NCBI GenBank assembly: GCA_001029715.1
Contig: CP011212.1
Coordinates: 398,936 to 462,935, forward strand
Reading direction: 5' to 3'
Length of the DNA: 64,000 bases
From: a candidate division TM6 bacterium GW2011_GWF2_28_16
Lineage (GTDB): Bacteria > Patescibacteriota > Microgenomatia > UBA1400 > PJMF01
The notes beneath the pieces were generated by a model that was given only the letters and a program-made list of their open reading frames with translations, had not been told where the DNA came from and did not search any database. A program made the position numbers and the translations under genes. Shown in pieces: positions 1 through 64,000 of this stretch (position 1 is its first letter; each line of letters starts with the position of its first letter).

Positions 1-381
1 TTTAACCTTGTATTTAGCCTTATAAATATCATCATTTTTTTGACAAATACGCCAAAATTCCTGAGCCGCTACAATATGTTTTTGATCAGTGGTACGGATA
101 AAGTGGCTAAAAGACAGGTTGAGTAACTTTTCAAGATCTGTAAATTTACTAGCCCACTGATCACAATATTCTTGCACATCCATTTTTTGTTCCAAAGCTT
201 TTTGCCAGATCTTTTGACCATGTTCATCGGTACCAGTATTAAAAACTACCTCGTTGCCAAGAATTTCTTTTTGATAGCGAGCGATGACATCAGCCTCAAT
301 AATTTCCAAAGCAAAGCCAATGTGAGGCGCAGCGTTAACGTAAGGTAAAGTGGTAGTAATATAGAATTTCTTGTATTGCAT
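1..381 (-). CDS. metG: Methionyl-tRNA synthetase, N-terminal fragment (gene runs off the window start)
   Basis: My reverse-strand translation from ATG (381-379) gives MQYKKFYITTTLPYVNAAPHIGFALEIIEADVIARYQK...FNTGTDEHGQKI...FIRTTDQKH. This is a class I synthetase N-terminus with a HIGH-type motif (PHIGF) and the TGTDEHG block typical of MetRS. It is absent from the ORF track because it is truncated. Confidence 0.8.
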   Translation of the reverse strand, partial: MQYKKFYITTTLPYVNAAPHIGFALEIIEADVIARYQKEILGNEVVFNTGTDEHGQKIWQKALEQKMDVQEYCDQWASKFTDLEKLLNLSFSHFIRTTDQKHIVAAQEFWRICQKNDDIYKAKYKVK

Positions 382-422
382 CGGGTCTATTATAGAAAAG
401 TCGAGGCAGAAAAGCCAGAGTT

Positions 423-830
423 CTATTTTTTTATTAGTTTTTTAACTTTTTCAAAGAAAGTTAAGCAAACTAAAGCTGAAGTAATTAGAAGAATAGTCAA
501 AAAACTTAGTAGATCAAAACTGATATTAACTATTTTAAAATAGAGCATTAGGTTGATAAAAAAGGCAATAATTAATCCAAGGTTTTTATTAAGCAATAGA
601 AAAGTAAAAAGAAAAAAGTTGGCAATGAAAGTTAGTAAAAAGAAAGGCAAATAACTATTTTTAAATATAAAATTTTGAATTTGACTTGGATAAATTTTAC
701 TAATCAGTAAGTAGAGTAAAAAATAAGCAATTAGGGCGATAAATAGACTCAAAATATAGTGAAGATGTTTCTTAAAAAAAAAATCCTTTTTAGGTTTAAG
801 TCTGGATCGCGCTTGGTTCTTTTCCATCAT
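423..830 (-). CDS. Hypothetical polytopic membrane protein (135 aa)
   Basis: Track ORF with several hydrophobic helices and no recognisable family motif. It contains a T10 homopolymer (774-783 on the plus strand). Confidence 0.45.
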   Translation of the reverse strand: MMEKNQARSRLKPKKDFFFKKHLHYILSLFIALIAYFLLYLLISKIYPSQIQNFIFKNSYLPFFLLTFIANFFLFTFLLLNKNLGLIIAFFINLMLYFKIVNISFDLLSFLTILLITSALVCLTFFEKVKKLIKK

Positions 831-852
831 TTTAGTATACTAAAATTTATAT

Positions 853-1992
853 ATGAGTAACACTACCCTTCTAATATTATGTTTGTTTTTGATTTCAATT
901 TTAGCGACTTTTTATTTTTTGCTAAAAAAACTTTTGTCAGAAAAAAATTCAGAGCAATCTAGTGAACAACTGGAAGATATGGTTCACAAAGTTTTTGGCA
1001 TGGCTTCTAATGAAATTGCTATTCAAAGTAAAGGTATCCTGCAAGGTGAGAAAGATTTAATCAAGAATGATCTCTCTAATAAACAAGCTGCGATTGAAAA
1101 GATGATAAAAGATTTACGTCAAGAAATGGGTGACCAACAAAGAGAAATTCGTGCTATTGAAAAAGATCAGATTGATAAAATTAGTGGAGTTAAAACAGCT
1201 GTTGAAGAGCATCGCCAATTAACCAAGGAACTAAAAATTTCTACAGAGCAACTGGCCAAAGTTTTATCCAATAATCAGACTCGTGGAGCCTGGGGTGAAC
1301 GCATTATTGAAGATTTGTTGCAGGCCAATGGCTTGCAAGAAGGCATTCATTATCTACGTCAAGCTAAATTGGGCGCTTCAGAAATGAAGCCAGATATTAC
1401 CCTGCTTTTACCAGACCATCGCAACGTGGCAGTTGACGTTAAATTCCCGTATCAAGAAGTTCAAAAGATGTCGATGACTGAGGATCAGAGTGAAAAACAA
1501 AGTCATGTTTTGCAATTTAAAAGAGATCTTAAAATTAAAGTAGACAAAGTAGCTACCTATATTTCTCCAGAAAACGATACTTTAGATTACGCAATTATGT
1601 TTGTGCCAAATGAAGCTCTGTTTTCCTTTATCAATCAAAAGTTCCCAGACGTTATTGATGAGGCTTTAGCTAAAAAAGTAATTATTTGTTCGCCTTTTAG
1701 TTTCTTAATTGTGGCTCGCACAGTGATGGAAAGTTATCGTAACTTTATGGTGGGTAAAAAAATCAAACAAGTTATCAAACACATTGATGCTTTTGCAGGA
1801 GAATGGTTAAAATTTGACGATGAATTTTCTAAGTTTGGACGTAGTATCGAAACTTTGCAAAAAAACTACGAAACTCTTTCAACCACGAGGAAAAGACAGA
1901 TGGAAAAGAAGATTCAAAAGATTGAACAGTATCGCGGTAGTTCAGTAGAATTATTGGAAGATGGTGAAAAAGTTAAACTTCTAGAAGATTAA
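853..1992 (+). CDS. rmuC: DNA recombination protein RmuC
   Basis: N-terminal TM helix, a long coiled coil, then AWGERIIEDLLQANGLQEG..Y..Q....KPDITLLLP....VDVKFP, which matches the RmuC nuclease-like core. Confidence 0.8.
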   Translation: MSNTTLLILCLFLISILATFYFLLKKLLSEKNSEQSSEQLEDMVHKVFGMASNEIAIQSKGILQGEKDLIKNDLSNKQAAIEKMIKDLRQEMGDQQREIRAIEKDQIDKISGVKTAVEEHRQLTKELKISTEQLAKVLSNNQTRGAWGERIIEDLLQANGLQEGIHYLRQAKLGASEMKPDITLLLPDHRNVAVDVKFPYQEVQKMSMTEDQSEKQSHVLQFKRDLKIKVDKVATYISPENDTLDYAIMFVPNEALFSFINQKFPDVIDEALAKKVIICSPFSFLIVARTVMESYRNFMVGKKIKQVIKHIDAFAGEWLKFDDEFSKFGRSIETLQKNYETLSTTRKRQMEKKIQKIEQYRGSSVELLEDGEKVKLLED

Positions 1993-3128
1993 TCGTTTAA
2001 ATATTTTTCAAAAAAGCTAAGATCTTTTTGGACAGCTTGATTCCAATTGGGTTGTAAATTGTGATTAGCGCCTGGATATTTGTAGAAGTCAATATTTATT
2101 ACTTCCTTTTTTACTTCTTCCGCACTTTGACTGGCATCTGCGTTTTGAGCGCTAGTTGTAGCTCTCAATTCATTTTCTAAATCTACTTTAGCCAAAAATT
2201 CTTCTGTCCAAGAAATTAAGGCTGAGTCATCAGCAGTGCCATGTTGGATTTGAATCGGTCCATTTAATTTGTCTAAATGTTTGGTCAGCGAAAAATCAAA
2301 AACATCGTAATCATCCTCAAAAAGTGAAACATATTTACGAGTCTCTTTACCCTCATCTCCATATTCGTCACTGAAATAAAGAATTGAATATGGGAAAGGC
2401 ACCAGAACTGGTGCCCAAAGAGTAGTAGGCAGATTGCTACCAAGAACTTCTAGAGTAGAGATTGCAATTTGTCCACCATTACTATGTCCCCAAATGCCGA
2501 TTTGACTTGTATCAACGCTAACTTTTTTAATTGTTAGTTCAGTAATTTGACTAAGATCTATTTCTGGAAATGTTTGAATTGTTTTAATGAGATCAACTGC
2601 ATTGACGACTTTAATAAATCTAGCTTCCCAAGTATCAGTTGGCTCGGGATCACTTTCACCAAAGCCAAGAAAATCTGGAGCTAAAGTGAGGTAGTCGTTT
2701 TCTGCAAAGACAGCAGCAACATTTTTAGTACCTTCTCCAGAGTAATATGTTTCTAGAGGAACATAACCTCTAATCATTATTATGGTTGGTTTTTTTGTGT
2801 TCTCATTATCTATTTTCAAATTAAGTGCACCGGAAATTTTTTTACCCTGACTTTGATAAGTAAAAAGTAGGGCATATGTTTGCGTGTCCAAATCTTTAGA
2901 GATAATTTTTTCAATTCTGATTGGTGATGATACTTTAAATTCTTGTTTGCTTAAATTTTCAAAAGAATATTTAAGCAGTGGCAATGGTTTTTCTGTTTTT
3001 ATTTGTTTAACAATACTTTTTGCCAGAGGAGTTGATTCATTTTTTAAATAAAAATAAGCGATTAAAAAAGAAAGACAGCTACTTATTATCAATAGTAAAC
3101 ATATGAAGATTATTTTTTTTGTTTTCAC
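1989..3128 (-). CDS. Membrane-anchored alpha/beta hydrolase (S9 / dienelactone-hydrolase-like)
   Basis: N-terminal TM helix. Nucleophile elbow GHSNGG, a later GTADD acid and a GANHNL histidine give a Ser-Asp-His order typical of the alpha/beta hydrolase fold. Confidence 0.7.
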   Translation of the reverse strand: MKTKKIIFICLLLIISSCLSFLIAYFYLKNESTPLAKSIVKQIKTEKPLPLLKYSFENLSKQEFKVSSPIRIEKIISKDLDTQTYALLFTYQSQGKKISGALNLKIDNENTKKPTIIMIRGYVPLETYYSGEGTKNVAAVFAENDYLTLAPDFLGFGESDPEPTDTWEARFIKVVNAVDLIKTIQTFPEIDLSQITELTIKKVSVDTSQIGIWGHSNGGQIAISTLEVLGSNLPTTLWAPVLVPFPYSILYFSDEYGDEGKETRKYVSLFEDDYDVFDFSLTKHLDKLNGPIQIQHGTADDSALISWTEEFLAKVDLENELRATTSAQNADASQSAEEVKKEVINIDFYKYPGANHNLQPNWNQAVQKDLSFFEKYLND

Positions 3129-3256
3129 TCAGCAAATTATAGCAGTCTTGCTAACTTTTCTTCAAAATTGATGCTTGCTAAAATACCAGATCATATTTAA
3201 AATCTTTCAACATGTCGTTAATTACAAATTACTCCCATTTTTTCTTGGTCATTTTG

Positions 3257-3340
3257 CGCAAGAACGTTGCGGGGTAATCTTGTTGCATTAAAACAGATAA
3301 AAAACAAGAACAAGCCCCGCCTTAAGAAGCGGGTTTTTTT
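3257..3340 (+). promoter_or_regulatory. Attenuator-like leader with three mutually exclusive hairpins ending in an intrinsic terminator
   Basis: Hairpin CGCAA(3257-3261)/TTGCG(3267-3271). A 12-bp helix is formed by GCGGGG(3269-3274)+CTTGTT(3279-3284) with AACAAG(3309-3314)+CCCCGC(3315-3320). The terminator is CCCGC(3316-3320)/GCGGG(3329-3333) followed by T7 (3334-3340). Neighbouring helices share bases, so they cannot coexist. Confidence 0.4.
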
Positions 3341-3476
3341 GTATTTTTGATCTTTAACATTAACTAAGGGCTACTTTAGTCTTCAATTATTTGAAAGTTA
3401 AGGTAACCCTTTGTGGCTAGAGCAAATCAGCGCTCTAGTTTCGAAGGGAAAATTTTTCATGGTGGAGGAGAAAACA

Positions 3477-3590
3477 ATGGCAATAGGCAAGGGTAAGCAA
3501 AAAAAGTCTTCCGAACATTTGCCGAGATGCCCCCTTTGTGGGGGAAAACACAGGGCAAAATATTGTCCAAGAAAGCAAAAACCCTCTTAA
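3477..3590 (+). CDS. Small basic protein (37 aa) with a CCHC zinc-knuckle-like motif
   Basis: ATG 3477 is preceded by GGAGGAG (3464-3470) with a 6-nt spacer. Translation is MAIGKGKQKKSSEHLPRCPLCGGKHRAKYCPRKQKPS (C-x2-C-x3-H-x4-C), with TAA at 3588-3590. It is followed by a perfect 11-bp hairpin at 3596-3623. It falls below the ORF-track length cutoff. Confidence 0.45.
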   Translation: MAIGKGKQKKSSEHLPRCPLCGGKHRAKYCPRKQKPS

Positions 3591-3642
3591 CCAAAGCCTC
3601 CGGTCCAGTAATGGACCGGAGGCAACAACATTTATTTTGACC

Positions 3643-3692
3643 AGGATCCTTAATTTTTAAATATTTGAAATTTAAGAATCCTCGTTTTTTTT
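3643..3692 (+). terminator. Rho-independent terminator candidate
   Basis: Imperfect long stem AGGATCCTTAA../..TTAAGAATCCT (3643-3682) followed by CG and T8 (3685-3692). Confidence 0.55.
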
Positions 3693-3754
3693 CTAGAGCT
3701 AGCGCAAAGCGCGCCAATCTTTGGAAAGAGGAAATCTTTTTGGGAGGGTCGTCG

Positions 3755-3811
3755 ATGAAGAAAGATAAGAAGAAGAAAAAAGGACATCGTAATAAAAAAG
3801 GCAACAAGTAG
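3755..3811 (+). CDS. Tiny lysine-rich ORF (18 aa), MKKDKKKKKGHRNKKGNK
   Basis: ATG 3755 is preceded by GGGAGGG (3742-3748) with a 6-nt spacer, and TAG is at 3809-3811. Its very short length and low complexity mean coding status is uncertain. Confidence 0.3.
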   Translation: MKKDKKKKKGHRNKKGNK

Positions 3812-3838
3812 TCGCCTTTAGGTGTCCAACCCTCAATC

Positions 3839-3870
3839 TTTGGTGGCGCCATTTATTTGGCGCCACCAAA
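3839..3870. repeat. Perfect 13-bp inverted repeat (stem-loop or operator), TTTGGTGGCGCCA-TTTATT-TGGCGCCACCAAA
   Basis: Read directly: 3839-3851 is the exact reverse complement of 3858-3870. There is no U-tract on either strand. It lies about 47 nt upstream of the aspS -10 candidate. Confidence 0.85.
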
Positions 3871-3917
3871 ATCTTTCCCTTCCTATATTATCTAAAACCT
3901 CTTTTTCAAATTTCGGT

Positions 3918-3923
3918 TATAAT
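3918..3923 (+). promoter_or_regulatory. Candidate -10 box (TATAAT) for aspS, implying a leaderless or near-leaderless mRNA
   Basis: A consensus TATAAT sits 11 nt before the aspS ATG (3935). No Shine-Dalgarno is present between them, and the -35 is weak. Confidence 0.35.
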
Positions 3924-3934
3924 AACTCTTACCT

Positions 3935-5356
3935 ATGCAAAGAACTCTCGTTATTGATTCCTTAGAAAAAGTTGGTCAAACTGTTCGCCTCTGTGGTTGG
4001 GTGGATAGCAAGCGTGATCACGGTAAAGTTACTTTCATTGATTTAAGAGATCGTACTGGCAAGATCCAGGCCGTTGGTATTGGTGGCAAATTGAGTGAGT
4101 TAAGCAATGAGTCAGTTGTTGAAATCACTGGACCAATCAATACTCGTGGCGAAAAAATGGTCAACCCAAATTTGCCAACTGGCTCCATAGAGATTTTTGT
4201 TGAAGATTATAAGGTTCTCAATAAGGCAGCTGAGCTACCAATTCTTGTGGAAGGTGATGGTCGTGATGTTAATGAAGAGATGCGTCTTAAGTATCGCTAT
4301 TTAGATTTGCGTCGTGAGAGAATGCAAAAAATTGTGCGCTTGCGCTCTAAATTTTATCAAGCTCTTCGTGAGCAATTAGAGAAAAAAGATTTTACCGAAG
4401 TTGAAACTCCAATGTTGACCAAATCAACTAAGGAAGGAGCTCGTGATTTCATCGTGCCTTCTCGTTTTAATCCTGGTAAATTTTATGCTCTTCCGCAAAG
4501 TCCTCAACAATATAAACAATTATTGATGACGGCTGGTGTTGAGAATTATTATCAATTTGCTCGTTGTATTCGCGATGAAGATTTACGTGCTGATCGCGGT
4601 TTTGAATTTACTCAGCTTGATCTCGAAATGAGTTTTGTGACTCAACAAGAAGTAATGGATAATGTCGAAGAAATTGTCAAAAATGCTGTCAAAAAAGTTG
4701 GCGCCAAACTCAAAGATGAAGTTTTTCCAGTTATTCCTTACAAAGAAGCAATTGAAAAATATGGTGCCGATAAATTTGATTTGCGCAGTGAGGAAGAAAA
4801 AAAAGAAAATGTTTTAGCTTTTGCTTGGGTGGTTAGTTTCCCATTCTTTAAAAAAGTTGATAAAAAAGACATTGCTGAAGTGCGCGATGGTAAGAGTGGT
4901 TGGACTTTCACTCATAATCCTTTTTCGAGTCCAATTCCAGAATCTATGGAAGATCATAAGAATGCTGAAAATATCGAAAATATTATTACCGCTCAGTATG
5001 ACTTGGTCTGTAATGGTTACGAAGCAGGTGGCGGCAGTATTAGAGCTCATGATCCAGAAGTTCTTAAAAAGACCTTTGAAATCATGGGTTATAGTGATCA
5101 GGAGATTGAAGCCAGTGTGGGCCATATGTTGGAAGCTTTTAAATTGGGCACTCCTCCCCATGGTGGAATTGCTTTAGGACTAGATCGCTTAGTAATGCTT
5201 TTGGCAGGAGAGAATTCACTCAAAGAAACCATTGCTTTCCCAATGAGTTCTTCTGGCAAGACCTCTATCATGGACGCACCAAGCGAAGTTTCTGATGAAC
5301 AACTCAAAGAGTTAGGTATTCTAATCGCTCCTAATTTAGCTACAATGAAAAAGTGA
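3935..5356 (+). CDS. aspS: Aspartyl-tRNA synthetase, bacterial-type catalytic core lacking the GAD insertion domain
   Basis: OB-fold N-terminus, LRLKYRYLDLRR, QSPQQYKQLLM, motif 2 CIRDEDLRADRGFEFTQLDLEMSF and motif 3 GGIALGLDRLVMLL. It is only 473 aa: YGADKFDLR is followed after about 10 aa by WVVSFPFF, where E. coli AspRS has a roughly 130-aa insertion. Confidence 0.92.
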   Translation: MQRTLVIDSLEKVGQTVRLCGWVDSKRDHGKVTFIDLRDRTGKIQAVGIGGKLSELSNESVVEITGPINTRGEKMVNPNLPTGSIEIFVEDYKVLNKAAELPILVEGDGRDVNEEMRLKYRYLDLRRERMQKIVRLRSKFYQALREQLEKKDFTEVETPMLTKSTKEGARDFIVPSRFNPGKFYALPQSPQQYKQLLMTAGVENYYQFARCIRDEDLRADRGFEFTQLDLEMSFVTQQEVMDNVEEIVKNAVKKVGAKLKDEVFPVIPYKEAIEKYGADKFDLRSEEEKKENVLAFAWVVSFPFFKKVDKKDIAEVRDGKSGWTFTHNPFSSPIPESMEDHKNAENIENIITAQYDLVCNGYEAGGGSIRAHDPEVLKKTFEIMGYSDQEIEASVGHMLEAFKLGTPPHGGIALGLDRLVMLLAGENSLKETIAFPMSSSGKTSIMDAPSEVSDEQLKELGILIAPNLATMKK

Positions 5357-6252
5357 GAAAATCATCTCTGCTTTTATTGCTACTATTTTTTCTTTCTTTG
5401 CTTAGCTTAGTCTATTTTTATTTTTTTTATCCACAAAAAATAGTTAAAAAAGTTGAATTAGAACTTTTTAGTTTAGAAAATGTACCAGTACTTAGAAATA
5501 AAAGTTTTTTTAATGACGATCTTAATCTAAGTGCTATTTCCGCTTATGCACTAGATTTATCGTCAATGACAGTACTTTATGAAAAAAATAGCCAACAAGT
5601 TCTTTATCCAGCCTCAACGAGTAAAATGATGACCGCTTTGGTTGCTTTAGACACTTTTAATTTAGAAGATGAATTAATGGTTGCTAAAGAGGCCACTGTA
5701 TCTGGCAATAAATTAAGTCTTAAAGAAGGCCAGCTAATTAGGGTTAAAGATTTATTGGCAGCAATGTTGATTTTTTCTGCTAATGATAGCGCTTATGTTT
5801 TAGCGGATAGAGATCCTGAAGGTTTTAGTGGCTTTATAGCTAAAATGAACCAAAAAGCCTCTAGCTTGGGTTTATCAGAAACTCACTTTGTTAATCCAGC
5901 TGGACTTGATGAAGCAGGACAGGATGCTACGGCCAGGGATTTAACAGTCATTGCTCAAGAATTACTCAAAAACAAGCAGCTTAAAGAGCTGGTTGCGATG
6001 CCTTACAAAAAAATAGAAGGAGAAGGTTGGTCTTATGATTTGTATAATAGCAACCAGCTGCTTGGTCAAATTCAAGGCATTTTAGGAGTTAAAACTGGTA
6101 CGACTGAGCTAGCGGGTGAAGTTTTAGTAACGTTAATAGAGAGAGATGGTCATCAAATCTTGATTACTTTAATGAATAGTCAGGATCGTTATCAAGATAC
6201 AAGTAGGTTAATAGCGTGGATACTTAATAATTACGAGTGGAAAAAACTCTAA
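5353..6252 (+). CDS. D-alanyl-D-alanine carboxypeptidase (S11, PBP5/6-like)
   Basis: Signal/TM N-terminus. The motifs STSK (in ASTSKMMTAL), SAND (SxN) and KTGTT (KTG) occur in canonical order. The GTG start overlaps the aspS TGA. Confidence 0.85.
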   Translation: MRKSSLLLLLLFFLSLLSLVYFYFFYPQKIVKKVELELFSLENVPVLRNKSFFNDDLNLSAISAYALDLSSMTVLYEKNSQQVLYPASTSKMMTALVALDTFNLEDELMVAKEATVSGNKLSLKEGQLIRVKDLLAAMLIFSANDSAYVLADRDPEGFSGFIAKMNQKASSLGLSETHFVNPAGLDEAGQDATARDLTVIAQELLKNKQLKELVAMPYKKIEGEGWSYDLYNSNQLLGQIQGILGVKTGTTELAGEVLVTLIERDGHQILITLMNSQDRYQDTSRLIAWILNNYEWKKL

Positions 6253-6273
6253 GAAACCAGTTAGAATAAGCTT

Positions 6274-7368
6274 ATGTCTACTTCAAATTCTGGAAGTTCT
6301 GGTCCTAATCTGACTAATATTAATTATGCCGGTCGTTTACTTGTTAAATATGGCATCGCTTTTTTAATTTTTTTAATGGTCGGTCGAGTTTTATTAAATG
6401 CTTTTGTTAATTATTGGAAAGCAACTCATCCAGATCCACCGCCAGCCCCAACAGTTGGCTTTGGAACTTTGCCTAATCCAGCTTTTCCTGTTCAAACAGA
6501 AGAGGATAAGCCACAGTCTTATAGTCTAGAAATGGTTTATGGTGTTCAAGAAATTACCGATAGAAGCAAGGTCTTTCTAGTTACAAAGTCTGTTGCAAGT
6601 TTACTTTCCGACTCTCAGATCAAGTCGATGGCTGCTAACTATGGTTTTATTTTTACGCCAGAAATAATTGATGGAAAGATTTACCGTTTTACCAAAAACA
6701 CACCTCTAGATATGAGTTTAGAAATCAGTTCAGTAGATTTTACTTTTGAAATGAAAAGCAATTTCTTATCAAGGCCAGACTTGTTGAGTAATGAGTCTAA
6801 ATTGCCAGAAGAATTTGAAGCAGTTGCCCGAGTTAAGAAATTTATTGAATCAGCTGACTTAATGGGTAGCGATGTTGCCACTGCTTCTGGTCAAGTAACT
6901 TTTCTTAAATCAATTGGCGGTGAATTAAAAACAGCCTTTTCTCTTTCTGAAGCTGACTTTTTACAAGTTGATATAAATCGTAACCCAATTGACCAGCTTT
7001 ATAATGTTTATACCGATGAGGGTAAAAAAGGAATCATTTCAGCCAAGCTTAGTTCTGCCTTTACCTCCAACAATTCAATTGTAGAAATGGATTATCATTA
7101 TCGACAAGTTGACTATCTTAATTTTGAAACCTATCCATTGAGGACTGCTAAGTCAGCCTGGAATTTAGTTCAGGCAGGCGATGCTTATGTAATTAATGGC
7201 AAGGGTATTAAAGATGTTATTGTTAGAGAGCTTGAATTGGCTTATTACGATAGTTTTGATGAGCAGAAATATTTACAGCCAATCTATGTATTTAAGGGAG
7301 ATAATGATTTTATGGCTTTTGTTCCAGCAGTTAGTGCTAATTATTTAAATAGGTCTCAAACTGAATAA
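6274..7368 (+). CDS. Hypothetical membrane-anchored protein (364 aa)
   Basis: Long track ORF with one N-terminal TM helix (YGIAFLIFLMVGRVLLNAF) and a Pro-rich linker. No family recognised. Confidence 0.55.
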   Translation: MSTSNSGSSGPNLTNINYAGRLLVKYGIAFLIFLMVGRVLLNAFVNYWKATHPDPPPAPTVGFGTLPNPAFPVQTEEDKPQSYSLEMVYGVQEITDRSKVFLVTKSVASLLSDSQIKSMAANYGFIFTPEIIDGKIYRFTKNTPLDMSLEISSVDFTFEMKSNFLSRPDLLSNESKLPEEFEAVARVKKFIESADLMGSDVATASGQVTFLKSIGGELKTAFSLSEADFLQVDINRNPIDQLYNVYTDEGKKGIISAKLSSAFTSNNSIVEMDYHYRQVDYLNFETYPLRTAKSAWNLVQAGDAYVINGKGIKDVIVRELELAYYDSFDEQKYLQPIYVFKGDNDFMAFVPAVSANYLNRSQTE

Positions 7369-7397
7369 GAAATTAAAGTGATAGAATAACGATCAAT

Positions 7398-8834
7398 ATG
7401 ACTCAAGTTCGTACCAGAATGGCCCCTAGTCCTACCGGAGAAATGCATGTCGGTAGTATGGCTACTTTACTTAAAAACTACGCTTTTGCTAAAAAGTATG
7501 GTGGACAATTTATTTTACGCATTGAAGATACTGACAAGGTAAGAGAGGTTGAGGGCGGTGTAGCTGCTATTCAAGAAATTATTCACAGATATGGTTTAGA
7601 TTGGGATGAAGGTCCAGGTAAAGGTGGCGAATTTGGTCCTTATATTCAGTCAGAGAGATTGGGTATCTATAAAGAAAAAGTACAAGATTTGTTAGAGAAA
7701 GATAAAGCTTACTACTGTTTTTGTTCTAAAGAACGTTTAGCGAGTGTTAAAGAAGAGCAGATGGCTAATAAACAGGCGCCTCATTACGATCGCCATTGCA
7801 GAAGTCTTTCCAAAGAAGATGCTCAAAAAAGAGTGGCGGCTGGCGAAGAGTACGTGATTCGTTTGAAAGTTCCTGAAGATCAGGAAATTAGTTTTACTGA
7901 CTTATTGCGTGGCGAGATCACTTTCAATTCAAATTTAATTGACGACCAAGTTTTGTTGAAGTCAGATGGTTATCCAACCTATCACTTGGCAGTGGTAATT
8001 GATGATAATTTAATGAAAATTAGCCATATTATGCGCGGTGAAGAATGGATTAGTTCTACCCCAAAGCACGTTTTGCTTTATCAAGCTTTTGGTTGGAGCG
8101 TCCCTGTTTTTGCTCATATTCCATTGTTTTTAAACCCTGATGGTAAAGGCAAAATGAGCAAACGCAAGGGTACAGTTTCTGCAGCTTCTTTTTTGGAGAA
8201 AGGTTATCTCCCAGAAGCAATGTTGAACTTTTTTATGATTCTCGGTTGGGCTAAAAAAGATCAAGAAGAAATTATTAGTCTCGATGAATATATTCAAGAA
8301 TTTGAGCCAAGTGATTTAAGCAGTAATAGTGTTGCTTTTGATCTTAAAAAATTAGATTGGCTCAATGGAGTCTATATTCGTAAATTAAGTTTTGGACAAC
8401 TTAAAGAAAAGATCAAGCCTTTTATAGCTCGAGAATTCCCTGCAGAGAAAATTGATCAAGTTTTACCCTTAATTCAAGAGCGTTTGGTGACTTTGGCAGA
8501 TTTTAATCAGCTAACTAAGTTTTTCTATTCTAAAATTAATTATGAAGCAGATTTGTTGCTTAAAAAGGCTGATTCAAAAGAATTAGTTGTAGAAGAGCTA
8601 AAACAGACGATTGAACTTTTAGAATCTTTATCAATTTGGTCGCTTCACAATTTAGAAGAAGGAATCAGAGGATTGCAAGAAAAAAAAGATTGGCATAGAG
8701 GTCAATTTTTCATGATGTTACGTATTGCTGTAACTGGTGAGAAAGCTACTCCGCCTCTTTTTGAAACAATGATGGTAATAGGTAAAGAATTAGTTATCTT
8801 TCGCTTGAAAGAAGCAATTAATAAGTTAGCTTAA
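7398..8834 (+). CDS. gltX: Glutamyl-tRNA synthetase
   Basis: RMAPSPTGEMHVGS (HIGH region), KMSKRKG (KMSKS loop) and the GYPTYHLAVVIDD block. Confidence 0.93.
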   Translation: MTQVRTRMAPSPTGEMHVGSMATLLKNYAFAKKYGGQFILRIEDTDKVREVEGGVAAIQEIIHRYGLDWDEGPGKGGEFGPYIQSERLGIYKEKVQDLLEKDKAYYCFCSKERLASVKEEQMANKQAPHYDRHCRSLSKEDAQKRVAAGEEYVIRLKVPEDQEISFTDLLRGEITFNSNLIDDQVLLKSDGYPTYHLAVVIDDNLMKISHIMRGEEWISSTPKHVLLYQAFGWSVPVFAHIPLFLNPDGKGKMSKRKGTVSAASFLEKGYLPEAMLNFFMILGWAKKDQEEIISLDEYIQEFEPSDLSSNSVAFDLKKLDWLNGVYIRKLSFGQLKEKIKPFIAREFPAEKIDQVLPLIQERLVTLADFNQLTKFFYSKINYEADLLLKKADSKELVVEELKQTIELLESLSIWSLHNLEEGIRGLQEKKDWHRGQFFMMLRIAVTGEKATPPLFETMMVIGKELVIFRLKEAINKLA

Positions 8835-8838
8835 AGAT

Positions 8839-9651
8839 ATGACTGCCCAAACCAAATCACAGCAAATTCTAGCAAGCTTAGCTATGGCAGGACAGGTTGC
8901 TATGACCAGTCCTGTGCTTAGTGCCAATCAGGACAATCAAGTTTTAGACGAAAAATCTCGTCAAGTAGCTTTAGACATCTCAAAGCAGGAGCATCAAGAA
9001 ATTATTGCCAAACTGAGTTCTTATGTTAATTCTCCAGCTGGTCATTTAGAAAGAGAAACAGAACTTTATCTAGAACAGCAACTCTCAGAAATTTTAGGTT
9101 TTAAGGTAAGAACGGAACTCGATGGCAAAAGACTTAATCATAGCATTGGAATTATGGGTTCAGAACAACACTTATTGCGTTTTCCAGGTGATGAGCTTAA
9201 AGATCATGATGCTTATACTGAAGCGGGAATTGCTCCAAACAGAGGAGCTTTTGGTTGGTTTACAGACAATGGTCAGCTGACCGAAGAATCCATCCAAAGA
9301 GAAAAATATTATTTTGTAGCTCAATTAATGTACATGGAAGATTGGAGCGAAAATTATCAGGAATTAAAGCCGTGGTATAAATTTCGCAAAATGATCGTGA
9401 TTAATCCAGCCGAGCAGATTGCAGTAGTAGGAGTGGTGGCAGATGCTGGTCCAGCCATGTGGGTGAAGAAGCAATTCGGTGGTTCTCCAGAGGTAATTCG
9501 TGAAGGTAAAATTTGGAGCCCCAATAGCAAGGGTAAAGTTATGTTGCTTTTTGTTGATGATGAAGAAAATAAAATTCCCCTTGGTCCAATTTCTTTGGAT
9601 TTCGCTACTGCCTTGGCTCATAATAAGGAAATTTCTCAAAAAACCATATGA
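8839..9651 (+). CDS. Hypothetical protein (270 aa)
   Basis: Track ORF packed tightly between gltX and ybeY (its 3' end overlaps the ybeY start). No motif confidently recognised. Confidence 0.55.
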   Translation: MTAQTKSQQILASLAMAGQVAMTSPVLSANQDNQVLDEKSRQVALDISKQEHQEIIAKLSSYVNSPAGHLERETELYLEQQLSEILGFKVRTELDGKRLNHSIGIMGSEQHLLRFPGDELKDHDAYTEAGIAPNRGAFGWFTDNGQLTEESIQREKYYFVAQLMYMEDWSENYQELKPWYKFRKMIVINPAEQIAVVGVVADAGPAMWVKKQFGGSPEVIREGKIWSPNSKGKVMLLFVDDEENKIPLGPISLDFATALAHNKEISQKTI

Positions 9652-10043
9652 TTAAAGTAAATCTTTTTGTTGGTTCTCGCTATCCTGTTAATCGACATAA
9701 AATTAAAGAAACTGTAGAAAAAATTTTGATTGAGCACAACATAAGCAGTGCTCAAGTTGACGTTTCAATTGTAGGAGCCAGAAAAATTACTACTTTAAAT
9801 GAGAAATACTTAAAACATCAGGGTCCAACAGATGTTTTATCTTTTCCACAACACGATAAAGGACAATTGGAAGACGTTCCCATGCCAGAAGGAGAAGTAG
9901 TTCATTTGGGAGATATAGTAATTAGTTTTCCAGAAGCAGTCAGAATGGCCAAAAGATTTGGTAAGATGGTTGACCAGCAAATTTGTTTTTATTTAGAACA
10001 CGCCTTATTACACCTGCTCGGTTACCATCATGACGATCATTAG
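9648..10043 (+). CDS. ybeY: rRNA maturation endoribonuclease YbeY
   Basis: 131 aa with C-terminal metal site HALLHLLGYHH (H-x3-H-x5-H) and the expected size. Confidence 0.85.
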   Translation: MIKVNLFVGSRYPVNRHKIKETVEKILIEHNISSAQVDVSIVGARKITTLNEKYLKHQGPTDVLSFPQHDKGQLEDVPMPEGEVVHLGDIVISFPEAVRMAKRFGKMVDQQICFYLEHALLHLLGYHHDDH

Positions 10044-10083
10044 AAGTTGATTCAAATTTATTAATTTATGTTAGACTCTAACT

Positions 10084-11604
10084 ATGGCTTGGTATCGTTC
10101 TTATCGTCCTAAAAAAATTCAAGATCTAAACATTAGCTCTGTTAGAGAATCTCTAGAGAGAATGATGGCGGCTGGGAAAATTCCTCAATCTTTGTTATTT
10201 GCCGGCCCAAAGGGCACGGGTAAAACTTCTGCCTCACGTATTTTAGGTGCCATGCTCAATGATCCAGCCAATGCTGATTTAGTTGATTATCTTTTTTTCA
10301 AAAAAGTTGCTCCTAAAAAGTTGGCTTTTGTAGAGCCAAATGAAGAAAGTGAGTTTGCTAAAAGAGTTTATGATGGACACTCTTTTGTTGTTCAGGAATT
10401 AGATGCAGCTTCTAATCGTCGTATTGATGATATTCGTTTGCTTAGAGAAAGAATCAATTTGCCTCCTAGTGATGGCAAAATGATGGTTTATATCTTAGAC
10501 GAAGTTCACATGTTAACCAATGAAGCTTTTAATGCTTTGTTGAAAATTCTTGAGGAACCACCAGCTCACGTGGTTTTTATTCTAGCCACTACAGAATTAC
10601 ATAAAATCCCAGCAACAATTGTTTCTCGTTGCAGTCTAATTAATTTCAGAAAAGCTAGCGGTAAAGAGCTAAAAGAGGCTTTAGAGCGAGTTCTGAAAGC
10701 AGAAAAAATAAAATTTGCTGATGAGGATCTAGAGAAAATCTCTCTCAGAGCTGATGGTAGTTTTAGAGATGGAGTTAAAATTTTAGAGATGGCTTGTAAA
10801 GATGGTAAATTAGATTTAGAAAGTATCAAAGATCTTCTTGCTAGTGATAATGAGTCTCACATTAAAAATTTACTTGAAGCAGTTGTGCAAAAAGATGAGC
10901 AGGAGTTGTTAAAAATTTTTGGGGAATTACGCGATAATAATTGCAACCAACGAGATTTTTACAAAGATCTTTTTGAGTTTTTACATAAAGATTTATTAAT
11001 GAATTTAGGAGTTATTGATGGAGTAGCTCATTATTCTATTAAAATTGATCAATTTTTTCTTAAGGAAGTTTTATCTCTCGATCTAAATCAAGATACACCC
11101 ATTCCTTTCTTAGTTTTAGAATTAAAACTCTTAGACATTATTGAGCGTTCTAAGAAAAATACTCCAAATTTGCCACCTAAAAATCCACCAACTAATTCAG
11201 GCTCAGAAAAAAAAACTGAAAAAATTGAGTTGAAAACCAAAGAGAACAAAAAAGAACCAGCAGACTCCAAAAAAAAAATTCAAAAAACTGATCTAGTTGG
11301 GCAAGATCTTTGGCAAAAATTAATAGAAACCTTTTCTGCAGATAATTTTTCTTTACTCACCCTTCTTAAATCTTGTAAGCTAGACACTATAAGCGAAGAG
11401 CTAGCTAGAATCTTTGTTTATTATCCTTTTCATAAAGAACAACTGGAGCAAATTAAAAATAAAGAATTGTTAAATAAAGCTGCTAGAGAAGTCCTAGGAC
11501 TCGATATGCAGTTTGACTTTGTTTTGCAAAATGAAACAGTGGTAGCCAGCAATCAGATTCAGGATTCAGAATTAATGCTTGCAGCTAAGGATTCTTTGTT
11601 ATAA
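10084..11604 (+). CDS. dnaX: DNA polymerase III subunit gamma/tau
   Basis: YRPKK..DL, P-loop GPKGTGKTSASRIL, clamp-loader boxes LDEVHMLT and SRC (IVSRCSL). A Lys-rich linker carries A9 and A10 tracts. Confidence 0.92.
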   Translation: MAWYRSYRPKKIQDLNISSVRESLERMMAAGKIPQSLLFAGPKGTGKTSASRILGAMLNDPANADLVDYLFFKKVAPKKLAFVEPNEESEFAKRVYDGHSFVVQELDAASNRRIDDIRLLRERINLPPSDGKMMVYILDEVHMLTNEAFNALLKILEEPPAHVVFILATTELHKIPATIVSRCSLINFRKASGKELKEALERVLKAEKIKFADEDLEKISLRADGSFRDGVKILEMACKDGKLDLESIKDLLASDNESHIKNLLEAVVQKDEQELLKIFGELRDNNCNQRDFYKDLFEFLHKDLLMNLGVIDGVAHYSIKIDQFFLKEVLSLDLNQDTPIPFLVLELKLLDIIERSKKNTPNLPPKNPPTNSGSEKKTEKIELKTKENKKEPADSKKKIQKTDLVGQDLWQKLIETFSADNFSLLTLLKSCKLDTISEELARIFVYYPFHKEQLEQIKNKELLNKAAREVLGLDMQFDFVLQNETVVASNQIQDSELMLAAKDSLL

Positions 11605-11740
11605 TCAGGGTTAGTTTTGAGTGCTAACTTTATAAATTAAAAAAGAAAGGAATAATTTAATTTTTGATGCATTACATTACCCGAGTAAACGTCTTTACTC
11701 GAGAGATGCTGAGGAAAAAATTATATTATTACGTAATAGT

Positions 11741-12022
11741 ATGGCAGGAAATTTCATGAACCAATTGGGAGATTTAAATAAATTGCGTAAGCAAGCTAAG
11801 CAAATGCAGCAAGAATTGGCAGCTGAAGAGATCACTGTTGAGCGTGGTGACATCGTAGTTAAAATTACTGGGGGTCAGGAAGTCAAAGACATCTCTGTCC
11901 AAGGTATTCATAGCGATGAATTAGTCAAAACTTTAAATGAAGCAATTAAAAAATCTCAAGAGGTAGCAGCCAAGAAACTTCAAAGTATGACGGGTGGTTT
12001 AGGCTCTCTGATGGGCAAATAA
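11741..12022 (+). CDS. ybaB: Nucleoid-associated protein YbaB/EbfC
   Basis: About 90 aa with LNKLRKQAKQMQQELAAEEITVERGDIVVKITGGQEVKDISV, the YbaB signature. It sits directly after dnaX as in many bacteria. An alternative start is at 11756. Confidence 0.85.
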   Translation: MAGNFMNQLGDLNKLRKQAKQMQQELAAEEITVERGDIVVKITGGQEVKDISVQGIHSDELVKTLNEAIKKSQEVAAKKLQSMTGGLGSLMGK

Positions 12023-12031
12023 GTTTCAGTG

Positions 12032-12667
12032 ATGAATATATTTATTGCTAGTGCTAATGACGGCAAAATTAAAGAAATTAAAGCAATTCTTGCTAATAAT
12101 TCTCTCAATTTACTCAGTATTTTAGATACAGAGCAATTAAATAGGTTGGGCTTATCAATCGATCAAGATTTTGATGTTATTGAAGACGGTAAAACTTTCC
12201 AGGATAACGCTCTTCTTAAGGCTAAAGCCTATGCTGATCTAACCAAGATGCCTGTTATTGCTGATGATTCTGGTTTAGAGGTAGAGGTTTTGGATGGATT
12301 TCCTTCAGTTAACTCCAATCGTTGGTTTGATGGTACAGTCGGTGAAAGAAACCTAGCTTTATTAGATTTACTTAAAGATAAAAAGAATCGCCAAGCCAGA
12401 TTTTATAGCGTAATTTGTTATTTTGATCCGGCTAATAACGAAGCAAATTTTTTTGATGGAGAAATTAAAGGGCAAATAGCTCTTGAGCCAAAAGGTAGTA
12501 AGATTGAAGGTTTTGGTTACGATCCGATCTTTATTCCAGAAGGTTTTGACAAAAGTTTTGCAGAACTAGGCGCAGAGTTTAAAAACACCATTTCTCATCG
12601 CAGAAAAGCTTTGGCTAAGCTAAACCGATATGTTCTTCAAGATAAACATCTTGAACAGCCTGAATAA
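12032..12667 (+). CDS. rdgB: dITP/XTP pyrophosphatase (RdgB/HAM1 family)
   Basis: MNIFIASANDGKIKEI, DDSGLEVEVLDGFPSV, FGYDPIFIP and KNTISHRRKA match the family. ATG 12032 is preferred over the adjacent GTG 12029. Confidence 0.85.
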   Translation: MNIFIASANDGKIKEIKAILANNSLNLLSILDTEQLNRLGLSIDQDFDVIEDGKTFQDNALLKAKAYADLTKMPVIADDSGLEVEVLDGFPSVNSNRWFDGTVGERNLALLDLLKDKKNRQARFYSVICYFDPANNEANFFDGEIKGQIALEPKGSKIEGFGYDPIFIPEGFDKSFAELGAEFKNTISHRRKALAKLNRYVLQDKHLEQPE

Positions 12668-13685
12668 TCTTGATGCCTTCTTCCATTGGTCTTTTAAAAG
12701 CTTTGCGACCCATGATTAATCCAGCTCCACCAGCTCTTTTATTAATCACGGCCGTTTTGACAGCTGCTTTAAGGTCTTTTTCTAAATCTCCATCTTCGCT
12801 ACTTTCACCACCTGAATTAATCAAACTAATTTTACCGGCATAGCAGTTCATAACTTGTAAGCGTACCATGTCGATTGGATTTTCTGTGCTTAGAGCCTCA
12901 TACATTTCTTTGCTTTGTTTACCAAATTTAAATTTGCGAAAACCACCGTCAATATCTGGCATTTTTTGTTTAATGATATCTGCTTCAATAGTTACTCCAA
13001 GACGATTAGCATAAGAAGTGATATCAGCAGCATTTTCGTAATTGCCATCTTTATCTTCCCAAGCTGAATTTCGAGGGTAGCACCAAAGTATAGTAGCTAA
13101 ACCTAATTGATGAGCTTCATAGAAAGCTTTGGAAATTTCTACTATTTGGCGATTGGATTCCTTAGAACCAAAATATATGGTCGCTCCAATCGCCACAGCT
13201 CCCATGTCATAAGCCTGTTTAACTTGGGCAAATAAGACTTGATCCCATTTATTTGGATAAGTTAAGAGTTCATTGTGGTTAATTTTGACGATGAAAGGAA
13301 TTTTGTCAGCATATTTTTTACTGACTAGCCCTAAAGCTCCTAAAGTAGAAGCAACGCCATTACATTCGGCTTCCATGGCAAGTTTAACTACGTTCTCTGG
13401 ATCAAAATAAATAGGGTTTTTATAAAAAGAATAAGAAGCATTGTGCTCAATATCTTGATCAACCGGTAGAATAGATAAATATCCTGTATTAGTTAGACGA
13501 CCATGTCCATAAAGTCGCTCAAGATTGCGAATTACTTTTTCATTACGATCGGAATTAGCAAAAACGTTTTGTACATGATTACTTTTAGGGAATTCAATTA
13601 ATTCCTTTGGCAATAATTGGCACTGATGAGCCATAAGATAGCGTGCTTCACTACCAAGTAAATCAATTATATCTTGATAAATCAT
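12615..13685 (-). CDS. fbaB: Class I fructose-bisphosphate aldolase, DhnA/FbaB type
   Basis: Near end-to-end similarity to remembered E. coli FbaB, including TGYLSILPVDQ, IPFIVKINHNE, GAVAIGATIYFGS, ADIIKQKM, ENPIDMVR, LINSGG, AVINKRAGG and AVQDVYL. Confidence 0.9.
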   Translation of the reverse strand: MIYQDIIDLLGSEARYLMAHQCQLLPKELIEFPKSNHVQNVFANSDRNEKVIRNLERLYGHGRLTNTGYLSILPVDQDIEHNASYSFYKNPIYFDPENVVKLAMEAECNGVASTLGALGLVSKKYADKIPFIVKINHNELLTYPNKWDQVLFAQVKQAYDMGAVAIGATIYFGSKESNRQIVEISKAFYEAHQLGLATILWCYPRNSAWEDKDGNYENAADITSYANRLGVTIEADIIKQKMPDIDGGFRKFKFGKQSKEMYEALSTENPIDMVRLQVMNCYAGKISLINSGGESSEDGDLEKDLKAAVKTAVINKRAGGAGLIMGRKAFKRPMEEGIKIIQAVQDVYLEEHIGLA

Positions 13686-14203
13686 TTTTTCTTAGCTTTA
13701 CTTTTATTTTTGCTAATTATTTTAGCCACAGCATATTCAGATTTTACTTCATAAAGAACATAGAAGCTTATTAAGAGACTAAACAATAAGCCAAAGAGTC
13801 CGTTTCTAAAGAAGATGACACTAACTAAGTTCATAACCAACTCTAAGATGCTTAGGCAGAATAGAATGTACCAACCTTCAATCTTTCTATTCATAAGTGG
13901 TTTGTAGGCCATCAAAGAAATTGCGCCAGCTAAAATTTGAAGTAGACCTGTTATATAAAAATAAACAGAAGGAACAGTTCTCCACAAATTAAATATACGG
14001 TGAAAATCTTCTGCGCCAAAAATACTACGCAAACCGCCAGTAATCATAAATAAACCGGAAACAAGAACTAGATATGGAGCAATTTTTACTAAAATCTCCG
14101 TGGCTTTTTTAGGTAAATGGGGTACGCCACTGAAGACTTTTTCTAGCTCTCTGTCAAGCTTTTTAACTAATGGATGGGAGAAAAGAGATAAAATTTTCTG
14201 CAT
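13682..14203 (-). CDS. Hypothetical 4-5 TM membrane protein (173 aa)
   Basis: Track ORF that is hydrophobic throughout. Its 3' end overlaps the fbaB start by 4 nt (13682-13685). Confidence 0.5.
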   Translation of the reverse strand: MQKILSLFSHPLVKKLDRELEKVFSGVPHLPKKATEILVKIAPYLVLVSGLFMITGGLRSIFGAEDFHRIFNLWRTVPSVYFYITGLLQILAGAISLMAYKPLMNRKIEGWYILFCLSILELVMNLVSVIFFRNGLFGLLFSLLISFYVLYEVKSEYAVAKIISKNKSKAKKK

Positions 14204-14240
14204 GATTTCATATTAGCATAAATGTTAAGATGAATGCACG

Positions 14241-16760
14241 ATGAAAGAATCATTTCACAGCCTATCTATCAAAGAAAGCTTAGAAGCTCTAAATACTAAT
14301 CAAGAAGGATTAAGTGAAAATGAAGCTCTTTCCAGATTGGAAAAATATGGCAAGAATCGTCTTAAACAAACGAGCCAGTTTTTGGTTTTCAAAATCATTG
14401 CCAATCAATTTAAAAGTTTGCTGATTTTTATTTTAATTGCAGCAATGATTCTATCTATTCTCTTAAAAGAGAATATTGATGCTTTGGCGATTTTTGTAGT
14501 AATAATTCTAAATGCGATCCTTGGTTTTGTTGAAGAATACAAAGCTGAAAAATCTATTAATGAACTAAGGAAAATGGAGACTTTGAAGGCAGTGGTTTTG
14601 CGTGATGGTGTTGAGAAATATATTAATGCAGACTTTTTGGTTAAAGGTGATGTGATTCTCTTAGGTGAGGGTGAAAAAATTCCAGCAGATTGTAGAATTT
14701 TGGAAAATTTGTCTTTGGAAACAGATGAGTCAATGTTAACTGGAGAGTCAATGCCAGTGCTCAAAGTTTCTAATAAGTTATCTGAGAATCTTAGCATTCA
14801 AGATAGAAAAAACATTCTTTATTCTTCCTGTCTAATTACTAAAGGTAAAGCTAAAGCAGTGGTAATTGAAACAGGGATGAATACACAAATAGGTCAAATT
14901 GCCACACAAATTCAGGATGTGAAGGAAGAGCTAACTCCTCTACAAAAAACCCTTGATGAATTAGGTAAAAAAATTGCTATTTTAGCTATTCTTTTATCCA
15001 TTCCTGTTTTATTAATAGTTTGGTTTAAAGGTGGAGATCTTTTTGAAACTTTAATGATGGGTGTTTCTTTAGCAGTCTCCAGTATTCCTGAGGGTTTGCC
15101 AATTGTAGTTACAGTAGCTTTAGCGCTAGGTGTTAAAAGAATGGCCAAATCAAATGTTTTAACTAAAAAACTGCCTGCCGTTGAATCTTTGGGGGGAATT
15201 GACGTTATTTGTTCTGACAAAACTGGCACAATCACTAAAAATCAAATGGAAGTAATTGATCTTTTCATGTTAGATTTTTCAGCTAGCGATATTGCTCTCG
15301 AAGCAGTTTTATGTAGTGATGCTAAGGCTGACCACGGGGATCCGACGGAGCGGGCTTTGCTTAACTTTTTGAAGAAATATCAAGATCAAAATGAAAGTCT
15401 TGAAACTTATAAAAGAATCGCTGAAGTACCTTTTTCTAGTGAATATAAATATATGGCAGTAGCAGTAGAGAGTGATAGTAAAAGTAAAGAAATAATTAAA
15501 GGCGCACCAGAAATTGTTTTGGAGTTTTGCAATCTCAGCGATGAAGATAAAGAAAAAATTTTAAAAGCTAATGAAGACTTTACTAAAAATGGCTTGAGAG
15601 TTTTAGCTGTGGTTTCAAAATCAGTTACTAAGCAAAAGAATTTGTTTTCTTTAGAGAACTATAATTTTTCTGGTCTTTTAGCACTCCAAGATCCTCCAAG
15701 AGAACAAGTGGCAGCTTCGATTATGAAATGTCAGAAAGCAGGGGTGAGGGTCATTATGATTACAGGAGATCATAAAAATACAGCTATAACCGTGGCAAAG
15801 GAAGTTGGAATAAATGCAGAAATAGCCTACACAGGTTTAGAGCTAGACAAATTAAATCGTCGAGAGTTAATTGAGGTGCTTAAAAAATGTTCTGTTTTTG
15901 CTAGAGTCTCTCCACAAAACAAAGTACAAATTTTAGAAGCTCTACAAGGCCAGGGATTGCAGGTAGCAATGACTGGAGATGGGGTTAATGATGCTCCAGC
16001 TCTTAAAAAAGCCGATGTGGGCATTGCTGTTGGTTCAGGAACTGCTTTAAGTAAGGATGTGGCTGATGTAATTTTACTTAGTGATGATTTTACTAATATT
16101 GTAGATGGCATCGAAGAGGGACGTCATATTTTCTTTAATATCAAGAAATTTGTTAGGTTCTTACTTAGCGCAAACTTTGATGAAATTCTCTGCGTAGGAG
16201 CCTCAATCTTTATGGGTCTTCCATTGCCATTTATCCCAATTCAGATTCTTTGGCTCAATTTAGTAACTGATTCTTTTCCAGCTTTAGCTTTAAGTAATGA
16301 TGTGGGAGATCCATCTTTGATGGATAAAAAGCCTTATGTGGCTAGAAAAGAAGTTCTTCGTGGAGTAATTTCTTATGCATCCATAGCTGGATTTTTTGGC
16401 TTTTTAATTACCTTCTCTACATTCCTATACATGATTTATTTCAGAGAGAGTGGTGAGGTTTATGCTCGCACAATGAGTTTTTCAGCTATGGTTTTCTTTG
16501 AGCTATTTTTAGTTTTTTCTATTAGATCAGAATTGAGTGCTTTTAAGATGGGTATTTTTTCTAATAAATTTTTAATTGTTTCAGTTTTACTGTCTTTTGT
16601 TCTGCAGTTTTTAGCTATTTATAACCCCCTTTTCCAGGGTTTTCTAGGAACCATGAGCATCAGTACAACAGATCTTTTATGGCTCCTAGCTTGGTCCAGT
16701 TTTGGTTTTATTTTTATGGAAATATACAAGAAAATAAAAGTTATTTATTCCAAAAGATAA
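14241..16760 (+). CDS. P-type cation-transporting ATPase (type II, Ca2+-ATPase-like)
   Basis: TGES actuator motif, phosphorylation site DKTGTIT, MITGDH, hinge TGDGVNDAPALKKADVG, and 10 predicted TM segments. Confidence 0.9.
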   Translation: MKESFHSLSIKESLEALNTNQEGLSENEALSRLEKYGKNRLKQTSQFLVFKIIANQFKSLLIFILIAAMILSILLKENIDALAIFVVIILNAILGFVEEYKAEKSINELRKMETLKAVVLRDGVEKYINADFLVKGDVILLGEGEKIPADCRILENLSLETDESMLTGESMPVLKVSNKLSENLSIQDRKNILYSSCLITKGKAKAVVIETGMNTQIGQIATQIQDVKEELTPLQKTLDELGKKIAILAILLSIPVLLIVWFKGGDLFETLMMGVSLAVSSIPEGLPIVVTVALALGVKRMAKSNVLTKKLPAVESLGGIDVICSDKTGTITKNQMEVIDLFMLDFSASDIALEAVLCSDAKADHGDPTERALLNFLKKYQDQNESLETYKRIAEVPFSSEYKYMAVAVESDSKSKEIIKGAPEIVLEFCNLSDEDKEKILKANEDFTKNGLRVLAVVSKSVTKQKNLFSLENYNFSGLLALQDPPREQVAASIMKCQKAGVRVIMITGDHKNTAITVAKEVGINAEIAYTGLELDKLNRRELIEVLKKCSVFARVSPQNKVQILEALQGQGLQVAMTGDGVNDAPALKKADVGIAVGSGTALSKDVADVILLSDDFTNIVDGIEEGRHIFFNIKKFVRFLLSANFDEILCVGASIFMGLPLPFIPIQILWLNLVTDSFPALALSNDVGDPSLMDKKPYVARKEVLRGVISYASIAGFFGFLITFSTFLYMIYFRESGEVYARTMSFSAMVFFELFLVFSIRSELSAFKMGIFSNKFLIVSVLLSFVLQFLAIYNPLFQGFLGTMSISTTDLLWLLAWSSFGFIFMEIYKKIKVIYSKR

Positions 16761-16767
16761 TCGAGCT

Positions 16768-17640
16768 TTATACTGCAACGGATAATCCGCCTTGGAAGGC
16801 AAGTAATTCTTCTGGGATTTCAGCCTCAGACGAATATTGAGCTCCAGGAATTGCAAGAGATCTGCTTTTTTCGTTTTTACCATCAAGACCAGCTCCTATC
16901 AAAAAATAATTTGCAATTAATAGAAGATAAAAATCTGGACTACTTATTTTTTGATGTTTCTCGTCAACGTCATCTGTGACATTTTTTTCGAGCATATTAA
17001 TAGAGACAAAACTAGTCGCTCCATCCAATAGCGCTCGTTTTTTCATGGCTTCTTGAGTTCGTCCGGTGTCACCAAGATCTTCGAGAGAATAAATTTTTTT
17101 ATCTTTTATTTTAGCTGCGTTCCAAATTTCAAATTTGACCTCTTCACTAAAAGTTGTCTCACCGCTTGAGCTTGTAGCTCTAACTGGCATTGAATTAAGA
17201 CCAGTATCTTCAAGTGAATTTATTTTATCTCCAAATTGTTTTTTTAATAAAATAAGACATTTTTCTTCAAATTTTTCTTTAAACCATTTGGCACCCTCTA
17301 GATTGTAAATAATGAGAGATTGTTCTGCTTTTTGCCTAAACTCTTCAAGAGTTAGATCTTCTTCTCCATCAGATATTTCATTAATAAAGATTTGAATGTA
17401 CCAATTAATTGATTCGTTGAGAATAAATTCTGGAATTAAAGGAGCAAACCATCTGTCTTCGTCAAGAAGTTCTTTAACTTGTTGCTCAATCTTATTTTTT
17501 TCATCATCAGCTAGTTTATGAGGATATTTTCCATTATCTGAAGAATAAGGGGATTTAATTGTTCCCTTCTTTATTTCTAAGTTCAATCTGTTGTTGCTAC
17601 TTTTTTCTTCTTGAGAAGACATAAAGGAATAATATATCAC
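16768..17640 (-). CDS. Hypoxanthine/guanine phosphoribosyltransferase-like type I PRTase with a roughly 100-aa N-terminal extension
   Basis: The C-terminal two thirds align to remembered E. coli Hpt: TSSSGETT flexible loop, PRPP loop IYSLEDLGDTGRT (Hpt VLIVEDIIDTGNT), MLEK, FLIGAGLDG (Hpt FVVGYGIDY). The start is uncertain; an internal ATG lies at 17622. Confidence 0.65.
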   Translation of the reverse strand: MIYYSFMSSQEEKSSNNRLNLEIKKGTIKSPYSSDNGKYPHKLADDEKNKIEQQVKELLDEDRWFAPLIPEFILNESINWYIQIFINEISDGEEDLTLEEFRQKAEQSLIIYNLEGAKWFKEKFEEKCLILLKKQFGDKINSLEDTGLNSMPVRATSSSGETTFSEEVKFEIWNAAKIKDKKIYSLEDLGDTGRTQEAMKKRALLDGATSFVSINMLEKNVTDDVDEKHQKISSPDFYLLLIANYFLIGAGLDGKNEKSRSLAIPGAQYSSEAEIPEELLAFQGGLSVAV

Positions 17641-17779
17641 AAGAGGTCATTTTTGTCTTGCAATGGAGTTTTTTTGGTGATGGGGAGCAGTTTTGAAGGA
17701 TTTAATGATGCGTTTTTTAGAGTCAGCGTTAGGGATGAAAAAATAAATAAGCTCTTTTTAGAAAAGTTAGAGGAGATTT

Positions 17780-19996
17780 CTAAGAAATTTGATTAAAAAG
17801 TTGATCAGAAACTTCGCTTAATTTAATTTGTAGCGGAGGACCAGATGGATCAATAGGCTCATGTTTAAAACCAATTAAAGCAATGTTTTCTGAGCTGTTA
17901 TCTTTTTCATTCATGGGGTTCACTGTATTATCAATTCCCAGCATAGTTTCTCTAATTTGCGTTTTAATGGTTTTGACTCTGGATTCATCCCAGTTTCCAG
18001 GATTAATCTTGCCTTCAAGTCTTTTGAGAGAAGACAGGATAATACGTTTAAGGGTTTTATCTTCAAGAGTATCCAAATATTTAAGATCTTGCTGAGCTAA
18101 ATAAAAATGTTTGTTAAGTTTTAATAGAGAATAACCAAATTCTTCTTCAACTTCTGAGTTGATACTCGAACTTGGGTTGTCCCAGTCTTTTGGTTGATAT
18201 GAATATGGTAAGACATAAAGATGGGAGCTATTAGTAACTTCTTTTCGTTGATAGTCTTCCATCTGTTCTATTTCTGTTGTTCTATTTTCTGCAATTGGCT
18301 TAGCTGCAATAGTCGAGTTTTGATAAAGATCGCGATTTTTAATTGCTAATAGATATGAAAAAACTACTCTTTCTATCCAAGCTTTTTCAGTAGGAGCTAA
18401 TTTAGATAAGGTTGGAGTTTCCATCTGTTCATTGATTCCAAAAGTAAACACTCTTTTGCCTAGTTGCAAAGAAACTTGTAAATTGTGAGGGCTGACAGTG
18501 CGCTTGAAAGTAAGTTGTTTCAAGCCAACTTGAAACAATAATTTGTCCTGACCCTGAGACTGATCAAGGTTTACACTAATACCTCTTTTGGAAACAGGGA
18601 ACATTCCACCCCTAGCTTGGTCTTTGAGTTCTGTTAGCGGAGTGGTTTCATTTAAATTTAATTCAGGACGAAGAAAAGCTAAAACAGCTGCAACTTCGGT
18701 TACTTCTAATGGTTTGTTAGATAAATTAAGTAAATGAGGAAGATTGGTTCTAAATTCTGCAAGCGAAGATGGATCTAATTCGTCTAAATTATCTAGAGTA
18801 ATATTTCCTCTCCAAGTCAGAAGAATATTTTCTTGATTATTAACAGTTTTTGAGGGGAGTACAAAACCACCAAAATTGCCTTCTTTTTTTATTAGAAGCA
18901 ATTCTTCTTCCATAATGAATTCAATCAGCTTATTTGCCAAGGGATCATGAGTAAAATTGTCAGATTTTTCACAAAATGCTGTCAGATTTTGTTCTGACCC
19001 TGTCATTTTGGCAAAAGAATCTAAACCAGCCGATCTTACGTTTTTGTTAAAAATGCGGTCATCAGCTAAAGAAATAGGAGGACATTCAAAAACTTTTCTT
19101 AAAATTATTTCTTTGGCTTTTGATTTTTTGAGATTAACCCTCATTTGGGCTTGTCTCTCTTTTCTTCTAGAGCTGACATGAGTAATCGTTAATTTTCCGT
19201 TTTCATCATATTTTCCACGACTATCTACTGCTACATAAGCACTCAGGGCGTCAAATGTTTCCAGAACATACTGAGCCTGACAACGCATTTTATAGTCAGG
19301 GTGATGGAGCCGTGTAAAACTAAGAGCGTCGAACAAATTATAGGAGTTTTCTATTTTGTCGTAACCTAAGTCCTCAAATGTTTCTAAAATTATTAATTGT
19401 TTTTCGCGATCTTTACATTTTAAAATTTCTGAAGAAAGCCGATAAAGATTGCTAATAATTTTTTTGAAAGGGAGATCGTCAATTTTTGGAATGGCCTGCT
19501 CCGGAGTTCCCTTCCTTTTTCTTTTTTTATCAGTTTCGTTTTTTGGATCAAATTCTTCTTGATTAATTGATCCTCTAATTCCATTAATTCGAGATTGAGT
19601 AGCAGCATCTTTTAATAAAGGTGAGACAGCATCAGTGCCTTGATTAAAATACTCAATTTTATCTTTATGTTCTTGAAAAAATTTATCTAAAGTGTGGTCG
19701 AAAATTTGGAAATCAGACATGCCCATATTTGTTGCAAGAATCAAAGCTTCTTGGTATTTAGCACTCAACTTAGAGTTTAGACCATTTATTAGAAAAGCAA
19801 ATTCATCATGGCTGCACCAGTGTTGTTCTTTTTGATCAGAGAGAAGTTCTAAAACCTTATCTAAGATTTTTTCTTCAAATTCTTCTAAAAGAAGATAAGA
19901 ACTTTCTTTAATTCCCGCATAAATTGGCAACAGATCGGAAAATTTTTGTGCCCGCTCAATTTGTTGATAATTTTCTAGTGGCTCACTTTCGCTCAT
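17780..19996 (-). CDS. Large orphan protein (738 aa), no recognisable domain
   Basis: Uninterrupted 2.2-kb ORF with no TM segments, P-loop or catalytic motif that I can recognise. Confidence 0.6.
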   Translation of the reverse strand: MSESEPLENYQQIERAQKFSDLLPIYAGIKESSYLLLEEFEEKILDKVLELLSDQKEQHWCSHDEFAFLINGLNSKLSAKYQEALILATNMGMSDFQIFDHTLDKFFQEHKDKIEYFNQGTDAVSPLLKDAATQSRINGIRGSINQEEFDPKNETDKKRKRKGTPEQAIPKIDDLPFKKIISNLYRLSSEILKCKDREKQLIILETFEDLGYDKIENSYNLFDALSFTRLHHPDYKMRCQAQYVLETFDALSAYVAVDSRGKYDENGKLTITHVSSRRKERQAQMRVNLKKSKAKEIILRKVFECPPISLADDRIFNKNVRSAGLDSFAKMTGSEQNLTAFCEKSDNFTHDPLANKLIEFIMEEELLLIKKEGNFGGFVLPSKTVNNQENILLTWRGNITLDNLDELDPSSLAEFRTNLPHLLNLSNKPLEVTEVAAVLAFLRPELNLNETTPLTELKDQARGGMFPVSKRGISVNLDQSQGQDKLLFQVGLKQLTFKRTVSPHNLQVSLQLGKRVFTFGINEQMETPTLSKLAPTEKAWIERVVFSYLLAIKNRDLYQNSTIAAKPIAENRTTEIEQMEDYQRKEVTNSSHLYVLPYSYQPKDWDNPSSSINSEVEEEFGYSLLKLNKHFYLAQQDLKYLDTLEDKTLKRIILSSLKRLEGKINPGNWDESRVKTIKTQIRETMLGIDNTVNPMNEKDNSSENIALIGFKHEPIDPSGPPLQIKLSEVSDQLFNQIS

Positions 19997-20032
19997 AATT
20001 TAGATAAAAATTAATTTAAGGATGTTTATTTG

Positions 20033-20104
20033 TGACCCCACGCAGAATCGAACTGCGGTTACAAGGATGAGAACCTTGTGTCCTAACCACTAGACGATGG
20101 GGCC
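20033..20104 (-). tRNA. tRNA-Glu (anticodon CUC)
   Basis: The reverse complement GGCCCCATCGTCTAGTGGTTAGGACACAAGGTTCTCATCCTTGTAACCGCAGTTCGATTCTGCGTGGGGTCA folds as a cloverleaf. It has a 7-bp acceptor stem, anticodon loop TTCTCAT and T-loop TTCGATT. CCA is not encoded. Confidence 0.9.
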
Positions 20105-20183
20105 GATCCAGAGATTATACCAAATTTGCCTTGATTTTGTAAACGCTACACTTCTTGTAATTTGGTTCAGTGATAATAAGTTA

Positions 20184-20927
20184 ATGATAATTATTTTATT
20201 TTTCTTAACTTTATTTTTTTCTGTTAGACAAATTGAGGCACAGAGTTTTTCTTATCAATTTATTTTGGCAAATAATTCAATTGATTTAGATTTTTTAAAA
20301 AAGTTAGAATTAAATTTAGAAGAGCAAAAGCCAAAAAATTTTCTCTCTTTTGAATATAAGTTGGAAAAACAAAATGATTTGCCCTCAGATCTTCCTTTAT
20401 TTATTGTTGCTTTTGATAAAGAAGTGCTTTTTTCAGTCGATTCCAGCTTGGCAGATAGTTTATTTCACCAGGTAGAAATAAATTTAACCAATCGAAATGA
20501 TCGAATACCAGTTTTTTATCAAAGCAATTATTTAGATGGTTTTAAGCTCACATTGGAAAATTTAATTTTTATTGAAGAGCCAATTCTTAATAAGGATAAA
20601 ACTTCAATAATTAAAGACCTAAGCGTCATTAGAGAATTAGATCAATCTCTTAGCATTATTTTTTCTCTAGAAGAAACAGAAAAAAGACAACATTCTTTTC
20701 AGCTGATTTGTCTTGATGAAGGAGGCGAAGTTACAAACTCAAATAAATTATTTAAGAATGACGACTTTCTTTGGTCTGACTTTTTTTTTACAAATTCTTT
20801 TTCTAATAAAAAAAATGAATTTATTTTTCACTTGGATAAGCTCGAATGCTCTGGGCTTGTTTATGTACTTACTGACTTTTCTATTCAGTCAGATAAAACT
20901 TCAATTATCAGAGTGGAGGACTTATGA
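20184..20927 (+). CDS. Hypothetical secreted protein
   Basis: The track ORF starts at 20097 inside the tRNA. The internal ATG 20184 gives a signal-peptide-like N-terminus, MIIILFFLTLFFSVRQIEAQS. Confidence 0.5.
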   Translation: MIIILFFLTLFFSVRQIEAQSFSYQFILANNSIDLDFLKKLELNLEEQKPKNFLSFEYKLEKQNDLPSDLPLFIVAFDKEVLFSVDSSLADSLFHQVEINLTNRNDRIPVFYQSNYLDGFKLTLENLIFIEEPILNKDKTSIIKDLSVIRELDQSLSIIFSLEETEKRQHSFQLICLDEGGEVTNSNKLFKNDDFLWSDFFFTNSFSNKKNEFIFHLDKLECSGLVYVLTDFSIQSDKTSIIRVEDL

Positions 20928-21532
20928 AGGAAATTAAATTAAATTGTTTTTCTTCGAATGAATTATGTATAAATTCTTCTTCTCTTGAAAATTTTGTAAT
21001 CAATGATCCAACAGATCAGGAATTTTCTTTGCAAATTGCAAACCATGGCAATAAGGATTGTGAGCTTAATTTATCAACAAAGAATTTCAATGAAGATAGT
21101 TTTTTTGGTCAAGTTGAGCTTTTAATTTCTAGTCAAAATGAATTATTTTTTCGAGATAATTTGGACCAGTTTTTTAAGCAAAAAATAAACCTGAGCTCGA
21201 TTAGGGCTCAATCTTCAAAAACATATTATTTTTATTTAGATTTTCTAAATTTAATAACCAATGAAGAACAATTTTCAGTTAATTTTGACTTGTTGCTTGA
21301 TTTTGTTTGCCATGAGCCAAGTAAATTAGAGGAATTGCCTAATGAAGCTAATGAACTAGAAATAGAAACGCAAGAATTTACTAAGGGAGTGGTTTTATCT
21401 GCTAGTTCTAGTGCGGAGGTGAAACAGAATCTCCCACAAGTTTTTTTGTTTTTCTATTTATTGTCGATCTTGTTTGTCATAGCTTTTTTTGTCATAATTA
21501 AATTCATTAATGGCAAAAATAAGAAAAAGTAA
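20924..21532 (+). CDS. Hypothetical surface protein with a C-terminal TM anchor and basic tail
   Basis: ATGA overlap with the upstream gene. The C-terminus NLPQVFLFFYLLSILFVIAFFVIIKFINGKNKKK resembles a sorting-signal architecture but has no canonical LPXTG. Confidence 0.5.
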   Translation: MKEIKLNCFSSNELCINSSSLENFVINDPTDQEFSLQIANHGNKDCELNLSTKNFNEDSFFGQVELLISSQNELFFRDNLDQFFKQKINLSSIRAQSSKTYYFYLDFLNLITNEEQFSVNFDLLLDFVCHEPSKLEELPNEANELEIETQEFTKGVVLSASSSAEVKQNLPQVFLFFYLLSILFVIAFFVIIKFINGKNKKK

Positions 21533-22430
21533 AAGTAAAAGAAACTTTTGGTTTAAATTGAGTCATTTCTTTAGACCACAAGCTTCGAACAGATATCGTT
21601 CGAAACTCCTTCATCCTCAGTCGATGTTGGTGACATCCTTTATTTTATTGGCATTTTTTGCTCTTTTTAATGCGGTTAGGTTTTTTCCTAATTTAACAGA
21701 TAAAGTTTTAGGTTTTAGCTCAAACATTAGTACTAGTGATTTGCTTGATAAGACCAATCAAGAACGCCAAAGACTAGGCCTATCTAAGCTCGTTTTAAAT
21801 GAAGAGCTCAATCAAGCGGCTTTGGCTAAAGCTCAAGATATGTTCAATGATCAGTATTGGGCTCATGTTGCTCCAGATGGCAAGCAGGCCTGGGATTTTA
21901 TCAAAGAAACAGATTATTCTTATAAATATGCTGGAGAAAACTTAGCCAGAGATTTTAATACTAGCGATGAAGTAGTTGAGGCTTGGATAGCTTCTCCCTC
22001 TCATTATGAAAATTTGACTAATAAAGATTTTACCCAGATGGGTTTAGCGATTGTTAACGGTAATCTTAAGGGTTTCAATACGACTTTGGTTGTGCAATTA
22101 TTTGCTGTGCCCTCATCTGTGGCGATGAAAGATCAGGCCGGTAGTGATTTTTATTTACCAAAGGCTGCTGAAGCAACTTTTCACGAAAATGAGCTAGTGG
22201 CTGGCGAAAAAACTGCCAATAAGGAAATAGTTTTTTCCTCGCTTAATTTTACAAAAACTTTTTTCTTATTAGTAGTTCTTTTGATTATTTTAACCTTAAT
22301 CTATGATGCTTTGATAGCTTCTAGTAGAAAGTATCAGCGTCTAGTTGGACAAAACTTTGCCCATGTTGCTCTTTTTGTTACCGTTGCTTTCTTATTAGTT
22401 TTATTCAAGGGAGGTTCGGTTTTGCCATGA
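21510..22430 (+). CDS. CAP/SCP (PR-1-like, YkwD-type) domain protein with N- and C-terminal TM segments
   Basis: NQERQRLGLSKLVLNEELNQAALAKAQDM...WAHV...YAGENLA...EVVEAWIASPSHYENL...FTQMGLAI is the CAP-domain pattern. Confidence 0.75.
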   Translation: MAKIRKSKSKRNFWFKLSHFFRPQASNRYRSKLLHPQSMLVTSFILLAFFALFNAVRFFPNLTDKVLGFSSNISTSDLLDKTNQERQRLGLSKLVLNEELNQAALAKAQDMFNDQYWAHVAPDGKQAWDFIKETDYSYKYAGENLARDFNTSDEVVEAWIASPSHYENLTNKDFTQMGLAIVNGNLKGFNTTLVVQLFAVPSSVAMKDQAGSDFYLPKAAEATFHENELVAGEKTANKEIVFSSLNFTKTFFLLVVLLIILTLIYDALIASSRKYQRLVGQNFAHVALFVTVAFLLVLFKGGSVLP

Positions 22431-22684
22431 AAAGTTTTCTGAAAAAAAATCAAATTGCTTATCTTTTTCTCATGATTTTATTGGTAGCTTTTATTTATTT
22501 ATTTATGAGAGCTTGGCCAAATGGACAAATGCAACGTTATATTGCGATTGCTTTTGGAGTTATTTACTTTTTTTGGGGAGTAATTACTCATACCAAGAGT
22601 AAAAGAATTAATAGCGAAATTGTTTTTGAGTATTTATCAGTTTCTATGCTGGCTATACTTGTAATCGTTTTGATTACTTTATAA
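22427..22684 (+). CDS. Small membrane protein (85 aa)
   Basis: Track ORF with three hydrophobic helices and an ATGA overlap with the CAP gene. Confidence 0.45.
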   Translation: MKSFLKKNQIAYLFLMILLVAFIYLFMRAWPNGQMQRYIAIAFGVIYFFWGVITHTKSKRINSEIVFEYLSVSMLAILVIVLITL

Positions 22685-22749
22685 TAATGGCTTGCTTTTG
22701 AAAAAGGCTCGTGTTAGTTTTGACTAGTAAAAAAGAAAGGTTGTTTATT

Positions 22750-23496
22750 ATGGCAAGTAAAGAAATGAAGGGGATTATTTTGGCCGGTGGAGCAGGAACT
22801 CGTCTTTATCCGTTAACCAAAGTAACTAGCAAACAACTATTACCAGTTTATAACAAACCAATGATCCAATATCCGCTTGAGACTTTAATAAGAGCGGGAA
22901 TCAAAGATATTTTGATTATTGTTGCTCCAGATCACGCTGGTGATTTTCTCAAATGTTTGGGCAGTGGAAAAGAATATGGTTGCCATTTCACTTATGAAAT
23001 TCAAGATAAACCAGAGGGAATTGCTCAAGCTTTTTTAATTGGTCAAGATTTTATTGATCACGACAATGTTACTTTGATTTTAGGTGATAATCTCTATGAA
23101 GACGATTTCTCGGAAGCAATCAAAACTTTTAAGAGTGGCGGGCGTATTTTTGCCAAAAAAGTTGTTGACCCACAGCGTTTTGGTGTAGTTGAGTTCAATG
23201 AAAATAATAAAGCAATCTCAATTGAAGAAAAGCCAAAGCATCCAAAATCTGAATATTCAGTAACTGGTCTTTATATTTATGATTCAACTGTAATTGAAAA
23301 AATTAAGAGTCTTTCTTTTTCAGACAGAGGTGAGCTGGAAATTACAGATCTCAATAATCTCTATCTCAAAGAAGATAAGCTCGATGTAGCCTTTGTTAAA
23401 GGCAAGTGGTTTGATACTGGAACTTTTGAATCGATGCATGAGGCTATTACTTTTGCGAGAGATCGCCACCTAGCCAAAGAAGCTCGCTCACTGTAA
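22750..23496 (+). CDS. rmlA: Glucose-1-phosphate thymidylyltransferase (short form)
   Basis: KGIILAGGAGTRLYPLTKVTSKQLLPVYNKPMIQYPL, DKPEGIAQAF, RFGVVEF, EEKPKHPKS.Y.VTGLY.YD and RGELEITD align along remembered E. coli RmlA. ATG 22750 is preferred over the GTG at 22711. Confidence 0.88.
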   Translation: MASKEMKGIILAGGAGTRLYPLTKVTSKQLLPVYNKPMIQYPLETLIRAGIKDILIIVAPDHAGDFLKCLGSGKEYGCHFTYEIQDKPEGIAQAFLIGQDFIDHDNVTLILGDNLYEDDFSEAIKTFKSGGRIFAKKVVDPQRFGVVEFNENNKAISIEEKPKHPKSEYSVTGLYIYDSTVIEKIKSLSFSDRGELEITDLNNLYLKEDKLDVAFVKGKWFDTGTFESMHEAITFARDRHLAKEARSL

Positions 23497-23505
23497 AATA
23501 ATTTT

Positions 23506-24342
23506 ATGAAAAGATTGGTCTTTTTTTTCTTGTCTTTTTTTCTATTGCTTTCACCTGCTCGTGCTCAAGAAGTTGGGTCAACTGACAGCTCTAGTCTAAA
23601 GACTGATGGAATTTGGCAAAAAGAACGTCTTGATGAAGAAATTTCTACTTTAAAAGCAAGTTATCAATCTCAATTAGAAAATTATCTCTATCAAGATAAA
23701 CTATATAGAATTGCCTACGATCAACATCAGGAATTACAAACTTTATCTTCTATAGAAGACCTAACCCAAAAAGCCAAAAGCTTAGGAATTTATAGAGATG
23801 AAGTTTTAATTAGTTATTTAAATTTATTGAGGCTAAATTTAATTGCCACTGAGGGGATTGAACTTTCCCTTAAGAATGAATCTTTGGCTAAATTAGAAAC
23901 GACACTTGATTACATAGGTATCCATCAAGAAAATTTAAAGAACATTAATGATAGAGATCAGGTTGTGGCTTCCTTGATGACTTTTACGACTGATCAAAAA
24001 AATCTCAATAATTTAGCAAATGAAGTTCTAGTTTTATTATCAGTTGGCAACTTACAGGTGATTTATGATAAATCAGTGGTTCTTAAGGGAGAAATTGATC
24101 TTTATTTAGAACAAAAAGGCACTTCAACTTTACCATCCATAGATCGAGCTAGTTATGAAACGAATCGTAGTTTAGATTCTGCCAAGTTGAAGCTAGACAC
24201 TTTTTGGACTGATGTTATCGAGCATAGAACTAGCAATTGGTATTTAGCTAAATTTTATGATCAATTACCAAAAACTTTAAATCCTATTTATGTCAATCTT
24301 TCACAGTCAATTTCTTATTTAAGTGAATTACTAAGTATTTAA
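23506..24342 (+). CDS. Hypothetical secreted protein (278 aa)
   Basis: Signal peptide MKRLVFFFLSFFLLLSPARAQE followed by a helical, repeat-poor sequence. No family recognised. Confidence 0.5.
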   Translation: MKRLVFFFLSFFLLLSPARAQEVGSTDSSSLKTDGIWQKERLDEEISTLKASYQSQLENYLYQDKLYRIAYDQHQELQTLSSIEDLTQKAKSLGIYRDEVLISYLNLLRLNLIATEGIELSLKNESLAKLETTLDYIGIHQENLKNINDRDQVVASLMTFTTDQKNLNNLANEVLVLLSVGNLQVIYDKSVVLKGEIDLYLEQKGTSTLPSIDRASYETNRSLDSAKLKLDTFWTDVIEHRTSNWYLAKFYDQLPKTLNPIYVNLSQSISYLSELLSI

Positions 24343-24346
24343 AAAT

Positions 24347-24706
24347 ATGTTTTCAAGAAAAGAATTTAATCAAACCAGTCAAACTGAATTCGTCGAAGAT
24401 GGAGCTTTCATAGAAAGCTCTGCACATAAAAAATTCAACTTAAGAGACTTAAAGAATAATAAGAATTTGTTACCTTTTTATATCTTAATTGCTGTCCTAT
24501 TCTTCTTCTTTTTATTAATGATTATTAAAATAATTGGCAACAAGCAGACACCAGAGGCAGAAATGATAAAAAAAGTTGAAGAAAAAATTGAATTAGATCC
24601 GCTCAGTTTGCGAGCTAATGAGTTAAGAGCAAATCTCAAAGATCATGATCCAACTAAGCAAACCCTACCATTTCCCCAGGTTGATTTAGAATTTAATATC
24701 AATTAG
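24347..24706 (+). CDS. Hypothetical single-pass membrane protein (119 aa)
   Basis: Track ORF with a central TM helix, LLPFYILIAVLFFFFLLMIIKII. Confidence 0.45.
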   Translation: MFSRKEFNQTSQTEFVEDGAFIESSAHKKFNLRDLKNNKNLLPFYILIAVLFFFFLLMIIKIIGNKQTPEAEMIKKVEEKIELDPLSLRANELRANLKDHDPTKQTLPFPQVDLEFNIN

Positions 24707-24726
24707 AATGCCAAAAAAAGTAAACT

Positions 24727-25281
24727 ATGCCAATACATAAAGACTCATACTTAGAAAAATTTGAAAAAACACTAAACCACGCTCAAGATGGTTTTGCTAC
24801 TTTGCGCACTGGCAGAGCCAGCGCACAGCTTTTAGATAGTATTTTTGTTGAAGCCTATGGATCTAGAATGGCTTTGCATGAAGTAGCTTCCATCTCTGCT
24901 CCAGACACTCAGCTCTTAGTGGTTAAGCCTTGGGATAAAAATCTTTTTCCAGCCATAGAAAAAGCAATTCAGCAAGCTCAATTAAATTTAAATCCAATTA
25001 TTGATGGAGATATTATTAGAATTGCTGTGCCTTCCCTCACTCAGGAAAGAAGACAAGAAATGGTCAAAATTCTTAGTCAAAAAGAAGAAGAGGCTAAAGT
25101 GATGTTCCGTAGTGTGCGAGCTGAAATACGCAAAGATATAGAGAAACAAGAAGGGGAAGCGGGCGTTAGCGAAGATGATATTAAATCTGAAGTTATAGAA
25201 TTGGACGAGACTGTTAAAGAATACATTACTAATCTAGAAGAAATTTCTAAACAAAAAGAAAAAGAGCTTCTAAACATTTAG
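24727..25281 (+). CDS. frr: Ribosome recycling factor
   Basis: 184 aa with LRTGRASAQLLDSIFVEAYGS, KPWDKNL, LNLNP, IRIAVPSLTQERRQEMVK. Confidence 0.93.
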   Translation: MPIHKDSYLEKFEKTLNHAQDGFATLRTGRASAQLLDSIFVEAYGSRMALHEVASISAPDTQLLVVKPWDKNLFPAIEKAIQQAQLNLNPIIDGDIIRIAVPSLTQERRQEMVKILSQKEEEAKVMFRSVRAEIRKDIEKQEGEAGVSEDDIKSEVIELDETVKEYITNLEEISKQKEKELLNI

Positions 25282-25292
25282 CTTAGGTTTTT

Positions 25293-26405
25293 ATGGCAGC
25301 TTTGATTTTTATTCTTATTTTGTCTTTTTTAGTGATCATTCATGAGGCTGGACATTTTCTTTTTGCCAGAAAAAATCATATTAAAGTCAGAGAATTTGGT
25401 TTAGGCTATCCACCCAGAATTTTAAAATTATTTTATTGGAGGGGGACTCTTTTTTCACTTAATTTAATTCCTTTTGGTGGTTTTGTGCAGATGGATGGTG
25501 AAAATGGTCCAGAGGGAGATGAAAATAATTCTGCAGATTCTTTTTATGAGAAATCAATCAGAGCTCGCTTGCAAGTTATTTTAGCAGGAGTGACTGTTAA
25601 CTTTATTTTTGGAATTATAGCTTTTGCCATTGTTTTTTATCGCTTAGGTATTCCTACGGCTTTAGATGGCCAAGCAAGAATTCAGGATATAGCTGACAAT
25701 TCTCCAGCGATGGTGGCTGGTTTAGTGTCAAATACTAATATTTTGGCTTTTAAAACTGTCGATCAGTGGGTAGAAATGAATAGCATTTCTGAAGTTCAAG
25801 ATTTTAGTGCGGCTCATCTGGGCGAAACACTTGAAATTAGAACTTCTTTACTTTGTGACCAGGAATTTTGTACCGATGAATATAGAGAGAGCTCTATTTA
25901 TTTAAGAACAGTTGAGGAAACACCGACTAATGAAGGTGCGATGGGAATTGCTTTTAGCGATACGATTTTCAAAAGTTATCCTTGGTACTTAATGCCTTTC
26001 ATGACTATCTTCCATGCTTTTAAGCAATCAATCGCTTTAGCAGTATTAATATTGCAATCTCTTTGGCAGTTAGTTGTAGATTTATTTGCAGGAAGAGGTG
26101 TTCAGCAAGAAGTAGCTGGTCCAATTGGAATCATTGATCAAGCTAACACTTATGGGTTTTTTGAGGGCGGTTTTTTGAGCATTCTCAATTTTGCAGCATT
26201 ATTGTCTATTAATTTAGGAATTATGAATTTATTGCCAATTCCTGCGCTAGATGGAGGAAGAGCAATTTTGATAATTTTAGAAAAATTTTTCAAGAGAAAA
26301 CACATTGATAAAATTGCGCATTATCTAAATTATTTTGGTTATATTTCCCTACTTGCTCTAATGATCATTGTTTCCTTTAATGATATAAGAAACATTTTTA
26401 AATAA
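25293..26405 (+). CDS. rseP: RIP site-2 metalloprotease RseP (M50)
   Basis: HEAGHFLFAR (HExxH) in TM1, a central PDZ-like region, and NLLPIPALDGG near the C-terminus. Confidence 0.88.
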   Translation: MAALIFILILSFLVIIHEAGHFLFARKNHIKVREFGLGYPPRILKLFYWRGTLFSLNLIPFGGFVQMDGENGPEGDENNSADSFYEKSIRARLQVILAGVTVNFIFGIIAFAIVFYRLGIPTALDGQARIQDIADNSPAMVAGLVSNTNILAFKTVDQWVEMNSISEVQDFSAAHLGETLEIRTSLLCDQEFCTDEYRESSIYLRTVEETPTNEGAMGIAFSDTIFKSYPWYLMPFMTIFHAFKQSIALAVLILQSLWQLVVDLFAGRGVQQEVAGPIGIIDQANTYGFFEGGFLSILNFAALLSINLGIMNLLPIPALDGGRAILIILEKFFKRKHIDKIAHYLNYFGYISLLALMIIVSFNDIRNIFK

Positions 26406-26408
26406 ACT

Positions 26409-26657
26409 ATGGCAAAAAAAAGAAGTAAGAAAGATCGTCTTCGTGCTGAGGCACATCGTCTCACAAAAGTTAAATTAAAATCATCTTCTGTTCCTAAAAG
26501 AGAACAAACACCTGAAAAATCTTCCGCAGAGGAGAATTATTTAGAAAAAATTTTTGCCTATGATTCTAGCTTAATTGTTAAAGATTTAAAGAAAACTTTT
26601 ATAGTAGTGATCATTATTTTACTTGTTTTGTTAGCAATTGCTTTGTTATATACTTGA
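26409..26657 (+). CDS. Small tail-anchored basic protein (82 aa)
   Basis: Track ORF with a Lys/Arg-rich N-terminus and a C-terminal TM helix, FIVVIIILLVLLAIALLY. Confidence 0.45.
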   Translation: MAKKRSKKDRLRAEAHRLTKVKLKSSSVPKREQTPEKSSAEENYLEKIFAYDSSLIVKDLKKTFIVVIIILLVLLAIALLYT

Positions 26658-26687
26658 GACTTAGTTTAAATTTAAGAAAGGGTTTTA

Positions 26688-27884
26688 ATGCCGAAAAAGA
26701 ATTTAATAGTTGCCTTAGTTTTATATGTAGTCAGTGCAAGTTTATCTTTTGCTGCCTTCTCTTATCTCTCCAAAGATTCCTTGGCTAACTCAGTTGCTAA
26801 TAAGCAAGCTGAGGACCCAAGTCAGACCTTGCTAAGCAGTCTATTAGATATAGATCCAAATGAAGCTAAAGATCAGGTTTGTCCACTAAACGGTGCCTAT
26901 TACACTCAAACTGAAAAAACTGCTTGGGAGCAAAGGCGCCCTCTTTTTGTAATGATTGAAAATACTCCAGATTCTCGTCCTCAGGCTGGTTTAAGTCGTG
27001 CTGATGTGGTTTTTGAAGCTGTTGCGGAGGGCGGGGTAACTCGTTTTGGAGCTTTGTTTTATTGTGCTGCTCAGTATCAAGATCTAACTTTGGCTCCTAT
27101 TCGCAGTGCTAGAACATATTTTGTTGATTGGGCATCTGGTTTTAATTTACCGATGTATGTACACGTAGGTGGAGCTAATGTTTCTGGACCAACTGATGCG
27201 CTTGGACAAATTGGCGATTATGGTTGGGAGGGTGAAAACGACATTAATCAATTCTCAGTGGGTTATCCAACTTTTGTGCGCAACTACAATCGTATTCCTG
27301 GCAAAGAAATTGCTACCGAGCATACCATGGAAACAACCACTGAAGGTCTTTGGGAAGTAGCTGCTGATCGTGATTGGACCAACCTAACTCCAGCCAGAAC
27401 AGTGGCTAAAAAAGCAGTTCCCGCCGCTTCTTGGCAAAGTGCATACAAAAGTTGGACTTTCGAAAGCGATAAGGTTCCTGCTGGTTCAGTTAGCAAAGTT
27501 TCTTACGATTTTTGGACTGGCTATAATGATTATTCGGTCGAATGGAATTATGATAGCGCCACTGATTCTTATAAAAGAGTTAATGCTGGGGAAGCATTCA
27601 CTGACATAAATAACGACGAACAAGTTGCTAGCAAGACCATGATTGTTTTATTAACCACAGAAAAAGGACCAATTAATGAGAAGAAGCATATGCTTTATGG
27701 CACTACTGGTCGCGGTAGCGCTCTCATTTTTAAACATGGTCAGGCTCCAATTGAAGCCAATTGGGTTAAAGCAGATCGCGAGTCAGAGCTAGAATTCGTA
27801 GATGTCAGAGGTAAAGCAGTTGAATTAGCCAGAGGTCAGGTTTGGATTTCTGTCTTAGCGACTGGCTCTGAAGTTGTCTATTAA
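26688..27884 (+). CDS. DUF3048 (YerB-like) secreted protein
   Basis: An N-terminal anchor followed by RRPLFVMIENTPDSRPQAGLSRADVVFEAVAEGGVTRFGALF, which matches my memory of the DUF3048 N-terminal signature. Confidence 0.6.
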   Translation: MPKKNLIVALVLYVVSASLSFAAFSYLSKDSLANSVANKQAEDPSQTLLSSLLDIDPNEAKDQVCPLNGAYYTQTEKTAWEQRRPLFVMIENTPDSRPQAGLSRADVVFEAVAEGGVTRFGALFYCAAQYQDLTLAPIRSARTYFVDWASGFNLPMYVHVGGANVSGPTDALGQIGDYGWEGENDINQFSVGYPTFVRNYNRIPGKEIATEHTMETTTEGLWEVAADRDWTNLTPARTVAKKAVPAASWQSAYKSWTFESDKVPAGSVSKVSYDFWTGYNDYSVEWNYDSATDSYKRVNAGEAFTDINNDEQVASKTMIVLLTTEKGPINEKKHMLYGTTGRGSALIFKHGQAPIEANWVKADRESELEFVDVRGKAVELARGQVWISVLATGSEVVY

Positions 27885-27915
27885 AACTAGTTTGCTTTTT
27901 TGCTATTTTTTGTTA

Positions 27916-27948
27916 ATATTGAAATTGAGTACAAATTGATTTCAATAT
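27916..27948. promoter_or_regulatory. Perfect 10-bp inverted repeat ATATTGAAAT-N13-ATTTCAATAT abutting the RBS of the wHTH regulator gene (candidate auto-operator)
   Basis: Read directly: 27916-27925 is the reverse complement of 27939-27948. AAGGAG is at 27949-27954 and the ATG at 27960. Confidence 0.5.
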
Positions 27949-27959
27949 AAGGAGTAGCC

Positions 27960-28559
27960 ATGGCAGATCTAAGCGATTTATTAGTTTCAAAAGTTAGAGT
28001 AAAAATGCTTTCACTTTTCTTTGAAAAGCCGAGTGAAATGTATTACGTTAGAGAGATTACTCGTTTAGTTAAAGAAGAGATTAATGCCGTTCGTCGTGAA
28101 TTAGACAGAATGCTAGAGTGTGGTTTGCTGAAAAGCGAGCAACGAGCCAATCGTCTCTATTATTTTCTCAATAAAAAATATTTATATTTCCAAGAATTGC
28201 AGAGAATTGTAATCAAAACAACTGGTCTTGGCAAAAAAATTCGCAAATTTAGACGTAAATTAGGCAACTTGAGTTATGTGGCTTTTACTGGAGCCTTTTT
28301 AAATCAAGAGAAGCTAAATAAAGACGAATTGGATATTTTAATTGTTGGAGAAGTTGTTTTGCCAGAAATAGAAGATTTGATAAAAACTGAGGAAAAAAGT
28401 TTTGGTCGAGAGATCAATTACGCAGTTTTAGAAACTGAAGAATTTGAATTTCGCAAGGCTCGTCGAGATCCTTTCATCATGGAAGTAATGTATGGTGCCA
28501 GAGTAATGATTATTGGAGATGAACTTGAATTTTGTCATCGCGAATTGCCAACAATCTAG
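27960..28559 (+). CDS. Winged-helix transcriptional regulator with a C-terminal nucleotidyltransferase-like domain
   Basis: The N-terminus MYYVREITRLVKEEINAVRRELDRMLECGLLKSE is ArsR/wHTH-like. A later segment, FTGAF...DELDILIVG, resembles a minimal NTase G[SA]...DxD pattern. Confidence 0.6.
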   Translation: MADLSDLLVSKVRVKMLSLFFEKPSEMYYVREITRLVKEEINAVRRELDRMLECGLLKSEQRANRLYYFLNKKYLYFQELQRIVIKTTGLGKKIRKFRRKLGNLSYVAFTGAFLNQEKLNKDELDILIVGEVVLPEIEDLIKTEEKSFGREINYAVLETEEFEFRKARRDPFIMEVMYGARVMIIGDELEFCHRELPTI

Positions 28560-28610
28560 TTGTCTAATTTATTATTTTTTGCTAGAGTGAGCTGTCACGG
28601 TAAAGTCTTT

Positions 28611-29984
28611 ATGAAAAAGCAATCTTTGGCTAAATCTTTATTTTTAATTTTTTTCCTAACTGTTTTTGCTGCCTTTATTGCTTTACCAGATAAAATTGGT
28701 GATTTTACTAAGCCAAAAATTGACTTTTATATACTAGGTAAGCATGTTTATAAAGATTATCAATTGCGAAAGGGCTTGGATATTCAGGGTGGGATGCAGG
28801 TTACTCTTGAAGCAGAAATGGAGCAAATTTCTGAAGAAGACAGGGCTACTGCCTTGGAGGCGTCTAGGGAAATTATTGCCAAAAGAGTTGATCTTTATGG
28901 TATTAGCGAATCTTCAATTCAGACCTCCAAAGCAGAAGGTAAGAATCGTTTAATCATTGAATTGCCTGGAATTTCTGATCCAGCAGAGGCTTTGGAGTTA
29001 GTTGGTAGAACCGCTTTATTAGAATTTAAATTGCAGAGAGAATTAACAGATGAAGAAATGAATGAGGCAACAGTTTCTCCACAAATTTGGCTCAACTCTT
29101 TTGTTGATACTGGTCTAACTGGTAAGCAGCTCAAAAGATCTCAAGCTCAACTAGACCCGCAAACTTCAAAGCCAGTAATTTCTTTAGAAATGAATGATGA
29201 TGGTAGAGAACTATTTGCCGATATCACAAAAAATAATGTTGATCAGGTTCTAGCCATTTTTATTGATGGCGTGCCAATTATGACACCAGTGATTTCTACA
29301 GCAATTCTTGATGGCAAAGCAATTATTAGTGGTAATTTTACAATTGATGAGGCCAAAAATTTAGCTATTCAGCTTAATGCGGGTGCGCTGCCAGTTAACA
29401 TTAAAGTTTTAGAGCAAAAAACCATAGGAGCTAGTTTGGGCGATGAATCAATTCAAAAAAGTGTCAAAGCAGGCCTGATTGGTTTAGCTATGGTTCTTTT
29501 ATTTATGATTCTTTATTACGGTTGGTTGGGTTTTGTGGCTGATATTTCTCTGATAATTTATGCAATTCTAACCATCGCTCTTTATAAAATTTTTGGAGTA
29601 GTTCTGACATTGCCTGGGATCGCTGGTTTAATTTTAACTATTGGCATGGCTGTTGATTCTAATATTTTAATTTTTGAAAGAATGAAGGAGGAAATAAGAA
29701 TTGGTCATCCTTATGCTCGAGCAATGGAGCTTGGTTTTGGTCGTGCTTGGGACAGTATTAAAGATGCCAATTTAGCCTCTATTTTCACGGCTTTAGTCCT
29801 CATTAATCCACTTAATTTTTCTTTTCTTAATACAAGTGGTTTAGTCAAGGGTTTTGGTCTGACTTTTTTACTCGGTACTTTACTCAGCTTATTTACTGGA
29901 GTTTTAGTTAGTCGTTTGTTGCTTAGGGCTTTTCTGCCTCTTTTTAATCGAGAAAAACGAATAGGCAAGGAATCTAAATCATGA
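28611..29984 (+). CDS. secD: Protein translocase subunit SecD
   Basis: LGLDIQGG-type block (GLDIQGGMQVTLE), a periplasmic domain, and the C-terminal 6-TM block with VDSNILIFERMKEE. ATG 28611 is preferred over the TTG at 28560. Confidence 0.9.
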   Translation: MKKQSLAKSLFLIFFLTVFAAFIALPDKIGDFTKPKIDFYILGKHVYKDYQLRKGLDIQGGMQVTLEAEMEQISEEDRATALEASREIIAKRVDLYGISESSIQTSKAEGKNRLIIELPGISDPAEALELVGRTALLEFKLQRELTDEEMNEATVSPQIWLNSFVDTGLTGKQLKRSQAQLDPQTSKPVISLEMNDDGRELFADITKNNVDQVLAIFIDGVPIMTPVISTAILDGKAIISGNFTIDEAKNLAIQLNAGALPVNIKVLEQKTIGASLGDESIQKSVKAGLIGLAMVLLFMILYYGWLGFVADISLIIYAILTIALYKIFGVVLTLPGIAGLILTIGMAVDSNILIFERMKEEIRIGHPYARAMELGFGRAWDSIKDANLASIFTALVLINPLNFSFLNTSGLVKGFGLTFLLGTLLSLFTGVLVSRLLLRAFLPLFNREKRIGKESKS

Positions 29985-30856
29985 AATTAATGAGGTTTAA
30001 AAAAATATATTTTGCGATTTCTTTATTCTTTTTAATTCCAGGAATGATTTCCTTGTTTTTATTTGGTTTGAAGCCAGCTATTGATTTTACTGGGGGCTCT
30101 TTACTTGAATTGCAATTTTTAGATCAAGGAGAAAACTCCAATTATTCAGAGGCTAATTTCAAAGATAGTATTGCTAGCTTATATGAAGCAAACGTGGTCC
30201 AGAGTTCAGGAGACAATAAGATGATTGTTAAAGGTAAAGAAATTACTAATCAAGAAAAAGATGAAATCGTCAGCCAACTTAATCAGGTATATGGACAAGT
30301 AGAAGTTTTACGCTTTGAAACAGTTGGACCAGTTTTAGGTGCCGAGCTTTTGAAAAAAACTCTGGCAGCTGTTTTCTTAGTTTCTGGGATTATCACTTTT
30401 TATGTTTGGAAGCAATTTGATGAACTCAAATACGGCGTTTGTGCTGTTCTAGCTATGTTGCACGATTCGCTTATTTTAATTGGCGCATTCAGCCTATTAG
30501 GGCATTTTTTCAATGTTGAAGTTGATGTTCTATTTGTAACAGCTTTATTAACAACACTATCCTTTTCTGTTCACGATACAATTGTTGTTTATGACCGGAT
30601 TAGAGAGCTTAAAAGAAAACACACTCGTTTTTCATTTGAAGAAATTACTAGTGCCGCTGTTCTAGAAACTTTGAGTAGATCAATTAATAACTCAATGACG
30701 ATTATTATCATGTTATTAAGCTTGGCAATTTTAGGAGGAGATAGCATTCGTTGGTTTGTAATTGCCTTATTAATTGGTGCAATTACGGGGACCTATTCGA
30801 GTACTTTTACTGCTGTACCTTTACTTTTAGTTGTTGGAAAAAAGAAAATTAAATAA
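29981..30856 (+). CDS. secF: Protein translocase subunit SecF
   Basis: ATGA overlap with secD. IDFTGGS, LHDSLILIGAFSL and HDTIVVYDRIRE are SecF signatures. Confidence 0.9.
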   Translation: MKLMRFKKIYFAISLFFLIPGMISLFLFGLKPAIDFTGGSLLELQFLDQGENSNYSEANFKDSIASLYEANVVQSSGDNKMIVKGKEITNQEKDEIVSQLNQVYGQVEVLRFETVGPVLGAELLKKTLAAVFLVSGIITFYVWKQFDELKYGVCAVLAMLHDSLILIGAFSLLGHFFNVEVDVLFVTALLTTLSFSVHDTIVVYDRIRELKRKHTRFSFEEITSAAVLETLSRSINNSMTIIIMLLSLAILGGDSIRWFVIALLIGAITGTYSSTFTAVPLLLVVGKKKIK

Positions 30857-32429
30857 GTTTTTTAGCTTCTTTTAATAGTTCTTCTCTTGTATTTAGTTCT
30901 GGATTCTCTAAAATCTTTTCAAGCAATTTATCAAGTATTTCGCCAAGAATTGGTCCTGGTTTAAGAGATAATTCTTTCATCAAATCATTTCCATTAATGG
31001 CAAGATCATCTAAGCCCATGGGTTGATTGAGTTGCTCGATAATTCTGTTTTTCATTTCCTCTAGTCGCCAGCTGGTTTTTTTAGCGCCACTGCCAAGACG
31101 ATCGCCTTCTCGCAAATCGAGAATGTCATCAATGTTTTCAAAACCAACTCGACGAATGAAACGACGAATAGAGGAATCAGAATGATGTTCTTGATAATGA
31201 AACATGTGATATCTAACAAGAATAAAAACTCTTTGAGCATCTTTCTTTGACATTCTTAGTCTCAAAGCAATTTTGCTAGCTATGCGAGAACCTAAAATAT
31301 CATGATTATAAAAGGTAATTTCTTCATTTTCTTCTCTATAAGAAGGTGGTTTACCTATATCATGAAGAAGGGCAGCTAATCTAACAATTGGATCTTTGGA
31401 AGGGCAGTGTCTTAAGCTATCAATGCTATGTGTCCAGACATCGGTGGTGTGGTGCCCGCGTTGCTGCATGTTTATTCCTTGGTAAAGTTCTGGAATAATT
31501 TGCTCTAAAAGTCCAGATTCATCAAGCATTTCTATGCCTTTAGCTGGATTATCACTGGCCAAGATTTTTAAAAACTCATCTCTAATTCTTTCAAAACTAA
31601 TAAATTTTAATAAATCTTTATGAAATCTGATGGCGTAATAAGTTTCAGTATCTATGTCCATGTTGAGTTGCACTGCTAAGCGAATGGCGCGTAGCATACG
31701 CAAGGCGTCCTCAATAAATCTTTGATCCGCTTTGCCAACAGTGCGAATAATTCTTTTACTGATATCAGTTTTGCCATCATGCAAATCTATTAAGTCAAAA
31801 TCAGCTAACTCAAGTTCATAGGAAGTTTTAATTTCTTTCTGAGTAAAGATATTTTTTAGATACTTTTCGTTAACGCTAATAGCAAGAGCGTTGATGGTAA
31901 AATCTCTTCTTTCCAAATCTTCTTCAATGCTTTTACCGAAATCCACGCTTTCTGGTCGACGATGATCTAAATATTCTCCATCACTACGAAAAGTAGTCAT
32001 CTCGAAAGGAGGAACAGTTTTGATTTCTCTTTCTGGTTCTTGATCAGCGGAGGAGGCTTTATCTTTTAATGAGGCATGAATTTTCTTGGCTTTTTTGAGA
32101 TCAATAATTCTATTGGTTTTAACTTCTTCTTTTTGAATCATTGCGATCAAATTTTTGTCTGGGAGTTGATATTTCTTGCTCATTTCAACAATTAGATTTT
32201 CATGAGTTACGCTGACCGTGCCAAATTTATTTTCATAAAAATTTTCCGCAAAGATTTTTTGGATTTCTTCTGGAACGGCATTACTGGTAAAATCATAGTC
32301 CTTAATAGAATCAGGTTTAAAGTTCATAATTAGATCACGAACAGCTCCGCCTACCAAGAAACTTGAAAAACCTGCTTCATTAAAACGATGGAGTATATAC
32401 AAAACTTCAAATGGTAAATTTAAGCGCAT
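30849..32429 (-). CDS. cca: CCA-adding enzyme / tRNA nucleotidyltransferase with an HD domain
   Basis: FLVGGAVRDL, the DYDF head motif, RDFTINA, and the HD domain LLHDIGK. A charged insertion of about 100 aa lies in the head domain. Confidence 0.85.
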   Translation of the reverse strand: MRLNLPFEVLYILHRFNEAGFSSFLVGGAVRDLIMNFKPDSIKDYDFTSNAVPEEIQKIFAENFYENKFGTVSVTHENLIVEMSKKYQLPDKNLIAMIQKEEVKTNRIIDLKKAKKIHASLKDKASSADQEPEREIKTVPPFEMTTFRSDGEYLDHRRPESVDFGKSIEEDLERRDFTINALAISVNEKYLKNIFTQKEIKTSYELELADFDLIDLHDGKTDISKRIIRTVGKADQRFIEDALRMLRAIRLAVQLNMDIDTETYYAIRFHKDLLKFISFERIRDEFLKILASDNPAKGIEMLDESGLLEQIIPELYQGINMQQRGHHTTDVWTHSIDSLRHCPSKDPIVRLAALLHDIGKPPSYREENEEITFYNHDILGSRIASKIALRLRMSKKDAQRVFILVRYHMFHYQEHHSDSSIRRFIRRVGFENIDDILDLREGDRLGSGAKKTSWRLEEMKNRIIEQLNQPMGLDDLAINGNDLMKELSLKPGPILGEILDKLLEKILENPELNTREELLKEAKKLI

Positions 32430-32453
32430 GGCTTTATTATAATTCTAAACACA

Positions 32454-34100
32454 ATGAAATGGCATATTCAATCAGCGATCATTCCTAAAGACCTTGAAGA
32501 ACTAGGTAAAATTCTCCTTGCCAATAGAGAGATAGAAGATGAAAAAACATTTTTTAAGGGGATCTCTCCATTTAAGATTAGTCTTGAAGATCTAGGAATT
32601 GAACGTAGCGAGTTGGATAAAATTAAGCATCGCCTTAAAAAAGCCAAGGCCAAACAAGAGAAAATCATCATTTTTGGGGATTATGATGCCGATGGAATTA
32701 GCGCCAGTGCAGTGCTTTGGCAGGTTCTTCATGCAGAGAAATATAATGTTTTACCATTTATTCCCAATCGCCTTAAACATGGCTACGGTTTATCTGTTAG
32801 AGCCCTTGATGACTTGTTAAAAGATCAAGCTGACACTGCATTAATCATTACTGTCGACAATGGCATCGTGGCTCATCCTGCTCTTAAGTTACTTAAAGAG
32901 AAAAAAATTGACGTTATTATCAGTGATCATCATCAGCGAGATGAAGAAAAACTAGATGCTTTAGCAGTTTTTCATTCAACTAAGGTTTGTGGTTGTGCAG
33001 TAGCTTGGTTTTTAGCTAGAGAGTTGAGTACTAATTCTGATCGAAAGCTTTTAACTAATTTATTAGCTTTGGTGGCAATTGCTACTGTCACAGATCTGAT
33101 GCCTTTGCTTTCATATAACCGTTATTTATTGATGTACGGCTTGGCAGTTCTTAGAGCTAATAATAATCTTGGTTTGGAACAGCTTTTGCTTAAAGCTAAG
33201 ATCGATCCAGAAAATATTGATGCTTATACCCTGGGTTTTCAGATAGGTCCACGCATTAACGCCATGGGGCGTTTGGCTGAGGGTATGGATGCTCTGCGTT
33301 TGCTTTGTACTAAGGATAAGAAAAAAGCAGTTGCTCTCAGTAATCTTCTTTATAGTACCAATGAAGATCGACAAAATTTAACTTTAGATTTAACCAAACA
33401 AGCAGAAGAAATAGTCACCAAAGAAAAAGATGAAAAAATCATCATTTTGAGTTCTGCTGATTATCATGAAGGTATTATTGGTTTAATTGCTGGCAGAATG
33501 ACTGAGAAATTTTCTAAGCCAAGTATTGTCATTAGTGCTGGTTTAGACGTGGCCAAGGCGTCAGCCCGTTCTTTACCTGGTTTTAATATTACTGAATTTA
33601 TTCGCTTATTTAAAAAGGATTTATTAGAAGTTGGCGGTCATCCTTTAGCAGCTGGCTTTGCTTTAAAAACTTCGAAGATTGAAGAAGTCAAAAAAGCCAT
33701 GCAAGCTAAAGCAAAAGAGCTTTTGGCAGATACGAATTTAGAGAAAACTTTAGAATTGGAAGCAATTATGCCAGTGAACCTTTTGAATACCGAGACAGTA
33801 GGGTTAGTTAATAGCTTTGCTCCTTTTGGTTTGGCTAATACCAAGCCAGTTTTTCTTATAAAAAACGTTTTACTTAAAAACTATAAATTACTCGGTAAAG
33901 AACAGCAGCATTTAAAATTATCGATTTCAATCGGAGAAGATAACTCAGAGTACGATGTTTTAGCCTGGGGAAGAGCAAGCTTGCTTAATACCCTCAAATT
34001 GGAAGAACGATTTGATTTAGCTGTTTCTTTAGAAATTAATAGTTTCAGAGGGAGAGACAAATTGCAATTTGCTCTTAGAGATCTTCAAAAAGTTAGTTAA
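32454..34100 (+). CDS. recJ: Single-stranded-DNA-specific exonuclease RecJ
   Basis: DHH motifs IIIFGDYDADGISA, VDNG and ISDHHQ, and the DHHA1 motif GGHPLAAGF. Confidence 0.9.
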   Translation: MKWHIQSAIIPKDLEELGKILLANREIEDEKTFFKGISPFKISLEDLGIERSELDKIKHRLKKAKAKQEKIIIFGDYDADGISASAVLWQVLHAEKYNVLPFIPNRLKHGYGLSVRALDDLLKDQADTALIITVDNGIVAHPALKLLKEKKIDVIISDHHQRDEEKLDALAVFHSTKVCGCAVAWFLARELSTNSDRKLLTNLLALVAIATVTDLMPLLSYNRYLLMYGLAVLRANNNLGLEQLLLKAKIDPENIDAYTLGFQIGPRINAMGRLAEGMDALRLLCTKDKKKAVALSNLLYSTNEDRQNLTLDLTKQAEEIVTKEKDEKIIILSSADYHEGIIGLIAGRMTEKFSKPSIVISAGLDVAKASARSLPGFNITEFIRLFKKDLLEVGGHPLAAGFALKTSKIEEVKKAMQAKAKELLADTNLEKTLELEAIMPVNLLNTETVGLVNSFAPFGLANTKPVFLIKNVLLKNYKLLGKEQQHLKLSISIGEDNSEYDVLAWGRASLLNTLKLEERFDLAVSLEINSFRGRDKLQFALRDLQKVS

Positions 34101-34104
34101 AAAT

Positions 34105-34146
34105 AAAAAACCGCAAACTTTGCAGCCTGCGGTTTCTATTTTTTAA
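34105..34146. terminator. Bidirectional intrinsic terminator between convergent recJ and the dsbA-like gene
   Basis: Stem AAACCGCA(34108-34115)/TGCGGTTT(34128-34135), flanked by an A-run upstream and a T-run downstream. Confidence 0.7.
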
Positions 34147-34159
34147 ATTAATTTATAAA

Positions 34160-34981
34160 TTAAAGATGTTTTTCCAATAATGCTTCTACCTGTTCAATTG
34201 GCAGAGCACCAGGAATTAGCTCAAAACCACCCTTTTTACTAACGATGACTGTTCCTGGAGTACCAGTAATGCCAGCTTTTGAGCCACCAACTTGGTCATC
34301 TTTGACGCTTTGTGCCATTTCGTTACTATCAATACAAGCTTTAACTTTATTAGTATCGGCACCTGCAGCAGTAGCTAGAGAGAGAATCATTTCTTCACTA
34401 ACTATTTTATTAGTAGCATCAGTACCAAAGATTGAGCCATCAGCCATTTTTTCGTAAACGCTGTCAGAGAATTTCCAGAAAGCATCTTCGCTACCGTAAG
34501 TAGCTACACATTCACTTGCTTCAGCAAGAGGCTGAGCATTTGGATGGAAAGAAAGTGGGAAATGTCTGTAAACCCAAGCAATTTGGTCGCCATATTTATC
34601 CATTAAGCTGGTCATAGTTGGGTGAAATTTATTACAGTAAGGACACTCGTAATCTGAATATTCGACCAAAACGACTTTAGCATTCTTATTGCCACGAATA
34701 TGATCAGTTTTTGCATCAAAAGCTGGTAAACTTTCTAATTTTTTTTGGGCAGCGGCTTCAGCGACAGTCGTGTCAGCAACTGCGGTTCCACCAGCGCCAA
34801 TTCCGCTTTTGAGTATTTTATTTTCTCTCCATAGAGAACCAGTTAAAAATCCCAAAAGGAATGCCATAATTAATAAAATAATGATAGAAAAATTAGCGTT
34901 TACAAAATCGCTAAAAGCTTTTAAAGAAAATTTGCTTACCACAAGCTGTGGAGCTTCTTTTTGTTGAATTTTTTTTGCCAT
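34160..34981 (-). CDS. Membrane-anchored DsbA-family thiol:disulfide oxidoreductase
   Basis: N-terminal TM helix and a thioredoxin fold with the CPYC active site (YSDYECPYCNKFH). Confidence 0.8.
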   Translation of the reverse strand: MAKKIQQKEAPQLVVSKFSLKAFSDFVNANFSIIILLIMAFLLGFLTGSLWRENKILKSGIGAGGTAVADTTVAEAAAQKKLESLPAFDAKTDHIRGNKNAKVVLVEYSDYECPYCNKFHPTMTSLMDKYGDQIAWVYRHFPLSFHPNAQPLAEASECVATYGSEDAFWKFSDSVYEKMADGSIFGTDATNKIVSEEMILSLATAAGADTNKVKACIDSNEMAQSVKDDQVGGSKAGITGTPGTVIVSKKGGFELIPGALPIEQVEALLEKHL

Positions 34982-35057
34982 AAGGCCTTTCCTAAAAAAT
35001 ATAATAAAAGTAGATTACAATATGCCTTATTAGAAAGAATTTTACAAGCAGAATATT

Positions 35058-35834
35058 ATGACTAAATCAAGACAGCTTAGTATTTACGAAAAAAATCAAT
35101 TGCTTAGATATGGTTTAAAGGAAGATGATCTTTTAGCTAGAGCTGAAATGCCTGTCGAATATTTGACTGGCTTTGTAAACTTCAAAAATTTAGAAATAAA
35201 AGTTAATCAAAATGTTTTAATTCCTAGGGTAGAAACTGAAGAATTAATTGATTTAATAACTAATTTTATTGATTCTATTAGAGCGCCACTTTCTTGTTTA
35301 GAAGTAGGTACGGGAAGCGGAGCAATCAGTCTTGCTCTTTTTGATTTTTTATCAAGACAAAAAAATTTACTTTTGGAAAAATTTATTTTAACTGATCTTT
35401 CTACAGCTGCCTTAAAAATAGCTAAAGAAAATTTTTCTAGATTATTTGGAACAGGATCTCTTTCAAAAATTCAATTTTTAGAAAATGATTTGTTGAGTGG
35501 ATTTTCAGAGCAAAAGTTTAATTTAATTGTTGCTAATCTCCCATATGTTCCTTCTGGCAAAATGGCAAATTTAGACTTAAGCGTCAAAGATTATGAACCA
35601 ATTTTAGCTCTTAATGGAGGAGAGAGCGGTTTTGAATTGATTAACAAAATGCTAGAACAAGTTTTAGATAAAGAATTATTGAGTGAAAAAGGTCAAATTT
35701 TTTTAGAGGTCTATGAAAATCACAACATTCAATTTATTAAAGAGAAGTTCCCTAAAATCTTTCAAAATTTTTCAATTAGAGAATCCAAAGATCAATTTAA
35801 TAGACAGCGTTTTTTAATTCTTCAGAAGATTTAG
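35058..35834 (+). CDS. prmC: Release-factor glutamine N5-methyltransferase PrmC/HemK
   Basis: VLIPRVETEELI, SAM motif EVGTGSGAISLAL, and a catalytic NLPY (NPPY variant) in VANLPYVP. Confidence 0.8.
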   Translation: MTKSRQLSIYEKNQLLRYGLKEDDLLARAEMPVEYLTGFVNFKNLEIKVNQNVLIPRVETEELIDLITNFIDSIRAPLSCLEVGTGSGAISLALFDFLSRQKNLLLEKFILTDLSTAALKIAKENFSRLFGTGSLSKIQFLENDLLSGFSEQKFNLIVANLPYVPSGKMANLDLSVKDYEPILALNGGESGFELINKMLEQVLDKELLSEKGQIFLEVYENHNIQFIKEKFPKIFQNFSIRESKDQFNRQRFLILQKI

Positions 35835-36947
35835 GTATTGCTCTGCGACTTTTTCTATTTGATATTTTTTTATAAAGTTTTGTTGGGCATTCTTAGCTAG
35901 TTTTTTTTGTAAATTTTTATCTTTAAGTAATTCAATGATTTTATTTGATAAATCAATGTAATCTTTATTTTTAGCTAATAAAGAATTTTTTTCGTTGCTG
36001 AGGATTTCGTTTCCAGGGGCACGATCAAAGGCAACAATTGGTTTAGCAAAGGCCATGGCTTCAATAATGGTTAAACCAAAACCCTCTAGAGACCAAACTG
36101 AGGGGCAGACAATCAGCTCACTCTCTTCGATAGCTTTTTGTTTATTTTTAACATATTGAAGAAATTTAATTTGTTGATCATTTTTAGCCATCAATTTAAG
36201 TTCTTTTTCAAAATTTCCTTGACCGATAATTAGGAGCTCGGCATCTTTAAATTCTTTTTTGACTAAGGCAAAAGCTTTAATTGCTAAATCTTGTCCTTTA
36301 CCTTTTTCAAGTCTAGAGATAACAGTAATAGTTCGTTTTTTAATTGTTTTTTGTCTTTTTAATGAGGGAATAAAACTTCCACAAGGAATAATAATCATTT
36401 TTTCTTTGGCAAAGACTTTTTTGAGGGCAAATTAAGTGTTATTTGATGGAACAATAATTTTAGAAGCAATATTTTTAGTTAGGAAATAAAGGAATTTTGG
36501 AATTCCTCTGAGTTTTACAAAAAGTGGTTCCAGTGGACCATACTCTATGAAAAAAGTGGGCAAATTAAACAACTTAGATAAAGGTCCGGGAATAATTTTT
36601 TCTGAAAAACCAGAGTAAATAACAACTTGTTTTGAAGATCTTTTTTTAATCTCTGAGAAGACTTTGAAATAATAAATTATGGCAAAAGGGCTTAGTAAAA
36701 TACTTTTTAGTAAACCTCTCCGATTGCTGGCAAAATCTAAATAAAGAGGAGTTTTTTTAACTTGTAGATTTTTTTTGTTAGTTAAGTTTTTTAATAGAAA
36801 GTCATTGCTGGTGTAAAGATATACAAAATTGCCCTTTTTAGCCAATTCAAGCAATAAATCTTTGGCGAATTGTTCTGCTCCGCCGAAATCTTTACTTTGA
36901 AGGAAAAAGTTAATAGTTATTTTTTTCGGTTTGAACGATGATTCCAT
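35814..36947 (-). pseudogene. GT4-family glycosyltransferase interrupted by one in-frame TAA (36432-36434)
   Basis: The two track ORFs (36947..36432 and 36398..35814) are in the same frame. Read-through gives ...IIVPSNNT*FALKKVFAKEKMIIIPCGSF.... The N-terminal half has GGAEQF (GT4 N-domain). The C-terminal half has the EGFGLTIIEAMA (E-x7-E) GT1/GT4 motif. Confidence 0.7.
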
Positions 36948-37164
36948 TTAGATTTTCTGGCAACATATCTGATATTTTTTCAAAAAATGGTCTAAAAATA
37001 GGAATTAAAATATTGACTAAAACTAATAGGACAATGATGTTAAAAAACCAAGCTCCTGCGCTACGAGCCATTCCAGCCAAAAAATTTTTCCTCATAACCA
37101 TCCAATTACTGACATCATAAATAGTGTCGTGTTTTTCTAAGTTGAGTTTATGGTCTTTTGTCAT
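36910..37164 (-). CDS. Small membrane protein (84 aa)
   Basis: Track ORF with a single TM helix, AWFFNIIVLLVLVNILIPIF. It overlaps the annotated 5' end of the glycosyltransferase by 38 nt. Confidence 0.4.
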   Translation of the reverse strand: MTKDHKLNLEKHDTIYDVSNWMVMRKNFLAGMARSAGAWFFNIIVLLVLVNILIPIFRPFFEKISDMLPENLNGIIVQTEKNNY

Positions 37165-37270
37165 TTTTATATTCTAGCTTTTCTTTTTAACTAACTCAAG
37201 CAAAAGAATTTTGTTGATGTTATACTTGACGCATTCAAAATCAAAAAATTTAAAAATAGAAAGGTTTTTA

Positions 37271-39487
37271 ATGTCTTTTAGATCTGGTAAGTGGCAAGAA
37301 GAAATTAACACTAGGGATTTTATTTTAAATAATTTTACTCCCTACGATGGCGATAATTCTTTTCTAAAAGGTCCCACCGAAGCGACCAAAGAACTTTGGC
37401 AAAAATCTAGCGAACTTTTACAAAAAGAGATGAAAAATGGTGGTATTTTAGATATTGATACCAAAACCATCTCTTCAATAACCAGCCATAAACCTGGATA
37501 TTTAGATAAGAAAATTGAAAAGATTGTTGGTTTTCAAACAGACGCTCCACTAAAAAGAGCCATGAAGCCTTATGGAGGTATTAGAGTGGTTGAGGCTGCT
37601 TGTGAAGAAAATGGCTACAAAGTTGATCCGGCAGTTTCTGAAATTTTTAATAAATATCGTAAATCTCATAATGATGGTGTTTTTGATGTTTATACTAAAA
37701 CTATGCGTCAACTACGTTCAACTGGTATTTTGACTGGTTTACCAGACAATTATGCTCGTGGCAGAATTATTGGTGATTATCGTCGTGTGGCTTTATATGG
37801 TATCGATCGTTTAGTTGAGGCCAAAAAAGCAGATAAAGAGACTTTGGATGGCGTAATGACTGATGATTTAATCAGACTCCGTGAAGAAATCAGTGAACAA
37901 ATTAAAGCTTTAGGAGAAATGAAGGAAATGGCTCTTAGCTATGGCTTTGATATTTCTAAACCAGCCAAAAATGCTCAAGAAGCCATTCAATGGACTTGGT
38001 TTGGTTTCTTAGCCGCTCTAAAGGAACAAGATGGTGCAGCCATGAGTTTGGGCAATGTCAGTACTTTTTTTGATGTTTATATCGAAAGAGATCTAAAAAA
38101 TGGCAATTTAACTGAAGTTGAGGCTCAAGAATTAGTTGATCATTTCATCATGAAATGTCGTCTCATTCGTCATTTGCGCATGGATGCTTATAATGAGCTT
38201 TTTGCTGGAGATCCAACCTGGATTACGGAAGCAATTGGTGGCTTTTTCTCTAATGGTCAACACAAAATTACCAAGACTAGTTTTAGATTTTTACAAAGTT
38301 TATATAATATTGGTCCAGCTCCAGAGCCAAACTTAACTATTTTATGGTCAGATAAGCTTCCAAAGGGTTTCAAGAAGTTTGCTGCTCAGGTTTCGATTGA
38401 CACTTCTTCACTGCAATATGAAAATGACAGCCTGATGCGTGAGGCAGGCAATTGTGATGATTATTGTATTGCTTGTTGTGTTTCGATGATGGAAACCGGC
38501 AAAGAAATGCAATTTTTTGGAGCACGCTGCAATTTAGCTAAAGCTTTGCTAATGGCTCTTAATGAGGGTCGTGATGAAATCAGTGGTGAGCTAGTGGTGA
38601 CTGGAATTGAAAAAATGCCAGCTGGCCCAATTAAATATGAAGAATTTATTAAGAGATTTAAGCAAACTGTAGCTTATTTAGCTAAAGCTTACGTTAATAC
38701 CATGGACGTCATTCATTATATGCATGACAAATATTATTATGAAAAAGCTCAAATGGCCTTGATGGATACCGAGGTTAAAAGAAATATGGCTTTTGGTATG
38801 GCAGGATTAAGCGTAGTGGCAGATTCTATTTCAGCGATTAAATTTGCCAAAGTTACACCAATTCGCAATGAAGAAGGTTTGACGACTGGTTTTGAGACAG
38901 AAGGTGAATTCCCAATGTATGGCAATGATGATGATCGCGTTGATACAATCGCTCAGAGCTTGGTTAGCGATTTTAATAAAGAATTGGCTAAGCAACACAT
39001 TTATCGTGATGCAACTCCAACTTTGTCGATTTTAACCATCACTTCTAACGTTGTTTATGGCAAGAAAACTGGTTCTACCCCAGACGGACGTAAAAAAGGT
39101 GAACCTTTTGCTCCAGGAGCGAATCCAATGCATGGTCGTGATCATTCAGGTGCAATTGCCTCACTAAATTCAGTGGCCAAGATTGATTATCATGATGCTA
39201 GAGATGGTGTTTCTAACACTTTTTCAATCGTGCCAAAAACCTTAGGTGAAAATAAGGAAACTCAGGTCAACAATCTTTTGGCAATGCTTGATGGTTACTT
39301 TAACAAAAACGCTCATCACCTAAACGTTAATGTTTTGAATCGTGAAACTTTGGAAGATGCTATGAAGCATCCAGAGAAATATCCACAATTAACCATTCGT
39401 GTTTCTGGATATGCGGTTAACTTTGTCAGACTGAGTGAGGCTCATCAACGAGAAGTCATTGCTAGAACCTTTCATGAAAGCATGTAA
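37271..39487 (+). CDS. pflB: Pyruvate formate-lyase (formate C-acetyltransferase)
   Basis: Colinear with remembered E. coli PflB: [31 protein letters not shown], active-site CCVS, and glycyl-radical motif [14 protein letters not shown] 37271 with an upstream AGAAAGG is preferred. Confidence 0.93.
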
Positions 39488-40220
39488 TCTGAAAATCCAT
39501 TCGATTGAAACCTTTGGGACTCATGATGGTCCAGGTATTCGTTTGGTAATTTTTGCACAGGGCTGTCTTTTTCGCTGTCTTTATTGTCACAACCCAGACA
39601 CACAAGCTTTGGAAACTGATAAAACCAAAACGATTAAAATTAAAGAAATTCTTGAACTTTTAGAAAAGCAAAGAACCTATTTTGGCAAAACTGGTGGCTT
39701 AACGATTTCTGGTGGTGAGCCAACACTACAAGCCACTGGGTTAATTGAACTTTTCAAAGAATGCAAAAAAAGAGCTTTTAATACCTGTCTCGATACTTGT
39801 GGAGCAATTTATAGCCGAGAAGTGCAAGAGCTTTATGATTTAGCTGATTTAGTCATGCTTGATGTTAAACACATTGATGATGGCTGGCACCAAAAATTAA
39901 CTGGGATGAGCAATGCTAATACTCTTAAAAACGCTGCTTATCGAGAAAAAACAGGCAAAGAATTGTGGTTGCGCTATGTTTTGGTGCCCGGTTGGACCGA
40001 TCAAGAAGAACATCTGGAAACATGGGCTAAGTATTTTGCAAATTATAAAACTCTTAAAAGAGTAGAATTAATTCCTTATCATAAATTAGGAGTTTTTAAG
40101 TATGAGGCTTTGGGTCGTAAATATGAACTCGATGGAGTTGAGCCCCCGACAAAAACTGAGATTGCTAAAGCAGCAGAAATTTTTATAAAGTATTTAGGTA
40201 ATAAAGTTGTGGTGGTTTAA
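39474..40220 (+). CDS. pflA: Pyruvate formate-lyase activating enzyme (radical SAM)
   Basis: [14 protein letters not shown], the cluster motif [12 protein letters not shown] (CxxxCxxC) and [13 protein letters not shown] 39474 overlaps the pflB end by 14 nt. Confidence 0.9.
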
Positions 40221-40247
40221 GTCATCTCAATGAATAGAAAGTAAATT

Positions 40248-42335
40248 ATGAATTTTGAAGCCCTTTTTTATCCAAAGTCGATCGCTATTGTTGGTGCATC
40301 TAGTAGAGAGAAAACAGTTGGTAATGACGTGGTTAAAAACCTTGTTAGACAGGGCTATGAGGGTAAAATTTATCCAATTAATCCGAAAATTAATAGGCTC
40401 TATGATTTGAAGGTTTATGAGAGTATTGAAAAAATTGCAGATAAAATTGATTTATTAGTGGTGGCTATTCCAGCTAAATTTGTGGCCGAAGAAATTCGTA
40501 AGTCTGCCGAAAAAGGCACTAAGGCTGTGATTGTTATTTCAGCTGGCTTCAAAGAAGCTGGCAATCTAGAACTAGAAAAAGAACTGGCTGAAACTTGCAA
40601 TGAGCTTGAAATTACCTTAATCGGCCCAAATTGTTTGGGTGCAATTAATGCTGAGCATAGCATGAATGCTTCTTTCGCTGCCATCATGCCACCAGTCGGA
40701 GATGTAGCTTTCTTCTCTCAAAGTGGTGCTCTATGCACTGCAGTTTTGGATTATGCCAAAGATATGGGCATTGGTTTCTCTAAGTTTGTGAGTATTGGCA
40801 ATAAAGCTGCTTTAGATGAGCTAGATTTAATTAAATATTTGCATGAAGATCCAAAAACCAAAGTCATTTGTCTTTATGCCGAATCTCTTGAAAATGCTCC
40901 AGAATTTATCAAGGTTTTACGTGAACTGAATAGAGGGGAAAATCCTAAACCAATTATTGTGCTTAAATCTGGTAAGACTAGTGCTGGTGCTGGAGCAATT
41001 GCTTCACATACTGGTTCTTTAAGCAGTGGAGATAGTGCTTACGAAGCTCTTTTTGCTCAGGCAGGGATTATTCGTGCCAATAGCATCAGCGAACTTTTTG
41101 ATTTAGCTCAGGTTTTTTCGATGAATGAGCTCCAAAAAGTTAAAAAAGTAACTATCATCACTAATGCTGGCGGTCCAGGTGTTTTGACTACTGATGCAGT
41201 TGTAGAGAGTGGTTTGGAAATGGCTGAATTAGATCCTAAGACAGTTGCTAAATTGCATTCTTTTTTACCTGCTGCTGCTAGCACTCACAATCCAGTTGAT
41301 GTTTTGGGTGATGCAGTAGGAGAGGTCTATGAAAAGACAATTAGTGTTTTAGCTAAAGATCCAGGCACCGATGCCATTATTCTTCTTTTGACACCTCAAT
41401 CAATGACTGAGCCAGTTAAAACTGCTGAAGCAGTGGTAAAAATGCGTAAAACTAGCAAAAAACCAGTGGTAGTGAGTTTAATGGGCCGAGCTTTGGTAGC
41501 TGAAGGGGTAGAAGTTTTAAAAGAAAATAAAATTGCTTCAACTACTTTTCCAGAGCCAGCCGCAACAGCTTTGGCCAAATTTGCTAAATTTAGTGAATGG
41601 AGTAAAGAAAAGAATGAGTTAGCTTTAAGTTATGATGATGTTGATAAAGCTAAGGTGGCTACAATTTTCACGGAGGCCAAGAGTAAGGGGCAAACTTCTT
41701 TTCCAGAAGCAGAGGCAATGGAGATCATGAGGGCTTATAAATTTCCGCTAATGAAATCTGCTGTAGTTAAAAATGCCAAAGAAGCTTTAAGAATGATGCA
41801 AGAATTTAATTGCGAAGTGGCAATGAAAATTGTTTCTCCAGATATTTTGCACAAAAGCGATGTTGGCGGAGTTAGTTTGGGGGTTACTGCAGAGACTGTA
41901 GTTACTGAATATCAAGCAATGATAAAAAGAGTTGCGCAAAATAAACCTGAAGCAAAATTAGAGGGTGTTTTATTATTACAAATGGCAAAAAAAGGCACAG
42001 AGTTAATTTTGGGTATTAATAAAAATTCTTTAGGCACAATGCTAATGTTTGGTTTGGGTGGTATTTATGTAGAGATATTTAAAGATGTGAAATTTGCTTT
42101 TGCTCCGCTAACCAGAGCTGATGCTTTAAGTATGATAAATGGTTTACATTGTAGTAAATTATTAGAAGGAGCCAGAGGCGAAAAGGCAGTTGATAAAGAA
42201 AAAATTATTGAAGCTATTGGTCGCTTGTCTCAATTGGTAAATGATTTTCCAGAAATTGTTGAATTAGACATCAACCCTTTATTGGTTAATGCTGAAGGCA
42301 CTAAAGTTTTAGATGCAAGAGTGGTGATTGAATAA
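40248..42335 (+). CDS. Acetate--CoA ligase (ADP-forming), fused alpha/beta (acetyl-CoA synthetase, ADP-forming)
   Basis: 695 aa. It has a CoA-binding N-terminus (FYPKSIAIVGAS...IYPINPK), a succinyl-CoA-synthetase-like ligase domain with a candidate phosphohistidine at IASHTGSL, and a C-terminal ATP-grasp domain. Confidence 0.85.
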   Translation: MNFEALFYPKSIAIVGASSREKTVGNDVVKNLVRQGYEGKIYPINPKINRLYDLKVYESIEKIADKIDLLVVAIPAKFVAEEIRKSAEKGTKAVIVISAGFKEAGNLELEKELAETCNELEITLIGPNCLGAINAEHSMNASFAAIMPPVGDVAFFSQSGALCTAVLDYAKDMGIGFSKFVSIGNKAALDELDLIKYLHEDPKTKVICLYAESLENAPEFIKVLRELNRGENPKPIIVLKSGKTSAGAGAIASHTGSLSSGDSAYEALFAQAGIIRANSISELFDLAQVFSMNELQKVKKVTIITNAGGPGVLTTDAVVESGLEMAELDPKTVAKLHSFLPAAASTHNPVDVLGDAVGEVYEKTISVLAKDPGTDAIILLLTPQSMTEPVKTAEAVVKMRKTSKKPVVVSLMGRALVAEGVEVLKENKIASTTFPEPAATALAKFAKFSEWSKEKNELALSYDDVDKAKVATIFTEAKSKGQTSFPEAEAMEIMRAYKFPLMKSAVVKNAKEALRMMQEFNCEVAMKIVSPDILHKSDVGGVSLGVTAETVVTEYQAMIKRVAQNKPEAKLEGVLLLQMAKKGTELILGINKNSLGTMLMFGLGGIYVEIFKDVKFAFAPLTRADALSMINGLHCSKLLEGARGEKAVDKEKIIEAIGRLSQLVNDFPEIVELDINPLLVNAEGTKVLDARVVIE

Positions 42336-42368
42336 GCTAAAGCCATCTGGTGTTATAATATTCTTTAA

Positions 42369-43499
42369 ATGAAATCAGCTATTTATGCTTTTTCTGGCGA
42401 TCCAATTACCTTCGGTCATCTTGATGTTATTCAGCGTGCAGCAGCAGTTTTTGATCGCTTGGTGGTAGCGATTGGTCTTAATCCTGCTAAAAAATATCTT
42501 TTTTCTCAAGAAAAACGCACTGAAATGGCGCGTAGATCCCTTTTGACTCTTAAAAATGTAGAAGTGAAATCTTTTCAAGGAATGTTGGTGGATTTTGCTT
42601 ATGAAAATAATATTGATGTGATTGTCAAAGGAGTTAGAAGTGCTCAGGATTTTGAGTATGAGCAAAGCTTACACAGCTTAGGTGAAAGCCAGAAACTTGG
42701 AATAGATACTTTTATTCTTTTTGCTAAACCGTCATTGGCACATATTAGTTCAAGCGCGGTCAAAGAAATTCAGCAAGAACAAGGCTTAATTCAAGATTAT
42801 GTGCCAAGCTATGTTAAACAATGCGTCGAAGCCAAGTTGAGTGAGCAATTCATTGTTGGTCTAACTGGTGAGATTGGAGTTGGGAAATCTTATCTTGGGC
42901 AAAAAATGGTAGCTTTGGCTCAAAAAATGGGTTTAGAAGCACATAACATTGAGTTAGATCATTTGTCTTGGCAAATTCAGTCAGATCTTAAAGAAGAAAA
43001 ATATGAAGTAGTCAGAAAAAAAATTATTGATACTTTTGGTGCAGAAATTGCCAATAATGATGGCAGTATTAACCGTAAGATTTTGGGTGAAATTGTTTTT
43101 GCCAATCAAAAAAAATTAGATAAACTCAATGAAATTATGGAGACTCCAATTTTAGTGCGTTTACGTAGAGAGCTAAAAAATAAGAAAGGTTTAATTTTTC
43201 TTAACGCAGCTTTACTAGTTGAGGCACAAATGAGCCAGCTTTCTAATTACAACACGATTTTGCTCGGTGTGGATGAAAAAACTCAGCAAGAGCGACTTCT
43301 AGAAAGAGGATTAAACAAAGAGCAAATTAAAAGAAGATTAAAAAGTCAGTATGATTTTGCTAATAAGAAAAAGAATTTGCAAAAAGAAATTGAGATGAGC
43401 AAGCAAGGTAAACTTTGGACTTTGAATAAGAAAAATGTTACTGGTGAAGAAATGAAAAAACTATTAAATGAGCTTTTGCTTTATTTTGGCATCAATTAG
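42369..43499 (+). CDS. coaD: Bifunctional phosphopantetheine adenylyltransferase / dephospho-CoA kinase (CoaD-CoaE fusion)
   Basis: Residues 1-160 align to E. coli CoaD (YAFSGDPITFGHLDVIQRA, VKGVRSAQDFEYE, ISSSAVKE). Residues from about 165 carry the CoaE P-loop IVGLTGEIGVGKSY and continue DPCK-like. Confidence 0.85.
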   Translation: MKSAIYAFSGDPITFGHLDVIQRAAAVFDRLVVAIGLNPAKKYLFSQEKRTEMARRSLLTLKNVEVKSFQGMLVDFAYENNIDVIVKGVRSAQDFEYEQSLHSLGESQKLGIDTFILFAKPSLAHISSSAVKEIQQEQGLIQDYVPSYVKQCVEAKLSEQFIVGLTGEIGVGKSYLGQKMVALAQKMGLEAHNIELDHLSWQIQSDLKEEKYEVVRKKIIDTFGAEIANNDGSINRKILGEIVFANQKKLDKLNEIMETPILVRLRRELKNKKGLIFLNAALLVEAQMSQLSNYNTILLGVDEKTQQERLLERGLNKEQIKRRLKSQYDFANKKKNLQKEIEMSKQGKLWTLNKKNVTGEEMKKLLNELLLYFGIN

Positions 43500-44069
43500 A
43501 ACACCTAGCTTGAATCTCACTAAAGAATAAATCGTTACACAGATAAGAAAAATATAAACGGGGAATCCCCAATGAGCAAAAGTCCAAGATTTAATTGTCA
43601 AGAGAGTTATTCCGGCATTAATCATGCCAAAAAGAAAAATTTTGTAGCTTTCTGATTCTGGTTGACGGTAAGATTTAACAACAGTTGGAATAGAAGCAAA
43701 ACCATCAGCCAAAATAGCAAAGAAGATGGCTAAATTCCCTTCACCAGTTAACTGCCAAATAAGAATTGCAAAAAGAGAAATAGAGCCATAGACGTAGTCC
43801 ATTTTATTTAATTTCCAGTATGATTTTTTGTTAACAAAAGAAGCAATGATAATTAAAAGAGGATTAAAGCCAGTCATAAAAGTCATTAATGAAGTTAATC
43901 CAACTCCTTTGTCTATTTCAGCAGCAAAAGCAATCATTGGGGCTAAGGTCCACAAAAACCAACTAACTCGATTAGGCTTAGTTTTGCCTTTGATGGTATC
44001 AATGAGATAAGTAAGACCACCGTAAAAAGATATTAAAGCTCCCAAAATAATAAATTTTTCATCTAGCAT
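43464..44069 (-). CDS. Hypothetical 6-TM membrane protein (201 aa)
   Basis: Hydrophobic track ORF. Its 3' end overlaps the coaD-coaE 3' end by 36 nt. Confidence 0.5.
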   Translation of the reverse strand: MLDEKFIILGALISFYGGLTYLIDTIKGKTKPNRVSWFLWTLAPMIAFAAEIDKGVGLTSLMTFMTGFNPLLIIIASFVNKKSYWKLNKMDYVYGSISLFAILIWQLTGEGNLAIFFAILADGFASIPTVVKSYRQPESESYKIFLFGMINAGITLLTIKSWTFAHWGFPVYIFLICVTIYSLVRFKLGVLIDAKIKQKLI

Positions 44070-44084
44070 GCTTGCATTTTAGCA

Positions 44085-44849
44085 CTAGCTTAGTTCTATA
44101 GAAATGGGGCAGTGGTCTGAACCAAGAATATCTTGATGAATTTCTGCTTTTTTAAGTTTTTTACGTAAATTTGGACTAATAAAGAAATAATCGATTCTCC
44201 AGCCAACGTTGCGTTGTCTAGCTCCAGATCGTTGGCTCCACCAAGAATATTGATCTTTTAGATCAGGATGGAGAGCGCGGAAACTATCTATAAATCCAAT
44301 GCCTAGTAATTTATCTATCCAAGCTCTTTCTTCTTTGAGAAAGCCAGAAATCTGGCTATTTTCCTTTGGTCTAGCTAGATCGATTTCTCGATGAGCAGTG
44401 TTAACATCACCGCAAATGACAATGTTTTTTTCGGTTTTAAGTAATTCCTTTAGATAATCTAGTAAGAAATCATAATAAGCCATTTTGTAGGCGAGGCGCT
44501 CAGAAGAGGCTTTGCCATTGGGAAAATAAATATTGAAGAGAATAAAATTTTCAAATTTAGTAATTAAGGTTCGACCTTCGCGGTCAAATTTTTCATTGTT
44601 GAGACCAATTTTGACTTCGTAGGGTTCTTTTTTACTGTAAGTTATTACTCCACTGTAACCTTTTCTTTCTGCCCAAGCGAAATGACTATGAAAGTTTTCT
44701 AATTCAGTCAATTCAAAACCTAGCTGATCAGGAGAAGCCTTGCTTTCTTGCAAACAAACGATGTCAGCTTGATTGCTTTTCATCCAAGCAAAAAAGCCTT
44801 TTTTAGCAATTGCTCTAATGCCATTCACATTCCAAGAATAAATCTTCAT
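44085..44849 (-). CDS. xth: Exodeoxyribonuclease III
   Basis: MKIYSWNVNGIRA, CLQE, the PNG block (YFPNGK), GDVNTAH, SWWS and the C-terminal SDHCPI. The internal ATG 44849 matches the family N-terminus. Confidence 0.9.
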   Translation of the reverse strand: MKIYSWNVNGIRAIAKKGFFAWMKSNQADIVCLQESKASPDQLGFELTELENFHSHFAWAERKGYSGVITYSKKEPYEVKIGLNNEKFDREGRTLITKFENFILFNIYFPNGKASSERLAYKMAYYDFLLDYLKELLKTEKNIVICGDVNTAHREIDLARPKENSQISGFLKEERAWIDKLLGIGFIDSFRALHPDLKDQYSWWSQRSGARQRNVGWRIDYFFISPNLRKKLKKAEIHQDILGSDHCPISIELS

Positions 44850-44885
44850 AATATCGAAATTATAGCGTATATTTGAGCCTGTGTT

Positions 44886-45755
44886 ATGAATCAATTTGAT
44901 CACTTAGTTTTATTAACTCTTACTTACAGCAGTTGTTTCAACTTTGCTTTAAGTGAGAATGAGGTGGCAAGACGCTTAGTGAAAGGCGAAAAAAAATTGT
45001 TCTTTTCTAGAAATAAAATAAAGGTATCTTTAAAAAAATTGCTAGAGCAATCTTTAATTCAAAGTGATGGCCAATATTTTTATTTAGAAGCAAATAATTT
45101 GTTAAATAGAAAAAGTAAAGCTAAATTTGTAGAAAGTAAAAAAGCTGACGCTAAAGAATTTGTTAAACTAGCTCAAAGGGTTCCTTTTGTCAAAGCAATT
45201 GTTTTGACCGGTTCAACAGCTGTTGGCAATGCAGGCAAGAACGATGATTTAGATTTTATGATTATTTGTCAAAATAATACTTTATGGATTACAAGATTTT
45301 TATTAGTTATTTTAACCAAATTAAAAAACAAAAGACCTGGTATTCAGGAAAGCAGTTCTTGGTGCCTCAATCTTTGGTTAGATGAAAATGATTTGGCGAT
45401 GGGAAAACAGAGAAGAAGTCTTTATGAAGCTTATGAAATTTTACAAATGAAATTTATTTTTGATCGCGGTTCTTACGAGCAACTTTTCCTCAATGCCAAT
45501 CAATGGTTAAAAAAACATCTCTTTTTTTATGATAATTTTAAGTTTGGCAGATATAAAAGAGGAATGTCTTTTTCGCTATTCAATCGATTTATGTTTATAA
45601 TCCAAAAACTTTATCGCCAGATTATTTTTGGTAAAGAAAACTTTTCCCTCAGCCCTACCCAAGCATTTTTTAATGAAATTTCATTTAAGGAAAAGCTGTT
45701 TGGAAGGTTGGAGAAGAAATTAGATGAAATTGGCAAACAAACTATCAGTTTTTGA
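44886..45755 (+). CDS. Hypothetical protein with a wHTH-like N-terminus and a minimal nucleotidyltransferase motif
   Basis: LTGSTAVGNAGKNDDLDFMII fits the Pol-beta-type NTase G-S...D-x-D signature. The rest is unassigned. Confidence 0.5.
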   Translation: MNQFDHLVLLTLTYSSCFNFALSENEVARRLVKGEKKLFFSRNKIKVSLKKLLEQSLIQSDGQYFYLEANNLLNRKSKAKFVESKKADAKEFVKLAQRVPFVKAIVLTGSTAVGNAGKNDDLDFMIICQNNTLWITRFLLVILTKLKNKRPGIQESSSWCLNLWLDENDLAMGKQRRSLYEAYEILQMKFIFDRGSYEQLFLNANQWLKKHLFFYDNFKFGRYKRGMSFSLFNRFMFIIQKLYRQIIFGKENFSLSPTQAFFNEISFKEKLFGRLEKKLDEIGKQTISF

Positions 45756-46560
45756 GAATACTTGTTTAAAAGATAAAAAAAGAAATAGTTATCTCCTTAA
45801 TTTCATTAAATTGACAGTTGAAAGAAGAACAAATGAACTCAGGTTATTGCAATTAAAAAAATTAACTAAAATAGCTCCATTGATAGATTTGGGAAAATTA
45901 ACTGCTGGACTAGTGCATGATATTAGACAGCCATTGTCAGTATTGAGTCTAATTTTGCAAGACGCTAAAAGAAATAAAAACATAATTTCTAACTTGGACC
46001 AGGCCTTTTTAGCAATTGATAAGATTGATGATCTTTCAAAAATGAGTGCCTGCATACTTTTTAACGAATCAGAACTTGAAGTTTTCAATTTAAACTTAGA
46101 AATTAATAAGCTAATCAGTTTATTTGAATACAAATCTAGAACGAAAAAAGTAAAGATTATTTTCAAGCCCAGTAGAGATTATGAGCTTTATGCAGATAGA
46201 AAAAAATTAAATCAAGTTTTGGCTAATTTAATTTTAAATGCATTGGAATCTTATGAAAATTTAGAAAAAAGTGATAAAGACATATTTATTAAATTAATTA
46301 GAAAACCAAGAAATTTACTTATTAAAATTAAAGACTATGGCGTTGGAATAAAAAAAGAAAATTTATCTTTAATATTTGAGCCAAATTTTTCTTCTAAAAT
46401 TAAAGAAGAGGCACTTGGTTTTGGGCTTTATGTTGGTCAAGAAGCAATGGCAAAAGGATATGGCACAAAGATTAAAGTTGAGAGTAAAGATAAATTTGGC
46501 TCAACTTTCACCTTGTTTATTAAAAGTAAATTTGTCTTAGATGAAAATAAAGCTAAGTAA
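45724..46560 (+). CDS. Cytoplasmic sensor histidine kinase (no TM segments)
   Basis: H-box LTAGLVHDIRQPLSVL, N-box LANLILNALES, G1 IKDYGVGI, G2 GFGLYV. Confidence 0.8.
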   Translation: MKLANKLSVFENTCLKDKKRNSYLLNFIKLTVERRTNELRLLQLKKLTKIAPLIDLGKLTAGLVHDIRQPLSVLSLILQDAKRNKNIISNLDQAFLAIDKIDDLSKMSACILFNESELEVFNLNLEINKLISLFEYKSRTKKVKIIFKPSRDYELYADRKKLNQVLANLILNALESYENLEKSDKDIFIKLIRKPRNLLIKIKDYGVGIKKENLSLIFEPNFSSKIKEEALGFGLYVGQEAMAKGYGTKIKVESKDKFGSTFTLFIKSKFVLDENKAK

Positions 46561-46574
46561 AATATTTTTATAAA

Positions 46575-46764
46575 ATTACCGCTTGCGCTGATTCTCAATT
46601 CTTGCTACTTTAATTATTGCTGTGGAACATAGTGAAAATCTATGACTGTGCCGCAACGGTAATTCCTTTTTAAGGATTAGTCCGATCTTCAGCAAAAGAG
46701 AAATCTTGACGAGCATCGAGGCTGTATATTTTACTGTCGATGCTCCCTAAAGGGGAGCTTTTTT
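46575..46764 (+). ncRNA. Candidate structured RNA (riboswitch-like leader or sRNA) ending in an intrinsic terminator
   Basis: A long-range helix pairs ATTACCG-c-TTGCG (46575-46587) with CGCAACGGTAAT (46652-46663). Internal hairpin CATAG/CTATG, and hairpin TCCTT/AAGGA. A 9-bp helix GAGCATCGA(46711-46719)/TCGATGCTC(46737-46745) shares 4 nt with the terminator GCTCCC(46742-46747)/GGGAGC(46753-46758)+T6. Confidence 0.4.
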
Positions 46765-46780
46765 GTTCAAAGAACCACGG

Positions 46781-46799
46781 CTATTAATATTATTAATAG
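46781..46799. promoter_or_regulatory. Perfect 19-nt palindrome CTATTAATATTATTAATAG over a candidate -10, nested in AACCACG/CGTGGTT arms (46773-46813)
   Basis: Read directly. Candidate promoter TTGTTC(46763-46768)-16 nt-TAATAT(46785-46790). The RBS AAGAAAGG and ATG 46841 follow. Confidence 0.5.
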
Positions 46800-46840
46800 T
46801 TATCTTCGTGGTTAATTTCTGCGAAGTAAGAAAGGTTTTT

Positions 46841-47542
46841 ATGAACACAAAAGCTATCGAAATGGCAGGCAGTATTGGAATTGAGCTAAGCCAAATAAAT
46901 TCAGAATGGACTTCTCTTCAAAGCATTGATTCTTCTTCAATATTAGAGAATGCAGGTAAGGAAGCAGGCATAGAAGATCGTCAGTGGCAAAAATTGCTTT
47001 CTCAAGCTGGTTCTTGGGTGATTGATGGTTTGGATAAAAAGATATTTGAAATACAAAATAAAGTAATTGAGCAAACAACTGCCATTGAGTTAAGAAAAAT
47101 GTTTGGTGTTCCACTTTCATTGCTAGCAATGCCTGTTTTTGTAGAGTTGGCAGGAATGGAATTGGCAGCGAAAATTGATTTGAAAAAAGAAGCCATGATG
47201 ACCTCTCAAATTTGGGAACAAATTAATAACAGAGTTTTATATATGGTTCAACTTTTCTTAGCAGAGCAAATCAATTTGGTCGAAGATGAAGAAAAAGCTC
47301 ATCAGAGTGCTTTGAGTGAATCAAAGAAAGAAGCCGACGGAGTCTCTGGTTTATCAGAAACGGTGGGAGCTGTGGAGAATCAATTTGCTTCAAAGCTGGA
47401 AAAACTAAAAGATAAGAAAGAATCTTTAATAAGTGTTTTCAAAAAGATTGGTGGAGATTTAGTTAATACTGTTGAGAGAGCTTTTGAGACTACTGTTTTT
47501 AGTGCGAGTAGGCAAAGTACTGCTGTTACGGTGATTCAATAA
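46841..47542 (+). CDS. Hypothetical helical protein (233 aa from ATG 46841)
   Basis: The track ORF begins at a TTG inside the terminator/promoter region. ATG 46841 has the RBS AAGAAAGG. No family recognised. Confidence 0.5.
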   Translation: MNTKAIEMAGSIGIELSQINSEWTSLQSIDSSSILENAGKEAGIEDRQWQKLLSQAGSWVIDGLDKKIFEIQNKVIEQTTAIELRKMFGVPLSLLAMPVFVELAGMELAAKIDLKKEAMMTSQIWEQINNRVLYMVQLFLAEQINLVEDEEKAHQSALSESKKEADGVSGLSETVGAVENQFASKLEKLKDKKESLISVFKKIGGDLVNTVERAFETTVFSASRQSTAVTVIQ

Positions 47543-47547
47543 ACTTG

Positions 47548-47618
47548 ATCCCGGGCCAGGATTTGAACCTAGAATAATTGATTCAGAGTCAATTGTGATG
47601 CCATTTCACTACCCGGGA
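47548..47618 (-). tRNA. tRNA-Gln (anticodon CUG)
   Basis: The reverse complement TCCCGGGTAGTGAAATGGCATCACAATTGACTCTGAATCAATTATTCTAGGTTCAAATCCTGGCCCGGGAT folds as a cloverleaf. It has a U1-A72 pair (typical of bacterial tRNA-Gln), anticodon loop CTCTGAA and T-loop TTCAAAT. Confidence 0.88.
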
Positions 47619-47690
47619 GGGTAAATTTTAAGATTTTTTTATTCTCTGATTATATAACAAAAGCAGTTTTTTGTTCTACAGAGGATAAAT

Positions 47691-48356
47691 ATGAAAAAAA
47701 TATTAATTTTAGAAAATGACTGGACTCTTTTATCTTCTTTAAGCGATTTTTTAAAAAAGAAGGGACATTTATCTTATTGTTCTCAATCTATAAAAAGAGC
47801 TGAAGAATTACTCAAAAAAAAGACCTTTGATTTATTTTTATGCGAAAGGGTTTTGCCAGATGGAGATACTTTAGATTTATTAGAAAAAATGAAAGAAAGA
47901 AAGCTTTTTACGAGAGTTTTAGTTTTTAGTTCTAAAAAATCTTTAGTAGATCGGATTGCTACATTAAAATTAGCAGATGATTTTATAGCCAAACCATTTA
48001 ATTTTACGGAATTAACTTTAAAAATAAAGAATATCTTATGTTTAGAAAAAATAAGAGATCAAGATTTTTTTGAAAATTCATTTCTCTCGCTTAAAGAAGA
48101 TAGTTTTTTTACTGATAAAGTAAATCATTTTCGTCCTCAAGAATTAAAAATTTTAGAATGTTTCTCTAAGCATAGAAATTTTGTTATTTCGTATGAAACC
48201 ATATCCTCTTATGTTTGGGGCTATAAAGAAACAATTCCTCTTAAAAAAACAATTAGTGTTTATATTAGAAGAATAAGAATAAAGCTTCCAAATAATTTTA
48301 AGATAGAAACAATTAAAAATAGAGGATATAGATTTATTAATTTAAAGGAAAAATAA
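47691..48356 (+). CDS. OmpR-family response regulator with Glu in place of the phospho-acceptor Asp
   Basis: A receiver domain plus a C-terminal winged helix (IETIKNRGYRF). Aligned to the OmpR consensus, DLVLLD becomes DLFLCE. The conserved S/T (VFSS) and K (AKPF) are retained. Confidence 0.8.
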   Translation: MKKILILENDWTLLSSLSDFLKKKGHLSYCSQSIKRAEELLKKKTFDLFLCERVLPDGDTLDLLEKMKERKLFTRVLVFSSKKSLVDRIATLKLADDFIAKPFNFTELTLKIKNILCLEKIRDQDFFENSFLSLKEDSFFTDKVNHFRPQELKILECFSKHRNFVISYETISSYVWGYKETIPLKKTISVYIRRIRIKLPNNFKIETIKNRGYRFINLKEK

Positions 48357-48786
48357 TTCTAAAAGTGGCACCTTTATTTTTTTTAGAAATAATTTCTAAT
48401 TTAGCTTTAAATTCCTTTTCTAAAATTTCATTAATTTGGAACATATTTGAATTGGAGTTTTTTTCTCTAAATAAAAACCCTTTTTGTTTGACTAGTGCTT
48501 TTTCTAAAAAAGACAGGCCAATTCCTCCACCCGTTATACTTATTGAAAGTTTTTTTGAACTTTCGATATTGCTAGTAATTAGAATTACTTTATTTTCTGA
48601 ATTGCTATTTGGATAAGCTTGTTCTGCATTCTTTATTAGTTTGTTTAGTAATTCTTCAAAAATATATTTTTTGCCAGGAATTCTAATTTCATTAGGAAGA
48701 TCAATTTTCAAAATGTAAACAAACTTCTTTTGCTTGATACGTAAAATGTTGGTGGTTTTTATAATTATTTCTCCAACATTTTTCAT
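48337..48786 (-). CDS. Stand-alone HATPase_c-domain protein (truncated kinase or RsbW/SpoIIAB-like)
   Basis: 149 aa with N-box-like LLNKLIKNAEQA, G-box ITGGGIGL and a C-terminal GATFRIIFP. There is no DHp/H-box. Its 3' end overlaps the response regulator 3' end by 20 nt. Confidence 0.55.
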   Translation of the reverse strand: MKNVGEIIIKTTNILRIKQKKFVYILKIDLPNEIRIPGKKYIFEELLNKLIKNAEQAYPNSNSENKVILITSNIESSKKLSISITGGGIGLSFLEKALVKQKGFLFREKNSNSNMFQINEILEKEFKAKLEIISKKNKGATFRIIFPLN

Positions 48787-48818
48787 GATGGAGAAATTTT
48801 AAAACTTCAACTTAAAAT

Positions 48819-50321
48819 TTATTTAAAATTCTCTTCTTTTATCTCCCAAATCTCTAAACAAGGTGCTCCGTTTGGTCGGCAGAAGCTCTTGAGGAGGTCT
48901 GCTTCGGGGAGTTTCATTTCTAGGCGATGAGAATTAACTATTAATAATTTGTTGTCAAAATCTCTGGCTTTTTGCCAAAACTCAGCGGGAATTTCTCTAA
49001 CTGGTTGACCGATGCCTTCGACGTAAATATTTTCAACGTTTTGATTATGGAGATTGAGCAAGATACCATCTGGGAGAGTGCCAAAATAGCCCTCGGTGGC
49101 GACGGCTACCCTTTGTGTTTCGGCTAGCTCTTGGATATAGGAGACCGATTCTTTGATGCCATGTCCTGAAGCCCAGCTTTCGAGAAACTGTTCTCGATCG
49201 ACTCTGCTTAGTTGTAGCTGATCGACTTTGAAGTAAGATGTGGAGATAAATAAAATCGATGGTAAGATAATTAAAAGCAAAAATAGATACTTGAAGATTT
49301 TCTTGTTGAAATTTTGTAGAGAAATAGTTGCTGAAGCAATAAAAAATAAACTACTGGGTAGGATGTAGCGAGGGTAAATAATTCTTCCGAGCAAAGCCAA
49401 AGGGAAAATAAAAATTAAACCAGATAAAAACAGAACCACTTGTTTACGTCTGGTTTTAGCTGAAAGCGGCAAGGCTAAGAGCAAAATCACTGGTCCCAGA
49501 TAATAAATGAGTTGTTCGTAGAAGAACTGACTGTTTTGCCAAAAAATCGTAAAAATTTCAGTGGACAAAATCACAGAGCGAGGTTGCAAAAAATTCCCTC
49601 CAACAGCAAATAATTGACTGAAAAGCGGTATTATTCTAAAGCTATAAAAAGCCAATCCAGCCAAAAGCAAGCCTACACTAATTTTAATGCTTTTATTAAT
49701 GATTAATTTTAAATTCAATTTTTCTTCAAAAAAAATCGCTAAGTAAAAGACTGGCATGAAGAGAAGAGCTGGGGTTTTACTCATAATGCTTAGTAAGAAA
49801 AAGAAAGCAAAAGGCAAAATTGGCCAGATCTTTTTATTTCTAATTATTAAGAGAGCAAAATAATAAGAAATAATCAGATTGGCAAATAAGAGCCCATCAG
49901 TTAAAGCCATGCGATTATAGAAAAAAGTAAAAGGACTAATAATTGCTAAGAACATGGCCAGATGAGCAGCCTTCTTTTCCTTGATTTTTCTCATGATTAA
50001 GAAAATCATTGAAACACTTACTCCTCCGACTAAAACCGCTAATAACCTAGCCGCGAAAAGCTGGTCAGTAATTAATTTCAAAAAAGGCAACATCAGCCAC
50101 ATCAGTAGAGGGGTTTTACCATCATTCATTGGATAAAAAAGATAGCGATTAAAATCATCAATAATCAGTTGTGACCAGCGAATATAGATTGATTCATCAG
50201 CAAAAACTGGTAAAGAAGTTAAATGAAAAAGATGCAAGGCAAAGTATAAAACAAGCAAAGCTAAAAAGAAAAAAAGAGTTTTATTTTTCACTTCTTCTAT
50301 TAAATAGGAAAAAGGTAGCAC
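48819..50321 (-). CDS. GT-C membrane glycosyltransferase (ArnT/PMT, GT39/GT83-like)
   Basis: About 12 TM helices, a first-loop acidic motif (LPVFADESIYIRW) and a soluble C-terminal domain. Confidence 0.7.
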   Translation of the reverse strand: MLPFSYLIEEVKNKTLFFFLALLVLYFALHLFHLTSLPVFADESIYIRWSQLIIDDFNRYLFYPMNDGKTPLLMWLMLPFLKLITDQLFAARLLAVLVGGVSVSMIFLIMRKIKEKKAAHLAMFLAIISPFTFFYNRMALTDGLLFANLIISYYFALLIIRNKKIWPILPFAFFFLLSIMSKTPALLFMPVFYLAIFFEEKLNLKLIINKSIKISVGLLLAGLAFYSFRIIPLFSQLFAVGGNFLQPRSVILSTEIFTIFWQNSQFFYEQLIYYLGPVILLLALPLSAKTRRKQVVLFLSGLIFIFPLALLGRIIYPRYILPSSLFFIASATISLQNFNKKIFKYLFLLLIILPSILFISTSYFKVDQLQLSRVDREQFLESWASGHGIKESVSYIQELAETQRVAVATEGYFGTLPDGILLNLHNQNVENIYVEGIGQPVREIPAEFWQKARDFDNKLLIVNSHRLEMKLPEADLLKSFCRPNGAPCLEIWEIKEENFK

Positions 50322-51471
50322 TAAGCAAGAGGTAGAAGCTAGGGATTAGCCAAGTAATGGCTTTTTGCAGGCTTTCCAAACTACTTGAATCCAAGTGAAA
50401 ACTCATCCAAGGCAGATAGTACATCCAAGGTAAATAGCGTAGCAATGAAGAAAAGGAAAAAACGATTAATAAATTTCTGAGAAATTTATTTTTGATTAAA
50501 GGTAAAAAGATTAGAGACCAAAGTAAATACCAAGGTAAAAACTGTTTGGATCTTTCAGTTAGCAATGGAGCGAACATTGCTAAAGCCATTAAATCGTAGG
50601 TAGGGAATTTGCCTAGTCTTCCTAGCCTATTTTTGAGTGCTAAATAAATTATTAGAGGTAACAAAACAATTGTGGCAAATTTAATAGAAATTGATACAGT
50701 AAGCAAAACAGCAATTAAGATAATCTTGAAAATTTTTTTCTTTTGTAAATTAGTCGCTAGATAAACAGCTAATAAAGCTGGAGCCAGCATCCATAGATCA
50801 TTATGAGCACTGCTGAGAATTTCAATTAAAAGTAATGGATTTAAAAAGAATAAAGCTAATTTAAAATAGTTAGCTTTCTTGAAAAACTTTTCACTAATCA
50901 GCAGAGCTAGAATTAAGGAAAGAAAAGCAAATAGTTTAAAAACGATAAAGGTGGAAAGAAATTTCCCCAGTCCAGCTAGATATGGCAACAGTGACAAAGT
51001 AGTCCAACCATAACCATATGGAGCCGGGGTGTGAATGTTGTTCATGAAACGCAACATCGGATCATTAGGAAAATTAATGGCAGTTTGAACATGTGGATTA
51101 GCCCCATACTCGATGATCATTTTTGCATTAAAAATATAATTAAAAAGATCGTGAGAGAGGGCGTTGTAAGAAAAAATTAGGGGCAAACTGACAATGATTA
51201 GAAACTTCCAAAAATTTTGGCGAACATCAAGTTTTAAGCCATGCCAATTTTTAAGGATAAGCAAATAATTAATGAAGATCAAAGTGATTAGAACGCCATA
51301 GAAAATAGTTCTAAAATTTTGTAATGGTAAAACATGTTGCCAAAGATAAGTTTGAAGAGAAACAAAAAAATTAAGATTCAGCAAAGTCAGATTAGGATCG
51401 GTCAAAACAAAAGAAAAAATCGCAAAAACAACAAATAAAAAAAAATAACTTTTAAGTAAAAAACTTTTCAT
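50281..51471 (-). CDS. Polytopic membrane protein, probable GT-C glycosyltransferase (DUF2029/GT87-like)
   Basis: A loop SHDLFNYIFNAKMIIEYGANPH...PAPYGYGW resembles the S.D..Y...NPY...YGP pattern of mannosyltransferase-like GT-C families. This assignment is from memory only. Confidence 0.5.
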   Translation of the reverse strand: MKSFLLKSYFFLFVVFAIFSFVLTDPNLTLLNLNFFVSLQTYLWQHVLPLQNFRTIFYGVLITLIFINYLLILKNWHGLKLDVRQNFWKFLIIVSLPLIFSYNALSHDLFNYIFNAKMIIEYGANPHVQTAINFPNDPMLRFMNNIHTPAPYGYGWTTLSLLPYLAGLGKFLSTFIVFKLFAFLSLILALLISEKFFKKANYFKLALFFLNPLLLIEILSSAHNDLWMLAPALLAVYLATNLQKKKIFKIILIAVLLTVSISIKFATIVLLPLIIYLALKNRLGRLGKFPTYDLMALAMFAPLLTERSKQFLPWYLLWSLIFLPLIKNKFLRNLLIVFSFSSLLRYLPWMYYLPWMSFHLDSSSLESLQKAITWLIPSFYLLLSATFFLFNRRSEK

Positions 51472-52223
51472 TTTTTTGGATACTTGCCATTTAATTCAGC
51501 CATTCTGATTCGCAAAATATCAGCAAACATCAAAATGGAATCTCTCACCGGACTAACTCTATTACTTTGGAAGTGTTTCCATAAAATTGGTACCTCCTTC
51601 ATTGCAAACCCATATTTTTTAGCTAAATAGAGTAGCTCTACATCAAAGGCACCAGTAAAAGCATCTTGGCGTTCATTTTTACCAGAGTAAATGTATAGAT
51701 TATTAAACAGTTTTTCAGTAGTTCTCTCTGAAAAAAGCTTAAAGCCACACTGACTATCTTGAATGCCGGAAAGAGCCAATAGCTGAACGAGATAGTTAAA
51801 GCCTCTGCCCATCAGATGGCGATAAAAAGGCTCTTTTTCTCTTTTGGCGCCAATTATTTCTCTAGAGCCAAAAATGACTTCATATTCGCTATTATATTTA
51901 AGCAATTTACGAACTTCTCGAAGCGGAGTTGATTGATCAAAATCAGAGAATAAGCGCCAAGCACCATTGGCTTTGAGCATACCAGACTTAACAGTTGGAC
52001 CTTTACCTTTGTGTTGATTCAAAATTAGTTTAATACGCTCATCTTTTCGACTAAATTCTTCTAGAGCTCTGATGGTTCCATCAGTACTACCATCATCAGT
52101 CAGAATTAGCTCCCAAGATTTTTGATAGTCCCTCAGAAATTGGTAAACTTCTTCAAGAATACCACGTCTAATATTTTTCATTTCATTGTAGGAGGGGAGT
52201 ACAACCGACAAATATGGTTTCAT
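51468..52223 (-). CDS. GT2 polyprenyl-phosphate glycosyltransferase (dolichyl-phosphate glucosyl/mannosyltransferase-like)
   Basis: LSVVLPSYNEMKNI, LTDDGSTDGT, a DxD-like FSDFDQS, and QCGFKLF. Confidence 0.8.
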   Translation of the reverse strand: MKPYLSVVLPSYNEMKNIRRGILEEVYQFLRDYQKSWELILTDDGSTDGTIRALEEFSRKDERIKLILNQHKGKGPTVKSGMLKANGAWRLFSDFDQSTPLREVRKLLKYNSEYEVIFGSREIIGAKREKEPFYRHLMGRGFNYLVQLLALSGIQDSQCGFKLFSERTTEKLFNNLYIYSGKNERQDAFTGAFDVELLYLAKKYGFAMKEVPILWKHFQSNRVSPVRDSILMFADILRIRMAELNGKYPKK

Positions 52224-52228
52224 AAAAT

Positions 52229-53773
52229 TTATTTATTATAACTAGTTAAAACACTAATTTCTGGACCATTTTCCATTTGAAAAACTTCGTCAATAGTTCT
52301 ACTTGGAAAAACAACTACTTCATAGAGAGATGTATCGAAAATATCATTTCTAACTTCTTTTTCATCATTAATAATAAAAAGTTTAGTGGCTAATTGATGA
52401 TCTTCAAGTTTGACTATTTTGTTTTCTTTAGTACTTAGAAAATATCGATAACTCATGCCATAAGAATCTTTAGATGGGGAAAAGAGAACAATATTATATT
52501 TTTCATCTTTATTAACTCTTCTATAAATCTCATCGCTAGTTTTACTCATGTCTCCTGGTTTCCAGCCAGCGTCTTTAATTGAATATCTACTTATATTACT
52601 TGAAATAAAAAATGCTAAAAATGGCAAAATAATTGCCAACATTAACCATTTATTTTTAAATTTAGCAAAGAAAAGGCCGTAAAGAATATAAACAAAAGGA
52701 AATAGATAGGCGATGTAGTGTTCATAAACCTCATGCTGGTAAAGACTAATGCCAATTATGCCAGGTAACAAATAAGCTAATAATACGATCTCGCTATCTT
52801 TGATTTTATTTTTATTTTTAACTAAATAAAATACGCTTGAAAGCAAAAGAAGATATAAAAGTGGATAATTTATTTTGTTAGCTGCAAAGCTTGGTTCAAA
52901 AAGAATTTGTGAAGCGCGATTTTTCAGATCGATTGTTACAAATTTAGTAATTGCGCCAAAACCTTCTCGACCCTTTTTTCTTTGTAAGTCAAAGCTCTCT
53001 TCCTTAACTAAAATCTTTGTGAAAGATTTGGCATTTGTGAAGTCATGCTTGTAATCAAAAAGCATGAGGGGAGTTAGAGAAATTATGAAAATAAGAACTG
53101 CTAGCGCAACATGTTTAAAAAACCTTTTTTCTTCGACAAAGAAATGTTTTTTGTTATTTTTAATTTTAGCAATGAGTTGGATTAAGAATACAATTCCTGC
53201 TCCTGATAAAGAGAGCAGAGTTACATAGTGCAATTGAATTAACAGGCTAAAACAAAGTGAAACCAAAAGCCAATATTTTGTATTTTTTTTCCAAGCTAAA
53301 AAAGTGAAATAAAACATCAATAAACTAAAAAATGGGGCGATGTTTGGGTTCCAACTAAAACGGGCAAGATTAACCACGCCGGCCGACAAAGTGAAAAAAA
53401 TTGTCGATATATAAGCAGTTTTTTTGTTAAAAAGTTTTTTAGTAATTTTGAAGAGCAAAAAAACTGTTAGAACACTTAAGCCAGCCACGGCATAAACTGG
53501 CCCAATTGGATTTGGGTAAGACAAGAACAAAAATGGCAACATAAAATAATAATAAAAAGGTCCTAAATACATGTTGCCAATACTAGTTACTGGACCAATA
53601 AAAACAGGATCTTTTTCTTTAAAAATTTGTGAAACTACTAAAGCATCTCTTCCCTGATCTCCTTGAAACATAAAAGTGTTTTTGAGATTAAAGAAACGTA
53701 AGAATATGGCTAAAGCTAAGATAAAAAATAAAAATAAGTATTCTTTTTTTATTTTTCTAATAGAGTCAAACAT
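52229..53773 (-). CDS. GT-C membrane glycosyltransferase (ArnT-like), paralog of the partial gene at 63591
   Basis: The first loop FQGDQGRDALVV...FIGPVTSIGNMYLGPFYYY aligns with FQFDHGKDSLAV...LIGPWTSIPGLYFGPAWYY in the last ORF. ATG 53773 is preferred over 53836. Confidence 0.65.
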   Translation of the reverse strand: MFDSIRKIKKEYLFLFFILALAIFLRFFNLKNTFMFQGDQGRDALVVSQIFKEKDPVFIGPVTSIGNMYLGPFYYYFMLPFLFLSYPNPIGPVYAVAGLSVLTVFLLFKITKKLFNKKTAYISTIFFTLSAGVVNLARFSWNPNIAPFFSLLMFYFTFLAWKKNTKYWLLVSLCFSLLIQLHYVTLLSLSGAGIVFLIQLIAKIKNNKKHFFVEEKRFFKHVALAVLIFIISLTPLMLFDYKHDFTNAKSFTKILVKEESFDLQRKKGREGFGAITKFVTIDLKNRASQILFEPSFAANKINYPLLYLLLLSSVFYLVKNKNKIKDSEIVLLAYLLPGIIGISLYQHEVYEHYIAYLFPFVYILYGLFFAKFKNKWLMLAIILPFLAFFISSNISRYSIKDAGWKPGDMSKTSDEIYRRVNKDEKYNIVLFSPSKDSYGMSYRYFLSTKENKIVKLEDHQLATKLFIINDEKEVRNDIFDTSLYEVVVFPSRTIDEVFQMENGPEISVLTSYNK

Positions 53774-53777
53774 GGTT

Positions 53778-54950
53778 TTATTTCTTCTTTTTCCAAACAA
53801 AAGTGCTGTAAGCGAAAAAATTCCAGAACATACCAACTAGAATACCCACCACTGCAGATATAACGCCCGTATCAATTATGTAGTTAACAATTGGTAGAGT
53901 AAATACAGGTTTAAGACCAATGGTAGCAGAAGTAAAGTAAGCAATGGCACTCTGAATTAAGATTGAGCCACCAGAAGATAAATTAAAAGTGAGAAAACTC
54001 ATTGGAATCTGACTGGCTTTTAACTTACGATCCTTAAAAGTCCAAAGATTGCTCCAAATAAAATTCGAGACGATAGCTGTTTCAATGGATAAAAAATTAG
54101 CAATCACGAAGCTTTTTTCTGATGAAAATGGTATTCTCCATAAAGATAAGGCGATTAGTTGAACCAAGGCTCCAAACCCTCCAACAATGGCAAATTTCAC
54201 CACTCTCATCTCTAAAATTTCTTTTATTCTAACCTTCATAAGATATAACAAAGTATTTTTGATATACTCTGGCCCTATTTTACTATTACCTACTACTCGA
54301 TCTTTAAATTCAAAAGGCACTTCTGCAATTTTGAAATTTTTACGCAAGGTTTTATGTAAAAAACCTATCTGAAAAGTATAACCTGAAAAACGATCATCAT
54401 GCAATTCATCTTCTATAGATAGGTATACTTCCTTTTTGATTGCTCGAAAGCCTGTCGTCCAATCTCTGATTGAGAAGTCCAGCATCAAAAAATTAATAAA
54501 AGCGTTTCCGACTATGCTTAAAAATTTACGATGTATGCCCCAGTTTTTAGGAATAGAGCCACCCTTAATGTATCTAGATCCTAAAACAAGGTCGTAGCCC
54601 TGATCAATCTTTTTTAAAAAAGCAGGAATTTTTTTAGGATCATGAGAGAGATCGGCATCAAACTCAAAAACTAAGTCTGCTTTTAATTTAGCAAAAGCAT
54701 GATTCATGCCAATCAAATAAGCCCCACCTAAGCCAGATTTTTTTTTATTGATTAATAATTCAAGAAATCTAAACTTTTTTTGTAAACTTTTCACGAGGAT
54801 TGCTGTGCCATCTGGAGAACTATCGTCAACTACTAAGATTTGCATTTGCCAATTTTTAATGCTTTTAAAAATTTCAGCAAGAGACTGGATGGTCTCTGCA
54901 ATATTACCTTTTTCATTATAAGTGGGAATAATGACAACGGCTTTTTTCAT
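53778..54950 (-). CDS. Polyprenol-monophosphomannose synthase-like GT2 fused to a C-terminal GtrA-like 4-TM domain
   Basis: AVVIIPTYNEKGNI, VVDDSSPDGT and DADLSHDP (DPM1/Ppm1 signatures), followed by a hydrophobic GtrA-like tail (FAIVGGFGALVQL...). ATG 54950 is preferred over the TTG at 54974. Confidence 0.8.
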   Translation of the reverse strand: MKKAVVIIPTYNEKGNIAETIQSLAEIFKSIKNWQMQILVVDDSSPDGTAILVKSLQKKFRFLELLINKKKSGLGGAYLIGMNHAFAKLKADLVFEFDADLSHDPKKIPAFLKKIDQGYDLVLGSRYIKGGSIPKNWGIHRKFLSIVGNAFINFLMLDFSIRDWTTGFRAIKKEVYLSIEDELHDDRFSGYTFQIGFLHKTLRKNFKIAEVPFEFKDRVVGNSKIGPEYIKNTLLYLMKVRIKEILEMRVVKFAIVGGFGALVQLIALSLWRIPFSSEKSFVIANFLSIETAIVSNFIWSNLWTFKDRKLKASQIPMSFLTFNLSSGGSILIQSAIAYFTSATIGLKPVFTLPIVNYIIDTGVISAVVGILVGMFWNFFAYSTFVWKKKK

Positions 54951-54951
54951 C

Positions 54952-55929
54952 TTAGTTAGGATTTTTACTTTCAAATTCTATATCTTGCGTCACCATCAAA
55001 GTAACCAATTCTTCAAAACTAACTGAAGGCTCCCACTTAAGAATCTTTTTAGCTTTTTCTGGATTGCCAATTAATAAATCAACTTCGGCTGGACGATCAT
55101 ATTTTTTATTATGTTTAACGTATTTTTGATAATCTCCTAGACCTGCAACTCTGAAAGCAATTTCCAAGAATTCTCTGACACTATGAGTTTCACCAGTAGC
55201 AATCACAAAATCATCGGCTTTATCTTGCTGTAACATTAACCACATGGCTTTGACGTAATCTTTGGCATAGCCCCAATCTCTCTTTGCATCTAAATTGCCC
55301 AACTCAATAAAGTCTTGTTTACCTAGTTTAATGCGAGCCACAGCATTACTAATCTTACGTGTTACGAATTCTAGTCCGCGACGAGGCGATTCATGATTGA
55401 AAAGAATACCAGAAACAGCAAACATATCGTATGATTCTCGATAGTTAACCGTAATCCAATGTCCATAGACTTTGGCTACGCCATAAGGTGAGCGGGGGTA
55501 AAAGGGAGTATTCTCATTTTGAGGAACTTCTCTAACTTTGCCAAACATTTCACTTGAGCTAGCTTGATAGAATTTAGCTTTTGGACAAGCCAATCTCATA
55601 GCATCTAAAACTCTGGTTACGCCAATAGCGGTAAATTCTCCAGTTAAAACCGGCTGCTCCCAAGAAGCTTTAACAAAAGACTGAGCAGCTAAATTATAAA
55701 TTTCATCTGGCTGGATATCTTGCAAAGCAAAAGTTAAAGAATGTTGATCAATTAAATCTCCAGAAATAAGTTCAAGGTTTGGATTGTGAATAATAGATTT
55801 AATGCGATCGAAATTTTGAGTACTAGTGCGACGGGTTAGGCCATAAACTTTATAACCTTTTTCAAGCAAAAGCTCGGCTAAATAAGAACCGTCTTGTCCA
55901 GTAATGCCCGTGATAAAAGCTTTTTTCAT
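54952..55929 (-). CDS. gmd: GDP-mannose 4,6-dehydratase
   Basis: [38 protein letters not shown], and NHESPRRG. The start at 55929 forms an ATGA overlap with the upstream gene. Confidence 0.9.
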
Positions 55930-56870
55930 ATGTTTTCTCTCCAATAATTTAAAATTCTTTCTAAAGTTTCTTTTAATTGGTGATTTTGTTGCCAACCTAA
56001 ATTTACAATCTTTTCATTGTCGCAAACAAGGCTATGAAGGTCAACTGGGCGAATTTTATTTGGATCTATTTCAACCTTAATTTCTGCCTTAGCTAAGTTA
56101 ATCAATAAATCTAGAACTTCTCGGATGCTGTGCCCTTGACCAGAACCAATATTATAAACTTCATTGTTTTGACCCTTTTCCATAATTAAGATGTAGGCAT
56201 TAACGACATCTTTAACATCGGAAAAATCTCTAATACTATCAAGATTGCCAACTTTGACGGAATCTGCTTCACCTTTTTCGACTTTAACCACCGCGGCTGC
56301 AAGATCAGCAACGACAAAACCAAGGGTCTGTCTTTCGCCAATATGATTAAAAGGTCTTACTCTAACAATATTAAGTCCTTCGCTTTTGACAAAAGAATAA
56401 GCCATCATATCTTGAATCAATTTAGATAAAGCGTATGGATTATCTGGACCAAGAGTAGCTTTTTCATCAATGGCTTGATCATTGTCATTAGCAGCATAAA
56501 CAAGAGCAGTGCTAACATGAAGTAGTTTGGCTTGTGGAGCGTGAGCCTTAATGGCTTCAAGCAGATTTAGTTGAAGATTGGTGTTCATTTCCAAAATGAA
56601 CTTACGTTTTTCGAAACTATCTCCAACACTTGCTAGTGAGGCTAAATGATAGATTTCATCTGGTTTCACTGCTGCAATTAAATCTTGAGTGGCTTGATAG
56701 TCAGTTAAATTAATTTGGTAAATATTTTTTTCATCGACGAATTGTTTGACAAACTCACCCTCATCTCGATAAGAAGTTAAATGAATGTTTCTTTCACCTC
56801 TTTTATAAAGCTCTTCAACTAAATGCGAGGCTACAAAGCCAGTGCCGCCAGTGATTAAAATAGTTTTCAT
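55926..56870 (-). CDS. NAD-dependent sugar epimerase/reductase, probably GDP-4-dehydro-6-deoxy-D-mannose reductase (Rmd-like)
   Basis: [19 protein letters not shown] (YxxxK) and [10 protein letters not shown]. It appears translationally coupled to gmd. The specific activity is inferred from context. Confidence 0.65.
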
Positions 56871-56887
56871 ATTGAATCCATTTTCCT

Positions 56888-58168
56888 TTATCTTTTACCA
56901 ATGCCCAAATATTGATATTGCCAATTTTTAACTCTTTCTGGATTAAATTGATTACGACAGTCAATGAAAGTTTGTTTTTTGTTATTTTTAACTTTAGAAA
57001 AATCAAAACTAATAATCTCTGGCCATTCAACTACTGCCATAATGATGTCAGCATTTTCACAAGCTTCTTCAATCGAGGAAAATTGTTGATGATTGTCGGT
57101 TGCTAGAGGATTATATTTAGCCATTGGATCGTAGCTTCTGACTTTAGCTTTTTTATCGCTTAAAAATGGAATAATTTTTGTCGACGGAGCTTCTCTCATA
57201 TCGTCAGTGTTAGGTTTAAAAGATAAACCCAAGATGGCAATAGTTTTGTCTTTGAAGCCACCCGACTCTTCAGCAAATTTCTTTAGAAGTCTGAAGATGC
57301 GATCTTTATTGATTTCATCAACGCGATTGAGTAAATTACCACTTTCCCCAACAGTGCGTGAATAAGCGGCCAATTCCTTAACATCTTTAGGGAAGCAAGA
57401 ACCCCCATAGCCTAAACCTGGATACCAGTAGTGTTGGCCAATTCTTTTATCGTAACCAATAGCCTTAATGACTTCTTCAATATCAGCGCCATTTTTTTCA
57501 CAAAGATTAGCAACTTCATTAATAAAAGTAATACGAGTAGCCAAATAAGAGTTGGCAGTGTATTTGGCCATTTGTGCCGAAGCGACTTTACAATGAACAA
57601 CTGGAGCTTTAAGCGTTTTGTGCAATTCTTCTAATTTTGTAAAGACGAAGTCATCTTCAGCACCAATGACAATTCTGTCAGGATTAAGAGTGTCAAAAAC
57701 AGCTGAGCCTTCTCTTAAGAATTCTGGTAAAGAAGCACCATAGAATTTAGTTGATATTTTTTCCTTGATGACAGAGATCACTTTTTCTAAAGTTCCTGGA
57801 GGAACAGTTGATTTAATGACTACAATGGCATTTTCTTTAAGATAGGGAGCAAGCGATTCTGCACTAGCTAAGACGTATTTTAAGTCAGCTGTGCCGTCTG
57901 AAGCCGATGGAGTTCCAACAGCGATAATGATGATTTCTGCCTCATTGATGGCTTCTTGATAAGAAGTGGTAAAACGTAATTTTCCTTTAGCTTGCTGTTC
58001 TAGCAATAATTCCTGCAAATCTGGTTCATAGAAAGGCACTTGGCCTTTTTCTAAGAGTTTAATTTTATTTTCATCAATATCTAAACCAATGACTTGGTTT
58101 CCGAAAGAGGCGTAGACTGCAGCTGAGACAACCCCTACGAAACCAGTGCCAATAACTGTTACTTTCAT
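56888..58168 (-). CDS. ugd: UDP-glucose 6-dehydrogenase
   Basis: MKVTVIGTGFVGVVSAAV (Rossmann), catalytic GGSCFPKD, and GLSFKPNTDD. Confidence 0.9.
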   Translation of the reverse strand: MKVTVIGTGFVGVVSAAVYASFGNQVIGLDIDENKIKLLEKGQVPFYEPDLQELLLEQQAKGKLRFTTSYQEAINEAEIIIIAVGTPSASDGTADLKYVLASAESLAPYLKENAIVVIKSTVPPGTLEKVISVIKEKISTKFYGASLPEFLREGSAVFDTLNPDRIVIGAEDDFVFTKLEELHKTLKAPVVHCKVASAQMAKYTANSYLATRITFINEVANLCEKNGADIEEVIKAIGYDKRIGQHYWYPGLGYGGSCFPKDVKELAAYSRTVGESGNLLNRVDEINKDRIFRLLKKFAEESGGFKDKTIAILGLSFKPNTDDMREAPSTKIIPFLSDKKAKVRSYDPMAKYNPLATDNHQQFSSIEEACENADIIMAVVEWPEIISFDFSKVKNNKKQTFIDCRNQFNPERVKNWQYQYLGIGKR

Positions 58169-58234
58169 AAATTAACTTTCTATTTTGTTTATCTTGTATA
58201 ATAGCAGAGAACATATCTAATTTATCACGATTTT

Positions 58235-58873
58235 ATGAAAATTAATATTTTAACTATTTTTCCAGATTTCTTTAAGACTCCTCTTGAAACTTCGATCTTA
58301 AAGCGTGCTTTGGCTAAAGAAGCGATTGAGTTTAAGATTATAAATTTGCGTGATTTTGCGGAGGGTAAACATCAAACTACCGATCAGCGACCTTTTGGTG
58401 GTGGTCCAGGCATGGTCATGATGATTGAGCCTATTGATAAGGCTTTGCAGTCTTTAGGTCTTAGTAAGGGTCAAAAAAATAAAAGAATTCTTTTAACTTC
58501 TGCCAAAGGTAATTTATTTACTCAAGAAGTAGCCAGAGATTTTTCTTCTTTAGATGAATTAACCTTAATTTGTGGTCATTATGAAGGAGTTGATGAAAGA
58601 GTTGCTTTGTACTTAATAGATGCAGAAATCAGGATTGGTGACTATGTTTTAACCGGTGGTGAAACAGCTTCTTTAGTTATTGCTGACGCCGTAACAAGGC
58701 TAATTCCAGGTGTTTTAGGCAACGAGCTAAGTAATCAAGACGAATCACATAGCCAGCCTGGTAAAATGGCTCATCCACAGTTTACCAAACCAGTTGAATA
58801 CAAGGGTTGGAATGTGCCAGAAGTTTTACTTTCTGGAAATCATCAAAAAATTAAAGATTGGCGCACTCACTAA
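58235..58873 (+). CDS. trmD: tRNA (guanine37-N1)-methyltransferase
   Basis: ILTIFPDFF, RPFGGGPGMVM, CGHYEGVDERV and GDYVLTGGE. An extended -10 TGTATAAT is at 58193-58200. Confidence 0.9.
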   Translation: MKINILTIFPDFFKTPLETSILKRALAKEAIEFKIINLRDFAEGKHQTTDQRPFGGGPGMVMMIEPIDKALQSLGLSKGQKNKRILLTSAKGNLFTQEVARDFSSLDELTLICGHYEGVDERVALYLIDAEIRIGDYVLTGGETASLVIADAVTRLIPGVLGNELSNQDESHSQPGKMAHPQFTKPVEYKGWNVPEVLLSGNHQKIKDWRTH

Positions 58874-59735
58874 TTACTTCTTTGATAGTTTTTTGCTTAA
58901 AATCTAAAATATTTTTGATTTTATCAATATTTAAAGCAGTATTTTTTTGATAAGGACGGTTGCTTGTCTCTAAATATTTAGCCAAAGAACCTGCTTTAAG
59001 ATCAAAATTAAGAGCAAACTTTTCATTAATAAGCTTGGCAAACTCAAAGTCTGTCCAGGATTCACCAGATGTAGCGTGATAAATTCCGGTCATTTTTTTA
59101 TTAATTACAAAGTCGATAATTTTAACGAAATCATTAATATAAGTTGGTCCGAAGTAATGATCACTAAACTGTGGATAAAGTTTGTTATTTTTCATGCCGT
59201 CTATAATTCTGTGCAAGGTGTCAACTTTTTCAAAAGCATCACTTCTGAAAGGTTGGTCGATACGCAAAATTGTCCAATCAATATTACTATTGGTAATGGC
59301 TTCCTCAGCCAAAGCTTTAGTTTTGCCATACCATTCAATTGGGTTAGTTTTGTCAGTTTCGACATACATTTCTTTTTTTTCACCGTCAAAAACATAAGCA
59401 GTGGAAAGGTGAATCAGATGTTTGCCTGTTTCTGCACAAGCTTTAACTAAGTTTTCCGTACCTCTCACGTTAACCGCATAACAAACTCCATTTACATCTC
59501 CAGTTTGTTGCCAAGCTCCGGTGACATCAGTGTAAGCTGCCATATGAACTACGAATTTAGAATCTGAAGTAGATAAAACAGACATGACTTGTTTTTCGTT
59601 GGTAATGTCAATTGGTCTAGATTCGTTGCGTAGATCTAAATTATCAAATTCATATTTATCTGCAAAATCTTTGACAAATCTAGAGCCAACTAGTCCGTTT
59701 AAACCAGTACCGAGAAGAGGAATTTTATTATCCAT
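58851..59735 (-). CDS. rmlD: dTDP-4-dehydrorhamnose reductase-like SDR
   Basis: GTGLNGLVGSRF, HMAAYTDV, STAYVFDG and YGKTKALAE are colinear with remembered E. coli RmlD. Confidence 0.7.
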   Translation of the reverse strand: MDNKIPLLGTGLNGLVGSRFVKDFADKYEFDNLDLRNESRPIDITNEKQVMSVLSTSDSKFVVHMAAYTDVTGAWQQTGDVNGVCYAVNVRGTENLVKACAETGKHLIHLSTAYVFDGEKKEMYVETDKTNPIEWYGKTKALAEEAITNSNIDWTILRIDQPFRSDAFEKVDTLHRIIDGMKNNKLYPQFSDHYFGPTYINDFVKIIDFVINKKMTGIYHATSGESWTDFEFAKLINEKFALNFDLKAGSLAKYLETSNRPYQKNTALNIDKIKNILDFKQKTIKEVISECANL

Positions 59736-59748
59736 GATGAAACCTTTC

Positions 59749-60765
59749 TTATGTGTCGTATTGTTTATTAAAATAAGCTTGATTGTTTGTTTTGAGTGGT
59801 CTCCACCAATTTTGATTATTTTGATACCAAGCCACAGTTTTTTTTAAGCCTTCTTCCAAACTCACGCTAGGTTGCCAACCCAAAGCTTCTTGGGTTTTTG
59901 TAAAATCAACACTATAACGACGATCGTGACCAGGACGATCTTTGATATACTCGATGGCATTTTCGTCTTTACCCATAATCTTAATAATCATTTTGATCAG
60001 ATCAAGATTATTAACATCTTTATAAAGTCCACCGAAAAGATAAGTTTTGGCATTTTCGCCATTTTGTAAGATTAGATCGATGCCTTTACAGTGATCTTGA
60101 ACATAAAGCCAGTCCCGCACATAAAGTCCATCACCATAAATAGGGACTTTTTTATCATCAATTAAATTGGTGATGGCTAGGGGAATCATTTTTTCTGGGA
60201 AATGATATTCGCCATAATTATTAGAGCAGTTGCTTAAAGTAAATGGTAGACCATAGGTGTCGCCATAAGCGCGCACCAGATGATCAGAAGCGGCTTTTGA
60301 GGCAGAATAAGGACTATGAGGATTATAAGCTGTTTCTTCATTGAATTTTTCATTAGAGCCAAGTTCTAAAGCTCCAAAAACTTCATCAGTCGAAATATGA
60401 TGAAAACGTTTGACTTTGTGTTTGAGAGCGGCGTCTAGTAAAACCTGTGTGCCGAGAATATTAGTTTCAAGGAAAATAGCAGGTTCCATGATGGAACGAT
60501 CGACGTGAGATTCGGCAGCAAAATGAACAACCACGTCTACGTCTTCCATAATTTTATTGACGAGCTGACCATCTCTAATGTCACCTTGAATAAATTTATA
60601 TTGAGGATTGTTTTCAATATCCTTTAAAGTGCTGAGGTTGCCGGCATAGGTCAATAAATCTAGATTAATAATTTTATCTTCAGGATGATTCTGGAGATAA
60701 TAATGAACGAAGTTGGAACCGATAAAACCAGCACCACCAGTGATGAGTAAAGTTTGACTTTGCAT
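59749..60765 (-). CDS. rmlB: dTDP-glucose 4,6-dehydratase
   Basis: LITGGAGFIGSNFV, HFAAESHVDRS, YSASKAASDHLVRAY and RPGHDRRY. Confidence 0.9.
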   Translation of the reverse strand: MQSQTLLITGGAGFIGSNFVHYYLQNHPEDKIINLDLLTYAGNLSTLKDIENNPQYKFIQGDIRDGQLVNKIMEDVDVVVHFAAESHVDRSIMEPAIFLETNILGTQVLLDAALKHKVKRFHHISTDEVFGALELGSNEKFNEETAYNPHSPYSASKAASDHLVRAYGDTYGLPFTLSNCSNNYGEYHFPEKMIPLAITNLIDDKKVPIYGDGLYVRDWLYVQDHCKGIDLILQNGENAKTYLFGGLYKDVNNLDLIKMIIKIMGKDENAIEYIKDRPGHDRRYSVDFTKTQEALGWQPSVSLEEGLKKTVAWYQNNQNWWRPLKTNNQAYFNKQYDT

Positions 60766-60767
60766 AA

Positions 60768-60938
60768 TTAAAAATCCATTTCTTCTATTTTAGTTTCTAG
60801 TTTTTCTAGCTTGTTTTCTAAAAGTTTGTATTTTTTCTTTTCCACACTCAGAGAAGACTGATAAAAACCTGCCATAAAAGCTAAGACGATAATTGCAACC
60901 AGCATCAGACGAATAAGATTTTTAGTTGAAGATGGCAT
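60768..60938 (-). CDS. Possible small membrane-anchored coiled-coil protein (56 aa; or 45 aa from ATG 60905)
   Basis: My translation is MPSSTKNLIRLMLVAIIVLAFMAGFYQSSLSVEKKKYKLLENKLEKLETKIEEMDF. It fills the gap between the LCP gene and rmlB and is below the track cutoff. Confidence 0.3.
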   Translation of the reverse strand: MPSSTKNLIRLMLVAIIVLAFMAGFYQSSLSVEKKKYKLLENKLEKLETKIEEMDF

Positions 60939-62031
60939 TGATACTTTCTGTAAATTTAATTTGATCTTTTATTTGATAGATCCATTGTTGTTTACTCTGC
61001 CAGAGCGGAGGATTGAAGATGACTCCGTTTTCATCATCTGGATAAATGCTTAATTGATGCTTTTCAAAAGAAATCTCTGTAGAAGTATTTTTACTTATAT
61101 AATCAATAAAAACAGTTCCAATTTGGATAATTTCTTCAGTACTAATATTTTTAGCGAAACGATCTAGATAAAAACGATAGAGCTGCCCAAATACTTCTGG
61201 GTTTCTAGTTTTTAAGATTTTATCAAAAATAGCTTCTAAAACTAATTGCTGTCTTTGAGCTCTTGCTTCATCAGTGCCCTCATCTCCCTCGCTGTGGCGA
61301 CTACGCATGTATTTCAAAGCCAGACTGCTATCCATTTCTTGAAAGCCAGTCTTAAAACTAACCTCTTCATAAAGTAATTTAGGATCAGTAATTTCACTAA
61401 CATCTACATCTTGAATTGGGAAAAGAGGATCGGTAAAAGCAATTGGCACGTCAATTTCTACTCCACCAAGGATATCAATCATTTTTTCTAAATCTTCAAT
61501 GCCCATGACAATGGTGTGATCTGCCTTAAAATTGCTAATTTCAGCAATGACTTCTTCTGGGAATTTCTCTGGAGTTTCTGGATATCTATCTTTGCCATAA
61601 AAATATAAAGCGTTAATTTTAGTCTGATAATTTTCTACGTATAAATCTCTTGGCAAGGAAAGAGTTTTGATTTTGCCATTTTTAAAGTCTGCTTGTAAAA
61701 GCATGACTGTGTCAGTTAGTTCTGGATCTCCATCTCTGCCACTGAGCTTATCGGTTCCTAGGATTAAAAAATTATATTTTTGAGCTAATTCCGAGACATT
61801 ATTTAAATTATCTTGAAATTGATTTAGAGAAATCGAAGCGGTATCAAGAACTTCTTCTTTGCTAAGTTCAGCTGCCTTGGCGAAGTCTTTAATGATTTTG
61901 TTAGTTTTGATGCTAAAGTAGATAAAAAGTGAAATAAAACTTAAAAATAAGAGTCCAAAGAACCAAAGTATCAATTTAAAAATAAGACTTGGCTTCTTAT
62001 ACTCGAGAGTAACAGTTAAATCTTGTTTCAT
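60922..62031 (-). CDS. LytR-CpsA-Psr (LCP) family glycopolymer ligase
   Basis: N-terminal TM helix, FLILGTD...R.D..TDTVMLLQ, SLPRDLYV, and ALKYMRSRH......D..RAQRQQ. Confidence 0.85.
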   Translation of the reverse strand: MKQDLTVTLEYKKPSLIFKLILWFFGLLFLSFISLFIYFSIKTNKIIKDFAKAAELSKEEVLDTASISLNQFQDNLNNVSELAQKYNFLILGTDKLSGRDGDPELTDTVMLLQADFKNGKIKTLSLPRDLYVENYQTKINALYFYGKDRYPETPEKFPEEVIAEISNFKADHTIVMGIEDLEKMIDILGGVEIDVPIAFTDPLFPIQDVDVSEITDPKLLYEEVSFKTGFQEMDSSLALKYMRSRHSEGDEGTDEARAQRQQLVLEAIFDKILKTRNPEVFGQLYRFYLDRFAKNISTEEIIQIGTVFIDYISKNTSTEISFEKHQLSIYPDDENGVIFNPPLWQSKQQWIYQIKDQIKFTESINAIFN

Positions 62032-62088
62032 TAAACTTGAGTATATTGGAAAAGTCGCTTATTTTCAAAGAGAAAAAAGTCGAATAGA

Positions 62089-63594
62089 ATGAAAGTTAAT
62101 ATGGATGAACACGAAATTTTACCAACTGATGACCTGACAAGTGAGTTGAGTGGTGAGGAAATTGCAGAAATTAAGAAAAAATCCGTCAAGGGTGTTGTCT
62201 CTTTTTTCGCACGAACCATAATTTTGCAAGGAGTTGGTTTGGTTTCAGCCTTCATATTAAGTGCTTTTCTATCTCCAGAAGATTTTGGTATTTTTGGGAT
62301 TGTTACGCAAATTATTGCTTTGCTTGTTTTCTTTTCTGACATCGGATTAGCAGCAGCTCTAATTCAAAAAAAAGCTGAGCCTACGGAAGATGACTATAAA
62401 ACGGCTTTCACAGTGCAATTAATTTTGGCTTGGACAATTTTCTTTATTGTTCTGGCAATTATTAAATTAGGTTTTTTAAATGTAAAAATTGGCAACGAAG
62501 GAATTCTAGTACTTTTAGCCTTGGCAATTTCTTTTCCTTTGGCAACTTTCAAAACCATTCCTTCAATTATTCTTGAGAGAAAATTAGACTTTAATAAATT
62601 AGTTTTGCCACAAATTTTTGAGCAAGTGGTTTTTCATTCAATTTTAATAGTTATGGCCTGGAAAGGTTATGGCGTAGCTTCTTATTTTTATGCTATTTTA
62701 TTTCGTAGCGTCATTGGTTTAATAGTGATTCAAATTTTGCAACCTTGGTTTCCAAAAATTAAAATTGATAGGCAGTCACTCAAAGGTTTACTTAGTTTTG
62801 GTTTCAAATTTCAACTCAATGATTTTTTAGCCCGCATCAAAGATCAGCTTTATTTCTTGGTTCTAGGAGCATTCTTGCCACTTAAAGATTTTGGCTACAT
62901 GCAGTGGTCAAAAAATTGGTCTATGTATCCATATAATTTAACTGTGCAGAATGTCATGTCAATTACTTTTCCAACTTTTTCGAGATTACAAAATCATAAA
63001 GATTTACTTAAAAAAGCCATTGAGAAATCACTTTATTTTATTTCTTTATTTATTTTTCCAATCTTAATTGGCATGTCTATCTTTATTTATCCTTTAACTG
63101 AGCTGGTGGATAAATACACTAAATGGCAGCCAGCGATCTTTTCTTTTGTTTTATTCTCACTTAGTGTGGCTTGGTCGGCAATTTCAACTCCACTTATTAA
63201 TAGTCTAAATGCGATTGGCAAGATTAACCAAACTTTGAAATTAATGACCATGTGGACTGTTTTAACTTGGGTTTTAACTCCAGTCTTAGTTTGGAAATTT
63301 GGTTTTAATGGCGTAGCTATTGCTGCTTTTTTAATATCTTTTACTTCTATTTTTTCAGTATTCATGACCAAAAAATATGTAGCTATAGAAGTGATGAGAA
63401 ATATTTGGCCACAATTAGTAGCAAGTCTTTTTATGGCTGTTTTTGGATTTTTAGGAATCAAATATTGGGGCTTAAGTTATCGTAATTTCTTTTTTGGTGG
63501 TTTTGCTTCATTTTTACTTTATGCTGTGGTGTTTTTTGTCTTATCTAAGAATAGGTTTTTAGAGGAAATTAAAAGTTTAAGAAAAAATTTATGA
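62089..63594 (+). CDS. Polysaccharide/oligosaccharide flippase (Wzx, MOP superfamily)
   Basis: 501 aa with about 12-14 TM helices, and an N-terminal GVVSFFARTIILQGVGLVSAFILSAFLSPEDFG typical of polysaccharide biosynthesis proteins. Confidence 0.75.
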   Translation: MKVNMDEHEILPTDDLTSELSGEEIAEIKKKSVKGVVSFFARTIILQGVGLVSAFILSAFLSPEDFGIFGIVTQIIALLVFFSDIGLAAALIQKKAEPTEDDYKTAFTVQLILAWTIFFIVLAIIKLGFLNVKIGNEGILVLLALAISFPLATFKTIPSIILERKLDFNKLVLPQIFEQVVFHSILIVMAWKGYGVASYFYAILFRSVIGLIVIQILQPWFPKIKIDRQSLKGLLSFGFKFQLNDFLARIKDQLYFLVLGAFLPLKDFGYMQWSKNWSMYPYNLTVQNVMSITFPTFSRLQNHKDLLKKAIEKSLYFISLFIFPILIGMSIFIYPLTELVDKYTKWQPAIFSFVLFSLSVAWSAISTPLINSLNAIGKINQTLKLMTMWTVLTWVLTPVLVWKFGFNGVAIAAFLISFTSIFSVFMTKKYVAIEVMRNIWPQLVASLFMAVFGFLGIKYWGLSYRNFFFGGFASFLLYAVVFFVLSKNRFLEEIKSLRKNL

Positions 63595-64000
63595 AGAAGA
63601 ATTTTTTGCTTTATTTAATTTTTTTTCTTGTCTTGTTTAGTCATTTTTTTCTTTTAAAAGATGGGGTTATTCCTTTTCAATTTGATCATGGTAAAGATTC
63701 TCTAGCAGTCATGGACATGTGGTTAAATAAAAACCCCAAATTAATCGGTCCGTGGACGAGTATTCCTGGTTTGTATTTTGGTCCAGCTTGGTATTATTTA
63801 CTCTTGCCAGCTTTTCTAATTGGGGCTTGGAATCCAGTCTCTGCAGTTTGGTTGATGGTTTTATTACTTTTGGTACAAATTTATTTAGCCTATCGTTATT
63901 TAGGTAAAGAAGAAGCCTTTATTATGGCGACTGCACCAATGTGGTTAATGATTTCTACTAGTGCTTGGAACCCATTCCCAATGACTTTTGTTTCACTTAT
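63591..64000 (+). CDS. GT-C membrane glycosyltransferase (ArnT-like), N-terminal fragment running off the window
   Basis: ATGA overlap with the flippase stop. My translation is MKKNFLLYLIFFLVLFSHFFLLKDGVIPFQFDHGKDSLAV...LIGPWTSIPGLYFGPAWYY, paralogous to 52229..53773. Confidence 0.6.
   Translation, partial: MKKNFLLYLIFFLVLFSHFFLLKDGVIPFQFDHGKDSLAVMDMWLNKNPKLIGPWTSIPGLYFGPAWYYLLLPAFLIGAWNPVSAVWLMVLLLLVQIYLAYRYLGKEEAFIMATAPMWLMISTSAWNPFPMTFVSL

What the first reader, a model, noticed from the sequence alone, without database searches (positions are those of the whole stretch)
46575..46764. Riboswitch-like structured RNA: 12-bp closing helix, internal hairpins and a terminator/antiterminator pair, of no class I can name
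ATTACCG-c-TTGCG (46575-46587) pairs with CGCAACGGTAAT (46652-46663) and encloses about 64 nt containing the hairpin CATAG-TGAAAAT-CTATG. A short TCCTT/AAGGA hairpin follows. Then comes a 9-bp helix, GAGCATCGA/TCGATGCTC (46711-46745). Its 3' arm shares GCTC with the 5' arm of a clean intrinsic terminator, GCTCCC-TAAAG-GGGAGC-T6 (46742-46764). A P1-closed domain followed by mutually exclusive helices is the standard aptamer plus expression-platform layout. It lies between the histidine kinase gene and an orphan gene flanked by the response regulator. I found no match to the conserved cores of TPP, purine, SAM, FMN, c-di-GMP, ZTP, guanidine, fluoride, Mn or glycine riboswitches. Alternatively it is a terminated sRNA or the structured 3' UTR of the kinase mRNA.
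Basis: seen in the sequence. Interest (0 to 1): 0.55.

Follow-up and report, generated by a model that had tools for sequence, protein, structure and literature searches.

The report
Vitamin B12 riboswitch before unknown gene
The structured RNA belongs to the well-known vitamin B12 (cobalamin) riboswitch family and sits, with its own promoter and a terminator, in front of a conserved protein of unknown function in tiny 'CPR' bacteria; the RNA class is ordinary, but the gene it controls and the direction of its switch are unknown.

Summary
Rfam places window 46597-46756 (+) in the cobalamin riboswitch clan: RF01482 AdoCbl, 55.6 bits against a gathering score of 50. The same element precedes every recoverable relative of the downstream gene. 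In 19 distinct sequences, 14 of 22 aptamer pairs show compensatory changes.

Its 3' arm is the invariant P5/P6 core. Its 5' arm overlaps a conserved -35 box. The pairing decays from 12 to 5-8 Watson-Crick pairs in relatives.

The 9-bp helix (a P13 equivalent) and the terminator share GCUC in all 19 sequences. The two folds are nearly isoenergetic. Locking the aptamer in silico does not shift their balance. Coupling is therefore probably tertiary, through a kissing loop.

This layout matches the published activating corrinoid design. I lean towards B12-activated read-through (about 45%) over repression (about 35%).

The controlled 233-aa protein has no known family. Its predicted fold is weakly like AhlC/ClyA.

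Verdict: a new member of a known kind, of moderate-to-low interest.

The parts
46583..46611 (+). Inferred sigma-70-type promoter: -35 TTGCGC (46583-88), 17-nt spacer, extended -10 TG (46603-04) and TACTTT (46606-11). Predicted transcription start about 46616-19.
   Evidence: In 13 aligned loci the invariant bases are TTG (-35), TG, and TA..TT (-10). The spacing is fixed while the spacer sequence varies. The same pattern (TGaTATTTT) is seen in distant L023 in a different genomic context. This is inferred from conservation; no transcript data were available.
46617..46695 (+). Cobalamin riboswitch aptamer, compact class-II type. P3 46617-22/46690-95; J3/4 UGGAA 46623-27; P4 46628-32/46640-44 with L4 UGAAAAU; P5 46647-49/46653-55 with L5 GCC 46650-52; P6 46657-59/46682-84; P6-extension hairpin 46664-68/46672-76; J6/3 AUCUU 46685-89.
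   Evidence: Rfam RF01482 scores 55.6 bits against a gathering score of 50. My own covariance-model alignment of 19 distinct sequences has 95.9% of cells paired and 14 of 22 pairs with compensatory change. None of 500 shuffles reaches that score.
46696..46710 (+). Purine-rich linker, then the invariant AAUCUUGAC. UCUU 46705-08 can pair with AAGG 46750-53 to extend P13.
   Evidence: In L025 one change is consistent with compensation (UCG with CGG; read directly).
46711..46745 (+). P13-equivalent hairpin GAGCAUCGA/UCGAUGCUC, acting as antiterminator. It has a variable insert in its loop. CGAG 46717-20 is the candidate kissing-loop partner of L5.
   Evidence: It aligns to the final hairpin of the RF01482 model, including the conserved loop motif CGAGG. 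The stem is invariant in the homologs.
46742..46764 (+). Intrinsic terminator GCUCCC-UAAAG-GGGAGC plus U6. Its 5' arm shares GCUC (46742-45) with the 3' arm of P13.
   Evidence: Found by the terminator scan. The stem is invariant and the loop variable in the homologs. It is nearly isoenergetic with P13.
46765..46840 (+). Rest of the leader: conserved box GUUCAAAGAACCACGGC (46765-81), hairpin H1 (46779-801), hairpin H2 (46804-11/46819-26), and Shine-Dalgarno AAGAAAGG (46828-35).
   Evidence: H2 has 3 compensatory pairs within one clade. CCACGGC 46775-81 is complementary to GCUGUGG 46619-25.
46841..47542 (+). Regulated gene: a 233-aa all-helical protein of a small uncharacterised family restricted to CPR/Patescibacteria metagenome bins.
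   Evidence: 50 clusters at 44-100% identity. About 40 clusters at 50% identity among 1.84 billion representatives. No Pfam, NCBIfam, PHROG, PADLOC or PDB-sequence match. AlphaFold2 pLDDT 86.
46575..46587 (+). Not part of the riboswitch; it overlaps the region just upstream of, and including, the -35 box.

Best explanation
This is a compact class-II (Cbl-IIb-like) cobalamin riboswitch, transcribed from its own promoter. It controls the downstream 233-aa gene in cis through a bistable expression platform.

Shown:
- The aptamer is a four-way junction (P3-P6) of the cobalamin clan.
- It is followed by a P13-equivalent hairpin whose 3' arm shares GCUC with the 5' arm of an intrinsic terminator, so only one of the two can form.
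- The two folds are nearly isoenergetic.
- The aptamer has no secondary-structure link to either fold.

Inferred:
- The corrinoid-bound aptamer contacts the hairpin by a kissing interaction. The candidate is L5 5'-CCG (46651-53) with 5'-CG(A)G (46717-20), the A bulged.
- That contact stabilises P13, P13 then acts as the antiterminator, and RNA polymerase reads through.
- The gene would therefore be switched ON by B12.

I put the identity (cobalamin riboswitch acting in cis on this gene) at 0.9 or more. I put the ON sign at about 0.45, against about 0.35 for OFF.
For: Identity:
- RF01482 scores above the gathering threshold in the window.
- A cobalamin-clan hit lies upstream of the homolog in 13 of 16 related loci. 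In two of the other three the upstream region is cut by the contig end. The third, L015, carries the same element and is matched by my own model R1.
- Six of seven loci of more distant relatives pass gathering; the seventh, L025, scores 36.5 bits.
- 14 of 22 aptamer pairs covary, with 0 of 500 shuffles reaching the score.

Own promoter: conserved TTG-17-TGnTAnnTT. The unit also occurs with a divergently oriented upstream neighbour.

Bistability: the GCUC overlap is invariant in 19 sequences. The energy difference between the P13-enforced and terminator-enforced folds is -3.9 to +2.3 kcal/mol in 13 loci.

No secondary-structure coupling: mean P13/terminator probabilities are 0.45/0.52 with a free aptamer and 0.49/0.50 with a locked one. 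This leaves a tertiary contact as the link.

Kissing-loop candidate:
- CGAG is invariant in 17 of 19 sequences (L004 has CGAAG, L025 has CGAU), although its partners in the 3' arm vary without compensation.
- It matches the conserved loop CGAGG of the RF01482 model, whose L5 consensus is uCcCg.

Sign: Kennedy et al. [quoted passage not shown] They built working activating switches by that rule.
Against: - Nearly all characterised cobalamin riboswitches repress. Only one natural activator was known in 2023.
- The proposed kissing loop has only 3 G-C pairs and a bulge. Both partners are invariant, so it cannot be tested by covariation. In L025 it drops to 2 pairs.
- The CG of CGAG is also paired at the top of P13. 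In L023 all of CGAG is paired.
- The same paper notes that corrinoid expression platforms use several mechanisms, and that one tested model failed.
- In the window and 6 of 12 other loci, the post-terminator box can pair with the ribosome-binding region (-10 to -13.6 kcal/mol). It can alternatively pair with the aptamer's 5' strand. That reads more naturally as an OFF logic.
- No ligand binding, transcript ends or expression data exist.
Confidence: 0.45

Rival explanations
1. Same cobalamin riboswitch, same gene, but a conventional OFF switch: corrinoid binding favours the terminator. One way is that the kissing contact pulls CG(A)G out of the top of P13, weakening the antiterminator. In read-through mRNA, the conserved post-terminator box would either pair with the unliganded aptamer's 5' strand (translation on) or, when the aptamer is locked by ligand, pair with the ribosome-binding region (translation off).
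For: - The prior from characterised cobalamin riboswitches favours repression.
- In EutX/Rli55, which I recall as the source of the best-matching Rfam family, AdoCbl stabilises termination (PMC5821096).
- The 35 nt after the terminator are most complementary to the 5'-terminal aptamer segment in 14 of 17 loci. Shuffle p is 0.001-0.01 in 9 of 12 loci.
- Box-to-TIR (translation-initiation region) duplexes of -9.8 to -13.6 kcal/mol occur in 7 of 13 loci.
- The window's full-leader minimum-energy fold sequesters GG of the Shine-Dalgarno sequence and the AUG.
Against: - P13 and the terminator are mutually exclusive. The only documented effect of ligand on P13 is stabilisation, which here would prevent termination.
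- Locking the aptamer does not favour the terminator at the secondary-structure level.
- Box-to-TIR pairing is weak (-2.5 to -6.2 kcal/mol) in 6 of 13 loci. Cognate pairs are only slightly better than non-cognate pairs (-8.4 against -6.6).
Confidence: 0.35
2. The promoter, aptamer and terminator form a free-standing riboswitch-containing small RNA of about 148 nt that acts in trans, as EutX/Rli55 does. The downstream gene would have its own promoter in the AT-rich region after the terminator.
For: - A strong invariant terminator closes a discrete unit.
- A weak promoter-like match lies at 46766-46793.
- EutX/Rli55 is a precedent, and it too sits beside a two-component system.
Against: - The element precedes the same gene family in every locus recovered, including different genomic contexts.
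- The second promoter-like site is not conserved in the way the first one is.
- The neighbouring response regulator is OmpR-type, not ANTAR.
- The two-component genes are absent in L018 and L023.
- No ANTAR-type dual hexaloop hairpins were noted.
Confidence: 0.05
3. One reading: a riboswitch of a new, unnamed class whose aptamer is closed by the 12-bp helix 46575-87/46652-63.
For: The helix is perfect in the window, with a duplex energy of -13.8 kcal/mol. It appears in the centroid fold of the isolated sequence.
Against: - Rfam assigns the region to a known clan.
- The helix decays in relatives, has no compensatory change, and conflicts with P5/P6.
- Its 5' arm overlaps the conserved -35 box.
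Confidence: 0.02
4. It is merely the structured 3' UTR and terminator of the histidine kinase mRNA, with no ligand sensing.
For: It starts 15 nt after the kinase stop codon (46560), and no terminator lies in between.
Against: - The unit is present where no kinase lies upstream (L018, L023).
- It has a conserved promoter.
- The aptamer is under covariation-type constraint.
Confidence: 0.02

Closest known systems
Rfam RF01482 'AdoCbl' riboswitch (clan CL00101). From memory, this is the Cbl-IIb type of the Enterococcus/Listeria eut loci, i.e. EutX/Rli55.
   Same: - It is the best-scoring family and passes the gathering score in the window and in 15 related loci.
- It shares the compact four-way junction and the short hairpin extension of P6.
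- Its final hairpin carries the conserved GCAUCGAGG motif.
- It regulates through an intrinsic terminator.
   Different: - In EutX the final hairpin of the structured RNA is itself the terminator and is stabilised by AdoCbl. Here that hairpin overlaps a separate downstream terminator and competes with it.
- L5 is UGCCG instead of the UCCCG consensus.
- There is no P1 or J1/3 beyond a 6-bp closing helix.
- The host is a CPR bacterium, and the target is a protein gene, not an ANTAR-sponging sRNA.
Alkalihalobacillus halodurans cobT activating corrinoid riboswitch (Kennedy et al. 2023, mBio 14:e01588-23)
   Same: [quoted passage not shown]
   Different: - The cobT kissing loop (GCCCG with UGGC) was proven by mutation. 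Here the contact is only a candidate.
- No sequence relationship between the two expression platforms was tested.
- The sign of the present switch is untested.
Rfam RF01689 AdoCbl-variant / Cbl-IIa (env8 hydroxocobalamin riboswitch, PDB 4FRN)
   Same: It has a minimal aptamer of about 80 nt. Four of the related loci (L001, L023, L024, L026) score best against this family.
   Different: Cbl-IIa has a bulged J1/3, and its P6 usually ends in a loop (PMC7367189). Here P6 carries a short hairpin and there is no J1/3, which fits the description of Cbl-IIb better.
Priestia megaterium metE repressing corrinoid riboswitch (same paper)
   Same: A transcriptional platform made of P13 and an intrinsic terminator.
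   Different: In metE the 3' side of P13 pairs with the terminator's 5' side to form a separate antiterminator, and P13 and the terminator coexist in the bound state. Here they overlap.

Membership tests
Cobalamin riboswitch clan (Rfam CL00101) | Covariance-model score at or above the curated gathering threshold | tested here: met
   The window scores 55.6 bits against 50 for RF01482. 12 related loci score 50.4-63 bits, and L001 scores 46 against 36.5 for RF01689. Six of seven further loci pass; L025 is below threshold at 36.5 bits.
Cobalamin riboswitch clan (Rfam CL00101) | Four-way junction P3-P4-P5-P6 supported by covariation | tested here: met
   In 19 distinct sequences, compensatory changes occur in P3 (5 pairs, all from L025), P4 (4 pairs) and the P6 extension (5 pairs). 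P5 and P6 are invariant. 95.9% of cells are paired and 0 of 500 shuffles reach the score. The alignment was fitted to the model, which favours the structure somewhat. An independent MAFFT alignment gave 6 compensatory pairs.
Cobalamin riboswitch clan (Rfam CL00101) | Conserved core sequence: J3/4 UGGAA, L4 GUGAAAAUC, GCC-A-C.G around P5/P6, and the B12-box core AGUC.G.UCUU | tested here: met
   The cmscan alignment shows these positions matching the consensus with high posterior probability. They are invariant in the homologs.
Cobalamin riboswitch clan (Rfam CL00101) | L5-L13 kissing loop linking the aptamer and the expression platform | tested here: inconclusive
   The candidate is CCG 46651-53 with CG(A)G 46717-20. 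Both sides are invariant, so no covariation is possible. A canonical GGC/CGG partner is present in the P13 loop only in the window and L012. An alternative CGGC lies after the terminator.
Cobalamin riboswitch clan (Rfam CL00101) | Binds a corrinoid and changes gene expression | not testable with these tools
   This needs in-line probing or ITC, and transcription or reporter assays.
Cobalamin riboswitch clan (Rfam CL00101) | Association with B12 transport, biosynthesis or B12-related enzymes | tested here: inconclusive
   The regulated gene has no known family. No B12 gene was seen among the neighbours examined.
Cbl-I subclass | P2 loop-stem-loop and a long P7-P11 extension of P6 (PMC7367189) | tested here: not met
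   The aptamer is only 79 nt. P6 carries a single 5-bp hairpin and there is no P2 arm.
Cbl-IIb subclass (AdoCbl-selective) | Short paired or mismatched J1/3 and a short hairpin extension of P6 (PMC7367189) | tested here: inconclusive
   The hairpin extension of P6 is present. P1 and J1/3 are absent if transcription starts at about 46616. Ligand selectivity cannot be read from sequence.
Activating corrinoid riboswitch layout (Kennedy et al. 2023) | [quoted passage not shown] | tested here: met
   GCUC 46742-45 belongs to both helices. This is invariant in 19 sequences.
Activating corrinoid riboswitch layout (Kennedy et al. 2023) | Corrinoid increases read-through and expression | not testable with these tools
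   No expression or transcription assay was possible.
EutX/Rli55-type riboswitch sRNA | An ANTAR-binding dual hairpin downstream and an ANTAR response regulator partner | tested here: not met
   The neighbouring regulator is Response_reg plus Trans_reg_C, i.e. OmpR type. The unit also occurs without any two-component genes. What lies downstream is a conserved protein gene.
ClyA/AhlC alpha-pore-forming toxin superfamily (for the regulated protein) | Elongated helical bundle with a hydrophobic head, and significant structural similarity | tested here: inconclusive

The most novel reading that the evidence does not exclude
A corrinoid-ACTIVATED class-II riboswitch, conserved across a lineage of CPR/Patescibacteria. 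It would be only the second natural activating cobalamin riboswitch. It would switch on a previously unrecognised B12-responsive protein family with an AhlC/ClyA-like, possibly membrane-active fold, linking B12 sensing to how these host-dependent bacteria interact with or extract nutrients from their hosts. I put the ON sign alone at about 0.45. I put 'the protein is truly ClyA-like and membrane-active' at about 0.25.
Probability: 0.12. Interest if true: 0.75.

Novelty: new member of a known kind. Interest (0 to 1): 0.35.

Why it matters
The headline claim, a riboswitch of an unknown class, does not hold. This removes a false lead. Three things remain of value.

- **A B12-linked protein family.** A small, entirely uncharacterised CPR protein family is tightly tied to a B12 sensor in every locus examined. 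Guilt by association of this kind has previously led to new B12 transport and salvage proteins (my own recollection of the field, not checked here).
- **A possible activating switch.** The expression platform has the layout that was experimentally shown to give activation by corrinoids. If confirmed, it would be a second, independently evolved natural example, and in a very different phylum.
- **CPR physiology.** CPR bacteria are thought to depend on hosts for cofactors. A B12-responsive gene is therefore a direct handle on that physiology.

Tried and rejected
I tested it on 13 loci and rejected it.
- **Canonical kissing-loop partner in the P13 loop.** A GGC/CGG partner is present only in the window and L012. 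I rejected it as a conserved feature.
- **Terminator loop as L13.** Its sequence is variable, so I rejected it.
- **Secondary-structure coupling.** Partition-function probabilities of P13 and the terminator are unchanged when the aptamer is locked. I rejected this kind of coupling.
- **Relay of UCUU/AAGA pairings through the linker.** L015 and L016 have all-A linkers, so the relay is not conserved. I dropped it.
- **Post-terminator box pairing with the ribosome-binding region as a universal feature.** It is strong in 7 of 13 loci. Cognate pairs are barely better than non-cognate pairs. I keep it as a lineage-specific possibility only.
- **A second promoter after the terminator.** Only weak, unconserved matches were found.
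- **Functional link to the flanking histidine kinase and response regulator.** The unit occurs without them, so I rejected it.
- **Naming the protein.** Pfam, NCBIfam, PHROGs, PADLOC, PDB sequence search and an exhaustive profile search found nothing annotated.
- **AFDB fold search.** It was unavailable.
- **Literature.** Searches found no paper combining cobalamin riboswitches with CPR or Patescibacteria.

Full report
**Observation.**
- The 12-bp pairing 46575-87/46652-63.
- The hairpin CATAG/CTATG (46628-32/46640-44).
- The hairpin TCCTT/AAGGA (46664-68/46672-76).
- The 9-bp helix GAGCATCGA/TCGATGCTC (46711-19/46737-45).
- The terminator GCTCCC/GGGAGC plus T6 (46742-64), which the terminator scan also reports.

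The 215-nt stretch folds somewhat better than shuffles (z = -2.6).

**Identity.** A scan of the whole window against Rfam gives one riboswitch hit. It is RF01482, 'AdoCbl (Cobalamin/B12) riboswitch aptamer', at 46597-46756 on the + strand. It scores 55.6 bits against a gathering score of 50, with the full model matched.

The alignment assigns the parts as follows.
- UUGCUG/CAGCAA (46617-22/46690-95) is the closing helix P3.
- UGGAA is J3/4.
- UGU-GCC-GCA is P5/L5.
- CGG/CCG is P6.
- AGUCCG-AUCUU is the B12-box/J6/3 region.

Cobalamin was not among them.

**Comparative evidence.** The ORF downstream starts at ATG 46841, preceded by AAGAAAGG, and ends at 47542. It encodes a 233-aa protein. Relatives form 50 clusters at 44-100% identity, all unnamed.

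I recovered 16 loci encoding relatives from genome and metagenome collections. All come from CPR/Patescibacteria bins labelled Microgenomates, Pacebacteria or Parcubacteria.
- Thirteen loci have a cobalamin-clan hit above gathering 100-270 nt upstream of the gene.
- Two of the other three are cut by a contig end.
- The third, L015, visibly carries the same element and is matched by my own model.

An exhaustive profile search found more distant family members. For those whose DNA could be fetched, the riboswitch is again present. That includes L023, where the upstream neighbour is a divergently oriented Peptidase_M23 gene and there is no kinase, regulator or tRNA.

I built a covariance model from 17 aptamers and used it to align all 21 copies, of which 19 are distinct.
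- 95.9% of cells are paired.
- 14 of 22 pairs have compensatory changes: 5 in P3 (all from L025, ACUAC/GUAGU), 4 in P4, and 5 in the P6 extension.
- None of 500 shuffles reaches the observed score, and all slid controls collapse.
- An independent MAFFT alignment of 13 loci already gave 6 compensatory pairs.
- P5 and P6 never vary, so they are neither supported nor contradicted.

- The 3' arm of the proposed 12-bp helix (CGCAACGGTAAT) is the invariant P5 3' arm, junction and P6 5' arm. The helix is therefore incompatible with the supported fold.
- Across 13 loci it has no compensatory change, 5 of 12 positions break, and it does no better than shuffled controls.
- It has 12 Watson-Crick pairs only in the window. 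Other lineages keep 5-8, and the duplex energy falls from -13.8 to between -1.9 and -9.8 kcal/mol.
- Its 5' arm lies on what the alignment indicates is a promoter. TTG of a -35 box (46583-85), a fixed 17-nt spacer of variable sequence, TG (46603-04), and TA..TT of a -10 box (46606-11) are invariant. The same extended -10 pattern is seen in L023 and L025.
- This places the inferred transcription start at about 46616-19, right at P3. The promoter is an inference from conservation. The consensus scanner did not flag it.

**Expression platform.** After a purine-rich linker come three conserved elements:
- the invariant AAUCUUGAC;
- the P13-equivalent hairpin;
- the terminator.

GCUC (46742-45) belongs both to the 3' arm of P13 and to the 5' arm of the terminator, in all 19 sequences. 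Because it must pair with two different GAGC partners (46711-14 and 46755-58), the invariance of all three segments is expected.

Enforcing either fold gives energies within -3.9 to +2.3 kcal/mol of each other in 13 loci. The element is therefore poised between the two.

Locking the aptamer in silico does not move the balance. Mean probabilities of P13 and the terminator are 0.45/0.52 with a free aptamer and 0.49/0.50 with a locked one, across 18 loci. No secondary-structure relay links sensor and switch. That leaves a tertiary contact, which is the documented mode for this class: the L5-L13 kissing loop.

A canonical GGC partner for L5 exists in the P13 loop only in the window and L012. The better candidate is CG(A)G at 46717-20.
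- It is invariant in 17 of 19 sequences, even though its partners in the 3' arm vary without compensation.
- It corresponds to the conserved loop CGAGG of the RF01482 model, whose L5 consensus is uCcCg.
- It could form three G-C pairs with L5 CCG (46651-53), with a bulged A.

This step is inferred and untestable by covariation.

**Sign of the switch.** Kennedy et al. 2023 (PMC10653944) dissected one repressing and one activating corrinoid riboswitch.
- In the repressor, the 3' side of P13 pairs with the terminator's 5' side when unbound.
- In the activator, P13 and the terminator share bases, and P13 stabilised by the kissing loop is the antiterminator.
- Synthetic activators built on that rule worked.

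The present element has the activating layout. Four points count against that reading:
- the strong prior that cobalamin riboswitches repress;
- the weakness of the proposed kissing loop;
- the authors' caution that several mechanisms exist;
- the downstream leader, described next.

I therefore commit to activation at about 45%, against about 35% for repression. The remainder covers trans action or no regulation at this step.

**Downstream leader.**
- Between the terminator and the Shine-Dalgarno sequence lie a conserved box (46765-81) and two hairpins, H1 (46779-801) and H2 (46804-26).
- A hairpin in the position of H2 is predicted in all 13 leaders despite different sequences. It has 3 compensatory pairs within one clade.
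- CCACGGC (46775-81) is complementary to GCUGUGG (46619-25), the 5' strand of P3 plus J3/4.
- In 14 of 17 loci, the aptamer 11-mer most complementary to the 35 nt after the terminator is this 5'-terminal segment. Variant boxes (CACAGC, CACAGCAA, CGCAGUAA, AUUCC-GCAA) keep the complementarity.
- Shuffle p values are 0.001-0.01 in 9 of 12 loci.
- In three leaders the minimum-energy fold uses this long-range pairing, together with UCUUCA:UGAAGA.
- In the window the box can instead pair with the GG of the Shine-Dalgarno sequence and the AUG (-13.6 kcal/mol). Such pairing is strong in only 7 of 13 loci.

I cannot say what this long-range complementarity does. It may add a translational or stability layer. 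It is the main reason I keep the OFF model alive.

**The regulated gene.**
- No Pfam, NCBIfam, PHROG, PADLOC or PDB-sequence match was found for it or its relatives.
- The family is small: about 40 clusters at 50% identity among 1.84 billion representatives.
- AlphaFold2 gives a confident all-helical model (pLDDT 86, pTM 0.73) with helices of 31, 72 and 55 residues.
- The most conserved, hydrophobic segment (FGVPLSLLAMPVFVEL) lies at the turn between the first two long helices.
- Generic coiled coils score almost as well, so this is a lead, not an assignment.

**Context.**
- The window is ordinary chromosome of a small-genome anaerobe. It carries pyruvate formate-lyase, ADP-forming acetyl-CoA synthetase, a P-type ATPase, SecDF, RecJ and a CCA-adding enzyme.
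- The kinase and the OmpR-type regulator flank the unit in several genomes. They are absent in L018 and L023. They are therefore neighbours, not partners.
- A tRNA-Gln(CTG) gene converges on the gene's stop codon in the window. A tRNA gene lies in that position in all 16 first-round loci.

**Verdict.** The feature is real and functional, but it is a member of one of the best-known riboswitch classes. What remains open is the sign of the switch, the meaning of the post-terminator complementarity, and the function of the B12-linked protein family.

Noticed in passing
window 46775-46781 against 46619-46625 (also L001-L023): The conserved box just after the terminator (CCACGGC) is complementary to the 5' strand of the aptamer's closing helix plus J3/4 (GCUGUGG). 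In 14 of 17 loci this 5'-terminal segment is the aptamer 11-mer most complementary to the post-terminator 35 nt, and variant boxes keep the complementarity. Its function is unexplained.
   Followed up: partly
window 46765-46777 against 46834-46847: In the window, UGUUCAAAGAACC can pair with GGUUUUU-A-UGAACA, which covers the end of the Shine-Dalgarno sequence and the start codon (-13.6 kcal/mol). Comparable pairing exists in 7 of 13 loci only.
   Followed up: partly
window 46779-46801 and 46804-46826: Two hairpins lie between the terminator and the ribosome-binding site. H2 is conserved in structure but not in sequence, with compensatory changes. CGUGG 46807-11 could alternatively pair with CCACG 46775-79.
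   Followed up: partly
window 47547-47618 (-): A tRNA-Gln(CTG) gene converges on the regulated gene and starts 5 nt after its stop codon. A tRNA gene lies in this position in all 16 first-round loci, but not in L023.
   Followed up: partly
L025 about 205-265, compared with window 46685-46710: In the most divergent copy, the J6/3 motif AUCUU and the similar motif in the linker before P13 (AAUCUUGAC) have both become AUCGA. The two similar segments appear to change together. This rests on a single lineage and is unexplained.
   Followed up: no
window 48337-48786 (-): A 149-aa ORF overlapping the 3' end of the response-regulator gene matches only the ATPase half of a histidine kinase (HATPase_c, weak). 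An ORF of similar size lies in the same position in L017 and L026.
   Followed up: no
window 17780-19996 (-): A 738-aa ORF with no Pfam or PADLOC match at all.
   Followed up: no
window 42369-43499 (+): An apparent fusion of phosphopantetheine adenylyltransferase (CTP_transf_like) and dephospho-CoA kinase (CoaE) in one 376-aa ORF. It is conserved in the syntenic loci L017 and L018.
   Followed up: no
window 46841-47542, residue 154: An invariant histidine (EEKAHQ) sits in the long central helix of the B12-regulated protein. It is a conceivable cobalt ligand if the protein binds a corrinoid. This is pure speculation.
   Followed up: no
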